Notes under the pieces: model-generated | The model's database searches: none | What the model was told of the DNA's origin: nothing | What the model saw: only the letters and a program-made list of their open reading frames with translations | Made by a program: the position numbers and the translations under genes | Assembly: GCA_964016885.1 (NCBI GenBank) | Contig: OZ024744.1 | Span: 62,372,001 to 62,436,000, forward strand | Source of the DNA: Eledone cirrhosa | Lineage: Eukaryota | Length of the DNA: 64,000 nucleotides | Direction: 5' to 3' | Shown: one piece after another, positions 1-64,000 of the stretch | How the letters are laid out: each line of letters starts with the position of its first letter | How positions within the stretch are numbered: position 1 is the first letter of the stretch

Positions 1-918
1 TACAAGACGAATATTGAAAACACTGTGACTACGACTAGAAGATTCATTTAAAGCAGTTCGAGCAACTCTCCGCCGATTTTGACCTTTGTAGATAACATTG
101 AAAGCTTCATCAGGACTTTTCACTTCAACTTCTTTACAACCATGAATATACATCATCTTGTTATTATCTTCTCGAATTATTTTAGCTTGCTGGGCCTTGT
201 AGCCAACAATAGGATCAGAGGTCAGCTCTTCCAACAAATCATACACTGCATTATTATAAACTTCAACATAGGATACAAACACAGCATACAAAATCTGGTT
301 GTTGACACCTTCAACTTTTGTTTTATCTCGTAGACGTGGGTTTTGCAAGAACTCAGATCTGTCTTTTTTAGGAGTCTTTGGACAATCAGAACGAGAGGGC
401 ATGATATCATCTTGGAGTTTTGCCATTGCATCAGCTTCACTTTGAACTGTAAAACCATTCTGGTAGTCAGGCTGGAAAACATATTTTTTTGCCTGATGAT
501 GATCAATTGTGTTGAAGATGACATCAAGACATCTTGGTAATAAACCTTGATCTTTTGGACTACCAGTCATGGTGTAGGTCTTACCAGACCCAGTCACACC
601 ATAAGTGAACAGAAGAGTATTACGACCAGCAATAAGATCTTCAACAAGAGGCAAAGCAACCACATCAAACACCTCTTTCTGTGATGAACATTCATTAAAG
701 ACTTGCTGGAGTGTGTATAAGAATTCTCTTGGCTGTGTATGTCGGGTTCCATCAACAGGTTGTGTCAGCCGTATCTGGTTATCACATACACTTTCCAGAC
801 ATACACTAGTGGGGTCATCAGCTGGTTTAATACGACAGTAGACCTCCACAGGTTCTGTAACAGATATTCCAGTAAATGGAAATTTCTTCTTTGGGGTTTT
901 CCCCCTCTGTCCTTTCAT
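1..918 (-). CDS. KIF23: Kinesin-6 family motor, KIF23/MKLP1/pavarotti-like (N-terminal 306 codons; continues beyond window start)
   Basis: Manual translation from ATG at 918 is stop-free to position 1: MKGQRGKTPKKK...EPVEVYCRIKP...LLFTYGVTGSGKTYTM (P-loop)...GLLPRCLDVIFN...(long kinesin-6 loop-6 insert)...YAVFVSYVEVYNNAVYDLL...LNESSSRSHSVFNIRLV (switch I). A splice-acceptor-like ttgtttcag ends at 942, 23 nt upstream of the ATG. Confidence 0.92.
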   Translation of the reverse strand, partial: MKGQRGKTPKKKFPFTGISVTEPVEVYCRIKPADDPTSVCLESVCDNQIRLTQPVDGTRHTQPREFLYTLQQVFNECSSQKEVFDVVALPLVEDLIAGRNTLLFTYGVTGSGKTYTMTGSPKDQGLLPRCLDVIFNTIDHHQAKKYVFQPDYQNGFTVQSEADAMAKLQDDIMPSRSDCPKTPKKDRSEFLQNPRLRDKTKVEGVNNQILYAVFVSYVEVYNNAVYDLLEELTSDPIVGYKAQQAKIIREDNNKMMYIHGCKEVEVKSPDEAFNVIYKGQNRRRVARTALNESSSRSHSVFNIRLV

Positions 919-1032
919 ATTGACGATAAAATCAGCCGACTCTGAAACAACGCTGAAATTAGTGTATAGATACACAGTTTATCAAAATTAAATTGACCGC
1001 CAACTAATCGTTCGCCATTTAAATTAACAATT

Positions 1033-1035
<3 letters not shown>

Positions 1036-1064
<29 letters not shown>

Positions 1065-1375
1065 CATACATACATACATACATACATACATACATACATG
1101 GTGGCTGCCAAATCGTTTTCGAGTACGGCCACTACTTTATATCCATGTAGGAGAACCCCTACCGATGCGCTGAACGAGTGTGACATTTTAGTCCAGCCAG
1201 CGACTTGAAAACATACATACATACATACATACATACATACATACATACATACATACATACATACATACATACATACATACATGATGGCTGTCCCCTCGTT
1301 ATTGAGTATGGCCATTGCACGAGGAGAAAAAAAATTAATAAATAAATAAAAAATAAAATAAAAATAAAAATAAAG

Positions 1376-1436
<61 letters not shown>

Positions 1437-1608
1437 TATACAGATATACACACACATACATATACACACACACATATACATTAATAACAATAATAATAAT
1501 AATAACAACAATAATAATAACGACAACAGCAATAATAATATACATATACATATATATATACACATACACGCACACACATAAACATATCTATACACACACA
1601 CACACACA
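1036..1608. repeat. Compound microsatellite block (CATA)n/(TA)n/(AAT)n/(CA)n containing two short RTE 3'-end fragments (~1098-1211, ~1283-1326, minus strand)
   Basis: Perfect CATA and TA arrays; 1098-1211 matches the element ends at ~5505-5616 and ~24105-24217. Confidence 0.85.
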
Positions 1609-3442
1609 CGATAGCAACTAACAGAGCTGCGATCGAATGTGGCTTTTTAGCCCAGCCAATGATCTAAAATGTCTTGCAGAGTCGGCAACCAAAACATTCA
1701 CTGGGAATAGCCGGCTGTGGTTGGAGTTCGTGTACTTTTGCATGTTGCTTGAGCCCTCCTACATTCTCTACCACATGTTTGGTAAGCATGATGAGTAGCA
1801 TCTCCAACAGCAGCCTGGTAGTCAACCACTGGTCTTACTTTATGACTGCGAAGATGACTTTCGAGTCCAGCTTTGCTTAGGCAGAGTCTCGCACAGACGT
1901 TGCATGTCAGCACCATAGGAGGACCCTCGCCGTCTGGAAGTGCAACAGCAATGCCCTTCCTCACATCCCGCTTTACTTTCTCGTATGCGATTCGAGATGC
2001 CTCAAAGTCAACTTTTCCCTCATATACAGTCTTTCTCCATTTATTACGATCAGCAGCAATATTTTCCCATGTATCAGCAGAGATGTTAGCGTCTTTCAGA
2101 GAGGCTTTCAAGGAATCCTTATACCTCTTTTTTGGTTTATGTGGCGGTCGTTTTCCTTTAACCAACTCTCCATAAAAGAGTTGTTTTGGTATTCTAGAAT
2201 CCTTCATCCTGGCAAGGTGACCACTCCAACGGAGTCGTTGCTTAAGCACAAGAGCTTCTATACTGTCACACATAGAGCTTTCCAAAATCTCGACATCACT
2301 GATGTAGTCCCTCCAGTGAACGCCATGGATCCGTCTGAGACACATCTGATGGAAACGCTCCAATTGCTTAAGGTGGTGTCGATATGTGACCCAGGTCTCG
2401 CAGGCATAAAGAAGACAAGAGAGCACACAGGCCCTGTACATCTTTACCTTTGTCCTCCTGCATATGTCTCGCCGACCCCAGAGTCGCCTTTCTAGCTTTC
2501 CGAAAGCATCACTTGCTTTCCTAATCCTAAGTGAGATTTCACTGTCAAGGCTGCTGTATCGATTGACAGTGCTTCCCAGGTAGACAAACTGATCAACCAC
2601 TCCAAGTCGTTTACCATACACATAGATATTTGGTTCAGTGTACTGCTTACCAGGGGCAGGTTGGTACATGACGACGGTTTTCTTGAGCCTGACAGTCAAT
2701 CCTAGGGCAGTGCAAGCGTCAGAAAATGCATTCAAAATGTGCTGCATATCACTCGCTGTGTGCGCTACAAGATCGCAATCATCTGCATACAAGGGTCTCT
2801 TATGATTGATGTAAATACTTTTGTCTTTGCAGCAAAGCGCCTGATGTTAAATATGCTGCCTGAGGTTCGATATCAGATGTAAACACCATGCTCGCAATTC
2901 CTGAATGCAATACAGAAAACCATTGCAAAGTATATGGCAAACAGGGTCGGTGCTGGAATATCCCCCTGTTTCACTCCATTTTTTACTGAGATAGGCTCCG
3001 ACATGTTACCTCCGACATTAACCCAAGCCTTCATGTCGTCATGGAAAGACCTAACTAAAGCAAGGAACTTATCAGGGCAACCAAGTTTCTGGAGAACCTT
3101 CCATAATGCATCTCTGTTAACAGTATCGAAAGCTTTTGTCAGATCGACAAAAACCTGATATAGATCCAAGCCTTGTTCCATGCACTTCTCCTGGAGCTGT
3201 CTAGCTGAGAAGATCATATCAGTAGTGCCGCGTCCAGCACGAAAAGCAGATTGACTTTCAGGAAGAACACAATCTGCAATGTGTGTGAGCAGACGGTCCA
3301 GTAGCACCCTACATAAAACTTTCCCTACGACAGAAAGCAACGATATACCTCTGTAGTTCCCACAATCATTCCTGTTACCCTTTCCCTTGTACAAGACCAC
3401 CATTACTGCATCTCTCCAGTCCTCAGGTACGGATTCATTAGC
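1609..3442 (-). mobile_element. 5'-truncated RTE-clade LINE (RT plus C-terminal C2H2 zinc finger), frame-disrupted
   Basis: ORFs 2873-3440 (NYRGISLLS, FVDLTKAFDTV, GVKQG) and 1698-2792 (YADD, LLYACETW, RLRWSGHLARM, CNVCARLCLSKAGLESHLRSH); the 5' end abuts (CATA)n. Confidence 0.92.
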
Positions 3443-3580
3443 ACATACATACTTACGTACGTACGTACATACATACATACATACATACATACATGCATAC
3501 ATACATACATACATACATACATACATACATACATACATACATACATACATACATACATACATACATACATACATACATAC

Positions 3581-5474
3581 AAAATGATTCAGGAAAAAAC
3601 AACAAAGAATCGCAGAAACATGACTGTGGTGTGGCTGGACTATCAAAAAGCATTTGATAGTGTACCTCATGGGTGGATTATTAAGGCTTTACAGTTAGCT
3701 AAAGTCCCGCAACCATTGGTAGCTGCTGTTGAACGCCTGACCAAGAACTGGTACACCAATTTGATCCTTAGAGATGAGAAGGAGCAAGTTAAGACTGATA
3801 AGATACATTACCAGAAGGGCATCTTTCAGGGTGATAGCTTGTCAGTGCTACTCTTCGTTCTTTCACTGAATCCACTATCTTACCTACTCAGGAAACAAGG
3901 TGGACAAAGTGGGCCCAGAAGTATCTCCCATCTTTTCTTTGTTGATGACCTGAAGTTGTATGGGCCAAATATCAATGACATCAAGAAACAATTGGACCTC
4001 ATTACACAATTTTCAACAGACATCAAAATGAAATTTGGTGAGTCCAAGTGTGCATATTTGGCAGTAAAACGTGGAATAACTGTGCCCTCCTCTAGAAATC
4101 TAGAGATGAACGGCTTGACAATACAACCTCTACAGTCAGGTGACAACTACAGATATCTTGGACAGGATGAGAATGTCAGATATGATGGACCCATAAATAA
4201 GGAGAGAACCAGAACTGAATACCTCAGAAGAGTAAAGAAAATATGGTCATCAGAACTGTCAGCGTACAACAAATACATTGCCCACAATACTTATGCTGTG
4301 CCAATTCTAACGCCAACATTTGGCCTGCTGAACTGGTCATTGCAAGAACTAAGTGAGATGGATGTTAGAACTCGAAAACTTCTCAGTGTTACTGGGAACT
4401 TTAACATCAATGGTGATGTGGATAGGCTATACTTCTCACGCAAGGAAGGTGGACAGGGTCTAAAATCAATATTAACAACATATGAGACCCGGATAGTAAC
4501 ACTGAAGCAACACCTTCAACAGAGGAAAAAGGTTGGCAACCATCTTGCCCAGGTTTATGAGCATGAAAAAAAAAATCATTAGAGAAATCGGAAGATCCTA
4601 TTCAATGTTCAAACAAGATAAAAAAATTGACCAATTTACAGAAAAAGTTGTGCATGGATACTTGAGGCGTAACACACAGACCATAGAGGGGATAAACCAC
4701 TCAAAAAGCCTGGCAGGGAATTCCGACAAGTTTATGACATCACACCTTGAGGGATATCTCTATGCAATACAGGAACAAGAACTCCCTACCAAATATCTGC
4801 TGCACAAAAGAGGAGGGCCATCAGCTGACAATAAATTTAGGCTATGTAAAACAAAGATCGAGGATGTAAGCCACGAAAGAATGTCATCTCGCTACTACCT
4901 CCCCATGAGACACGATGGGATAGCTAGAACCATCTGGAACGCACTTCGGAAAACAAAATTAACAACAAACGAGGAAGAATATATTGAGACAGATGGCACT
5001 AAGGAATACTGGTGGAACCTGAAAATAAAAACTGCCACCAAATTAAAGCACAACCGGCCTGATATTGTTGTTTGGGACCACACATTGAAAACGTGTTCTG
5101 TTATGGAGATCAGCTGCCCACTTGATGTAAACGTTGTCAGAAAAATACAGGAGAAGGAGGACATCTACGGACCATTGATGAGGAATTTACAAATCCAGTA
5201 TCCAAGATACACCTTTAGCTTCATACCCATCATTATTGGAGCTACGGGTTATATACCAACCCGCTTGGACCAAAGTATGACTGAACTTGGATTTGCGGAC
5301 AAAAAGCGCAGCTCCCTAATTCATAGTCTACAAATGGCTGCGATAGCTGGCACCTTCAAAATTTGCAAAACATTCTTGCGATTCAAGGGATGACAATTTC
5401 TTTTCTTTTACAACCTTGCCACCAGGAAGGTGGCCGGTGAAAAAAATATACTCGAAATTAAGAGAAAGAGATAA
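3581..5474 (+). mobile_element. 5'-truncated R4/Dong-like non-LTR retrotransposon (RT plus REL endonuclease), family A copy 1
   Basis: WLDYQKAFDSVPH, GIFQGDSLS, HLFFVDDLKLY; REL motifs RHD...HNRPDIVVWD...EISCP...KEDIY; flanked on both sides by (CATA)n. Confidence 0.9.
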
Positions 5475-5504
5475 GATATATACATACATACAAACATACA
5501 TACA

Positions 5505-6111
5505 TGGTGGCTGCCAACTCGTTTTCGAGTACGACCACTACTTTATATCGATGTAGGAGAACTCCTACCGATGCGCTGAACGAGTGTGACTTTTTAGTCC
5601 AGCCAGCGACCTGAAAACTCTGGTACAAACACTACACCTGTGAGAATTATTGACACATAGTGCTGGGCCCTTGGTACCATGTGACGACAAATGCAGAGAG
5701 ATCTCCAGATATAAAGCAATGCCTGTGCCGTAAAGCTTTTATAGTGAGCAAAGGCACTGCAAAAGCCAGTCCTACTCTCTTAACCAAGATGGTATTTACC
5801 AAAAAGAAGAACAAGTCAACATCATTGGATACCATCAAAGTTGCAGGTGTTATATCAGAGTTTTCCTTCTCTTAGAATTCTGCCTTGACAAAGGCTAAGG
5901 GGTCATCTCTCCCGGTGATTTTGGATGGCCATTGACTCTTATGAGCTCCTTAGCCCTTTGACAGGTTTTGTTTTTAGTCCTGCAAGATGTCCAAAGTCAC
6001 CCTCCTCACCAAGAAACCTTGGTGGGATTGCCAGTTTAGTCGCCAACGACCCGACCATGAGACAGGTTGTACTGGGATACATGTTACCAGTAGCACCAAC
6101 TGGTGACCTGA
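5505..6111 (-). mobile_element. Non-autonomous, internally deleted RTE derivative (5'UTR-like segment joined to zinc-finger 3' end)
   Basis: About 600 bp with no RT; the 3' part matches the copy at 23808-24217, which reads [22 protein letters not shown]; bounded by (CATA)n. Confidence 0.7.
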
Positions 6112-6169
6112 CATACATACATACATACATACATACATACATACATACATACATACATACATACATACA

Positions 6170-6200
<31 letters not shown>

Positions 6201-6202
<2 letters not shown>

Positions 6203-7132
6203 TGGCTCCCACTTTGAAGGATATGCTTTTGCAATCCAAGAACAGGAGATTAACACTAAATACCTGATTCACAAAAGAGATAGGGATGCAGGCAAGTCAC
6301 CTAGATGTGATAACAAGTACAGACTCTGCAGAACTAACATCGATGATATCACCCATGTCATCAGCAGCTGTCCAAAGATGTCATCGTGGTACTATCTACC
6401 TATGAGACATGATGTAGTGGCCAAAACACTGTACAATGCAGTTCGTAAAAAAGATAGCCCGATAATAAACACATTAAAAGCTACAGCAATGTGGAAGACA
6501 TCCATGTACATAATATGAAAGAGTACTGGTGGAATGTTCCAGTAAAAACCCCAATAAAATGCAGGCATAACAGACCAGATATTATATGGGAAAGGGAGAA
6601 GAAAGCATGCACAGTAGTGGAAATTAGCTGCCCAGCAGATGCCAATATAATATCAAAGATCAGTGAAAAGGAGAATATTTATGCAGAACTGATGAGAAAT
6701 CTGCAGATACTCCACCCTGTTTACACCTTCAGATTTATACCTGTGATTATTGGGGCACTGGGGTATTTTAGTAACTGCCTCAATACAAATCTTGAGAAGC
6801 TAGGCTTCACAGGAACAGAAAGAACACAACTAGTTAGGAAATTACAAGTACAATCTATTAATGGAACAGTAAAAATATGTAAAACATTCCAAATATTTTG
6901 CATCTAATAACTGCATATACACATGTACAGATACAAAGCATATACACATGCACACATACAACTCAAAACATACACATCCACACATACAATAACATCCATA
7001 TCTACACATGCATGCATACATACATATCTACCTAGTTGATGTGTAAATTCCAATGAGAGAGTCTTGTGTCTATGTTAGAAACCGACTCTCTCTCTATTGG
7101 TAAAACTTTGTGAAATTCTAAAACCAGAAGAA
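6201..7132 (+). mobile_element. 3' fragment of a second R4/Dong-like family (CCHC knuckle plus REL domain plus 3'UTR)
   Basis: IQEQEINTKY...RLCRTNIDDITHVISSC...RHDVVA...HNRPDII...VEISCP; 3'UTR stem ccaatgagagagtc/gactctctctctattgg (~7050-7100); (CATA)n at both ends. Confidence 0.85.
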
Positions 7133-7141
7133 CATACATAC

Positions 7142-10100
7142 AATGGCGACCGTTGTGGTCAGTGTCCGATAATCGGACGTGTGTAACTACGGCTTACATG
7201 AAGACAACATACCGTATATTGGAAAAAGTTGAGCTACATTACTGGGTAAGATTACATACAATAATTCTACATAAGTGTTTGAACTGTAAGTGTGTTGTTA
7301 AACACCTATTTATATGAACGATACATACACTTATGATATATGAACGATACATACACTTATGATATATGAACGATACATACACTTTAACATATAAATGCAA
7401 CGTTGTTATATTACATTTGTAAAGAAATATGCAAGTAACGTTTTGATTCAGAAACAAAAACATAAGTGTTTGAACTGTGAATATGTTGTAGAACACCTAC
7501 CTATTTATATGAATGATACATAAACTTTAACATTTAAATACAGCGTTGTTATATTATATTACATTCATAAAGAAATATACGAAGTAACGGGGTTTTTTTT
7601 CTCGATTCAAACGATTCAAAAACGTTTAAAACACAGTTGTAGAATTAAAAAGTAACTGAAAAGAAATATTACCCAAGCTGTTAATAACTTTAAATTTGGT
7701 TCTGACAGAACTTTGTCGAAACTTTTAAAGAAGATCATCGACTATTTTGAAAAATAAATACAAAATATTAGTGAATAGGCGAACTTATCATGGCAAAACG
7801 TATAAGTCTTCTTGACCAAATCGCAACTCCAACCGTTGTATACAGTGGAGTTACGAGCTTAACAAAGAATTATATGAAGCATACAATCAATCTGAACCCC
7901 AAAAGTTTGGTTTTATGCAAAGGCTAAAAACTTTATGGAACTCCAAACACCCAGAATTAGACTTTTCTCCAAAACATTTAAATGAACAGGCAAAACGTCT
8001 CATTAGATGTAAATTGATACATCTAACGGAATTGAGGGATACTACAAATACATCCCTTGTAGACAACCACCCCACTTCCACTGACAGACAAAGAGAATGG
8101 CCAGCTAAATCTAACAGTGAACAGCTCACCAACAATTTTGCTAAAATCCATCCCACTTCCACTGAAGAACAGCGAGAATGGTCAGCTAACTCTAGTAGTA
8201 ATTGTCACCACATCAACAACGAGGCTGAAATTCATAACTCTACTGTACAAACAGAACACCAAAAACTTGTGGACACCTTACAAGTGATATGGGATGATAT
8301 GTTTCAAGAGATACACAGCCTTAATGTGAGTGACAGACCATACCACACCAGAATCAGTAAAGAACCCACTAAATTGGAATTGGAAGCAGTGAACGAAATA
8401 GCTGACAATTATCTGAAGGCTATACGATCTAAAGGTGTAGAAACGACATTTGAAATGCTTAACATTTTGTTATATGATTCAGCTGTCACATTGCTTTCAT
8501 ATAAAAAAAACATCTAAAACCACGCAATCAAGATACGAACAAAAATCCTGAACCAACGTGGATGTGAAATTTAAAAAGCAAAATGTTGTCCCTGAGACGA
8601 AGTATCTCATACATCGCAGTCGTTATGAAATGCAACATAGAGAACAACTACACACGACACCAGGAAGACGTAAAAAAAAAATTAGAGAAACGATTTGGAG
8701 ATACAAAATTTAAAACTTTAAACTCCAAATTAAACCAGTTGAAACAACAACTCACAGCTACAACAGAAAGACTAAAATATAAGTCAACAGCAAATAAACA
8801 ACAAGTGCTAAATAGATTGTTTGCCAGAGATCCTAAATCAGTTAATCGCAGCTTCGGTAGCAAAAGCTCAATCTCTGTAAATGACACCCCTTCAAAAGAA
8901 CAGATTGAGAGCTACTGGAGATCTGTATGGGAAACGGATGACGGATTCAACAGACAAACTAAATGGCTAAAAGAACTGGAACAGGACTACTGCCAACATG
9001 TCCAGACAAAACAATATGACATAGATGGGTCAATACTGGAAACAGCTCTACAGAAAATGTTGAATAGGAAATCGCCAGGCCCAGACCTCATTACAGGATA
9101 CTGGTTGAAGAATTTCACTTTCTATCGGCAAGATCTCATACGGCTGTTTACAGAAACCATTAAAGGCACACAAGAACTGCCCGGATGGTTATCAACTGCC
9201 ACTACTATCCTCATTCCCAAAAATAGCCAAACCACCCTTGCTAAAAATTACCGCCCAATAGTCTGCCTAATCATCATGGGTGCCTTAACCTGTTCTTACA
9301 GGATCACTGTGCTACCAACAACATCATAACACCTGAGCAAGCTGGTGGAAAGAGGGAGGTGTAGGGTTGCATAGATCACCTACTAACTAATAAAATGATT
9401 CAAGAAAGAACAACAAAGAATCGCAGAAACATGACTGGTGTGGCTGGACTATCAAAAAGCATTTGATAGTGTACCTCATGGGTGGATTATTAAGGCTTTA
9501 CAGTTAGCCAAAGTCCCACAACCACTGGTAGCTGCTGTTGAACGTCTGACCAAGAACTGGTACACCAATTTGATACTTAGAGGTGAGAAGGAGAAAGTTA
9601 AGACTGATAAGATACATTACCAGAAGGGCATCTTTCAGGGTGATAGTGCTACTCATTGTTCTCTCACTAAATCCACTATCTTACCTACTCAGGAAACAAG
9701 GTGGACAAAGAAGTGGGTCCAGAAGTATCTCCCATCTTTTCTTTGTTGATGACCTGAAGTTGTATGGGCCAAATATCAATGACATCAAGAAACAATTGGA
9801 CCTCATTACACAATTTTCAACAGACATCAAAATGAAATTTGGTGAGTCCAAGTGTGCATATTTGGCAGTAAAACGTGGAATAACTGTGCCCTCCTCTAGA
9901 AATCTAGAGATGAACGGCCTGACAATACAACCTCTACAGTCAGGTGACAACTACAGATATCTAGGACAGGATGAGAATGTCAGATATGATGGACCGATAA
10001 ATGAGGAGAAAACCAGAACTGAATACCTCAGAAGAGTAAAGAAAATATGGTCATCAGAATTGTCAGCATACAACAAGTACATTGCCCACAATACTTATGC

Positions 10101-11219
10101 TGTGCCAATTCTAACGCCAACATTTGGCCTGCTGAACTGGTCATTGCAAGAACTAAGTGAGATGGATGTTAGAACTCGAAAACTTCTCAGTGTTACTGGG
10201 AACTTTAACATCAATGGTGATGTGGATAGGCTATACTTCTCACGCAAGGAAGGTGGACAGGGTCTAAAATCAATATTAACAACATATGAGACCCGGATAG
10301 TAACACTGAAGCAACACCTTCAACAGAGGAAAAAGGTTGGCAACCATCTTACCCAGGTTTATGAGCATGAAGAAAAAAATATCATTAGGATAGCCACTGA
10401 TCTGGAGGAGAGATATGGAATAAAGGCTGATATAAATCTCTCACCCAGAGAAATCGGAAGATCCTATTCAATGTTCAAACAAGGTGAAAAAAAATTGACC
10501 AATTTACAGAAAAAGTTGTGCATGGATACTTGAGACGTAAAACACAGACCATAGAGGGGATAAACCACTCAAAAAGCCTGGCATGGAGTTCTGACAAGTT
10601 TATGACATCACACCTTGAGGGATATCTCTATGCAATATAGGAACAAGAACTCCCTACCAAATATCTGCTGCACAAAAGAGGAGGGCCATCAGCTGACAAT
10701 AAATGCAGGCTATGTAAAACAAAGATCAAAGATGTAAGCCACATTGTTGCCAGCTGCGAAAGAATGTCATCTCGCTACTTCCTCCACATGAGACACGATG
10801 GGATAGCTAGAACCATCTGGAACGCACTTTGGAAAACAAAATTAAAAACAAACGAGGCTTCTGTTGTGGAGATCAGCTGCCCACTTGATCTAAATGTTGT
10901 CAGAAAAATACAGGAGAAGGAGGACATCTACAGACCATTGATGAGGAGTTTACAAATCCAGTATCCAAGATACACCTTTAGCTTCATACCCATCGTTATA
11001 TACCAACCCGCTTGGACCAATGTATAACTGAACTTGGATTTGCGGACAAAGAGCGCAGCTCCCTAATTCATATTCTACAAGTGGCTGCAATAGCTGGCAC
11101 CTTCAAAATTTGCAAAACATTCTTGCGATTCAAGGGATGACAATTTATTTTCTATTACAACCTTGCCACCAGGAAGGTGGCCGGTCAAAAATATACTCGA
11201 AATTAAGAGTAAGAGATAA
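7142..11219 (+). mobile_element. Near-full-length degenerate R4/Dong-like element, family A copy 2
   Basis: About 650 bp 5'UTR, ATG at ~7790, broken ORF pieces 7915-8517, 8583-9329 (KSPGPD, NYRPIVCL), 9438-10533 (RT) and 10764-11027 (REL); 9392-11219 is nearly identical to 3581-5474; ends in (CATA)n. Confidence 0.9.
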
Positions 11220-11230
11220 TACATACATAC

Positions 11231-11515
11231 TTGTAGGCTATGTAAAACAAAGATCGAAGATGTTAGCCACATTATTACCAACTGTGAAAGAATGTCATCC
11301 CATTACTACCTCCTGATGAGACACGATGTGAAAGCTAGAACTATCTGGAGCGCACTTAGGAAAACAAAATTAAAAACAAATGAGGTGGAATATGTTAAGA
11401 TAGATGGCACTAAAGAATACTGATGGAATCTGAAAATATAAACTGCCACCAAATTAAAACACAACTGGCCTGATATTGTTGTTTGGGACTACACATTGAA
11501 AACATGTTCTGTTGG
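11231..11515 (+). mobile_element. More diverged internal fragment of R4 family A (CCHC/REL region)
   Basis: Aligns by eye with ~4838-5102 and ~10705-10857. Confidence 0.75.
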
Positions 11516-12789
11516 ATAAAGTGGAGAAAGTTATAAGAACTATTATCTCAGTAAATATCCTGAAAAAACGGGGTGGGGGACAGTGTTGTTCATTAATTGT
11601 TATTTGTATAATGGATCTTCTGTCAGTTTCAGTGATGAACATTCAGTCATTCAATTAACTGTGTCCAACTCATGAATTAACATGTAAGTAGTTGAGTATT
11701 CCACAGACATGTATACCCTTAATGTAATTTTGGAGGGAAATTCAGTGAGTGACCAGACTGCTGGCCCATTGAATTAGAGGTTTACAGTTTCTGTTCACCC
11801 ATAAAGCTTGGGTCATCCTGAGGCCATGGTAAAAATACTTGACAATAATGCCATGCAATGGAATTGAATCTAGACCAACATGATTGTGAAGTGAAGTTCT
11901 TGACCATGCTACCATGTTTTCACTGTCATACAGTGTAACATTTCAATAATCTATATCTCACTTGAATAAAGAGATAAATCCCTGTCTGCTGATAGGAGTA
12001 TCAGTTCCTTAATCCTCATTCAAATCTAGTTAATCTTACCTGGAATAAAACCACTAATTATATTACCTAGGTTACAAAACCTTTTGCATTATCTTTTCTA
12101 TCACCTAGGTAACTACTTTTTCTATAATTTCCAAGGGTTTATCAGTTTATATGGCTGTTACTTTTGAAATCTTCACTCCCTCCACTGTATCTGATACATC
12201 TGAATTACTGTTTCTCTGTTATCTCATGACACCTTTTCTGTTTGTATTGCTTGTACCAACTAAACAACAATTGTTTCTACTTTAGGAACAAGGCCAGCAA
12301 TTTGAAGGGGAAAGGAAAGTCAATTAAATTGACTCCAATACTTACTGATGCTTTATTTTATCGACCCTGTATCCGGCCAGAATTCTTTTACCTCTTTCTG
12401 TTCAAAGCAGCTGTAACCAGCTGCTCATACTTATGTTAAGATATTGTCCTCAAAATAAATATTAAAATCTCATAGATTTGATATTATGCGAGATAATTAT
12501 GTGAAATAATTATGTGAAAATACAATAGTAAATATAAAGTAATATAAATGCTAAATTGTTAATTGACTTTCCCCTGCCCCTAAATTGCTTGCATTGTGCC
12601 TATAGTAGAAATCATTATTACATGACATTTAATATCATATTTGAGTAATTGAATATTTACCTTTTATTATCATGTTTAAAGTTAGTTATTCCACTAAACT
12701 TCTCATAATTGTTGATTATTTTGTTAATTTTATTATTTTGTTAAACACACAGGCAAGAGTGTAGTCATGTTAGAAATATGGACACAAGA

Positions 12790-13085
12790 AGCTAGCTCCA
12801 GGTAGAGCCACTACTTCTCCAAATTGAGAGATAACAGCTCCAATACTATGGGCATGTGGTTAGAATGTCTCAGGAAAGAATCACTGGACATATTTTACAG
12901 GTAAAACTAACCGACAGAACACCCAGGGGTAGACTCCAAGCAAAATGGTTGGATAACATCCATGAGCTTGGCTGGTCACGCTTGGGGATCCAGCTAGATC
13001 AGTTGAAGACGGTTGCTTCTGACAGGACCCACTAGAGGGAGTGTTTGAGGACCCTCAGGAATAAGTGGGCGAAGAATAAAAAGAG
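12790..13085 (+). mobile_element. RTE-like 3' fragment, GAA-tailed family (other copies ~51758-52032, ~61740-61930, ~62043-62335)
   Basis: Translates YYGHVVRM...RPRGRLQARWLDNI-like; shared sequence among the four loci. Confidence 0.7.
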
Positions 13086-13627
13086 AAGGGTGGTTTTGTT
13101 TCATAGATCAAATCATGGTTTGGGACAGGTTGGTATTAAAAGGGTTAATTTGTTCGAATTGGATAGAAATCTCATTATTACATGACAGATAGTATCACAT
13201 TTGAATAGTTGAATATTTACCTTTTATTATCATGTTTAAAGTTAGTTATTCCACTAAACTTCTCATAATTGTTGATTATTTTGTTAATTAAAACACACAG
13301 GCAAGTGTAGTCATGTTAGAAATATAGTCACATAAGACCACACTAGCAAAATATTCTTTAAAAAAAAAAAAAATACAAAACAGCACTATAACTGCATTAC
13401 ATTAGAAATTAAAGTCTTTTCTACAAATATTCACAACAATCATCATCATCATCACCGTTTTACATCCATTCTTCCATGTTAGCATGGGTTAGACAATCAG
13501 TTCACTAATAAAAATACTGCAAACATTTGAATTGATAAACCTGTTTATAGATATTTTCTGCTAAGCCATTACAGGATGTTAAGAGTTAAACAAATAAAGC
13601 AATAAAAGATACACACACACACACACA

Positions 13628-13682
<55 letters not shown>

Positions 13683-13700
13683 CTCAAATGTTAAATTTAC

Positions 13701-13812
13701 CTGTAAGTAAAGCTGATTGATTCTTTTTGATAAAGATATGATGGTAGATTGGCCTCGGTTGCTTGAATCTGTAAGTGTCGTAAATGAACGCATCTCACAT
13801 GAAACTCTGAAG
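13701..13812 (-). other. Candidate non-coding (5'UTR) exon, possibly of the KIF23-like gene
   Basis: Unique sequence with acceptor ttgttgtttag before 13812 and donor CAG|gtaaat at 13701/13700; no coding signal; no transcript data. Confidence 0.25.
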
Positions 13813-14206
13813 CTAAACAACAAATAATATCAACAACTGGGATCTTTTCAAATTATTTTTTTGTTTTTTTTTGGATGGGTGGGGGGGTTGTACCTTTTTT
13901 AAGCAATTTAAACATTTAAGGGGCTTATATGGTTGTTATGGAAACCGATCATTATGGATCTAAATCTCTAGGGATTTAGGATTTTAGCCATATTGTCACA
14001 CATATTGGCAGTAAAAAATATAAAAAATAAAATAAGATAAAAAGGCTTTATTAATCTCAAGATTAACAAGATTATACAGCCATTTTATTTCCATTAGTTT
14101 TTCATAATGTAGACATTAATGATACCTCAGACAATTGTATAATTAACACTCTATATAGTTCTCTCAACTTCCAAAGACAGTGTGTAATTAGACATATAAT
14201 AATAAT

Positions 14207-14632
14207 CGTTGCTACTTTTGGCACAAGGCCAGCAATTACCCTGTGCATTACTGGTACTTTATTTTATCGACCCGTAAGGATGAAAGGCAAAGTTAACCTC
14301 GGCGGGATTTGAACTCAGATCGTAAAGGGACGTAACTCTTTGCGTCAAAGCATGGAGTCCGACCCTCTACCGATACTGCCAATCCACCACCCTTAATAAT
14401 AATAATAATAATAATTGTTTCTTATATAGACACAAGGCCAACAATTTCAAGGAGACGGGGAAATCGATTAAATCAATCCCAGTGCATTACTGGTACTTTA
14501 TTTTATCGCCCCCATAAGGATGAAAGACAAAGCTAACCTCAGCAGGATTTGAACTCAGAACGTAAAGGGCCATAACTCTATGCTGCAAACATGGTGTCTG
14601 ATGCTCAATCAATACTGTCAATCCACTGCCCT
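14207..14632 (-). mobile_element. Two tandem tRNA-derived SINEs with AAT tails
   Basis: Reverse complement of the copy at 30998-31187 (B box gagttcaaatcc, core gcctttcatccttacggggtcgataaaataaagtacc), separated by (AAT)n. Confidence 0.85.
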
Positions 14633-14819
14633 AATAATAATAATAATCATCATCATTTCATTTTACGTCCACTTTTCCCTGCTTGCAGGGGTGGGACGGG
14701 AACTGATTCTGGCTTGATTTCTACAGCTGGATGCCCTTCCTAACACCAACCTCATTTACAGTGAGTGCTGGGTGCTTTTTTGCCGTGGCACCTCCACGAC
14801 CACTTTGCAGTGGAATGAT

Positions 14820-14983
14820 AGGGACCCCAGTCCCTATCATCTCATTTCTACAGCTGAGTAAATTGGAGCAATGTGAAATAAAGTGTCTTGCTCAAGGAAA
14901 CAACACATCACCCGGTCTGAGAATTGAACTCACAACCTTTCGATTGCAAGGCCAATGCTCTAACCACTAAGCCATGTGCCTCC

Positions 14984-14984
<1 letters not shown>
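14820..14984 (-). mobile_element. Second tRNA-derived SINE family (ggaggcacatggcttagtggttag...ccttgagcaagacactt)
   Basis: A box tggcttagtgg and B box gagttcaattc; related remnants at ~30480-30605, ~39780-39910 and ~55835-55965. Confidence 0.7.
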
Positions 14985-15030
<46 letters not shown>

Positions 15031-15146
15031 TGTTTCTACTTTTGGCACAAGACCACCAATAACCCAGTACATTACTGGTACTTTATTTTATCGAACCCCG
15101 TAAGGATGAAAGGCAAAAATAATAATAATAATATATTATTATTATA

Positions 15147-18100
15147 TCAGGCAAACGAGCCAGTGGGAAATGAAGGTGAAGAGGTTGAGAGACCTGAAGA
15201 AGCATCCGAAGCAGACAATGATCTGAATGTTGAAATAAATAACATCTGGAACAAAGATACGGCCATTGAGGAAATGAATGCTGACGGGCTAGGGCAAGAT
15301 TTGGTTGATATCCTGAACTTAGTGGTAGATGAAATGAACAATGATAGTAGAAAATCTATGAACCTAAGATTTGTAGACAGGAAAAAGTTAAAAGAAACAA
15401 CAGCTAAGGTAAACAAAGTCATCCCATACCTTGAGGTGAGGAACCTTCACCAATGCAACAATATCCTCAAATGTGGTGAGGAAATTACTTTGTATAAAAA
15501 CGAGAGGAAACAACAAACAAGAAAGATCAGAACCTTGGTGGAAGAAACGACTGAATGGTTAAATCAAGGAAATGAGAAAAGACATTGGAAAGCTTGAGTC
15601 TTTACTGAATGGGACATTACAAAACATAGACACTAAAGATAGATTGAAAATAAAATACAAAACTAGGGGGAAAGAGCTAAATATTATCATAGAGGAACTG
15701 AAGCAACGCATTGTAGCAAAAAGTGCAAAGATTAGGCGGTATGAGAACAGAGTTAGTCAGTATAGACAGAACCGCATGTTTGACAACAACCAGAAGATGT
15801 TGTTTGGACAGCTTGAAGGGAAAGAAAGAGGCAACGACTTGATCCCTGAGGCGGAACAGACTAAGACATTCTGGAGAGGAATATGGGAGCAGGATGTTGA
15901 TCATAATAGTCAGGCAGTGTGGATTGAGACAGTTAAAAAGGAGATTAGTGAACAAGCACACCAACAACCTGATTTGAGTATCACTGTTGAAACTCTTAAA
16001 GGGCAGGCCAAAAAACTAACCAACTGGAAATCACCAGGCCCAGATGGTGTGCAGGGGTATTGGATTAAAAATATAACATCCCTCCACCTGAAACTGACAA
16101 CCATGTTCAATGACTGCTTGATGTTGGGTGAGGTACCAGAGTGGTTGACAAAAGGTACCACAGTTCTGGTAATGAAAGACCGAATCAAGGGTAATGATGT
16201 TACCAACTATAGGCCTATCACATGTCTGTCCGTAATGTGGAAACTGTTAACAAGCATTGTGTCTGAGGAAATTACCATCACCTGCACATAAACAACTTGT
16301 TACCGGACGAAAGAAGTCCTGTGGTACAAAAGACCAGTTACTTATTGATAAAATGAGGAATTGCAAGAGGAGGCACACTGGTCTTGCCATGGGATGGATA
16401 GATTACAAAAAGGCATTCGACATGGTACCTCAATCTTGGATAACCAAAAGCCTAGAATCTTCAAGGTGGCAGATAACATCAGACAATTATTGAGCAAAAG
16501 TATGAAGTCCTGGGAAACAGAGTTAATATCAGGTGGAGAATCCTTGGGGGGGCGTGAAGATCAAGAGAGGTATCTTCCAGGAAGATAGTTTGTCCCCTCT
16601 GCTGTTTGTCCTTGCCCTGATACCCCTGTCCATTATATTGCGAAAAGTGAGAGCAGGATACAAGTTGGGAAGAGGAGAGCTTACTATCAACCACCTCCTC
16701 TTCATGGACGATCTTAAACTCTTTGGGAAGAGTGAGGAGTTGGATGTACTTGTTGACACTGTCTGTATTTTCAGCAATGATATATGTATGGAATTTGGTA
16801 TTAATAAGTGTGGAGTCCTAGTGATGAAGAGGGATAAATTGAGCAGAAGCAATGGAATCCAGGTGCCAACAGGTGAGATGATAAAGGAAATTGACACTGA
16901 AGAGGGATACAAATATTTAGGTGTTCTGGAGGCAGATGACATCAAGAACAAAAAAATGAAGGAATTGATAAGATCTGAGTACATAAGGAGAGTAAGGAAC
17001 GTATCAAAATCATATCTAAATAGTAGGAATGCCATAAGTGCAGTAAATTCCCGAGCTGTGTCTATTATTAGGTACAGTGCGGGAATTCTGAGATGGAATG
17101 TTGCTGAACAAAAAGAAATGGATAGGAAGCTATTGACTATCTACAACATGTTCCACAAGAGGAGTGATGTCGATAGACTCTACTTAAGGAGATCTGAAGG
17201 TGGAAGAGGTCTTATCAGCATAGAGGACTGTGTTCAGATGGATAAAAACAACCTGCACAAATACGTGACTGACAGTAGGGAGCCAATGCTCAAAATTGTA
17301 CTGAAGGAGAAGACAATAGACCAGGGGATGTCCATGGAGGAAATAACAACAAGGAGGAAGAGCAACCTTCATGAAAAATCCCTTCATAGTACCTTCTTTG
17401 AGAAAACGGAATGTAGAGATCCACAGACATGGAACTGGTTAAAAAGAGACCTTAAAAAGGCTACAGAAGGAATGCTGATGGCTGTGCAAGAGCAGGCCCT
17501 CAGAACGAAGTGGGTGAAACACCATATTGACAAGGAGGAGGCTATCTCACTGTGTAGTATCTGTGGAGAGAGAGGAGACTGTGGCTCACATTGTATCCAA
17601 GTGTAAACACCTAGCTCAGATTTACTATAAAAGCTGGAGACATGATGTGATGGGCAGGGTGATCCACTGGCATCTATGTAAAGTAAACAATTTACCACAT
17701 TCTGAGAAGTGGTATGAGCATAAGCCAGAGTCAGTGATAGAAAACGATCAGGTGAAGGTGCTATGGGATTTTAGGATACAGATGGCCAAAAATTAGAACG
17801 CAATAGGCCTGACCTGGTGGTTTTGGACAAGGATAAAAGATCATACCTGATTGTAGATGTAGCCTGCTCATTTGACACGAGAGTGCAAGAAAAGGAGAGG
17901 GAGAAAATTAACCGATACCAGGACTTAAAGTGGGAGTTAAAAAGGATTTGGAACTGCCATGAAGTCAAGGTCGTCCCGATTGTCATAGGCGCACTAGGTA
18001 CTATCTCAAAGAGTTTCCAAGGATGGTTAAAGAAGATTAGTCCAGCCCCGCTTTTTGGAACACTTCAAAAGACATGCTTGCTGGGGACAACAACGACCCT

Positions 18101-18199
18101 CCGATATGTCCTGAATATCTGAGGCTGCAGGTAGGGGCTTAATATTTATTTCAACAAACTTTCCAGTTAAATAACATCAATGACTGAGATTCAAAGAAC

Positions 18200-18200
<1 letters not shown>
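15147..18200 (+). mobile_element. Degenerate R4/Dong-like element, family B, inserted in (AAT)n
   Basis: NWKSPGPDGVQGYW, NYRPITCL, GIFQEDSLSP, HLLFMDDLKLF, CSIC...HIVSKC, RHD, RPD, DVACSFD...KINRYQDL; (AAT)n on both sides. Confidence 0.9.
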
Positions 18201-18230
<30 letters not shown>

Positions 18231-18232
<2 letters not shown>

Positions 18233-21095
18233 CTAAACATTACTGATTTAAATTATCTCTATTATGCATCGGCTAAAGTCACCACTCACTTATGTGGAGT
18301 GAAAATAAAAAAAACAAAGGGAACATCAATCGCCAAATAAACCTTCTTCGATCTGACATAGAAATTTTAGCAAACTACAAAGTAGGTGAATATGTAAAAC
18401 AAACTAAACTTAGAAAATTGAAAAGAAAATACAGTATAAAATCAACAAGTGACATAGACATGCTGATAGAAACAATCAAGCAAAAAGTGTTGGCCAAAGC
18501 TGCTCGTATAAGGCGTTTTGAAAAACGATCTAGATTCTATAAGGACAATAATATGTTCAAAAACGACCAAAGAAACTTCTACAGAAAAATTGGCAAGTCA
18601 ACAATACCAATGCTAAATCAATACCACCGAAGGAGGAAGTGCAAGAATTCTGGGAAAAGATCTGGGCCGAAGAAAAAGTTCATAATATACATGCTCCATG
18701 AATAGACAGACAAATGAAAGATACAGCTCACCTTGAGGAACAAACATGGGAAAATATAACAGTTGAACATCTGCGTTTAGCTCTTAGAAAATCCAGCAAA
18801 TGGAAAGACAAAATACCAAATTTTTGGATAAATGCCTTTACAGAGTCTCATGAGCTGTTAGCCCAACTTTATAATGAAATGGTTAAGGAGCCAGAAAAGA
18901 TACCATCATGGCTAGTTAACGGCATTACATTCCTACTTCCGAAGAATGATGAGACAAACAATCCCAAAAATTATAGACCGATAACTTGCTTGACTACAAT
19001 GTATAAAATTTTAACATCAGTCCTAACTGAATATACATATGATCACCTGATAACAAATGATCTATTTCCCAATGAGCAGAAAGGGTGTAAACGAGGCTCA
19101 TATGGCTGTAAGGATCAGCTTTTGGTTAACAAAATGATACTGGAAGATTGTCATAATAGAGACAAAAATCTATCAATTGCTTGGATAGATTACAAAAAAG
19201 CATTCGATAGTTTGCCACACAGTTGGATTGAAAAGTGTTTAGAGATTTGCAAAATATCTCCCGTTGTCAGGAGGTTCCTGTCATTCAGTATGAAGACATG
19301 GAAAATGACACTCCTTTTGAATAGTGAAAAAAAAATCACTGGAAGCTGGAGAAGTTAATATTAATTGTGGAATTTTTCAGGGTGACTCTTTATCACCGCT
19401 TTTATTCTGCATCACACTTATACCATTAAGTAAAATGCTCAATGAAACAAAACATGGATATAAAGTCTATGACAAAACCATTAATCACTTGTTCTACATG
19501 GATGACCTGAAACTATTTGCAAATATTGATGAACAATTGCAACTGTGAAGCAGTTCAGTGATGATATTAAAATGGAGTTTGGACTAGACAAATACGCCAA
19601 AGCCACGTCCACCAGAGGAAAGCTGCTGAGAAGTTTAGACATTAATCTTGATCGGAGGAATGTGATAAGAGAACTTGATCAAGAGGAAACTTACAAATAT
19701 CTAGGTGTTTGTACCGCAGAGTAAGAGCAATCTTAAGAACGGAATTGAATGCAAGGAATAGGTTCGATGCCATAAACACACTTGCCATACCAGTAGTAAC
19801 CTACAGTTTCAATGTCATCAACTGGTCAAGCACAGAGATCTGTAGGCTTGATACAAAAATTAGAAAATTCTTAACCATGCACAGAATATATCACCCTAAG
19901 GCAGATACAGATAGAATATATCTCCCTAGGAAAGAAGGAGGACGTGGATTAATCTAGTTAGATATTGCTTTGAAAACTGCAACAATTGGATTATCTACAT
20001 ATCTAAGGGAATCACATGATTGGATGATCAAACTCGTTTTGAAACATGAAAGCATCAAAAGATCATACTCCATTACAAAAGATGCACAAAGATACAGTAA
20101 TGAACTACAAATTTCAGAAGTTCCATTTACTGCTGAAATGAAAAACACTGAAAAAGCAAAGCAGGTAAAAGTAACTGCAAAGAAAGAACTGTTACAGAAA
20201 CTGGTTAAGAAATGGCAAGAAAAGCCTCTATATGGAAAATACCCAGAAAGAGCTAACAATCCTGATGTTGACAAAACTTTAACCCATCAGTGGATGGCAT
20301 CTTCTGGACTGAAATCGGAGACTGAAGGACTGATTATATCAGCACAAGAACAGTGTCTGCCAACATAATAAAAAATGGATGCAACCCAGTATGCCGTGTA
20401 TGTAAAACACAACCAGAGACCATTGACCATATAATTTCAATCCTATAGCTCCAACCGAATACCTAAACAGGCACGACAGAGCTGCACAATACATACATTG
20501 GATAATGTGTAAGCATTTTGACCTGCCCCATCAAAAGAATTGGTGGGAGCATCAACCACCTCCCATACTTGAAAAAGATCACATCTCAATCTTGTGGAAC
20601 TTTAGCATCCAAACAGACCGAAAAATAGCTGCAAATAGACCTGATATAATACTGAAGGACTTTAAAAAGAGGGCATGCCTGCTAATTGATATGCACATTC
20701 CAATAGACAAGAATGTGTCTATAAAAACATTTGAAAAATTGAGCAAGTATAAGGACCTGGAGATAGAAATTGGAAAAATGTGGAAGTTGAGAACTAAAAC
20801 AATACCAGTGGTTGTGGGCACTCTAGGAATGATACCTAAGGGGTCTAATGATTACTTATCGCAAATCCCAGGAAACCCGCGTGTATGAGAAATACAAAAG
20901 TTAGTACTAATGGGAACTGCCCATATGCTAAGGAAGATTCTGTCAATATAAGTACATCACAAGTCTAAACACCTAAAGATGCATGTGTGAGTATGTATGT
21001 TCTTTCTTGAACATGGCGGACCTTGTTGTCTCTTGAGGTCACTGGTTGTGACTTGGTGATAACTCGTATGAACATAAAGCAAGATAAATGCAACT

Positions 21096-21097
<2 letters not shown>
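18231..21097 (+). mobile_element. Degenerate R4/Dong-like element, family C, inserted in (AAT)n
   Basis: [49 protein letters not shown]...LID...KLSKYKDL; starts and ends in (AAT)n. Confidence 0.9.
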
Positions 21098-21135
<38 letters not shown>

Positions 21136-21272
21136 AAATTATTGTATACAGTGTTCAGGTGCATGTATAGTACATAGAATAATGTACAAATGTCAGGAAA
21201 GTGAACAGTGTATGAGTCATGATATACACACAGATACATGCATGCATATGTATCCATATATATATATAAAAA

Positions 21273-21890
21273 ATAAAATTAGAATTTTATTTCTTGCCCT
21301 AGCACAGCTGATACATAAATGTAAGTATGCACACGTACACACACATATATATATACACACATGTATATATACATACACACACATATATACATATACATAT
21401 GGGTTATATCAAACATTAATGATAATGTTTGATTCGTTTGTAAACAAATGGCTCGATTTGAAGCTGTGCTGTACCGGTGACAGATCATCACCTGTTTGTT
21501 CAACACTGGCCGTTTGTATATATGTGTATATATGTGTGTGTTTACATGTGCATACTTACATTTATGTATCAGCTGTGCTAGGGCAAGAAATAAAATTCTA
21601 TTTTTATTTTTAATATTCGGCAAGGCCAGCCATAACTCACTCGGTATGCGAATGAGGCTACTCAGCTGATGTGTACTTAAGAAAATACTATATATTTTCA
21701 ACTGTTCAACAGACTGGCAGAGGTATACAGTCCTGATGAAGGGTAATGACCCAGAAACATGTTGATTGTTCCTCAAAGCCAGTGTTGAACAAACAGGTGA
21801 CAATCGGTTACCAGCACAGCACAGCTTCAAATTGGGCCATTTGTTTACAAATGAATCGAACATTATTATTAATGTTTGATATAACCCATA
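21273..21890 (+). mobile_element. Penelope-like pseudo-LTR / retrozyme-like element with an inverted partial duplicate
   Basis: ~21273-21338 is the reverse complement of ~21543-21605, and ~21398-21510 of ~21778-21890; a hammerhead core lies between them; embedded in TA/CA microsatellites. Confidence 0.65.
21727..21769 (+). ncRNA. Minimal type-I hammerhead ribozyme motif
   Basis: acagtc-CTGATGA-a-gggt(aatg)accc-a-GAAA-catg-TT-gattgt: stem I acagtc/gattgt, conserved core, stem II, palindromic CAUG stem III, GUU cleavage triplet. Confidence 0.7.
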
Positions 21891-22019
21891 CGTACATATG
21901 TATATGTATATATGTGTGTGTATGTATATATATATATATATATGTGTGTGTATATATACGTGTGTGTATGTGTACATACTTATATTTATAAATATATATA
22001 TATATATATACACAATATA

Positions 22020-22866
22020 AAAACTCTGATTCCATCAGGGAAATGACCAGGTTCGATATGCAGAAAAGGAGTTGGCATAAATTTTATAAAATGCACACAA
22101 TGCAGATCCTGGGTACACAAGAGATGTAGCGGGATAGCAGGCAAACTAACAGGTAGGGAGAAATACGTATGCTGTAGATGTACAGGGAAATTAGACAGTA
22201 GAAGTCGCACTGATAGACACATTTTTTTAATGTAGGTGGTTCTATAGAAGTGGTTGATAGCTTCCGGTACCTAGGTGATCAAATTAGCATGGGAGGGGGG
22301 AGGTGTTCTGAGGCCATAGTATCTAGAATAAGGATGGGTTGGAAGAAGTGTAGGTAGCTGCTTCCTCTGCTGACGAAGAAGGGTTTCTCCCTGCGTATGA
22401 AAGGACGGTTATATGATACCTGTGTGAGGTGCGCGATGCTGCATGGTAGTGAGACATGGGCAGCAACTGCAGAGGATATGCGACGGCTGGAGAGAAATGA
22501 GGCAAGCATGCTCCGTTGGATGCGCAATGTCAATGTGCTTGAACGACCGAGCATAAATGTGTTGAGAGAGAAACTGTGTCTGAGAGGGATAGAATGTAGT
22601 GTGTGAGAGAGGAGACTGCGATGGTATGGACATGTGATGCACATGGAGGATGACCGATGCCAGGAAATGCCAGTTGAAGGAAGACGTGGTAGAGGTAGAC
22701 CACGAAAAACATGGGCGGAGGTGGTGAGAGTAGACCTCAGATCACTGAAGCTCACGGTGGGTATGACGAAGGACTGTGGCAAGTGGAGAGATGTTGTGCT
22801 GAATAGAACCCGTCCCACCCTTGCAAGCAGGGAAAAGCGGATGTAAAATGATGATGATGATGATGA
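22020..22866 (+). mobile_element. RTE LINE 3' fragment with (GAT)n tail
   Basis: FRYLGD, MLHGSETW, LRWYGHV, RGRPRKTW; tail aaaatgatgatgat; same family as 25009-28250 and 45373-46138. Confidence 0.88.
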
Positions 22867-22896
22867 TACACATTCACAGACACACATATATATACA

Positions 22897-23500
22897 TAGG
22901 AAATTTATCAAAGAAAAAATAATGAATGAAAAATAGGCAAAACGAAAAAAAAATTTTGAAGGGAAAACCTTAAAAAAAGACATAGAACTCCAAGGTCTTC
23001 AGTCGTATAAATGGACTTTTGGCTGTTTCAACCCCTACCAATGGTACTGTTGGTCCACAGCGTCTGACAGAAGCCAAAGCACTGTCTATGGAGTAAGAAA
23101 GAAGACAAAACAATAACTTACAGCAATTAAGCTATAACATGTACGCTTAGAATTTTTTTGTGATGTCAGGGAAAAGGTATTGTAAGATTGAAACAAAGGA
23201 AATGAAGAAAGAAAAAGGAAAAAAGGTAAAAAGATGAAAGTGAGATATTGAGTTAAAAAATGTAAGCCATTGAAATTATTGCGGGGAGAAGAGAGAACAC
23301 ATTCATCACCGATTAGTAATAATAAACTTAAGAAAATTATCAAAGAGAAGAAAACAAACAAAAACAAGGCAAAACGAAAAAAACTTTTTTTGAAGGAAAA
23401 AAATCTTTAAAAAATACAAATGAAAGACGCAAAACTCCAAGGTCTTCTGCTGGACTTCTGGCAGTTTCAACCCCCTACTAATGGTACTGTTGATCCTCCT
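22897..23500 (+). repeat. Diverged direct repeat (~22897-23060 versus ~23330-23500)
   Basis: Shared ggcaaaacgaaaaaaa...aactccaaggtcttc...tttcaacccctac.aatggtactgttg, period about 430 bp. Confidence 0.6.
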
Positions 23501-23775
23501 GTGGTTACAAAGTGCTGTCGGTGGAATAAGGTACAAGACAAAACAATAATTTTGAGCAAATTAAAGATGGTTTTCCAAAGATTGGAAAGAAACCACAGTT
23601 AAATAAGGTTCTCCATATGTTGATGGCATTGCTCAAAGTCGAGTTGCAGTCATCATGTATGTATGTACGTATAAGTGTATGTGTATGTATGTATGTATAT
23701 ATATATGTATATATATAAATACATATGTATATATATACATATATATGTATATATATAGTGTGCATGTATAAATGC

Positions 23776-23807
<32 letters not shown>

Positions 23808-23810
<3 letters not shown>

Positions 23811-24217
23811 GGAGAGATGACCCCTTAGCCTTTGTCAAGGCAGAATTCTAGGTGAAGGAAAACTCTGATATAACACCTGCAACCCTGATGGTATCCAATG
23901 ATGTTGACTTGTTCTTCTTTTTGGTAAATATCATCTTGGTTAAGAGAGTGGGACTGGCTTTGTGCAGTGCCTTTGCTCACTATAAAAGCTTCACGGCACA
24001 GGCATTGCTTTATATTTGGAGATCTCTCTGCACTTGTCGTCACATGGTACCATGGGCCCAGCACTGTGTCAATAATTGTCACAAGTGTAGTGTTTGTACC
24101 AGAGTTTTCAAGTCGCTGGCTGGACTAAAAAGTCACACTCGTTCAGCGCATCGGTAGGGGTTCTCCTACATGGATATAAAGTAGTGGCCGTACGCGAAAA
24201 CGAGTTGGCAGCCACCA
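23808..24217 (+). mobile_element. 5'-truncated copy of the non-autonomous RTE derivative, in (TA)n
   Basis: Reverse complement of ~5505-5914. Confidence 0.8.
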
Positions 24218-25008
24218 TATATATATATATATGTATATATATATATGTAATGTGTGTGGGTATATATATCATTATTATCATCATCATCGTCATCGATTAA
24301 CTTCTATCTTCCACACTAGCATGGGTTAGATGGGTTTTATTTAGAGGCAAGTTGGGTCGGGTGACTGTGTCTCACTCTTATAGGAGTGTTTCTGGCTGGT
24401 TTTCTATGGCTGGATGCTCTTCCTAACAGCAACTACATTATATATATATATAAGTGGTTGATAGCTTCTGCTATCTAAGTAACTTAATTAACAGCAGAGA
24501 AGGGTGGTCTGAGACAATAATGACTATAATAAGGATGGAAAAAATCTAGAGATCTACTACCATGTTGTCATGCAAACATGGAAAAATGGACAAAAAAAAT
24601 TATGATGATGAGGATAATTATGATGATATATATTGTTGATAGGAAGGACATCCAGCTGTAGAATGTTTGCCAAACAGAGGACTGGAAGGATCCTCAGTCA
24701 TGTCAAGGACATGACAGCATCCCTAATGTTAGTGATCTACACAATAAACATACTCAGTACACAGCACACAACACACAAAAAAAATATGGTGTAGGACAGA
24801 ACAAGGGAGAGACACAAAATAAAAACCCAGTCACTGAGGAGGTCACAGAATGTGTGACGAAAGAGCTTTGACAATATATAAACAACAATCTAGTTATCGA
24901 ACCAACCAACCAGCCAGCCAACTGGAAATTTATAATAAATTGAAATGTAAATTGAAATGAAAACTAATAGGTGCATGTGTTTTTATTGGCCGCATGACAA
25001 TATATGTA

Positions 25009-28000
25009 TCATCATCATCATCATTTTACGTCCTCTTTTTCCTGCTTGCAAGGGTGGGATGGGTCCTATTCAGCACAGCATCTCTCCATTTGTCATGGTC
25101 CTTCATCATTTCCTCCGTGAGCTTCAGTGATCTGAGGTCAGCTCTCACCACCTCCGCCCATGATTTTTGTGATCTTCCTCTACTGCGTCTTCCTTCTACT
25201 GGGATTTCTTGGCACTTCTTTACCCAACAGTCATCCTCCATGTGCATCACATGTCCATACCATCTCAGTCTTCTCTCCTGCACACCACAACTTATCCCTC
25301 TTATACTCAGTTTCTGTCTCAACTCGTCTATTCTTGGTTGTTCACACACATTGACATTGCAACAAAACGGAGCATGCTTGCTTCATTTCTCTCCAGCCAT
25401 CACATATCCTCCGCAGCTCTGCCCATGTCTCACTACCTTGCAGTATCGCGCACCTCACACAGGCATCATATAACCGGCCTTTCATTCGTAGGGAGAAACC
25501 CTTCTTTGTCAACAGAGGAAGCAGCTCCCTAAACTTCTTCCAACCCATCCTTATTCTAGATATTATGACCTCGGAAGACCCCCCTCCCATGCTAATCTGA
25601 TCACCTAGGTACCGGAAGCTATCAACCATCTCTATAGATCTTACCTGCATTTGAAAAATGTGTCTATCAGTGCGACTTCTACTGTCTAATTTCCCTGTAC
25701 ATCTACTGCATACGTATTTCTACCTACCTGTTAGTTTGCCTGCTATCCCACTACATCTCTTGTGTACCCAAGATCTGAATTGTGTACATTTTATAGAATT
25801 TATGCCAACTCCTTTTCTACATATCGAACATGGCCATTTCCCTGATGGAATCAGAGTTTTGTCCTCTTTTCTACTTATCAACACTTTAGTCTTCACTAGG
25901 TTCACTCTCAGTCCTCTTGATTCCAACTGCTGTTTCCATAGTCAGAATTTATTCTCTAGCTCCTCTACTGATTCTGCTATAAGTACCAGATCATCAGCAT
26001 AGAGAAGTTCCCATAAGCAGCTGGTGTTAAACTCCTATGGCTTGGAGAACTATAATGAACAAGAGCAGGCTGAGGACCAAACCCTGATGTACTCCTACTT
26101 GTATCTGGAATTCCTCACTAAACTCCATTCCTACTCTCACGTTACTGACAGCACCCCTGTACATAGGTTGCACTGTCCTCACAAGCCATTCGTCAACACC
26201 TAATTTCCTTAAGGACCACCAGATGACAGATCGGGGTACCCTATCAAATGCCTTCTCTTGGTCAACAAAAGCTAAGTATAGTGGCTTATTCTTCTCTAAG
26301 ACCCTCTCTTGTAGTTGCCTCACTAAGAAGAGGGTATCTGTTGTACTTTTCCCGGGCACAAACCAAACTGCATTTTATGCCCATATAATTGCTCCTCTTC
26401 AGAGCATCTCCTTTACCTTTGTAGCAATTCATAAGAATACTGCTGCACCAGTCTTTAGGTATGACTTTGCCATATATAGCTTGATTGACGATGCATGCAA
26501 CTAGTTTAGTACCTATTTCTCCTGATGCCTTCAGCATCTCAGCAACTATCCCTGATGGTCCGGCAGCCTTACCACTTTTCATTTCCTTAATTGCCTCTTT
26601 GACCCTATAGTCGTCAATCTCAATAGCTGGTCCCTCCGTTGGGAGTAGTTTCCCTCTCTCCCATTTGTTCTCCACATTCATCAGTCTCTCATAATGACAT
26701 TTCCAGGCCTCCTTTTTCTGATCATTCGTGACACTAAGTGCACCAGCATCATTTCGGACACACTTATCTCCAACAACATCCTGATTTACACAGACACACT
26801 GCCTTGCAATGCAGAACACCACACGTCTCTGATCTTCTCATCGCAGAACATTGGCAAACCTCCTACTCTCAGCTTCCCTGCATGCTATGTATACCTGACA
26901 TCTAGCCTCTCTTTTAGTGGCTGTGTATCAGTCTCTACTCCCACCATTTTTCAAAGCCTTCCATGCCAGTCTTCTGTCTCTAATGGCCCTATCTACCGTG
27001 CTGTTCCACCACCAGGTCACTCTCTGTCTGATTGAAGCTCTGCCCCAACCACAAGTTTCTTCAGTAGCCTGCAGTGAGTTGTCATGTAAGAAATTCCAGT
27101 CATCATCTACGTCATATGATTCTAAATTGTCTTCTTTTTCATCATGCACATCTTGGAGGACTTTCCTAAATTTGTATTTTAATGAAAGGTCTTTTAGCTT
27201 CTAGATCTTCCTTTTCCACACCTTCCTGTGTGTTTCATTTTGTCTCTTGCTTATTGAGATGTCACAAACAACTAACCTATGTTGGGGGATATTCTTCCCT
27301 GGGGTATGCCTTAGTATTTGACACCATCTGTCTGTCTCATTGCCTAACTAGCAAGAAGTCAATCTGGCTTATGTGCTCACTTATTGGTAGGTTATTAGGT
27401 GGTTCGTAGGTTTCTTGAAGTTAGTGTTGCAAATGGTTAATTCACTTACATCCCAAAATTCAGGAAGTCTCACTCCTTCGTTTCTTGAGCCATAACCATG
27501 ACCACCATGTACCTCAGTGTATCCATCCTGGAGCTGTCCAACATGACCATTGAAGTCCCCTGCTAGTATAACTAGGTCTCTCTCTGTCCTCTGTCATTGT
27601 GGTTGTCTATAGAAGTCACTCATAAAAGCAGTCCTTTTCTTCTCTACCTAGGCCTGCCTGGGGAGCATAGGTAGAGAGAATTGTCAGCAGTCTCTTGCCT
27701 ACAACTAATCTAATCTTAATTATTCTATTACTGACTCTAACTACCTCTATTGTCTTATTGATCCACCTCTCGGGCAGTAAAATGCCTACCCCACCTAACC
27801 CATCATCATTTCCTACCAGGGCCGGATTTAGATTTGATGAGGCCCTAAGCTATTTGAGATAATGGGACCCTTTATATGTTATAAAAACTGCAAAACGTTC
27901 AATATTAAAGCAGAAAACTGTTTAAAACTATTGCAATGCAGTTCTTTTTAAACTTATATTTTGGAAATGTATACACCGTTTTTTTCAATTTTTTCGGGAC

Positions 28001-28250
28001 CCTAAGCTATAGCTTGTTTAGCTTATACGTAAATCCCCCTCTGTTTGCTACCCAGAAAAGCTTATAGCTAAGCTGTTTGCCTGCGATTAGTTTTGCTGAG
28101 GCTCCTCTCCGTCTCACCTCTTGCATGCAGCACAAATCCACATGTCTTCTCTCAAGCATCTCCACTATCTCACCAGATCTACCTGTCAGGGTGCCAACAT
28201 TAAGTGTGGTAACCCTGAGATGTGACGTCTTTCGTTGTTTCACACATTCA
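25009..28250 (-). mobile_element. Near-full-length degenerate RTE LINE (APE endonuclease plus RT)
   Basis: LRVTTLNVGTL...VDLCCMQE (APE), KSGKAAGPSG, FVDQEKAFDRVP, FRYLGD; (GAT)n tail at ~25009-25023; interrupted by a hAT MITE. Confidence 0.88.
27817..28043. mobile_element. hAT-type MITE nested in the RTE APE region
   Basis: Imperfect TIRs cagggccggattt / aaatccccctctg; 8-bp TSD tttcctac / tttgctac; removing it restores the frame LFWVGNDDGLGGVGIL. Confidence 0.8.
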
Positions 28251-28259
28251 TATATATAT

Positions 28260-28725
28260 AGACTAGAAAAGCTCCAACTTTATTCTCTCCAACTTCACCA
28301 TGAGCACTGCATTATCTGAATGATCTGGAAAATATTCCATCAGCATTGCCCAAATGATGTTAACATAACCTTTAAAGTACACCCAAGGCTTGAGTCCTGT
28401 GCTATCTGCCCACAACAAAAATCAAACTCACATATCATAACAACAATATGGCACAATTATTTCACCTCAATTGGCCCCGTTTTCTTTAACACTACACCAA
28501 AACACATAAAAACAGAAACTGATCCAATAAAGTTCAAGAAAACTTTGGACAAATTCCTTCAAGAAATTCCGGATAAACCTCCTACACCTGGATACGACTC
28601 TGTAAACAATAATTCTCTACTTGAGTGGGCCATAGTTTCCAAATCCTGATTTGAAAGACTTCGCCAGGTGGTGCTATTAATTTAGACATGGCCTGGGCCG
28701 ATACCTATCGAAGTTATCAAAGTTA
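28260..28725 (+). mobile_element. 3' end of a CR1/L2/Jockey-group LINE
   Basis: LEKLQLYSLQ...IWKI...FKKTLDKFLQEIPDKP..PGY...NSL, a typical LINE C-terminus. Confidence 0.6.
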
Positions 28726-28879
28726 TATATATTTACATGTATGTGTGCAAGTGAATGCATCCATATCTCTCTTTACATATATGTCTGTGTAACTTAACAG
28801 CAATACAATAAGCATTTTAAGGCCATATTCCCAGCTATATCAGAGATTAGCCTTGCAGATCCCATGACAAGGTTTCTTC

Positions 28880-29170
28880 ATTTTACTTTGTCTGTTTTCC
28901 CCACCTCACCAACCCTTGGCTTTCATTCCCTTCCCCATTGTTTTTAGCTGTCTTTATTGGTCTTCCCCTTCCTCTACTTCCTTCCATATTCACATCCATC
29001 ACTCCTTTCACCCAGCTATTTTCATCTTTTCTCAACACATGACCCAACCATCTCATTCTATTACTCTTCACAACATTCATCATTGGTCCTATTCCCATCA
29101 TCATCTGCAATTTTTTTGTTTTCTTTCTCTGATCATATCTCTGGACCATTCTCATTCATCCTAGTCTTCT
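28880..29170 (-). mobile_element. RTE remnant
   Basis: RMRWLGHVLRKDENSWVK...GSRGRGRP. Confidence 0.7.
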
Positions 29171-29426
29171 TTGTTGCTTCATGTCTCACTCCCATAAATT
29201 ATGACCTGCTTTATGTGCAAATAACCATCTTTAGCATATGTTTTATATATAAAGTTTATATGAACTCTGGCTTATTCTTTCCCCAATACCGAGTGAGTAA
29301 ACATCACTGTAGAAGGATAAATATCCTGAAACTGTAGTTTCTAGTGTTTTCACAAGGATACTGAAATACCTGTGATATGATCTCAGCTTAAAACATCCAA
29401 CACAAGACTTATGCATTGATTTAAAT

Positions 29427-29745
29427 CAGAGGTTTTCAAAGTGGGTGCTACCACTCCCCTGGAGGCGCTGAGAAGGTCCAGGAGGTGCTGCGGCCTAAGG
29501 GGGGGGGGGGGGTCAGTAGAGATGATGTAATAGTATATTAAATATCAAATGATACATATCATATAAATATACGGGTGAGAGACGGTCACCCAATCCAACT
29601 TGCCTCAAATGGAACAAACCCATCTAATCCATCATTTACAATTTGCGTGTAGGCAGGTCTCTCTTAAAATAGGGGTGGGTGGCACTGAGAGGATTATGTG
29701 GTCGGGGGGGGGGGGGGGGTTGCACAAAATGTTTGAAAACCTCTG
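29427..29745. mobile_element. hAT/Charlie-type MITE
   Basis: Perfect 14-bp TIR cagaggttttcaaa / tttgaaaacctctg; perfect 8-bp TSD atttaaat (29419-29426 and 29746-29753). Confidence 0.9.
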
Positions 29746-30127
29746 ATTTAAATGGATGTAAGATGAAATACAGAGATCACCAGAATGACAAGAGGAAGAA
29801 AGTCAAAGAAAAGCAAGGATTCAAGCATTGCAACCCATGCCAGCATTGAAGGCAGACATAAAATGATGATCATATGTATATACATATATGTATATAAAAG
29901 GTAAACTGAAATAGCAAAACAAACAGCACAGTATATGCCTGTGTGTGAAAATTAAATGGAGAAAACACAACAGATGACGAAGTTCAATGAAGATATATAT
30001 TAGTTTGTGTGTATAAAATATCATAGTATTTAAAACATTCAAACATTAACTGAATGACACATTTCTTTTTCTAAGTAGAAAAGTAGCAGTGAATTAGAAG
30101 TTTCGGCCAAACGAAGCAACCATATAT

Positions 30128-30182
<55 letters not shown>

Positions 30183-30997
30183 CATGTGTGTATATTGATT
30201 TTGTTTATTTTATGGAACAAAAGCATAAAAGTTGTCAATACACTCTTTTGTTAGAAGAGTGTCGAGTTTAATATGATTTATAAGGTATTTATACACTCAC
30301 TGACATCTATATACACAAGCAAACATGCTCACACACACCGACACATGTTGGACCTCTATCAGTTCCAATGATGAGTACTACAGTTTTTTGAATAACAGAA
30401 TAGCCTCCTCGTGGAATTAAAATATAAAGGTGTTTGATCATTCCCAGGAAATGTGACACTGTGTGGCACAAAGCTGGACCCTTTTAATTACAGGTACAAC
30501 TCAATTTTGCTAGCTAAGTGGACTGGAGCAATGTGAAATATAGTGACTTGCTTGCTCAAGTACAAAAGGAACTGCGTGGTCTTAGAATTGAACTCACAAC
30601 CTTACATGCACACACAGATATATACAGAAAGACTTACAGCCACATATGCTCACAGATGTAAATACTCATGTATAACTACAAACACATGCATGCACACCAT
30701 CATCATCATCATCGTTTAACGTCCATGTTGTCCCATTAGAGGTAAGTTGGGTCAGGTGACTGTGTCTTGCTCATATAAGACTGTCTCTGGTTAGGTTTCT
30801 GGCCCTTCCTAATGCCAACCACATTTATAGTGTGTATATGTGTGTTTGTTTTCAACATCAAAAATATAATATATATACACCACAGAATTTAATGCGTACA
30901 CTTTTTTTTTGTCTAGTTTGTAAACAGAAAAGTAATTATATCAGTTCAGAACAAAAGTTCTGTCTGGTTCTAATTAACATTATTTCTCCAAATCCTT

Positions 30998-31187
30998 GCG
31001 GTGGATTGGCAGTATCGGTAGAGGGTCGGACGCCATGCTTTCCAGCATAGTTACGTCCCTTTACGATCTGAGTTCAAATCCCGCCGAGGTTGTCTTTGCC
31101 TTTCATCCTTACGGGGTCGATAAAATAAAGTACCAGTAATGCACTGGGTAATTGCTGGCCTTGTGCCTAAAGTAGAAACAATTATTT
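30998..31187 (+). mobile_element. tRNA-derived SINE, intact copy (others ~33310-33475, 36706-36880, 40444-40655, 46459-46550)
   Basis: A-box-like tggcagtatcgg, B box gagttcaaatcc, conserved central core, AAT tail; about 10 copies in the window. Confidence 0.88.
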
Positions 31188-34100
31188 CTCCAAATTCTTG
31201 ATCATTTTCAAAATTATTCGAAAACCACAGGCAGTGACTTTCATTAGGAATATGATAACAAAAGGGTTAATAACCAACGCAAAAACTATATATGTTACAA
31301 GTCAAAAGCCCCCAGAAGACATTTTGAATGCCCAAGTTGACATCGTCTTAATTTGAACTGAAAACGTAAAATGTCTTGAAGCACCTTTTCCGGTGCTGTA
31401 ATGATTCTGCTAATCCAAGAAATTAATAATTAAGTGCCAACATAGTTAATATGACAAGCACCATTATATATTCCGTAACGGGAAGGAAACTTTGTTGAGG
31501 AAAGGGCGACAACTCGAATTCAAAACTAAAGTTTTTCATATTGACTTCAAAGGAAATTTGTCAGCATTCAGAATGTTCTTCCATTTAAAGTAACCGAATA
31601 TTGCCGCACATAGTAAATTGAACGGTAATGGATCAGTATATGTGAATTTCAAAAGAAAAAGTAATATTGCAAAATACTTTAAAAAAAAAAGAAAAAAAAA
31701 GAAGAAAGAAAATATCGCAATACACATGGACATCAAATAATCTCTTTTTCGTGTATCTGCAGGAATTTTGTATTAGTATATTCAGAATAATTTATTAGGT
31801 ACATATTTAGAATTTAATTCTGTTTAATAACGGTTAAAGAAAATTAATGTAATTGTTTGTCATCTACTTAAAACAATAAACCACCGGGCCATTAAAGTTC
31901 TATGAGAGAAAATGCAAGATGTGGGTTGGGATAACCCCTCCCTTTCCCTCGAATACAACAAAAACAAGGTAGGCTACTCTGCTTACTCCAAATCGTCTCA
32001 CACAAGAGGAAATATTTTTTTTTTTTTTTTTTTTTTGTCAGCTTTTTTTTTTATCGTTCATTAATAATATCAAATAAGAAATCAAGAAAAATTACTCATG
32101 ATATTATACAGACAAGTCAAATTAATCTCTGACTAAATATTCCAAACAACGACTGAACATAATAGAATCAAATTCCCACTATCACTGCCTCCATCGTTCT
32201 TGCTCTCCCCATCTCTCACTATTATTAGCAAATGGGGGCCCATGCACTGGCCACCCTGTGGCCCCGGTAGACAGAATAGAGGTGTTTCCCCCGGAGGATG
32301 GTAAGGGAGACACATTGGAAGAGTCATTCTAGCTCGCAAGGCAGGTAGCCAACTCCATGCTGATGCTGGTGAGTAAGGAGGTGGTCTGATGACCAAGAAC
32401 ACCAGAAGTCTCCTCTCGATCTTTAAGTGCTCCCTTGATTTGCTAGAAATAGCATAAAAACTAAAATCACCCTTAGATCACATTGTAGTGATATTAAACT
32501 GTGGAGAATAATAGGGAATACTTGATATTACAGCTCCAAATAAGAAAACAAAAATATTTCGCCAGATTCACTGGATTCTTTACATAAATTATTATGTTGG
32601 GATAGGGTGTTCTTTCGTCAGTTAATATGCGTTTGCACGTGTGCGAGCAAAGAATGTGACACAAATCAGGTGAATGTGATGAGACATTTTCATTTTTCTT
32701 ATTTCTAGCTCTGTTGTCAAGGATAAGTATAATAGAGGAAGGGGGCATTTGCTGTACTTTATCCAGGCACAAATCGAAACTGCATCTCATCTGATTTAAT
32801 TCTCATCCTAATCAGTTTCATGTCTCTACACCAGGCTATAATATCATGAGTTACCTGGTGGACTATACAAGTAACCAGTTTGAGCACTACTTCAACAGAT
32901 ATTTCAGCATCTCTGCAACTTTTCTGTTCTTTATACCCTTAATGGCCTCTTTAACCATGTAACTGACTTCAAAAGCTGCTCTACCTGTTGGGTCCACTGG
33001 GGATAGCCACCTTTCTACCCACACATTTCACATTCAATAACCTCTCATAATACCATTTCCATGCAGCTACCATCAAGCAGACATTAGCACTGGTAAGTAT
33101 CCCCTCAATTCTGGAGCCAGCTAGATTATCCAGAATTGATGAGAAGAGACCAGATGATCTTACTCTTTGTCCTTGGGTAAAAGGTAGATGTCTCATCAGG
33201 AATGCCACAATTAGTGACTCTTTTGCTCCCTCCCACATCCTGGATGCCACAGTAAATGTGAGGGTCACTGCTTCCATAGCCGAACAAAATAAAATCCTAA
33301 AATACTGAGAAAGTTGATTGAATCGACCCCAGCGCATTACTGGTACTTTACTTTATCAACCCCGTAAGGATGAGAGGCAAAGTTAACCTTGGTAGGATTT
33401 GAACTTAAATCGTAAAGGGGTGTAACCCTATGCTATATAGCATGTTGCCCGACACTCTACTATTAATCTACCACTGTTGTATGTAGGAATATTAGAAAGT
33501 ATATATACTTCACAGCTCAAGCTTCTAATTGAAAGTTATATCCAACTTTCTTAAATTTACCCTAATCTTCATATACCCCCACCTCCCACCCCACACATAT
33601 ATATATTTGAAAAAAATTGAAAAAAAAAAGAAAAAGAATAATTTCACTTGTAGTTGGTATTCTATAAGAATTTAATTTTATAATTCTGTAATTTTACAAT
33701 TTTTGCTATGTAGATCTAATAAGTCCTTTGTTAACTTTGGTGGAAAGTTTTTTTAAAATCCTGGTAAACTTTCTAGAGAACTTTCTTGCATTCGCCGGAG
33801 GCGATTGTCAAACTGATCTAAAGTTATATTGTGTTGGTGTATATATAAAGAATTCACTCTTGACGGTAATCATCATCATCATCATCATCATCGTTTAACG
33901 TCCATCTTCCACGCTTGCATGGGTTTGTATTAACATAACCGCTCTATTGAGTGCTTTGTGATTGACTCAAACAACTCGAGTAGTACCTGGTATATGGCAG
34001 CTACAACATCAATTCATACCTAATATTATATATATATATATATTTATATATATATAATTGGAGGCTTAGTAAAATCGAATCTTTGGCAGTGTGCAAGCAA

Positions 34101-34277
34101 ATTCGACCTACGATATGAATGAGTTAGCAAAGCACTCGACAAAGATGGTCCTTAGAGTAATAACATACGTTTAAATAGGTTGACAAATCGAACATTGTGG
34201 CAGGCAAAAATCTAACACAATACCAAAGCAACGAAAGAACTAACGGGTTGAAAAAATACAGGTATATTTAAACGTAC

Positions 34278-34310
<33 letters not shown>

Positions 34311-35299
34311 GATACATACATATATAGCAAAACTGAGGACCCCCAGCGGTCGACTGATAAGAAGAGACTGACCTATGTTACATCCATTTTTCTGTTGTCT
34401 TCACTCACTTTTTATTTTGCATGATTTTTGCCTTGTGTGACACTTTTTTAAATTGATATATATATATATATAAGATCCTTCCCACCCTTGCAAGCAGGGA
34501 AAAGCGGACGTAAAATGATGATGATGATATATATATATATACATCTGTGTGTCATCACTGTTTAATGTCCATTTCCCCCACACTAGTACGGTTAGACAAG
34601 TTGTCCCATTATGAGACAAGTCAGATGAGATGACCTTGTTTTACTCATACAAAACTCTTTCTGGCTTGATTTCTATGGCTAGATGCCCTTCTTCATGCTA
34701 ACCACATTTACAGTGTTTTTTTGGTGTCACCATTAAAACCACTTTACAGGGTGGGCTGGGAATTTATTGACATATCGCTACCATGACCACTCTACAGGGT
34801 GTACTGGGTGTTTTACTTGTGTCCCTAATTCGACCACTTTTCAGGACTGAGTACTCTTTTATCATGTTACCTTACAGTGGGGAGGGGGGACTGGGTGCTC
34901 TTTTATCAAGGCACCAACATGTGCACCTTATATGAGGGACTAGGGGCTTTTGTTGTCACCAGCATGACCACCTTATTGGGTGGACAGAGCTTTTAGTCAT
35001 TTCAGCAGCATTGTGGGAGAGCATGTCCAGCTTTCCATGCTTGCATACATGGGTTGATCAAGAGGAGTGCATCAGATGCGGAAAGTAGGGGTGCATGTAT
35101 GAAATGTGAGGTTTGGGGAGATAGGTCTAGAGTGGGGGAGAGCATGTATGTTGGGTGGGGATTAGAGAGGTAGGTCTAAGGTGGGCTACTTAATTGGAGA
35201 AGGGTAGAGTGTTATGAAGGAGGAGGGGGAGAGAAGTGGTGCATACAAGAGACCATTAGATGTTGCTTCATCCCACACACATGGGAAAACGGTTCTTCT

Positions 35300-36105
35300 G
35301 CAGTACTGCATAAAACCAGAGATTGTGATCCTATGTCATTGCCTTTGAGAGGCGCAATTGTGTGAGGACAGTTTTTATAATCCCAAGCTTTCCTAGGTCT
35401 TCCCACTCCATAATTTCCATCAACTTTGAGTGTTCTGCACTTTTTTAAACACCTGTCATACTTTGCATGCATCATATGCCCATACCACCATAATCTTTCC
35501 TGCACACTGCCTCTTCTGCCCAATTTCTCTCAGTTCATTTATGTTCTACAAGTTATGTATATTACTATTATACATCCAGGCTTCATTTCTTTCCAATCTT
35601 CATAAGTCCTCTGTACGCAGTGCCCAGGTCTCACTACCATGCAGCATTGCTGTTTGTATACACACATCATACAATTTGCTCTTCATTTTGAGGAAAAAGC
35701 CTTTCATAGCTAGCAACAGTAATATCTCCCTGAACTTTCTTCATCCCATTCTCACTCTGGCTACTGTACTTTTGGAATACCCACCTCCACTGCTAATTTG
35801 TTACCCAGGTAAGAGAAACTGTCAACTACTTCTACAGAACCCTCTAAGCATTTGATAGAGCTTGTTTCCTGTGAGTGCTTGCTACTTAATGCTCCAGAGC
35901 ATCAACCATATGTAAAATCTACATTTGTTGCTAGCCTGTCTGAGATATTGCTACATCTCTTGTGTACCCGTAGTTTGCATTTGGGAAGGAGAATGGAATT
36001 TCTACCCACCCATTTCCTACACCCGGAACAAGGGATCAAGGCTTTATTTTCCTTTCTACTTACTAGGACTTTAGTCTTTAGTCTTTGCCCAGTTGACTTT
36101 AGGAC
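35300..36105 (-). mobile_element. RTE LINE remnant
   Basis: RLWWYGHMM...GVGRPRKAWD and upstream RT-thumb similarity to the other RTE copies. Confidence 0.75.
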
Positions 36106-36118
36106 CTTTATATATATA

Positions 36119-36686
36119 TTAGAAATGATAAGCTTTCACCGTATTTTAGACTAAAGAAATTTCTAGCCTGATAGTGGGGTTTATAACCCTCGGAGAAATG
36201 GAAAAAGATGAGTGTTGCCATACATGGGAGTCGAACCCACATCTTTGGTTATCCAGACCACTGTGCTACCATTACACCAATACACATCCCATCTCCTTCC
36301 ATTCGAATTAGAAGCTATGAACTTAGCAAGTGAATGATAAACAAGCAAATTATAAACGTAAACATGTATGTTTTTGAAACGGTGCGCGAGTTTGAAATTA
36401 GAAATTATAAGCTTTCGCTGTATTTTAGACTAAAGAAATTTCTAGCCTGATAGTGGGGTTTATAACCCTCGGTAGCACAGTGGTCTGGATAACCAAAGAT
36501 GTGGGTTTGACTCCCATGTACGGCAACACTCATCTTTTTCCATTTCTCCGAGGGTTATAAATCCCACTATCAGGCTAGAAATTTCTTTAGTCTAAAATAT
36601 GGTGAAAGCTTATAATTTCTAATTTCAAACTCGTGCACCGTTTCAAAAACATACTTACATGTTTACGTTTATAATTTGCTTGTTTA
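36119..36686. repeat. tRNA-containing tandem-plus-inverted (fold-back) repeat in (TA)n
   Basis: 36119-36192 repeats directly at 36399-36472; 36119-36270 is inverted at ~36471-36621; ~36338-36472 is inverted at ~36549-36686; tRNA-like cloverleaf on the minus strand at ~36216-36286. Confidence 0.85.
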
Positions 36687-37105
36687 TATATATATATATA
36701 TATAATTGTTTCTACATTTGGCACAAGGCCATCAATTACCCAGTTCATTACTGGTACTTTATTTTATCAACCCCGTAAGGATGAAAGGCAAAGTTAACCT
36801 CAGCGGGATTTGAACTCAGACCGTAAATGGACGTAACTATGCTGGAAAGCATGGCATCTGACCCTCTACCAATACTGGCAAAAAAAATATATATATAATA
36901 AGAGGTTAGCAGGACTAGCATAAGGTTTCCCTGCTAGTACTGGTTGCATCTCAGCGTACTCAATAGGTAAGGTTATGTAGAAATCCCAGAGTAGACACAA
37001 AGTTATTTGCCTCGATAATATACGCACGCACACACAAATATATATGAGAGAGATAATACAATAAGTACAAAATATAAAGAATACAGTCAAATTCAATTAC
37101 AAATA

Positions 37106-37111
37106 TTTATT
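37106..37111 (-). terminator. Probable MDH1 polyadenylation signal (AATAAA)
   Basis: tttatt on the plus strand about 445 nt 3' of the MDH1 stop, at the end of an AT-rich unique 3'UTR. Confidence 0.5.
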
Positions 37112-37534
37112 CTGAAGACATGAATTACAAGCAAAATTTCAGTATTTTGTTCTTCAGATCATTAAAACCATATTCATTTCAATGTAATGTTTTCATTTTT
37201 AAAATTTTTTTTTTTTAATTTCCAATTTAACCTTTGATCGATTCTTCTTTCTGAAACAGTTTCGCCATAAATCAACTGATATATATACCTTAGTTTTCAT
37301 AACCAAAAATATCTAACTTTCCACAGAGACATAAGTTTTGCTAAAATAGTTAGCACAATCTCTTTAATCTATTCAAGAAAATACAGGAATTTAACTTAAG
37401 AATTTGATTTTTTTTTTCTGTAGAAACATTTTTTGAATTTAATTTTTATCAGAGAAATATTTTCTTTGTTGAACTAAGAATTAAGGATATCTAAAAATAT
37501 CATATTTTTCACAAGATACTCTTCTAAGGCAAGA

Positions 37535-37558
37535 TTACAATTTAGAATCGTGAAGTCA
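37535..37558 (-). other. MDH1: Cryptic C-terminal readthrough extension of MDH1 ending in PTS1 (X-LHDSKL*)
   Basis: Minus strand reads TGA CTT CAC GAT TCT AAA TTG TAA. Confidence 0.75.
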
Positions 37559-37765
37559 CTCGCAGACACTCAAAGCAAGATCTCTTTCTTGAATAAGTTC
37601 TTTGAGAGTTAAATTCAGTTTGGATTTTGAAAAGTCATCAACATTCAGGTCCTTAACAATTTCATAACTATGATCAGGTTTGGTTATCACTGGGAAACTG
37701 AACATGAGACCTTTATCAATACCATACGAACCATCTGAACAAACAACCATCGATACATAAGTGCC
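37556..37765 (-). CDS. MDH1: Cytosolic malate dehydrogenase, last coding exon
   Basis: tttcag|GTYVSMVVCSDGSYGIDKGLMFSFPV...DDFSKSKLNLTLKELIQERDLALSVCE-TGA; 210 nt. Confidence 0.95.
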   Translation of the reverse strand, partial: GTYVSMVVCSDGSYGIDKGLMFSFPVITKPDHSYEIVKDLNVDDFSKSKLNLTLKELIQERDLALSVCE

Positions 37766-38296
37766 CTGAAATATAGAATTTATTGACATCCAGTAATGAG
37801 TTAACAGAAAATATCTAAAAACAAGTTTGTTATTTCAAAAGTTCATTGTAAAAACTTACAGTATTAGAGTAAAGACTCATTTTTAATGTGATAGATAGTC
37901 TTATTTTGTTTTATGTGGTTTATTAATTCAAATGTGTATAGTGAACAGATTGTCGTGAAACTTTGCAATAAACTGAATAAAGTAAAGACTTCATGTGTTG
38001 TAATCATTATCTGTTTTGTACTTTTGAAGACTGTCTTGTTAGTGTGGTTTCATGGGGGACAGGACGTTTAGAATTAAAGCGTGTTCAGTAACTCCTAATC
38101 AGTCCTGAAATCCTTATTTACCATTACTGTTAGTAATGAAACGTACTTGTACAGATAAATAGTGTGCTAAACATCCTTTAACTATTTTCTAATTAAAAAA
38201 ACAACTATTTTAAAGTGTTAATTTATATTCAATTAAAAATCTTCCATTATTATTTTATGTAAAATCATTTTTTATGTTCCAAACACTAACTTAATA

Positions 38297-38785
38297 ATTG
38301 TTTCTACTCTTGGTACAAGGCCTGCAATTATCCCAGTGCATTACTGGTACCTTATTTTATTGACCCTGTAAGGAAGAAAGGCAAAGTTAACCTCGGCGGG
38401 ATTTGAACTCAAACCATATAAGGCCAATACTCTACGCTGCAAAGCACAGTGTCCAACACTATCGATACTGCCAATCCAATAATTGTTTCTACTTTTGGCA
38501 CAATGCCAGCAATTAAATCAGTGTATTACTGGTACTTTATTTTATCGACCCCGTAAGTATGAAAGGCAAAGTTAACCTCGACGGAATTTGAACTCAGATC
38601 ATAAAGATGTTCAAATAACTACTTATGGCACAAGGCCAGCAATAACCCAGTGCATTACTGGTATTTCATTTTATCGACCCCGTAAGGATGAAAGGCAAAG
38701 TTAACCTCGGCGGGATTTGAACTCAGACTGTAAAGGGACGTAACTATGCTAGAAAGCATGGCGCCTGACTCTCTACTCAATCCAA
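38297..38785 (-). mobile_element. Three tandem tRNA-derived SINE copies in the last MDH1 intron
   Basis: Three successive ...ggtac(t)ttattttat(c)gaccc...gttaacctcg..ggatttgaactca units. Confidence 0.85.
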
Positions 38786-39968
38786 TAATGACAGTTACAC
38801 TACTAAATCCGTCCAAATTTGTGATTATTTTCAAAATTATTGGAAAATCATAGGCAGTGTCTTTCATTAGAAATATGGTAATGAGAGGGTTAAGCAGGAT
38901 TTTTTTGTGAAACGATTTGGCAAAAGTAATAAGAGCAATATTAATAAATAATTTTAGTAAATCCCTCAAAATTCTTAATTAATGGAAATAGATTGTATTT
39001 CAGAAATACAGCCATGAAAGAGAGATAAGCACTGGCTTGAGACAGACTTTTAGACTTGGCCCTGGGGTACCTTAAGTTGTGTTCAATCTGTTGCAAGCAT
39101 TTGGACCAGGTCTCCAGTTTGAGGATACCTTCCTACCACCTTCCTAACAGTCTTGAAGACCCTGCTACAACCCTTCCCTCACTGACTAAACAAAAAAAAA
39201 ACAGAAATCAATCTCCTGATATATCATTAGGTTTGTTAAATTTTTATCACAATGGAAAACACACACACTAATAATAATCGAATTGGCTTTCTTTGTTTAC
39301 CTGATATTTTTGTTTATGAAATAGTTAACTTAAATTGACTGTGTTAAGTGAAACTATTAAAACAATGCCTAGCAATCTTAATAACTTTGATCTTGTGGTT
39401 TAGCCCAAGGTTAGCTCTGATCAAGCATATTCATTATCAATGGCATTCTTGCCATGACCATCTAATCTATCTTTTTCAAGTGGTATAGTGTACCTCAGAC
39501 TACAATATCAAATTTTTCTTTTTCTTTTCTTTTGTTAAGGACAGTCAGGTGAGGTTTCAGGGCCATTTCAGTGACAATGCAGAGGTTCCCTTATTGACTT
39601 GTATACAGTTAATATGGTGTGGACATGGTGTGTCGTGAAGAGGTGTAGCATGTTGTGACAAGACATGATATTGTGTAATGTGATGTGTGTGGCATGTGTA
39701 AATGCAATATTTATTGTGCTGGACAATTCCACAAATCAACTCAGTCCATCTGACAGGCTTCCTAACAGTTCCTGTCTACCCAATTTCAATCACAAAGGCA
39801 TGGGTTGACCTATGGTAAATGACACTTGCCCAAGATGCCATGCAGTACAATTGAACCCAGCGCCTAAAGATTGCCAAGTGAACTTCTTAACCATTCACAC
39901 ATGCTGCGTCCATATATACAGTATATATACATATTTTAATAGAAATAAATGATCAGAAAGGGTGTTAC

Positions 39969-40082
39969 CTGTGGAACTCCACACCACCAATCATGAACAT
40001 GATCACAAATAGCTTTAGCAGCTGACATGGCACTTGATAATTTTCTGGCTTTAATAACTGCTGCACCACGCTGTTGAACACA
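39969..40082 (-). CDS. MDH1: MDH1 coding exon (114 nt)
   Basis: ttttcag|[38 protein letters not shown]|gtaac. Confidence 0.96.
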
Positions 40083-40766
40083 CTGAAAAATAAAATAAAA
40101 AAGTATTAAATGCTGATAAACAAGGAAGAAAAGGAGTCGATCGTGGGATCAGACCAAGGACAATATTTCCATCAGTGGGTGTGAAGAGGGGAGAGTGGCA
40201 TGCATGGCTGACTACTGGTCTTCCACAGAAAAATCTTGTTCAGGTTTGTGCCTTGGAGAAGTGTTTTCCTGTTGTAAACCCATGTACAATCATGATGATT
40301 GCACAGGGTGGGGTAGAGCTTCTTATGTTATATATATATGTATGTATGTATAGATGCAATGACGTGGTTGTAAGTCTGATTCTTACACCCCTGTCTTTAA
40401 AAACAAAAACAAAAAACCAGGGGAGGGGGGCGGTATTTAATAATTGTTTCTACACTTGATACAAGGCCAGCAATTTGAAGGGGAGGGGAAAGTCGATTAA
40501 ATCAACCCCAGTGTGACTGGTACTTTATTTTATCGACCCCGTAAGGATGAAAGGCAAAGCTAACCTCGGTGGGATTTTAACACAGAATGAAAAGGGTCGT
40601 AATTCTATTCACAAAGGATGGCGTCCAAGCCTCTACCGATATTGCCAATCCACCAATAATATAGTCTAAGATGGCCATAACTGGAACGCCTTTGATCATA
40701 GGTTTGCTGGATGAGTGTTGATCTGGGAAGGGGAAGGGAGGCATAAACAACAACAACCAATAATAC

Positions 40767-40943
40767 CTTTAGGAAATCGTCCTTCAAATATTTATCGTCA
40801 TTAACTGCTTGTTTAACTGTTTTTACCCCAGTTGGTAAAGTTACAGTTGCATAGGAAACATCTGGGTACTGGGTAGAAGAATGGTTTCCCCAGATAACAA
40901 CATTTTTAACATTCTGGGTAGAGACGTTGCACTTAGCAGCAAT
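40767..40943 (-). CDS. MDH1: MDH1 coding exon (177 nt) with the catalytic His
   Basis: ttccag|IAAKCNVSTQNVKNVVIWGNHSSTQYPDV...DDKYLKDDFLK|gtatt. Confidence 0.96.
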
Positions 40944-41130
40944 CTGGAAAAAAAGAAAAAATATATATATATATATGAATGGCAATTAAAATAAAAATAA
41001 AAATAAAAAAGTAGATGCAGAGTGGGGTAGGGGGGGTGCAAATGTTTTAAATCCATTTCATTCATGCCAACAATGTCCTGTGTGTCTGTCTCTCTGTCTT
41101 ATACGATTTCTCACTGCCGATGATTTTTAA

Positions 41131-41337
41131 CCCTTTAGCATTCAAACCGGCTGTATCCAGCCAGAATTCTCTCACCTCTGCTGTTCAAACTGGCCACTCA
41201 TACCAATGTTAAAGTATTGTTCTTAAAATTAATATAAAAATCTCATAAATTTGATATTATGTGAGATAATAATGTAAGATAAAGCCTTTACTGCGAAAAT
41301 ACAATAGTATATAGAGAATAATGCAAATGTTAAAGGG
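41131..41337. mobile_element. piggyBac-type MITE (other copies ~12365-12560, ~55455-55660, 60047-60230, and split ~60484-60561 + ~61532-61660)
   Basis: TTAA-ccctttagcatt ... aatgttaaaggg-TTAA terminal structure. Confidence 0.8.
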
Positions 41338-41649
41338 TTAAATCATTTTGAAAATGATAACAAAATTGAGGGATTTAGTGACATAATTCATTATTAAACT
41401 GGTGTTTAGAACATAACATAACAAAATTATGATGGATGGTTTTAGGTAAATATAAACACTTTAACCTTTTCATGTACATTTGGTTTAGAATAGGTACACC
41501 ATATCTATGCCTGTCATAAGAAGTAACTAAAGGATTGGTTTCATGAAAGGCATCTTGGCTGTAAAACATTGCCTCAAAATTCCCATCCAACCCATGTTAA
41601 AATGGAAAAGTTGATGTAAAAGATGATGATGAGGATGTATAATATATAT

Positions 41650-42790
41650 AATGAAATTATTGTGTACAGCGCTCAGGTGCACTACAACTCATCAAAGGTG
41701 CATGTATAGTACATAGAATAATGTACAAATGTCAGGAAAATGAACAGTGTACGAGTCATGAAATACATGTGTACATGTGAATGGAGGGGGGACGTCAGGT
41801 GTAGTGTTGACGAATTTCAGGAAGCATGGAGGTTTTAAAGGATACAGTGTCTTGACAGCTAACAACTGATGCAGGTAGTTTGTTCCATGCTTCAACAACT
41901 GAGTGTGAAAAAATGTTTCCAAAAGTCATGGGAGTTATGCTATTTTCTGAATTTGTAGGCATGCTGTCGTGTGTTAGACACATGGAAATCAAAAAGGTGC
42001 TCAGGGTTGTTGTTGGCAAGATAGTTAATAACTTTGTGGGTGTTTACCAAGTCAGTTGCCAGATGTCGGAGCTTCAATGTATCCATGCCTAGGGAAGTAA
42101 GGCGTTCAGAGTATGATAGATGCCTGATGGAGGGTATTCGCTTGGTTGCACGTCTCTGAACAGTTTCCAGGCGGTCAATGTTCTGAGCAAGATAGGGGTT
42201 CCAGACTGGTGATGCAAATTATTCTAAGTGTGGTCGCACCATAGCTATATACAGTTTTAAATAGATAGCTGGAGAGCGGCTGACAAAGGTCTTGCTGAGT
42301 GATGCTAAGACACCCTCAGCCTTCTTGACAATTTTAGAGACGTGCTTCGTCTAACGCAAATCGCTGCTGACAGTAATGCCCAGGTCACGTTCAACAAGAA
42401 GACTTCTTGATATTAGTGTTGTGGAGGGAGTATGTGGACGCTGGGGTGTTCCTCCCAAATTACATGGTGATAGACTTGTCGACAGCTAGCTTGAGTTGCC
42501 AGTCTGTGATCCATTGAGTCCAGGTCTGATTGCAGAAAAGATCTATAGCGTTCAGGATCTGTCCTTTTTATCTTAAGGTACAGCTTGGTGTCAACTGCAT
42601 ATTTCAGTACCGTGGCATTCTTTAAGTTGGCATCTATGTCATTAATATATGCCACAAACAAAAGGGGACCAAGAATAGATCCCTGTGGTACACCAGATTA
42701 CATCTCATACGGTGAGGAATGCTGACCTAGAACCGTGTCTACCTCTCTTTGACTGAGAATGAAGGACTTCAACCAGTTAAAAAGATCATG
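41650..42790 (-). mobile_element. 5'-truncated CR1/L2-like LINE
   Basis: SGVPQGSILGPL-FVAYINDI...LKYA(V)DTKLY, RPHLE..SPVWNP, LETVQRRATK, WNKLPASVV; its 3' end also occurs at ~21133-21225. Confidence 0.8.
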
Positions 42791-43924
42791 TATATATATA
42801 TCATTTATGTTGTGTAGTTTACAAATAGGCAGATCCGGTCATTCTGGTTAGCAAACCATGATGAAAGAAAAGAACTATGTTATGCAACTCATCCACCATA
42901 GATGTGGTATCCTGTGGCTGGTACATTGTATCATCATCATCATCATACATTAAAGTCTATCTTCCACGCTAGCATGAGTTAGATGGGTTGTCCCAATTAG
43001 AGGCAAGTTGGGTCATATTGGGGTGTTTCTGGTTGGTTTTCTATGACTGGATGCCCTTCCTAAAGCCAACCACATTGACAGTGTGTGCTGGGTGCTTTTT
43101 GCCGTGTCTTTTACACATCCACTTTACAGTGTGGGCTGGGTGTTATATATATATATATTTGTGTATATACGCACATATCATCATCACCGTTTTACGTCTG
43201 TTCTTCCATGCTAGCATGGGTTAGACAGGTTGTCCTGTTGTGGGCAGTGTCCGTTCGGCTGACCTTGTCTTGTTCATTCATCATTATCATCATCATCATC
43301 GTTTAACGTCCATTTTCCACGCTAGCATGGGTTTGGACGGGAATTGTCCCACTTGAGGCAAGATTGGTTGTCTTGCTCGTATAGGACTATCTGGCGGGTT
43401 TTCTATGGCTGGATGCCCTTCCTAACACCAACCACATTTACAGTGTGGACTGGGAAGTTTTTACCGTGTTACCTACACGGCCACATTACAGCGTGGACTG
43501 TGTGTTTTTTTGTTGTGACACCTACACGACCTCATTTATTTCAGACTGGATGTTGTGGTACCAACATAACTTTACATTGAAAGGGGTGGTGTGGATGGGG
43601 TGGGGGGTAGTGGGACGGGGGTGCATTTTTGTTAGAAGTGCCTACTGACTGTAGGTTTCGCTTTGTACTTAGGCAAGGCGGGTCTTCTGTGTTACTAAAA
43701 CAAATTATTGGAGGTACACACACATAAGCATATAAAGGTGTCTATTAGTTACTATTTTTGCTCAATGAATGAATTAACTAAATAATCAATTAGTTAGAAC
43801 GTTATAAAATCATAAATAGGTAAAGCAATTCAGATAAAAATTATCTCAAAAAAGTAATTGAGTTAATTTTTTTATCTAGTCGCTTTACTTATTTTATATA
43901 TATGAGTTTAGCGTAAAAGTTGAC

Positions 43925-45371
43925 GTCCATCAGGGCTCTGTTCTCAGCCCCCTACTATTTATTATTGCCCTTCAAGCTATAACAGAGGAGTTCAAGACCG
44001 GCTGCCCATGGGAACTCCTATACGCAGACGACCTGACACTCATAGCGGAATCAATGGCCGAGCTAGAGAAGAAATTCCAAACATGGAAGCATGGCCTAGA
44101 ATCAAAAGGCCTTAAAATTAACCTGGCTAAGACTAAAGTTCTAGTTTGTAGGAAAGAAAATAAGGCGGCGGTCCCTTCTGGGAAATGGTCGTGCTCGGTG
44201 TGTAGGAAAGGCGTAGGTAGAAACTCCATTTTATGTCCTAAATGCAAAGTATGGGTGCATAAATGATGTAGTGGGATCACAGGTAAGCTAACTAAGAACA
44301 TAGATTTTACATGTGGCCGGTGCTCTGGTGCAATAAGTAGCAGCAAGTGCCCACAAAATACTAGCTCTTTCAATTGCGCAGAGGGTTCTATAGAAATAGT
44401 GGACAGTTTCCGTTACCTGGGCGATAAAATCAGCAGTGGGGGAGGGTGCTCTGAAAGTACAGTAGCTAGAGTCAGAACTGGTTGGAAAAAGTTCAGAGAG
44501 CTTATACCACTATTAGCTGCTAAAGGGTTCTCCCTAAAAATGAAAGGCAGGTTGTACGATGCCTGCATACGAACAGCAATGTTGCATGGCAGTGAGACCT
44601 GGGCATTGTGTGCAGAGGATATACGCAGACTAGAGAGGAACGGAGCTTGCATGCTCCGCTGGATGTGTAACAGTAATATACATGAACGGCAAAGCATAAA
44701 CGAACTAAGGAAAAAATTAGAAATAAGAGGGATCAGATGTTGTTTACTCGAGAGAAGGCTACGTTGGTATGGACACGTGATGCGCATGAAAGTCGATAGC
44801 TGTATAACAAAGTGCAGGGCAATAAAGATAGACGGTAGCCACGGAATAGGCAGACCTAGAAAAACCTGGGACGAGCTGATAAACTCCGACCTCACACACT
44901 TACACCTCTCCAAGACAATGTCACTGGACCGAGACCTTTGGCGGTACTCAGTAACAGAGAAGACCCGCCTTACCTAAATACATAGTAAAACCTACTACAG
45001 CCAGTAGGCATCTTTAACAAAATACCCCCCCTCCCCGTCCCACCACCCCCACCTATCCACGCCACCCCGTTCTATGTAAAGTTGTGTTGGTGCCACACCA
45101 TCCAGGCCGAAACAAATGAGATCGTGTAAGTGTCACGACAAAAAAACACACAGTCCACGCTGTAATGTGGCCGTGTAGGCAACACAGTAAAAACCTCCCA
45201 GACCCACACTGTAAATGTGGTTGGTGTTAGGAAAGGCATCCAACTGTAGAAAACCTGCCAGACAGTCCTATGCGAGCAAGACAATCACTCTTGCCTCAAG
45301 TGGGACTACCCCCGTCCAAACCCATGCAAGCGTGGAACACGGACGTTAAACGTTGATGATGATGATGATGA
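43925..45371 (+). mobile_element. RTE LINE 3' half with a long 3'UTR and (GAT)n tail
   Basis: VHQGSVLSPLLF, ELLYADDL, FRYLGD, MLHGSETW, LRWYGHV; 3'UTR ...ggcatcca...aaacccatgc...ggacgttaaacgttgatgat. Confidence 0.9.
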
Positions 45372-45372
45372 T

Positions 45373-46134
45373 AAATTCCATAAAATGTACGCAATGCAGA
45401 TCCTGGGTACACAAGAGATGTAGTGGGATAGCAGACAAACTAACAGGTAGGGAAAACTAAATATGCAGTAGATGTACTGGGAAAGTTGACATTAGTAATT
45501 GCAGTGATAGACACATTTTTCCAATGCAGGTGGGTTTTATAGAAGTGGTTGATAGCTTCCGGTACCTAGGTGTTCAGATTAGTATGGGAGGGGGGTGTTC
45601 CGAGGCCATAGTATCTAGAATAAGGACGGGTTGGAAGAAGTTTAGGGAGCTGCTTCCTCTGCTGACAAAGAAGGGTTTCTCCCTGCGTACGAAAGGATGG
45701 TTATATGATGCCGATGCGCGATGCTGCATGGTAGTGAGACATGGGCAACAACTACAGAGGAATGAAGCAAGTATGCTCCGTTGGATGTGCAGTGTAAATG
45801 TGCTTGAACGACCAAGCATAGATGAGTTGAGAAAGAAACTGGGTATAAGAGGGATAAGTTGTGGTGTGCAGGAGAGAAGACTGAGATGGTATGGACATGT
45901 GATGCGCATGGAGGATGTCCGCTGGGTAAAAAAGTGCCAAGAAATCCCAGAAGGAAGATGCAGTAGAGGTAGACCATGAAAAACATGGGCGGAGGTGGTG
46001 AGAATTGACCCTAGATCGCTGAAGCTCATGGTGGAGATGATGAAGGACCTTGACAAGTGGAGAGATGCTGTGCTGAATAGGACCCATCCAACCCTTGCAA
46101 GCAGGGAAAAGCGGACGTAAAATGATGATGATGA

Positions 46135-46138
<4 letters not shown>
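45373..46138 (+). mobile_element. RTE LINE 3' fragment (family of 22020-22866) joined to the tail of the previous element
   Basis: FRYLG, RLRWYGHV; (GAT)n tail. Confidence 0.85.
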
Positions 46139-46171
<33 letters not shown>

Positions 46172-46564
46172 AGGTTATAGTGAGTATTTGCCATAAACCA
46201 GTTTGCTCACAATTACTCACTCAATGAGATATTTGAAGATGTGTCGAGCAAAGCCTGTCTCAGAAGGCTAACAAAGTGTATCATCATCCTCGTTTAACGT
46301 CCACTTTCCACGCTAGCATGGGTTATATAGAGAAATGCAAGTCTACATGTTAAAACATATCTAGAGTCAGGTTCCATCATTAATAGATTGATCCTCGAGC
46401 TGATCGACAGTGAAACATGTAATTAAATAGGAATATGATGCAACACTGATTCTTTGTTCCTTCTTTCATCCTTACGGGGTCGATAAAATAAAGTACCAGC
46501 AATACACTGGGTTATTGCTGGCCTTGTGCCTAACGTAGAAACAATTATTATAATATATATATAT

Positions 46565-49500
46565 CATCATCGTTGTTTAATGTCCATCTTCCATGCTAAC
46601 ATGGGTTAAATGGCTTTGTTCCATTTGATGCAGGAATGGTAGGGAGACCGTGTTTCGCTTGTACAGAAGTGTCCCTGGCAGGTTTTTACAGCTGGATGCC
46701 CTTCTTAACACCAACCACATTTACAGTGTGGTTTGGGAGCCTTTTTACCGTGTCTCCTACATGGCCACCTTACAATGTGGACTGTTGTGTCATCGACACA
46801 GTGGAGGGAACGGAAAAGAGAGGATGGAATAGGGTGTGTTTGGTGGGGAATACATTGAGTTAAGAGGTGCCTACTGACTGTAGGTTTGTATGCAATGGAA
46901 GGCGGGTCTTCTGTACAACTGCATGGCGCCAAAGACCTCGATCCAGTGACATTGTCTTAGGGAGGTGTAAGTGAGCAAGGTCAGTTTTTATCACCTAGTC
47001 CCAGGTTTTTCTTGGTCTACCCACTCCATAGCTTCCATCAATTTTCATTGCTCTGTACTTTTTTATACAGCTGTGGTCCTTCATACGCATCACATGTCCA
47101 AAGCAACACAATCTCCTCTCCAGAACACAATATTTGATACCTCTTATGCTTAGTCTCTCTCTCAATTCGTTTATGCTTCGCCGTTCGCATACATTACTAT
47201 TACACATCCAAGCTTCATTTCTTTCTAATCTACGCAGGCCTTCAGCACACAATGCTCAAGTCTTACTACCATGTAATATCACTGTTTGTATACATGCATC
47301 ATACAATCTGCCTTTCATTTTTAGAGAAAAACCCTTTGTGGCCAACAGCGGTATTAGCTCTCTAAACTTTTTCTATCCCGTTCTAACTCTGGCTACAACA
47401 CTTTCAGAGCACCCTCCTCCACTGCTGATTTTGTCACCCAGTTAATGGAAGGTATCTACTATTTCTATAGAACCATCTGGGCAGTTGAAGGAGATATCAT
47501 CCAGTGGGTCCTTGCTACTTATTGCACCTGAGCATCAGCCACATATAAAATCTACATTCTTAGATAGCTTACCTGTACCCATAGTTTGCATTTGGGACAT
47601 AGAATGGAATTTCTATCTACTTCTTTCTTACACACTGAGCATGGCCATTTCCCAGAGGGTACCTGTGCCCTATTCTCCTTTCTACATACTAGAACTTTAG
47701 TCATAGACAAGTTGACTTAGACCTTTCGATTCAAGGCCATGCTTCCATGTTTGGAACTTCTCTAGTTCAGCCATAGATTCAGCTACGAGTGTTAGATCAT
47801 CTGCATATAGAAGTTCCCATGGGCAGCCAGTCTTAAACCCTTCTGTTATAGCCTGTAGGGCAATAATAAACAGGAGGTGGCTAAGTACAGAGCCTTGATG
47901 AACCCCTACTATTACGCTAAATTCTTCACTATATTCATTGTTAATTTTAACCTTACTGACTGTTCCTCTATACATGGCTTGTATAGCTCTCACATGCCAT
48001 TCTACGACTCCTAGTTTTCTAAGAGCCCAATAGATTAAGGTGTGTGGGACTCTGTCAAAGGCTTTCTCCAGGTCAACAAAAGCTAAGTAGAGAGGTTTAC
48101 TGTTAGCTAGGTACTTCTGTAGTTACCGTACAAGGAAAAGAGCATCCGTGGTACTTTTACCTGGCACAAACCCAAACTGCACTTCATGTAGATCAATTCG
48201 GTCCCTAATCAGTTGAGTAATAACTCTTTCTGTGACTTTCATAACCTGGTCAACTAATTTAATGCCCCTATAGTTTCCTCTATCTAGGGCGTTCTCCTTT
48301 GCCCTTGTAACAGTTGACGATGCTGCTGCTATACCAGTCATTTTGTATGACCCCATTCTGTATTACTTGGTTTACTATCCGGAAGAGGGATCAGATGATG
48401 TTTACTCGAGAGAAGACTACGTTGGTATGGCCACGTGATGCGCATGAAAGACGACAGCTGTATAAAAAAGTGCAGGGTGATCAAAATTGATGGTAATTAC
48501 GGAGTAGGTAGACCCAGAAAAACCTAAGACGATCTGATAAATTCCGACCTTACACACTTGCACCTCTCTAAGACAATGTCACTGGACCGAGATCTTTGGC
48601 GCTACGCAGTAATACAGAAGACCCGCCTTGCCTATGTACAAAGCGAAACCTACAGTCAGTAGGCACCTCTTTACCAAATATACACCCCAATCCACTACCC
48701 CTACCCTATCCTCCCACTCCCACAACATCCAGTCCAAATAAATGAGATAATGAGATCGAGATCGTGTAGGTGTCACGAGAAAAAAAACACAGTCCACGCT
48801 GTAATGTGGCCGTGTAGGTAACACGGTAAAAAGTTCCCAGTACCACACTGTAAATGTGGTTGGTGTTAGGAAGGGCATCCAGCCGTAGAAAACCTGCCAG
48901 ATAGTCCTATAAGAGCGAGACATGGTCACCCGACCAACCTTGCCTCAAGTGAGACAACTCCCGTCTAACCCATGCTAGCATGGGAAATGGACGTTAAACG
49001 AAGATGATGATGATGATGATGATGATGTGACCATAGTATGTTCCACCATTCCGGCAACTATGCCTCTCTTCATATCTCTGATTGCCTTACTTACTACATT
49101 ACCATTAACTTGCACAGATGGTCCTTCTGTTGGATACATGTGGGGCAGTCTATCTTTATTACATTCATTCTCCTCATTCAGTAGTCTCTCATAGTGAGAC
49201 TTCCAAGCTACCTTATCACCATCAGTGAGGGCAAGTACATCATCGTCGTTATGGACACACGTCTCCCCGACAATATCACAATCCTCCTTGAGACATTGCC
49301 TCACAATCCTGAACACCTCGCATTGTAGAATATGCTTGAAATTACTATTCTCTGCTTCCCTCTTTGCAAAGTTTACTTGTTGTCTAGCTTCCCTCCTAGC
49401 TACCCGATAGAGTTCTCTACTACCCCCATCCTGCCATTCTTTCCATGCCTGCTTTTTGTCCTTGATGGACTCCTCCACCTTACTTTCCACCACCATGACA

Positions 49501-50880
49501 CTCCTCTTGCTAACGGTCTGCTCCAGCCACAGATTTCATCAGTCGCCTTCAACAGGTTAACTTTCATGAATTCCCACTGTTCCTCTATATTGTATGTCTC
49601 TAATTGCTCTTCCTTACTATCAAAAGCAACAAGTAATATGCTTTTAAATTTGTTACTGGCTGTGGGGTTTTTAAACTTCCATAATCTTCTCCTTAAGGTA
49701 TTCTTCTGCTGGCAAGTACGTCTGGCCCTGACTATGAGGTCACTAACTACTAAGTTATGTTGGGAGGCGCATTCATCGCGAGGGAGGGACTTAGTGTTCA
49801 TAACAGACTGTCTCATTTTCTAGTAAGGATAAATCTATCTGGCTGGTGTGCTCCCATGATCTATACGGGATCAAATGACTCACGTTTTTTGAAGTTTGTG
49901 TTACAGACAGTCAGGTCATTTGCATCACAGAATTCCAGGATCCTGAAGCCTTCCTCTTTTCAAGTAACAAACCCATAACCTTCATTGACTCCATCATAGC
50001 CATCACAATGTTGTCCAACATGACCACTAAGGTCGCCAGCAATAATTATAGTCACTGTTGGGTATCTGGGAGGTAGTGAGCATTAGAGACTCATAGAACC
50101 TGTCTTTAGTAACGTCTGGTAATCCTGATTGGGGTGCATAAGCAGATATAATAGATACAGTTGCCCTATTTAGAACTAATCTTTTAATTATCCTGTCATT
50201 CCCTCTATTTATGGCAATTACCTTATCTACACATTTTTCTGCTAACATAATTCCAGCACCACCCAACCTGCTATCACAACCCATCCTGAAAAGCTTATAG
50301 CATCGTTTCTTGCCCATAATGAATCTAGCAGACCCACCCCTCCACCTGGTCTCTTGAACACAACAAACATCAACTTCCTTACGTTCAAGCATTTCTACAA
50401 CCTCGTTTGAGTGACCTTTAAATGTGCATACGTTCATGGTACCAACTCTGAAATTTTGGATTTCGATGGGGAGGAAGTGATGGGAGGGGAGCACAGGGAG
50501 GGGTGTGGGAGATGGAATTATGTTGGTCTTGGGCTCCCGCATCTGATATAAAGAGGAACGTTTGCATACTCGTCCTGAAACAGGTGGTGAATTCATCTTT
50601 GCTGTTATTGTGAGTTTTCATATTCCCCAACTCCATAATCCATTTATCGTAGCAAGCAACACCTAGATCTAAGCTTAAGAAGTATCGGCCTTGCGACAGA
50701 GATTAACATTAGAAACCTTACTATAAAACTGCTGAGTTTTGATTGGCCAAATATCTATGGTAGGGAGGAGGGGGGGTGACTTCCGGAAGACAGACGTGCG
50801 TAGCTAACCTGGGAGATACTGGAAAAACAAAAATAAAAGTGTAGCAAACCTGGGAGATACTGGAAAAACAAATAAAAGTC
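46565..50880 (-). mobile_element. Near-full-length degenerate RTE LINE (APE plus RT), interrupted by an opposite-strand RTE fragment at ~48383-49027
   Basis: FRVGTMNV...VDVCCVQETRWRG...IISAYAPQ (APE), NYRGIKL, GVHQGSVLS, ELLYADDL; ~42-bp tandem duplication at the presumed 5' end (~50806-50880). Confidence 0.85.
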
Positions 50881-51422
50881 AGACATAACTGCTTTTCTAA
50901 TGGGAGTACTTAATTCTAGATGGATTTACAGACAGGAAGAATGTCGAAATTTCTACATTACAAGTTCAGCCAACAGCTAGAATCCATTTCGATTATATGA
51001 CTGAAGTACAGAACAGGGGAGGGGGGAGGAGAATGTCATGGCTATGAACATGACAACGAACTTTAACAGATTTTCTAATGAGAAGTCTTATGGCAAACTT
51101 TAACGGATTTACTGATGATAAAACTTGAATTTACTAACGATTTACTAATGATAAACTTAAATTAAAGGTGACATATATATATGTTTTGATTCTCCATCAT
51201 AATTTTCTGTATATATATATAATGAATGAGTAAGAAAGATTTCTAATGAAAGACACCATATTGGAAATAATCAAAAATTAGGAGTGATTTAATAGTATAA
51301 CTTTTTCATTATTAACTTAGCATTTGAAGCATAAAAGTATGATAGACGGTTTTTAGATAAATATAAACACTTTAAAATAAACAAATTTTAATATAGAATC
51401 ATGACGAATTTCTGGTGATTTA

Positions 51423-51716
<294 letters not shown>

Positions 51717-53150
51717 CTATAACAATATTCAAGTAATCCCCCCCACCCCTAAAAAAAGAATTGAGAGATCACAGCTCTAATACTATGGGCATGTGGTTAG
51801 AATGACTCAAGAAAGAATTGCTGGATAGATTTTATGGCAAAACCAACAGACAGGAGACCCAGGGGTAGACTCCAAGCAAGATGGTTGGATAACATCCATG
51901 AACTTGGCTGGTCACACTTGGGGATCCAGCCAGATCAGTTGGAGACAGTTGCTTCTAACAGGACCCACTGGAAGGAGTGTTTGAAGACTGCTCCCACAGC
52001 CCTCTCAGGAATAAGTGGGTGAAGAAGAAGAAAAAAATCTATCTGAATTATACCTGTATATTGCAGATTAAGACCGAAAAAATGCAGAACATCCTTCTAC
52101 TGGTTAATTATATCATTATCATTGTCATTTTACATATTTTTCCATGATAGCATGGGTTAAATGGGTCTTTACAGACCAAGTCAGTACTTAATTATTGGAG
52201 CTGCTGTCCTATAAGGGTCAGGGGACGACATCTCATATACATTCTATTTTAAGCATGACTTCTACAGCTGGATACTCTTTCAAACACCTAATGCAATACT
52301 GATTGTATTGGGTGTGACACCAGCAATATAAATATTGTCATGTCCTTGACATGATTGAAAAATACTCAACCCTTTGTTTTGGCATGGTTTCTACTGAACG
52401 ATATCCTTCCTATCTCTAGAGTGTACTGGGTGCTTTTTATCATCACTAGCATTAAGAAGGTTGTCATGTCCTTGATACAACTGAACTGTCCTCTCAACTT
52501 TTTGGCATGGTTTCTATAGCTGGATGCTCTTTCCATTGCCAACCATTTTACAGATTATAATGGATGCCTTTTATTTTAAGGAGGTTGCCATGACTGAAGA
52601 GCCCTTAACTCTTGGGCATGGTTTCTATTATTGGACGTCTTTCCTAATACCAACCACTTTGTAGAGTATATGGGATACAGTTTATCACAACACCAGCACT
52701 AGGGAGGCTGTCATGTCTGGCACATTAATCAAGAATTTTAATAAACTAGTATTTGGAACTAAGAGGTTCTTACATAACAATATGATGGAAGGTATTTAGA
52801 TAAATATAACCATTTTCAAATAAATAGTTTTAGAACATAGAAACCATGGGTGGTTTCAAGCAGTTAGGTATCAAAAAGGTTAAACCAGTTCATTTTCTTT
52901 TACTATTTTCCAAATCTAATAAATACAATTTCTGAACAAAAATAGTGGAAGGAAGAAACAGTAGGAGAAAGGCTACCAAAAACCTGCACAGAAGTGGTGA
53001 GAGTGGATCTCAAAACACTGAACATCACAGAGGAGATGAAGAAGGAAGGCAATGTGTGTAAAGAGGCTATAGTGATAATAGCCCGCCCAACCCATGCCAG
53101 CATGGAAAAGCAGTCGAAAAAAGGCTATGGTGATGGCAGTCTGATCTTAC

Positions 53151-53326
53151 CTTGACAGTCTTTTTGGCATATTTGTCTATAGCACTTCCTTGACTCTTAA
53201 AAATCTTGACATTGGAGGCCAAAAGATCTTTCCTTTCCATTCCTTCTCTACGTGGCATGGCACCAACAAGAATAGCCACATCAATGTCCATAAAACCAAC
53301 TTCAAGAGAGGAAGTAGGTACTACGT
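53151..53326 (-). CDS. MDH1: MDH1 coding exon (176 nt) with the substrate-specificity loop
   Basis: cttcag|(N)[46 protein letters not shown]...KKTVK|gtaag; phase 1 matches the upstream exon. Confidence 0.96.
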
Positions 53327-53599
53327 CTGAAGAGAGAGAAAGACAAATGTTCATTATCATCATCCTCATTACTACCACCACCACCTCCACACCATCATAA
53401 TTTTGATATTTATAGCTTTTCATAACATTCTTTCATTCATCAGCAGCATTTTTATGTCCGTTTTTTTACATGCTTACATAAAGAATTTGATTATGTCTTC
53501 AATTTCACTGCACAGTTGAGGTTGTTTGAAGCATAACACTCAAACACATTGTGACAAGCTGAATAATAATATACATTATTATTGTAATTATTATTATCA

Positions 53600-54380
53600 T
53601 AGAGCATGGATTGAAAGAACTGTTAGAGAAATATTAATTGTGGCTCTTTATGATTTGATTTCAAATACCACCAAGGTCAAAGTAAACATAGCAAAGAACA
53701 AAGTTTTAGTAAGCAGTAAAAAATACAAGACTTTGATACCATCTGGGAAGTGACCATGCTCAATGTGCAGAAAAGGAGTGGGTAGAAATTCTATACAATG
53801 TACACAATGTAAGGTACACAAGATGTATAGTGAGATTATAGGCAGACTAACATAAAAGATAGACTTTGTATGTGGTAGATGCACAAGAATAGTATGTAGT
53901 AAGAGCAACAATGAAATAAATCTTTTTCCATTTACAGGAAGGTACCATAGAAGTAGTTGATAATTTCTGTTACTTAGATGACTTAACAGTAGAGGGGGTT
54001 GCTCTGAAAACATAGTAGCTAAAATAAGAACATGATGAGGAAAAGTTCAGGGAGCTACTGCCTCTATTGACAACAAAGGGATGTTTTTAATGAATGATGG
54101 GTAGATTGTCTGATGCCTGTGTGTGATACAGTGTCACATGACAGTGAGACATGGGCAGTAAATGCTGAGGATATACAAGACACTGGAGAGAAATGAAGTG
54201 AACATACTCTGTTGGATATGTAATCTTAGTGTGTATGAATGACAGGGTATGGATGAACTGAGTGAAAAACTGGGTATAAAGAATCAGATGTAGCGTGCAA
54301 GAGAGAAGACTGCACTGCTTTGGACATGCGATGCATGTGGGTGAGGGACACTGAGTGAAGAAATGCCAGGTGATACGGAT
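53600..54380 (+). mobile_element. Old RTE remnant
   Basis: Degraded match to the LIPSGKWPC...FRYL...SETW...LRWYGH segment of the other copies. Confidence 0.7.
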
Positions 54381-54821
54381 GCTAACCTGAATTGTTGACA
54401 TTTGAAAATTTTAAAAGAAGTGAATCCTAAAATAAGCAATCATTATATATAAGAATATTTATGTTTAATCAACAGCTACGAAATTTAGGAGATAAATTAC
54501 ATAATATTCATTCATGATTTATTCAAAGTAATCCAACTTATTTTAATAATGTGTTCAGAAAAAATATCCCGGACAGTCTCGCAATCCTCTAATCGTTATA
54601 TATAAGATGTGTGTGTGTATGTGCCCATGTCTATAATTACTGTTTGTCTCCGTCCCATAACTTAACAGTTAAAAAAAAAAAAAATAAATAAATATATACA
54701 GAGGTGAAAATGATTGACTAAATCTCTTTCAAATCGGTGCTACATGATAGTCACACTCAAATGACTAAAACCAAAAAGAACAGATGAATATACGTGATGA
54801 AATTATGAAATGTTAACTTAC

Positions 54822-54918
54822 TCTTTAGCAGTGGAAGAGCACAGTCTTGAAGTTCCATTGCAACTCCCTCCAGAACTGACATCATTGGTTCAATATCCAA
54901 AAGTACCAAAGATATTGG
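54822..54918 (-). CDS. MDH1: MDH1 coding exon (97 nt)
   Basis: ttctaaag|[32 protein letters not shown]+A|gtaagt. Confidence 0.96.
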
Positions 54919-57229
54919 CTTTAGAAAATACAGAAAAAAAGGAACACAAATAAATAATATATAAATACAAGATCTTTAAAAAAAAAAAATAAACTCAACA
55001 GGGTTTTAATCATTGGACTTGTTTGAGATAAATATTTATTAAATGACTACTAATCTTAATAAAGGAGACTTTTTTTATCATTTTACACCATTAATAACAA
55101 TCGCCATCACCATCATTGTTTTTATGTCCACTTTCCATATTGACATTGGTTGGAAGAGTTGTCATGTTCTGAAGCTAGACTAATCAGGTGACCTAGTCTT
55201 CTTACTCATACATTCCATATTTGGCATGGTTTCTATGGCTGGATGCCCTTTCTAACATCAAAATATTCTAGTTAATAACACTGAAAGGTGCCAGAAAGCT
55301 TTATATGGTATTAGTATGTAATTTCCCCCTTTCATTACTATATTTCTATGATTTTCAATATTATCAAGAATTTGGAGGGTTTTTCATTATTAAGATGGTA
55401 TTTGGAACATAACTTAGCAAAACTTCTTACATAAAATTATAATAGAAGGTTTAACCTTTTAGCATTTCCATTATTCTATATTTACTAATATATTTTCATG
55501 GTAAAGGCTTTACCTCAAATAATTATCTCACATAATATCAAATCTATGAGATTTTGATATTTATTTTGAGAACCATACGTAACATCAGTATGAGCGGCCA
55601 GTTTAAACAGAAAGGGGTGAGAGAATTAATGGTCAGATACAGCCGGTTTAAATGCTAAACACACTTTAAAACATATAACCATGTATGGCTTAAGAAGATT
55701 TGGTATCAGAATGATTAACTGAAGATTTCTAAGGGAGAATTAACAACAAACAACATAATAGCATTAGTTCTGATACAAATATCAACACACTGATCACTTG
55801 AATGTAAAGAGATCAAGAACATTGTATGATATAGGTGCAAGTACGAATGTGTCGTTAAGATGTTTGCATCACAACCACATAGCTTTGGATTCATTCTACT
55901 ATGGCCTTGAGTTGACCAAAGCCTTGTATTGGAAATTTAGTATATAGAAATTGTATGGAAGCCAGTTGTGTATGTGTGTATATATATGATCATCATCATC
56001 ACTGTCGATTAACATCTATCTTCCACACTAGCATGGATTAGACAGGTTTGTCCCATTTAGAAGCAAGTTGGGTCGGGGGACCATGTCCCACTCATATAGG
56101 AGATTTTCTGGCTGGTTTTCTACAGCTGGATGCCCTTCCTAATGCCAACCACACTTACAGTGTGTGCTGGGTGTTTGGGGGCTGGTTTTCTATGGCTGGA
56201 TACCCTTCCTAACGTCAACCACATTTACAATGTATGCTAGGTGCTTTTTGTCGTAACACCTACACAATATATATATATGTATACCCATCCAAACCATGCA
56301 AACATGGAAAGACAGATATAAAATGATGATGATGTATATGTTTGTTGTGTGTTTACGTTTGTTTGTTTATGTCTTTTCATTTAACAATTCGAAAAAAAAA
56401 AAACAGATCGATAAAGTAGATACCACATTTGAAAAAAGTACTGTGGTTAATAATACAAATTAAATCCTTTTAAGGTGGTGTCACACCATGGTCTCAGACT
56501 AACGGGTGAAACAAATAAAAGAGTAAAAGAACATAACATAATATATATCAACATCGCAGTTTAATGTCTATTTTCTATGCATGCATGGGTAAGATGGGTT
56601 TTCATGTTTGAAGCTAGACAAGTCAGATGACAATGCTTGCTCATATGTTCCATTTTTGGCATGCTTTCTACAGCTGGATACCCATCCTAACACCAACCTC
56701 TTTACAGGATGTACTGGGAAGATTTATCATGACTGGTACTACCACCTTTCAAAATAGACTGGGTGTTTTTGTCATAGCACCAACACTTCCAATTTACAGA
56801 GTGGACTGGGTGTATTTTTATCATAGCACCATCACTAAGGAGGCATTGACAGGAGTGGGGGAGGGTCATATTGCCATGAGAGAGGAAACTTCAGGTCATG
56901 GGGGTGGCTTTGGTGAGAGTGAGTTGTGTCTGGCTTTCAATGCTGGTATCGGTTGGACAAGAGAGTTAATCAGGTATACGAGGGGGTTGTCAGATCTTTC
57001 TTCTATGTTGGTATTGGTTATGAAGGGGAAACGAATTGGGGATGAGGTAGGGTGGGAGCACTTTTCTTTCTGTACTGACATGGGTTAGATGAGAGAAGTG
57101 ATGGTAGGAGTATAATGAGGGGAAATGAGGAAGTGGGAAGATAAGTTTAGGAAGGTGAACAAGTGGGTCAAGCCTGTAAACCTTTCACTTTCTTGCATTT
57201 CACCCCATTCATGCAGTACAACATATTGC

Positions 57230-57860
57230 CAATTGACTTGGCATTATGTTATCTTCTTTGTGAGATTCAGTTTCATGAGGTCAGCCTTGATGACATCACT
57301 CCAAATGTTCCTGGGCCTTCTGCAATTTCCATCAATTTTGAGTGACCTGCACTTTTTTATGCAGCTATCATTCTTCATACTCATTGCATGTCTATACCAG
57401 CGCTGTCATCTTTCTAATCCCTACATCTAATCCCTCTTATGCTCAGCTTTTCTTTCAGTTCATTTATGCTTCATCTTTCATGCACACTATCCATCAGTGT
57501 ATGCTTGCTTCACTGCTTTCCAATCTTTCAAGGCCCATGTCTCACATCCATGCAGCACTTCAGATCTCAAACAAGCATATATACAACCTGCCTTTTGTTC
57601 TGAGGGAGAAACCTTTTGTAGCCAGCAAAGGTAGTAGCTCCCTGAACTTTTTCCACCCAGTTCTCACTCTAGCTACTATATTTCCAGAACACTCCCCCAA
57701 CTGCTAATTAAGTCACCTAGGAAGCAGAAGGTATCAACCACTTCTAAGGATTTGCTAAAGTCTATTTCATGTGAACATTTGCCACATAAATAGCCTACAA
57801 CCTTTGTTAACCTACCAGATATCTCATTAAACAGCTTGTGTACCCAGAGATTTCATTTTG
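57230..57860 (-). mobile_element. Old RTE remnant
   Basis: Matches the RTGWKKFRELLPLL..KGFSL segment of the other copies. Confidence 0.7.
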
Positions 57861-57940
57861 CGCAGAGGCATGCATATATATATACATAAAAGATAAAGAC
57901 AGAAAAGGAGAAGGAAGGGTAACTGTGAGAGTATTCTTAC

Positions 57941-58039
57941 CGTGGTTAGCCCAAAGATATTTCCCTTAGCAACATTGTAGAGGAGGGAATATGCAATCTG
58001 ACCAGCAGCTCCTGAAACCAGTACTTTTATAGGGTCGCT
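57941..58039 (-). CDS. MDH1: MDH1 coding exon (99 nt), NAD-binding GAAGQI motif; the upstream ATG exon was not located
   Basis: tttacag|[33 protein letters not shown]|gtaag. With one upstream Met the exons join in frame to 332 aa. Confidence 0.96.
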
Positions 58040-59435
58040 CTGTAAATATAAGAAAAGGTTGCATCAATGAACATGTATGTATACATCACAATATTTTAAT
58101 ATTTAAGGATGAGAAAAGCAAGAATTGCCATATTAATGCATTTTGAGGCAAAAATTAGACAGCTGAAATGGGCGGTGGATGATATTTAACAATCATCATC
58201 ATCATCATCATCATCACCGTTTTACGTCCGTTCTTCCACGCTACCATGGGTTAGACGGGTTGTCCTGTTGTGGGCAGTGTCTGGTCGGCTGACCATGCCT
58301 TGCTCATACAGGAACTGATTTGGCTAATTTTAAAATGTAATACATTACCATATTTCTAATGAAAGACGCTGCATATGATTTTCAAATTTTGAAAATAATC
58401 AAGAATTCAGAGGCATTTAGTAATATAACTTTCTCATTATTTAGCTTATGTTTGGAATATAACTTAAAGGATCTTATGGAAAATTATCATGGAAGGTTTT
58501 TAGATAGATATAAACATTTTAAAACACTTTGGTATCAAAACGATTAAAGCATTTTGGGGCAAAATTAGATAGTTGAAGCAAGGGGAGCGATATTTATTCC
58601 CAAACAATCTACAATTTTGAAATCTAATACAAAAACATTTTAAAGATGATTGTACTACTACTACTATAACCATCACTTGCAATCAAGTATTGCTAGCAGT
58701 ATGTACTATGCTTTCTCTCAGGGCTTTATGTGCCCATATAGCTCTTGCAAAAGATGCATTCTCAAGACTCCGGTCCATCTTTGTCGATTGCAACTTCTCA
58801 ATTGGAATCAAATTTCGTTTACTGAAGACATTTGTCTGGTCAATGCTTCTTTACAGCTGAAAATCATGGACTTTGAAGAGAATATGGATGGAACGTAAGA
58901 TACTGCTCACTATTAAAAAGAGACAACTAATGTTCCTAGGACATGCCGTCAGGAAAGCATGCTGGAAGACCTTTCCAATAGCGAAAAAATGGGAAGTTTG
59001 CCAGAGGTCGTCAAAGGTGAGAGCTGGAATGAATATCCAAAGATCTTACTACTATTTAATCGACAACATTTGCATGTAAGTGTGTGTATATATCATTATC
59101 ATTACCACCGTTTAATGTCCATTTTCCACGCTAGCATAGGTTAGACAAGTTGTCCTATTTGAGACAAGCCAGGTCAGATGACTATGTCTTGCTCTGGCTT
59201 GGTTTCTATAGCTGGATGCTCTTCCTGATACCAACCACATTTACAGTGTGGACTGGGAGCTGGGGTGTAGGAGGTGGATCTAGGGACATGGATGAGGGTT
59301 GGAATGTTAGGACATAGGAGGTGTATGGAAGGGAGGAAGGTAAAGGAAAGTGGAGCATACTAAATGTATGCTTCAACTCATGCACAAGGGAAGGTAAGTC
59401 TTCTGTATTACTGCATACCGCCAGAGATCTCGATC

Positions 59436-59486
<51 letters not shown>

Positions 59487-60561
59487 TCATTTAACAATTT
59501 CTTTGTGCCAGCAGTTTTTGAGACAGCTTTAATATGTATTCAAAATGATATCTAACACTGGATGGATTTTAATGTTTAAAATATTATTAACATGAACAAG
59601 TTTGATTACACATCTAAATTTTTTTGTCTTTTTTTTTATATAATGCAATAAAAAAAATGCAGAAGTGTAATCACATTTATTCATGTTAGAAATAGTTTTG
59701 CACTATTTTAAACAGTAAAATGTATCCATTACGCCCTGAAAAGAAGGGCATCAGCTATAAACAAAATATAGAATGTATGAGTAAGATGTGATTTTTCTGA
59801 CATGTCCAGTGAGGATCCATTCAATCAGGGTAAAACATGTAAAAATGATGATGATTTTCTGGTAAATATTTCTATCTACATCTACGTTGGCTGTTTGCTT
59901 GTACACCCATCAGTTGCCTGAATGTCTAATAGTATCCATAACTTTATATTCCATATGATTTATTTTATCTATGAAATCATTCCTAACATATATAATATAG
60001 TTATTTCTGCTTGCATACACAATTCATGAAGAATCAATTCCTTTAACCCTTTAACATTTAAACTGACCATATCCAGCCAGAATTCTCTCGCTTCCCCCTG
60101 TTCAAACTGGCTGCTCATGTCAACGTTTAGGTATTGTAAACATCAAAATCTCATAGATTCAATATTATGTAAGATAAAGCCTTTACCACAAAAATACAAT
60201 AGAATATATAGAGTAATAAATGCTAAAGGGTTAAAAATATAAATCAACGACTCAGTAGGTCTTCTTTTGCACTGAAATATATTGCCATTGTAGTTACAGT
60301 CACACTAATTAGCCTCTTCAGTTAGTGTCAAGCTTATTATAAAACTAGAAATATGCAAGTTCTGCTGGGAATGAGTGATTACGTTGTTTTAAAATTAATA
60401 TTACATGAAACACTGGACAAGAATCTTCTATGGCCCTAGATTGACCAATGCCTTGTGAGTGAATTTGGTAGATGGAAACTTAATCCTTTAGCATTTACAT
60501 TACTCTATATTTACTATTGAATTTTTATGGTATACACTTTATCTCACATAATATCAAATAT

Positions 60562-61531
60562 ACGGGATCTCAGGAAGCTTAACTAAGAATGTAAGCTTCA
60601 CATGTAGCAGCTGCGCTGGGACAGTAAGCAGCAAACAGCCACAGGAAACAAGTATCACCAAACTCTGGGAGGGCTCTGTAGAAACAGTAGACAGCTTCTG
60701 CTACCTAGGTGACTGAATTAGCACCAGAGGTGGGTGTTCGGAAAGTACAATAACTAGGGTAAGAACGGGATGGAAGAAGTTCAGGGAGCTACTGCCACTG
60801 CTAGCTGCAAAAGGTTTTTCCCTCAAAATGAAAAGCAGACTGTATGATGCGTGTATATGAACAGCAATGTTACATTGTAGTGAGACCTGGGCGCTGAAGG
60901 TGGAAAACTTGCGTAGATTAGAAAGAAACGAAGCCCGCATGCTCCAATGGATGTGTAATAGTAATATACGTGAACGGCAAAGCATAAATGAATTAAGAGG
61001 GAGACTGAGCATAAGAGGAATCAAATGCTGTGTGCAGGAGAGGCGGTTGCGTTGGTATGGACATGTGATGCGTATGAAAGATGACAGCTGCATAAAAAGG
61101 TGCAGAGCACTAGAAGTCGATGGAAACCGCGGAGTGGGGAGACCCAAGAAGACCTGCGATGTGATAAAAGCCGACCTTACCCAATTACACCTCTCAAAGG
61201 CGATGACACACGACCGTGACCTCTGGCGTCACGCAGTAATACAGAAGACCCGACCCCCCACAGGTACAAGCCGAAGCTGAAGCATATAAACAGTATGCCC
61301 CCACACCCTCCCACTGCAAAGTGGTTGTGGAGGTGCCACGGCAAAAAAGCACCCAGCCCACACTGTAAATGAGGTTGGTGTTAGGAAGGGCATCCAGTTG
61401 TAGAAATCAAGTCAGAATCTGTTCCTGTATGAGCAAGGCATGGTCAGCTGACCGGACACTGCCCACAACAGGACAACCCATCTAACCCATGCTAGCGGGG
61501 AAGAACGGACGTAAAACGGTGATGATGATGA
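60562..61531 (+). mobile_element. RTE LINE 3' fragment inserted inside a piggyBac-type MITE
   Basis: MLHCSETW...RLRWYGHV; (GAT)n tail; the flanks rejoin as cacataatatcaaat|atgagattttgatattt, as in the uninterrupted MITE at ~55530-55560. Confidence 0.85.
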
Positions 61532-64000
61532 TATGAGATTTTGATATTTATTTTGAGAACAATACCTGAACATAAATATGAGCAGCCAATTATGGCCAGT
61601 TTGAACAAAAAGAGGTGAGAGAATTCTGGCTTGATATGGCCGGTTTTAATGTTAAAAGGTTTAAGGAGACATATATGTTTATGTGTGATATATACAAAAA
61701 TAGGAAATCATTAGAAGGGAGGTAAATGTAAAAGCCAAACTCGCTATCTTCAATTTGGTATTTGCACCAACCCTTATGAATCTTGGGTAATGACTGAAAG
61801 AATACAATTGTGAATACAAATAGCTGAAATGGGGTTCCTCCAAAGGGTCTTTGGAGTAATGTTACTTGATAGAGTGCATAGCTCAGAGATCAGAGTCACT
61901 CCAGGTAGGACCACTTCTCCGAATTGAGAGAATATCCCAGTTATCTGTTTGAAGCTCAGAGCAGTAGAAACTATATTACACATCTCTTTTATTACCTCTG
62001 TTGTTTTTATAGCTTAAGTTGTAATATTTTATGTTTATAACTCTGGAGTAACATTACTTGATAGAATGCATAACTCAGAGATCAGAGAGTTGCTCTAGGT
62101 ATTGCTGCAACTTCTCCAAATTGAGAGATCACAGCTCCAATACTACAAATATGTGGTTAGAATGACAAAGGGAAAAATCACTGGACAGATTTTATGGGCA
62201 AAGCCAACTGGCAGGAGACTCAGAAGTAGTACATAAACTTTTGGTCTCACTTGGACCCAGCTGGATCAATTGGGGATGGCTGTTTCTGATATGTGTCTGA
62301 GTACTCTGCTCTCACGAATATGTGAGTGAAGAAAAGAAATCATTATTGCTTTTATTAGATATTTTGTCTTTCTTTTTATAACAGCACATTTCTGAATAAT
62401 TAGGGGACAATAAAACCATTTTTAATATCCCAGTTATCTGGTTGAAGCTCAGAGAAGTAGAAACTATATTACACATCTATTTTATTACCTCTGTTGTTTT
62501 TATAGCTTAGGTTGTTATATTTTATGTTTATAACTGTTCAAGATTAGAGTAATTTATAAAATGCTATTAACTCTTAACATTCCGTAATGATTTAGCAAGA
62601 AATATCTAAAAACAGGTTTGTTAATTCAAATATTTATAGTATCTTTACTAGTTGACAGACTGTTGAGAAAATTTGTAATATTAGGATAAAGAATAATTTT
62701 TAATGCAGTGCAGTCAGTGCTGTTTTATATCTTTTAAGAGTACCTTGTCAATGTGGTTTCATGTAGTACAGGACTTTAAGAGTGAATGTTCTTATTCATA
62801 TTTCAAATTTGAACATAGTTTATTAAGAAATTCATAATTGTTCTTTTAAAAATATTTTAAAATCAAGTTTTCGAAAGTAATATTCACTATACTTTTACAG
62901 TATTTTTTAAAGATTGTCGAATGTACCCTTTATTTAACTCTTAATGTCCTATACTACAGAAAACTGCATTAGCAATGCATTCTTGAAAAGTACAAAACAG
63001 CTCTTTGATTGCATATAAAAAATAGTTTTTCCTATATTGTAAATTTTCAGTCTATTAGCAAACCTACTATAAACATTTGAATCAACAAACTCGTTTTGGG
63101 ATATAGCATGTTAATGGTTAAGGCACGTTCAGCTGCTATTTTTAACTAGTCAAGTGACTATGTCTCCATTCAAAATTCAAATGTTTTGTTATTTAGCTCC
63201 AGGCTAACCTCGATTAAGCAGACCCATGATGAAATGTTTCAGCCATGACTACCCTGGTGACCTATGACTATCAAACATGTGCCTTTTCCTTTTTAAGACA
63301 GTTCAGGATGATTTATCCCTTATTTCTAGCTTGTTAAGCAATCCCGTGCACATTGTAGCTCCAAGTTACAACTCATCACAAAATTTACAACTGAAACATG
63401 AAATATTTATATGGGATTCTGTGAGCATCCAAACTTGCTTATACACACTACCATTCTTTCAATTGTTTTATTGATACATAAATACAAAAAAATAATGCCA
63501 TAAAGAGATCACTTCAATCAAAAACTGAAAGGTCACAGGTGAAGAACCAATGCAAAATATTGTCTCTGCGCACCAGACTGCCAAATCCACACCTGCATAA
63601 CATGTCCGCATGCGACTCCCAACATAATAGCTATTCCAGTTCTACCACCGGTGTGAAATCCAAGTGTGATAAGCATGTTGTATCCAGATATGGCGAAGGG
63701 AGTTAACTCTAATGTCCAATGTCAACACCATGTTAATTTAGTAGTTATTGATAAATTAAATACCACGATTTTATATTAATATATATATACACTTCGACAC
63801 AAACATGGAAAATCTAATTAAAAAAACATATCTGTACAGATACGGTATGAATGCGGGAATCAAAATGGGGCGTATATACTTTGCCCGAACATGGTGGGGC
63901 GCCGTCTTATTTTTAAAATCGAAGTGGGGCCCGAGACCCCCAAAAAGTTAATATCACTGCAGAATAGGATTAATCGAGACTTGCATGTCTATATGCTAAG

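Follow-up and report, generated by a model that had tools for sequence, protein, structure and literature searches.

The MDH1 gene in the window (the whole stretch of 64,000 nucleotides analysed here) belongs to an octopod and ends in a UGA-C stop codon followed in frame by the six codons LHDSKL and a second stop. Here it is proposed, with a probability of roughly 0.8, that this conserved stop and tail give rise to a peroxisomal MDH1 isoform through a low level of readthrough, the steps of tRNA decoding, import and shuttle function being put forward by analogy. The hidden tag is a real and probably functional feature of the gene.

The minus strand reads TGC GAG TGA CTT CAC GAT TCT AAA TTG TAA from 37564 to 37535, exactly as described in the original prediction, so that decoding of the UGA would add 7 residues, X-LHDSKL, to MDH1. 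The core readthrough context UGA-CU is present (TGA CTT) and the extended high-readthrough context UGA-CUA(G) is absent, positions +4 to +7 being CUUC. That extended context characterises the efficient vertebrate form, and the tails of homologous invertebrate sequences show that it is not universal. This TGA is the normal stop of the gene, because the Octopus and Argonauta entries end in ...LSVCE and the cuttlefish-type entries in ...LSVCE or ...LSVCA, at the residue homologous to the TGA position. As had been anticipated, standard annotation misses the tag, since the MDH1 entries of Octopus, Argonauta and Sepia all stop at the UGA. The tripeptide SKL and its receptor PEX5 are a textbook pair. 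Among 300,000 random sequences with the composition of the local 3' UTR (GC 24%), CT directly after the stop together with an open frame ending in SKL occurred in 1.7e-5 of cases, and CT after the stop with any [SAC][KRH][LM] ending in 7.7e-5. For a gene named in advance, the hidden SKL is well beyond chance, at about 1e-4 to 1e-5.

The gene model comprises seven GT-AG exons on the minus strand (58039-37535), which encode 331 residues with no internal stop (Table 1). A first coding exon consisting only of the ATG (ATG followed by GTAAGT, in locus L089) likely lies about 2.9 kb past the window end, and this putative start agrees with the N-terminus MSDPIK of Octopus sinensis. The encoded protein is 84% identical to MDH1 of Octopus bimaculoides, and in a tree of 50 rows its sister group is formed by two Octopus entries; Argonauta branches outside them (support 99/85 and 100/99), and the cuttlefish-type entries come next. 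Being nested among octopods, the gene identifies the organism as an octopod, which bears out and narrows the earlier suggestion of a probable cephalopod host.

Table 1. Coordinates of the MDH1 stop region and exons in the window.
Feature	Positions	Strand	Basis
Normal MDH1 stop TGA, context GAG-TGA-CTTC	37556..37558	-	homologues end at the same residue
In-frame extension LHDSKL, six codons	37538..37555	-	read from the sequence; homologous tails elsewhere
SKL, canonical PTS1 tripeptide	37546-37538	-	last three codons of LHDSKL
Second in-frame stop TAA, places SKL at the C-terminus	37535..37537	-	read from the sequence
Last exon, coding part	37559..37765	-	AG acceptor 37766-37767; Pfam Ldh_1_C E 4.6e-8
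Exon, 114 nt	39969..40082	-	GT-AG, in frame
Exon, 177 nt, with WGNHS motif	40767..40943	-	in-frame GT-AG gene model
Exon, 123 nt	51498..51620	-	in-frame GT-AG gene model
Exon, 176 nt	53151..53326	-	gene model and Pfam Ldh_1_N
Exon, 97 nt	54822..54918	-	in-frame GT-AG gene model
Exon, 99 nt, with GAAGQI NAD-binding motif	57941..58039	-	in-frame GT-AG gene model

The genome gave a single MDH1-type locus, and a further copy of MDH1 carrying a constitutive tag was rejected. It also has one MDH2-type locus (labelled by eye) and a Pex14_N match that barely exceeds the cut-off, corresponding to a PEX14-like exon; the scored candidates included no locus of the L-LDH type. Two long uninterrupted frames of the octopine dehydrogenase family, of 407 and 364 codons, were observed in loci L087 (889-2109) and L088. 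Neither has a PTS1 in frame or behind its stop, and hidden tags on these two frames were accordingly rejected. MDH1 is the only NAD+-regenerating dehydrogenase seen with a peroxisomal tag among MDH1, MDH2 (its 3' end left out) and the two octopine dehydrogenase-family frames.

Elsewhere in the window, an uninterrupted frame of 306 codons (1-918, minus strand; Pfam Kinesin E 3.8e-52) holds a kinesin motor domain, runs off the window start and presumably belongs to the KIF23/MKLP1 type. In contrast with the neighbouring MDH1, it has no intron over 918 bases, and is possibly an intron-poor gene or a retrocopy. A short dispersed SINE-like repeat is present in six copies (for example near 38410 and 36817, minus strand), which have a 12-base core in common and similar flanks, and a tRNA-like Rfam match (37.4 bits) lies at 36224-36279. 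Many broken frames resembling non-LTR reverse transcriptases, recognised by eye, occur on both strands at 1700-27900 and 43900-49500, some of them within the MDH1 introns.

The search for homologues collected 615 proteins, 595 of which reach the C-terminus, and 60 of these 595 have a tryptophan at the MDH1 stop position. We take this residue to reflect a TGA read as Trp by gene callers under another genetic code, because 34 of the 60 Trp-bearing entries have a sister entry ending just before it. The tails exposed in this way include LLTLESKL and LPSAKL in MDH1 rows 98% and 94% identical to Sepia, PSPKL in oysters (Crassostrea and Ostrea, up to 100% identity), PASKL and PRSKL in mussels (Mytilus, 100% and 90%), LFGPKL in abalone (Haliotis rufescens, 100%) and LRGAKL in Sinanodonta (88%); more distant tails include LASSHL and LASSRL (coral-like), LSDSKL (arthropod-like) and several ending in ANL. 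A broad PTS1 pattern, [SACP][KRHNQS][LM], ends 45 of the 60 Trp-bearing entries and 29 of the 43 distinct tails, against 0.6-0.9% of random sequence, and a strict pattern, [SAC][KRH][LM], ends 17 of the 43, against 0.3%; two of the protein searches used a profile containing such tails, which biases these shares in their favour. The other 14 distinct tails have no PTS1 match. Where clusters had been selected for their number of members, regardless of tail, all six Trp-bearing members end in SKL, AKL or PKL; in two further clusters not picked by tail, none of the seven Trp-bearing members matches a PTS1, their tails being LNHKL (two), ...SPL (two) and Arg-starting (RV..., three). No Trp-extended entry from an octopod is present among the 615 proteins, the nearest being cuttlefish-type, and none of 120 full-length homologues has a strict PTS1 at the end of its annotated frame.

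The first residues and lengths of these tails also bear on the stop context. All 29 PTS1-type tails begin with L (18), Q (6), P (3) or H (2), whereas 7 of the remaining 14 tails do so (Fisher p 1e-4, with related rows not independent); this is consistent with UGA-C, as these residues have C-initial codons (L also TTR). Six codons is the modal length of the PTS1-type tails (16 of 29) and also the length of the extension in the window, so the idea of an odd, unrelated extension does not hold, the more so as arthropod-like entries carry LSDSKL and LEESKL. The original prediction had staked itself on related species keeping the tag, and for the most part they do, with 29 of 43 tails overall, the PTS1 ends of the cuttlefish-, oyster-, mussel- and abalone-type entries among them. 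Judged from these protein calls, the stop context and the PTS1 appear to be conserved in other molluscs; the C at +4 (UGA-C) seems to be all of the context that molluscan and annelid-like MDH1 retain, with a tail of five to eight codons. An MDH1 named from the sponge Dysidea avara (P0583 cluster) falls into one cluster with P0324, which carries the tail LDDTHKSRL; should these entries truly be of sponge origin, the hidden MDH1 tag would reach Porifera. PTS1-like ends in the regular frame (CKL, SKL, SNL, SHL) were observed in the animal-type MDH1 sequences L004, P0004, P0013, P0176 with its cluster, and P0299, and may reflect repeated switches between hidden and constitutive MDH1 tags. Where metagenomic gene callers treat the TGA of animal contigs as a Trp codon, hidden C-terminal extensions come to light, and Trp-extended entries are a possible cheap screen for conserved readthrough tags without 3' UTR DNA.

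At the DNA level, a metagenome scan gave at least 80 loci, mostly bacterial-type, with six eukaryote-type loci among the matches listed. Three of these six combine TGA-CT with a closed extension whose end resembles a PTS1: L002 (TGA CTA, 19 codons, ending LSHL) and L005 (TGA CTA G, LEESKL), which group with arthropod entries, and L003, which has the same TGA CTT as the window and ends in LSNL, and which is unplaced in the tree. Among the other three, L004 has TAA with no hidden tag and a regular frame ending in the constitutive PTS1-like CKL, the sequence of L010 stops 5 bases after the stop codon, and L016, grouping with a plant entry, has TAA and a tail ending in TRL. Among the matches listed, 73 loci with a stop score lower and are of bacterial type, only three of them being placed with bacteria by the tree, and none of these 73 has a strict PTS1 extension; one of the 80 loci had no stop in its stretch.

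The original prediction proposed readthrough through a variant UGA-CUU context. The context is indeed present, and UGA-CU has been described as the core readthrough motif, sufficient in itself and stimulated by A at the next position (PMC4207609); left unweighed in that proposal was the behaviour of CUU-C in a human reporter, where it stands at background. In HeLa cells, PRDM10 (TGA CTTC) gave 0.13% readthrough, at the level of the TAA controls (0.10-0.20%; PMC4359377, Table 1), DHX38 and EDEM3, both TGA CTTG, gave 0.27% and 0.66%, and human MDH1 gave 2.91% (PMC4359377). In the octopod MDH1, readthrough probably falls far short of the 3-4% seen for human MDH1. No stimulatory hairpin was found within 150 nt 3' of the stop, the three folds being equal to shuffled sequences (z-scores -0.33, -0.38 and +0.56), and structure-stimulated programmed readthrough was rejected on these folding energies. 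In the proposed mechanism, ribosomes would read through UGA-C at a low basal rate by means of a near-cognate tRNA, much as the UGA of human MDH1x is decoded as Trp or Arg (PMC5133446). The longer isoform, with SKL at its end, is predicted to bind PEX5 and to be imported into the peroxisome, where it would likely reoxidise NADH in a malate/oxaloacetate shuttle. A low level of readthrough is regarded in a review as enough for the small peroxisomal compartment (PMC9549241).

The most serious alternative, although an improbable one, is that the tag is a decaying relic in the octopod lineage, in which an ancestral functional signal has drifted to UGA-CUUC and leaves only background readthrough and no selected isoform. 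The 0.13% of UGA-CUUC in human cells and the lack of a hairpin downstream of the MDH1 stop agree with such decay, as do the homologous clusters without a matching tail and the description of readthrough PTS1s as patchy and easily lost (PMC9549241). However, the frame, the modal six-codon length, the C at +4 and a perfect SKL are all intact despite the AT-rich UTR (GC 24%). Moreover, bivalve tails start with Pro (CCN) and annelid-like tails with Gln or His (CAN) and keep their PTS1 across genera; therefore a context other than CUAG is the rule among molluscs and does not point to decay. Very unlikely, and clearly more so than decay, is the reading that A-to-I editing converts the UGA stop to UGI, which is decoded as Trp, and that it does so instead of or besides readthrough. 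Editing would make up for the weak stop context, and coleoids recode extensively, stop-loss editing being recognised in their editomes with a mention of UAG to UGG (PMC8382921). Nevertheless, the same architecture is found in bivalve, gastropod, coral-like and arthropod-like sequences, the conserved C at +4 is a signature of readthrough, and there is no notable duplex around the MDH1 stop. ADARs disfavour adenosines preceded by a G, as the A of UGA is, which also counts against editing. Because the feature extends beyond coleoids, editing is an unlikely origin of the hidden tag.

A chance SKL and stop, read in a random 3' UTR after UGA-C, has a lower probability again. Six codons make a short motif, and about one chance match of this kind may be expected when a whole genome is scanned; yet the gene concerned is the very one in which the feature is known across animals, and its homologues repeat the tag, so the tails appear largely to refute chance. 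The least probable readings are that the UGA, a codon for selenocysteine, is decoded as such, or that the stop is bypassed by alternative splicing, by which fungi make cryptic PTS1s (PMC9549241). Selenoprotein recoding was not supported, there being no SECIS among six Rfam matches (E up to 5) in 35500-38000; splice bypass was likewise not supported, as no AG lies between the TGA and the SKL codons to serve as a standard acceptor for skipping the stop.

Readthrough of a conserved UGA-C stop, as preferred here, closes, for the molluscs, a gap in a recoding event known throughout animals and puts the annotation right; it overturns nothing. Tentatively, and at somewhat less than even odds, selection in molluscs and annelid-like animals may keep the peroxisomal MDH1 isoform with UGA-C alone, the stop being followed by CUU in the octopod, by CC- in oysters and mussels and by CA- in annelid-like sequences; in human cells, such contexts stay at background. 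Either termination at UGA-C would be leakier in these animals than in mammals, or readthrough of about 0.1-0.3% of an abundant enzyme, combined with a strong tag, would be enough for conservation since the Cambrian. If the reading with UGA-C alone is true, animals would ancestrally have had the six-codon tail, and the long form with CUAG in vertebrates would be derived. The relaxed contexts would provide a natural allelic series of how little readthrough selection can keep, and of termination rules between phyla.

The cryptic PTS1 of MDH1 has been described as highly conserved in animals and already present in Hydra vulgaris (Stiebler et al. 2014, PMC4207609, text on Fig. 4C), a statement that covers the octopod case; the deep ancestry that the original prediction raised beside convergence had thus already been published, as conservation across animals. 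The MDH1 rows of Table S2 in that work list human, mouse, chicken, Xenopus, C. elegans and Drosophila and no mollusc, although Fig. 4C may include one; Drosophila has SNL in the regular frame and C. elegans has none (PMC4207609, Table S2). The MDH1x work of Hofhuis et al. 2016 appears to concern vertebrates only (PMC5133446). No molluscan report of a readthrough MDH1 PTS1 was found in the literature searched, whose supplements may list further species. Compared with vertebrate MDH1x, the octopod gene shares the orthologous gene itself, the UGA-CU context, the in-frame extension closed by a second stop and the PTS1 end (PMC4207609, PMC5133446). It differs in its context, UGA-CUU-C where vertebrates have UGA-CUA-G, in the length of its extension, which has six codons after the UGA where theirs is much longer, and in its end, SKL against CRL in mammals and SRL in non-mammalian vertebrates, and it is known from sequence alone. 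Its extension is as long as that of mammalian LDHBx, a dehydrogenase that likewise regenerates NAD+ and whose 18 nucleotides after the UGA also end in a PTS1 (Schueren et al. 2014, PMC4359377), whereas LDHBx is a different gene with a UGA-CUAG context, described there for mammals only (PMC4359377). A hidden PTS1 behind the MDH1 stop is thus already known across animals, and what is new here is its molluscan member.
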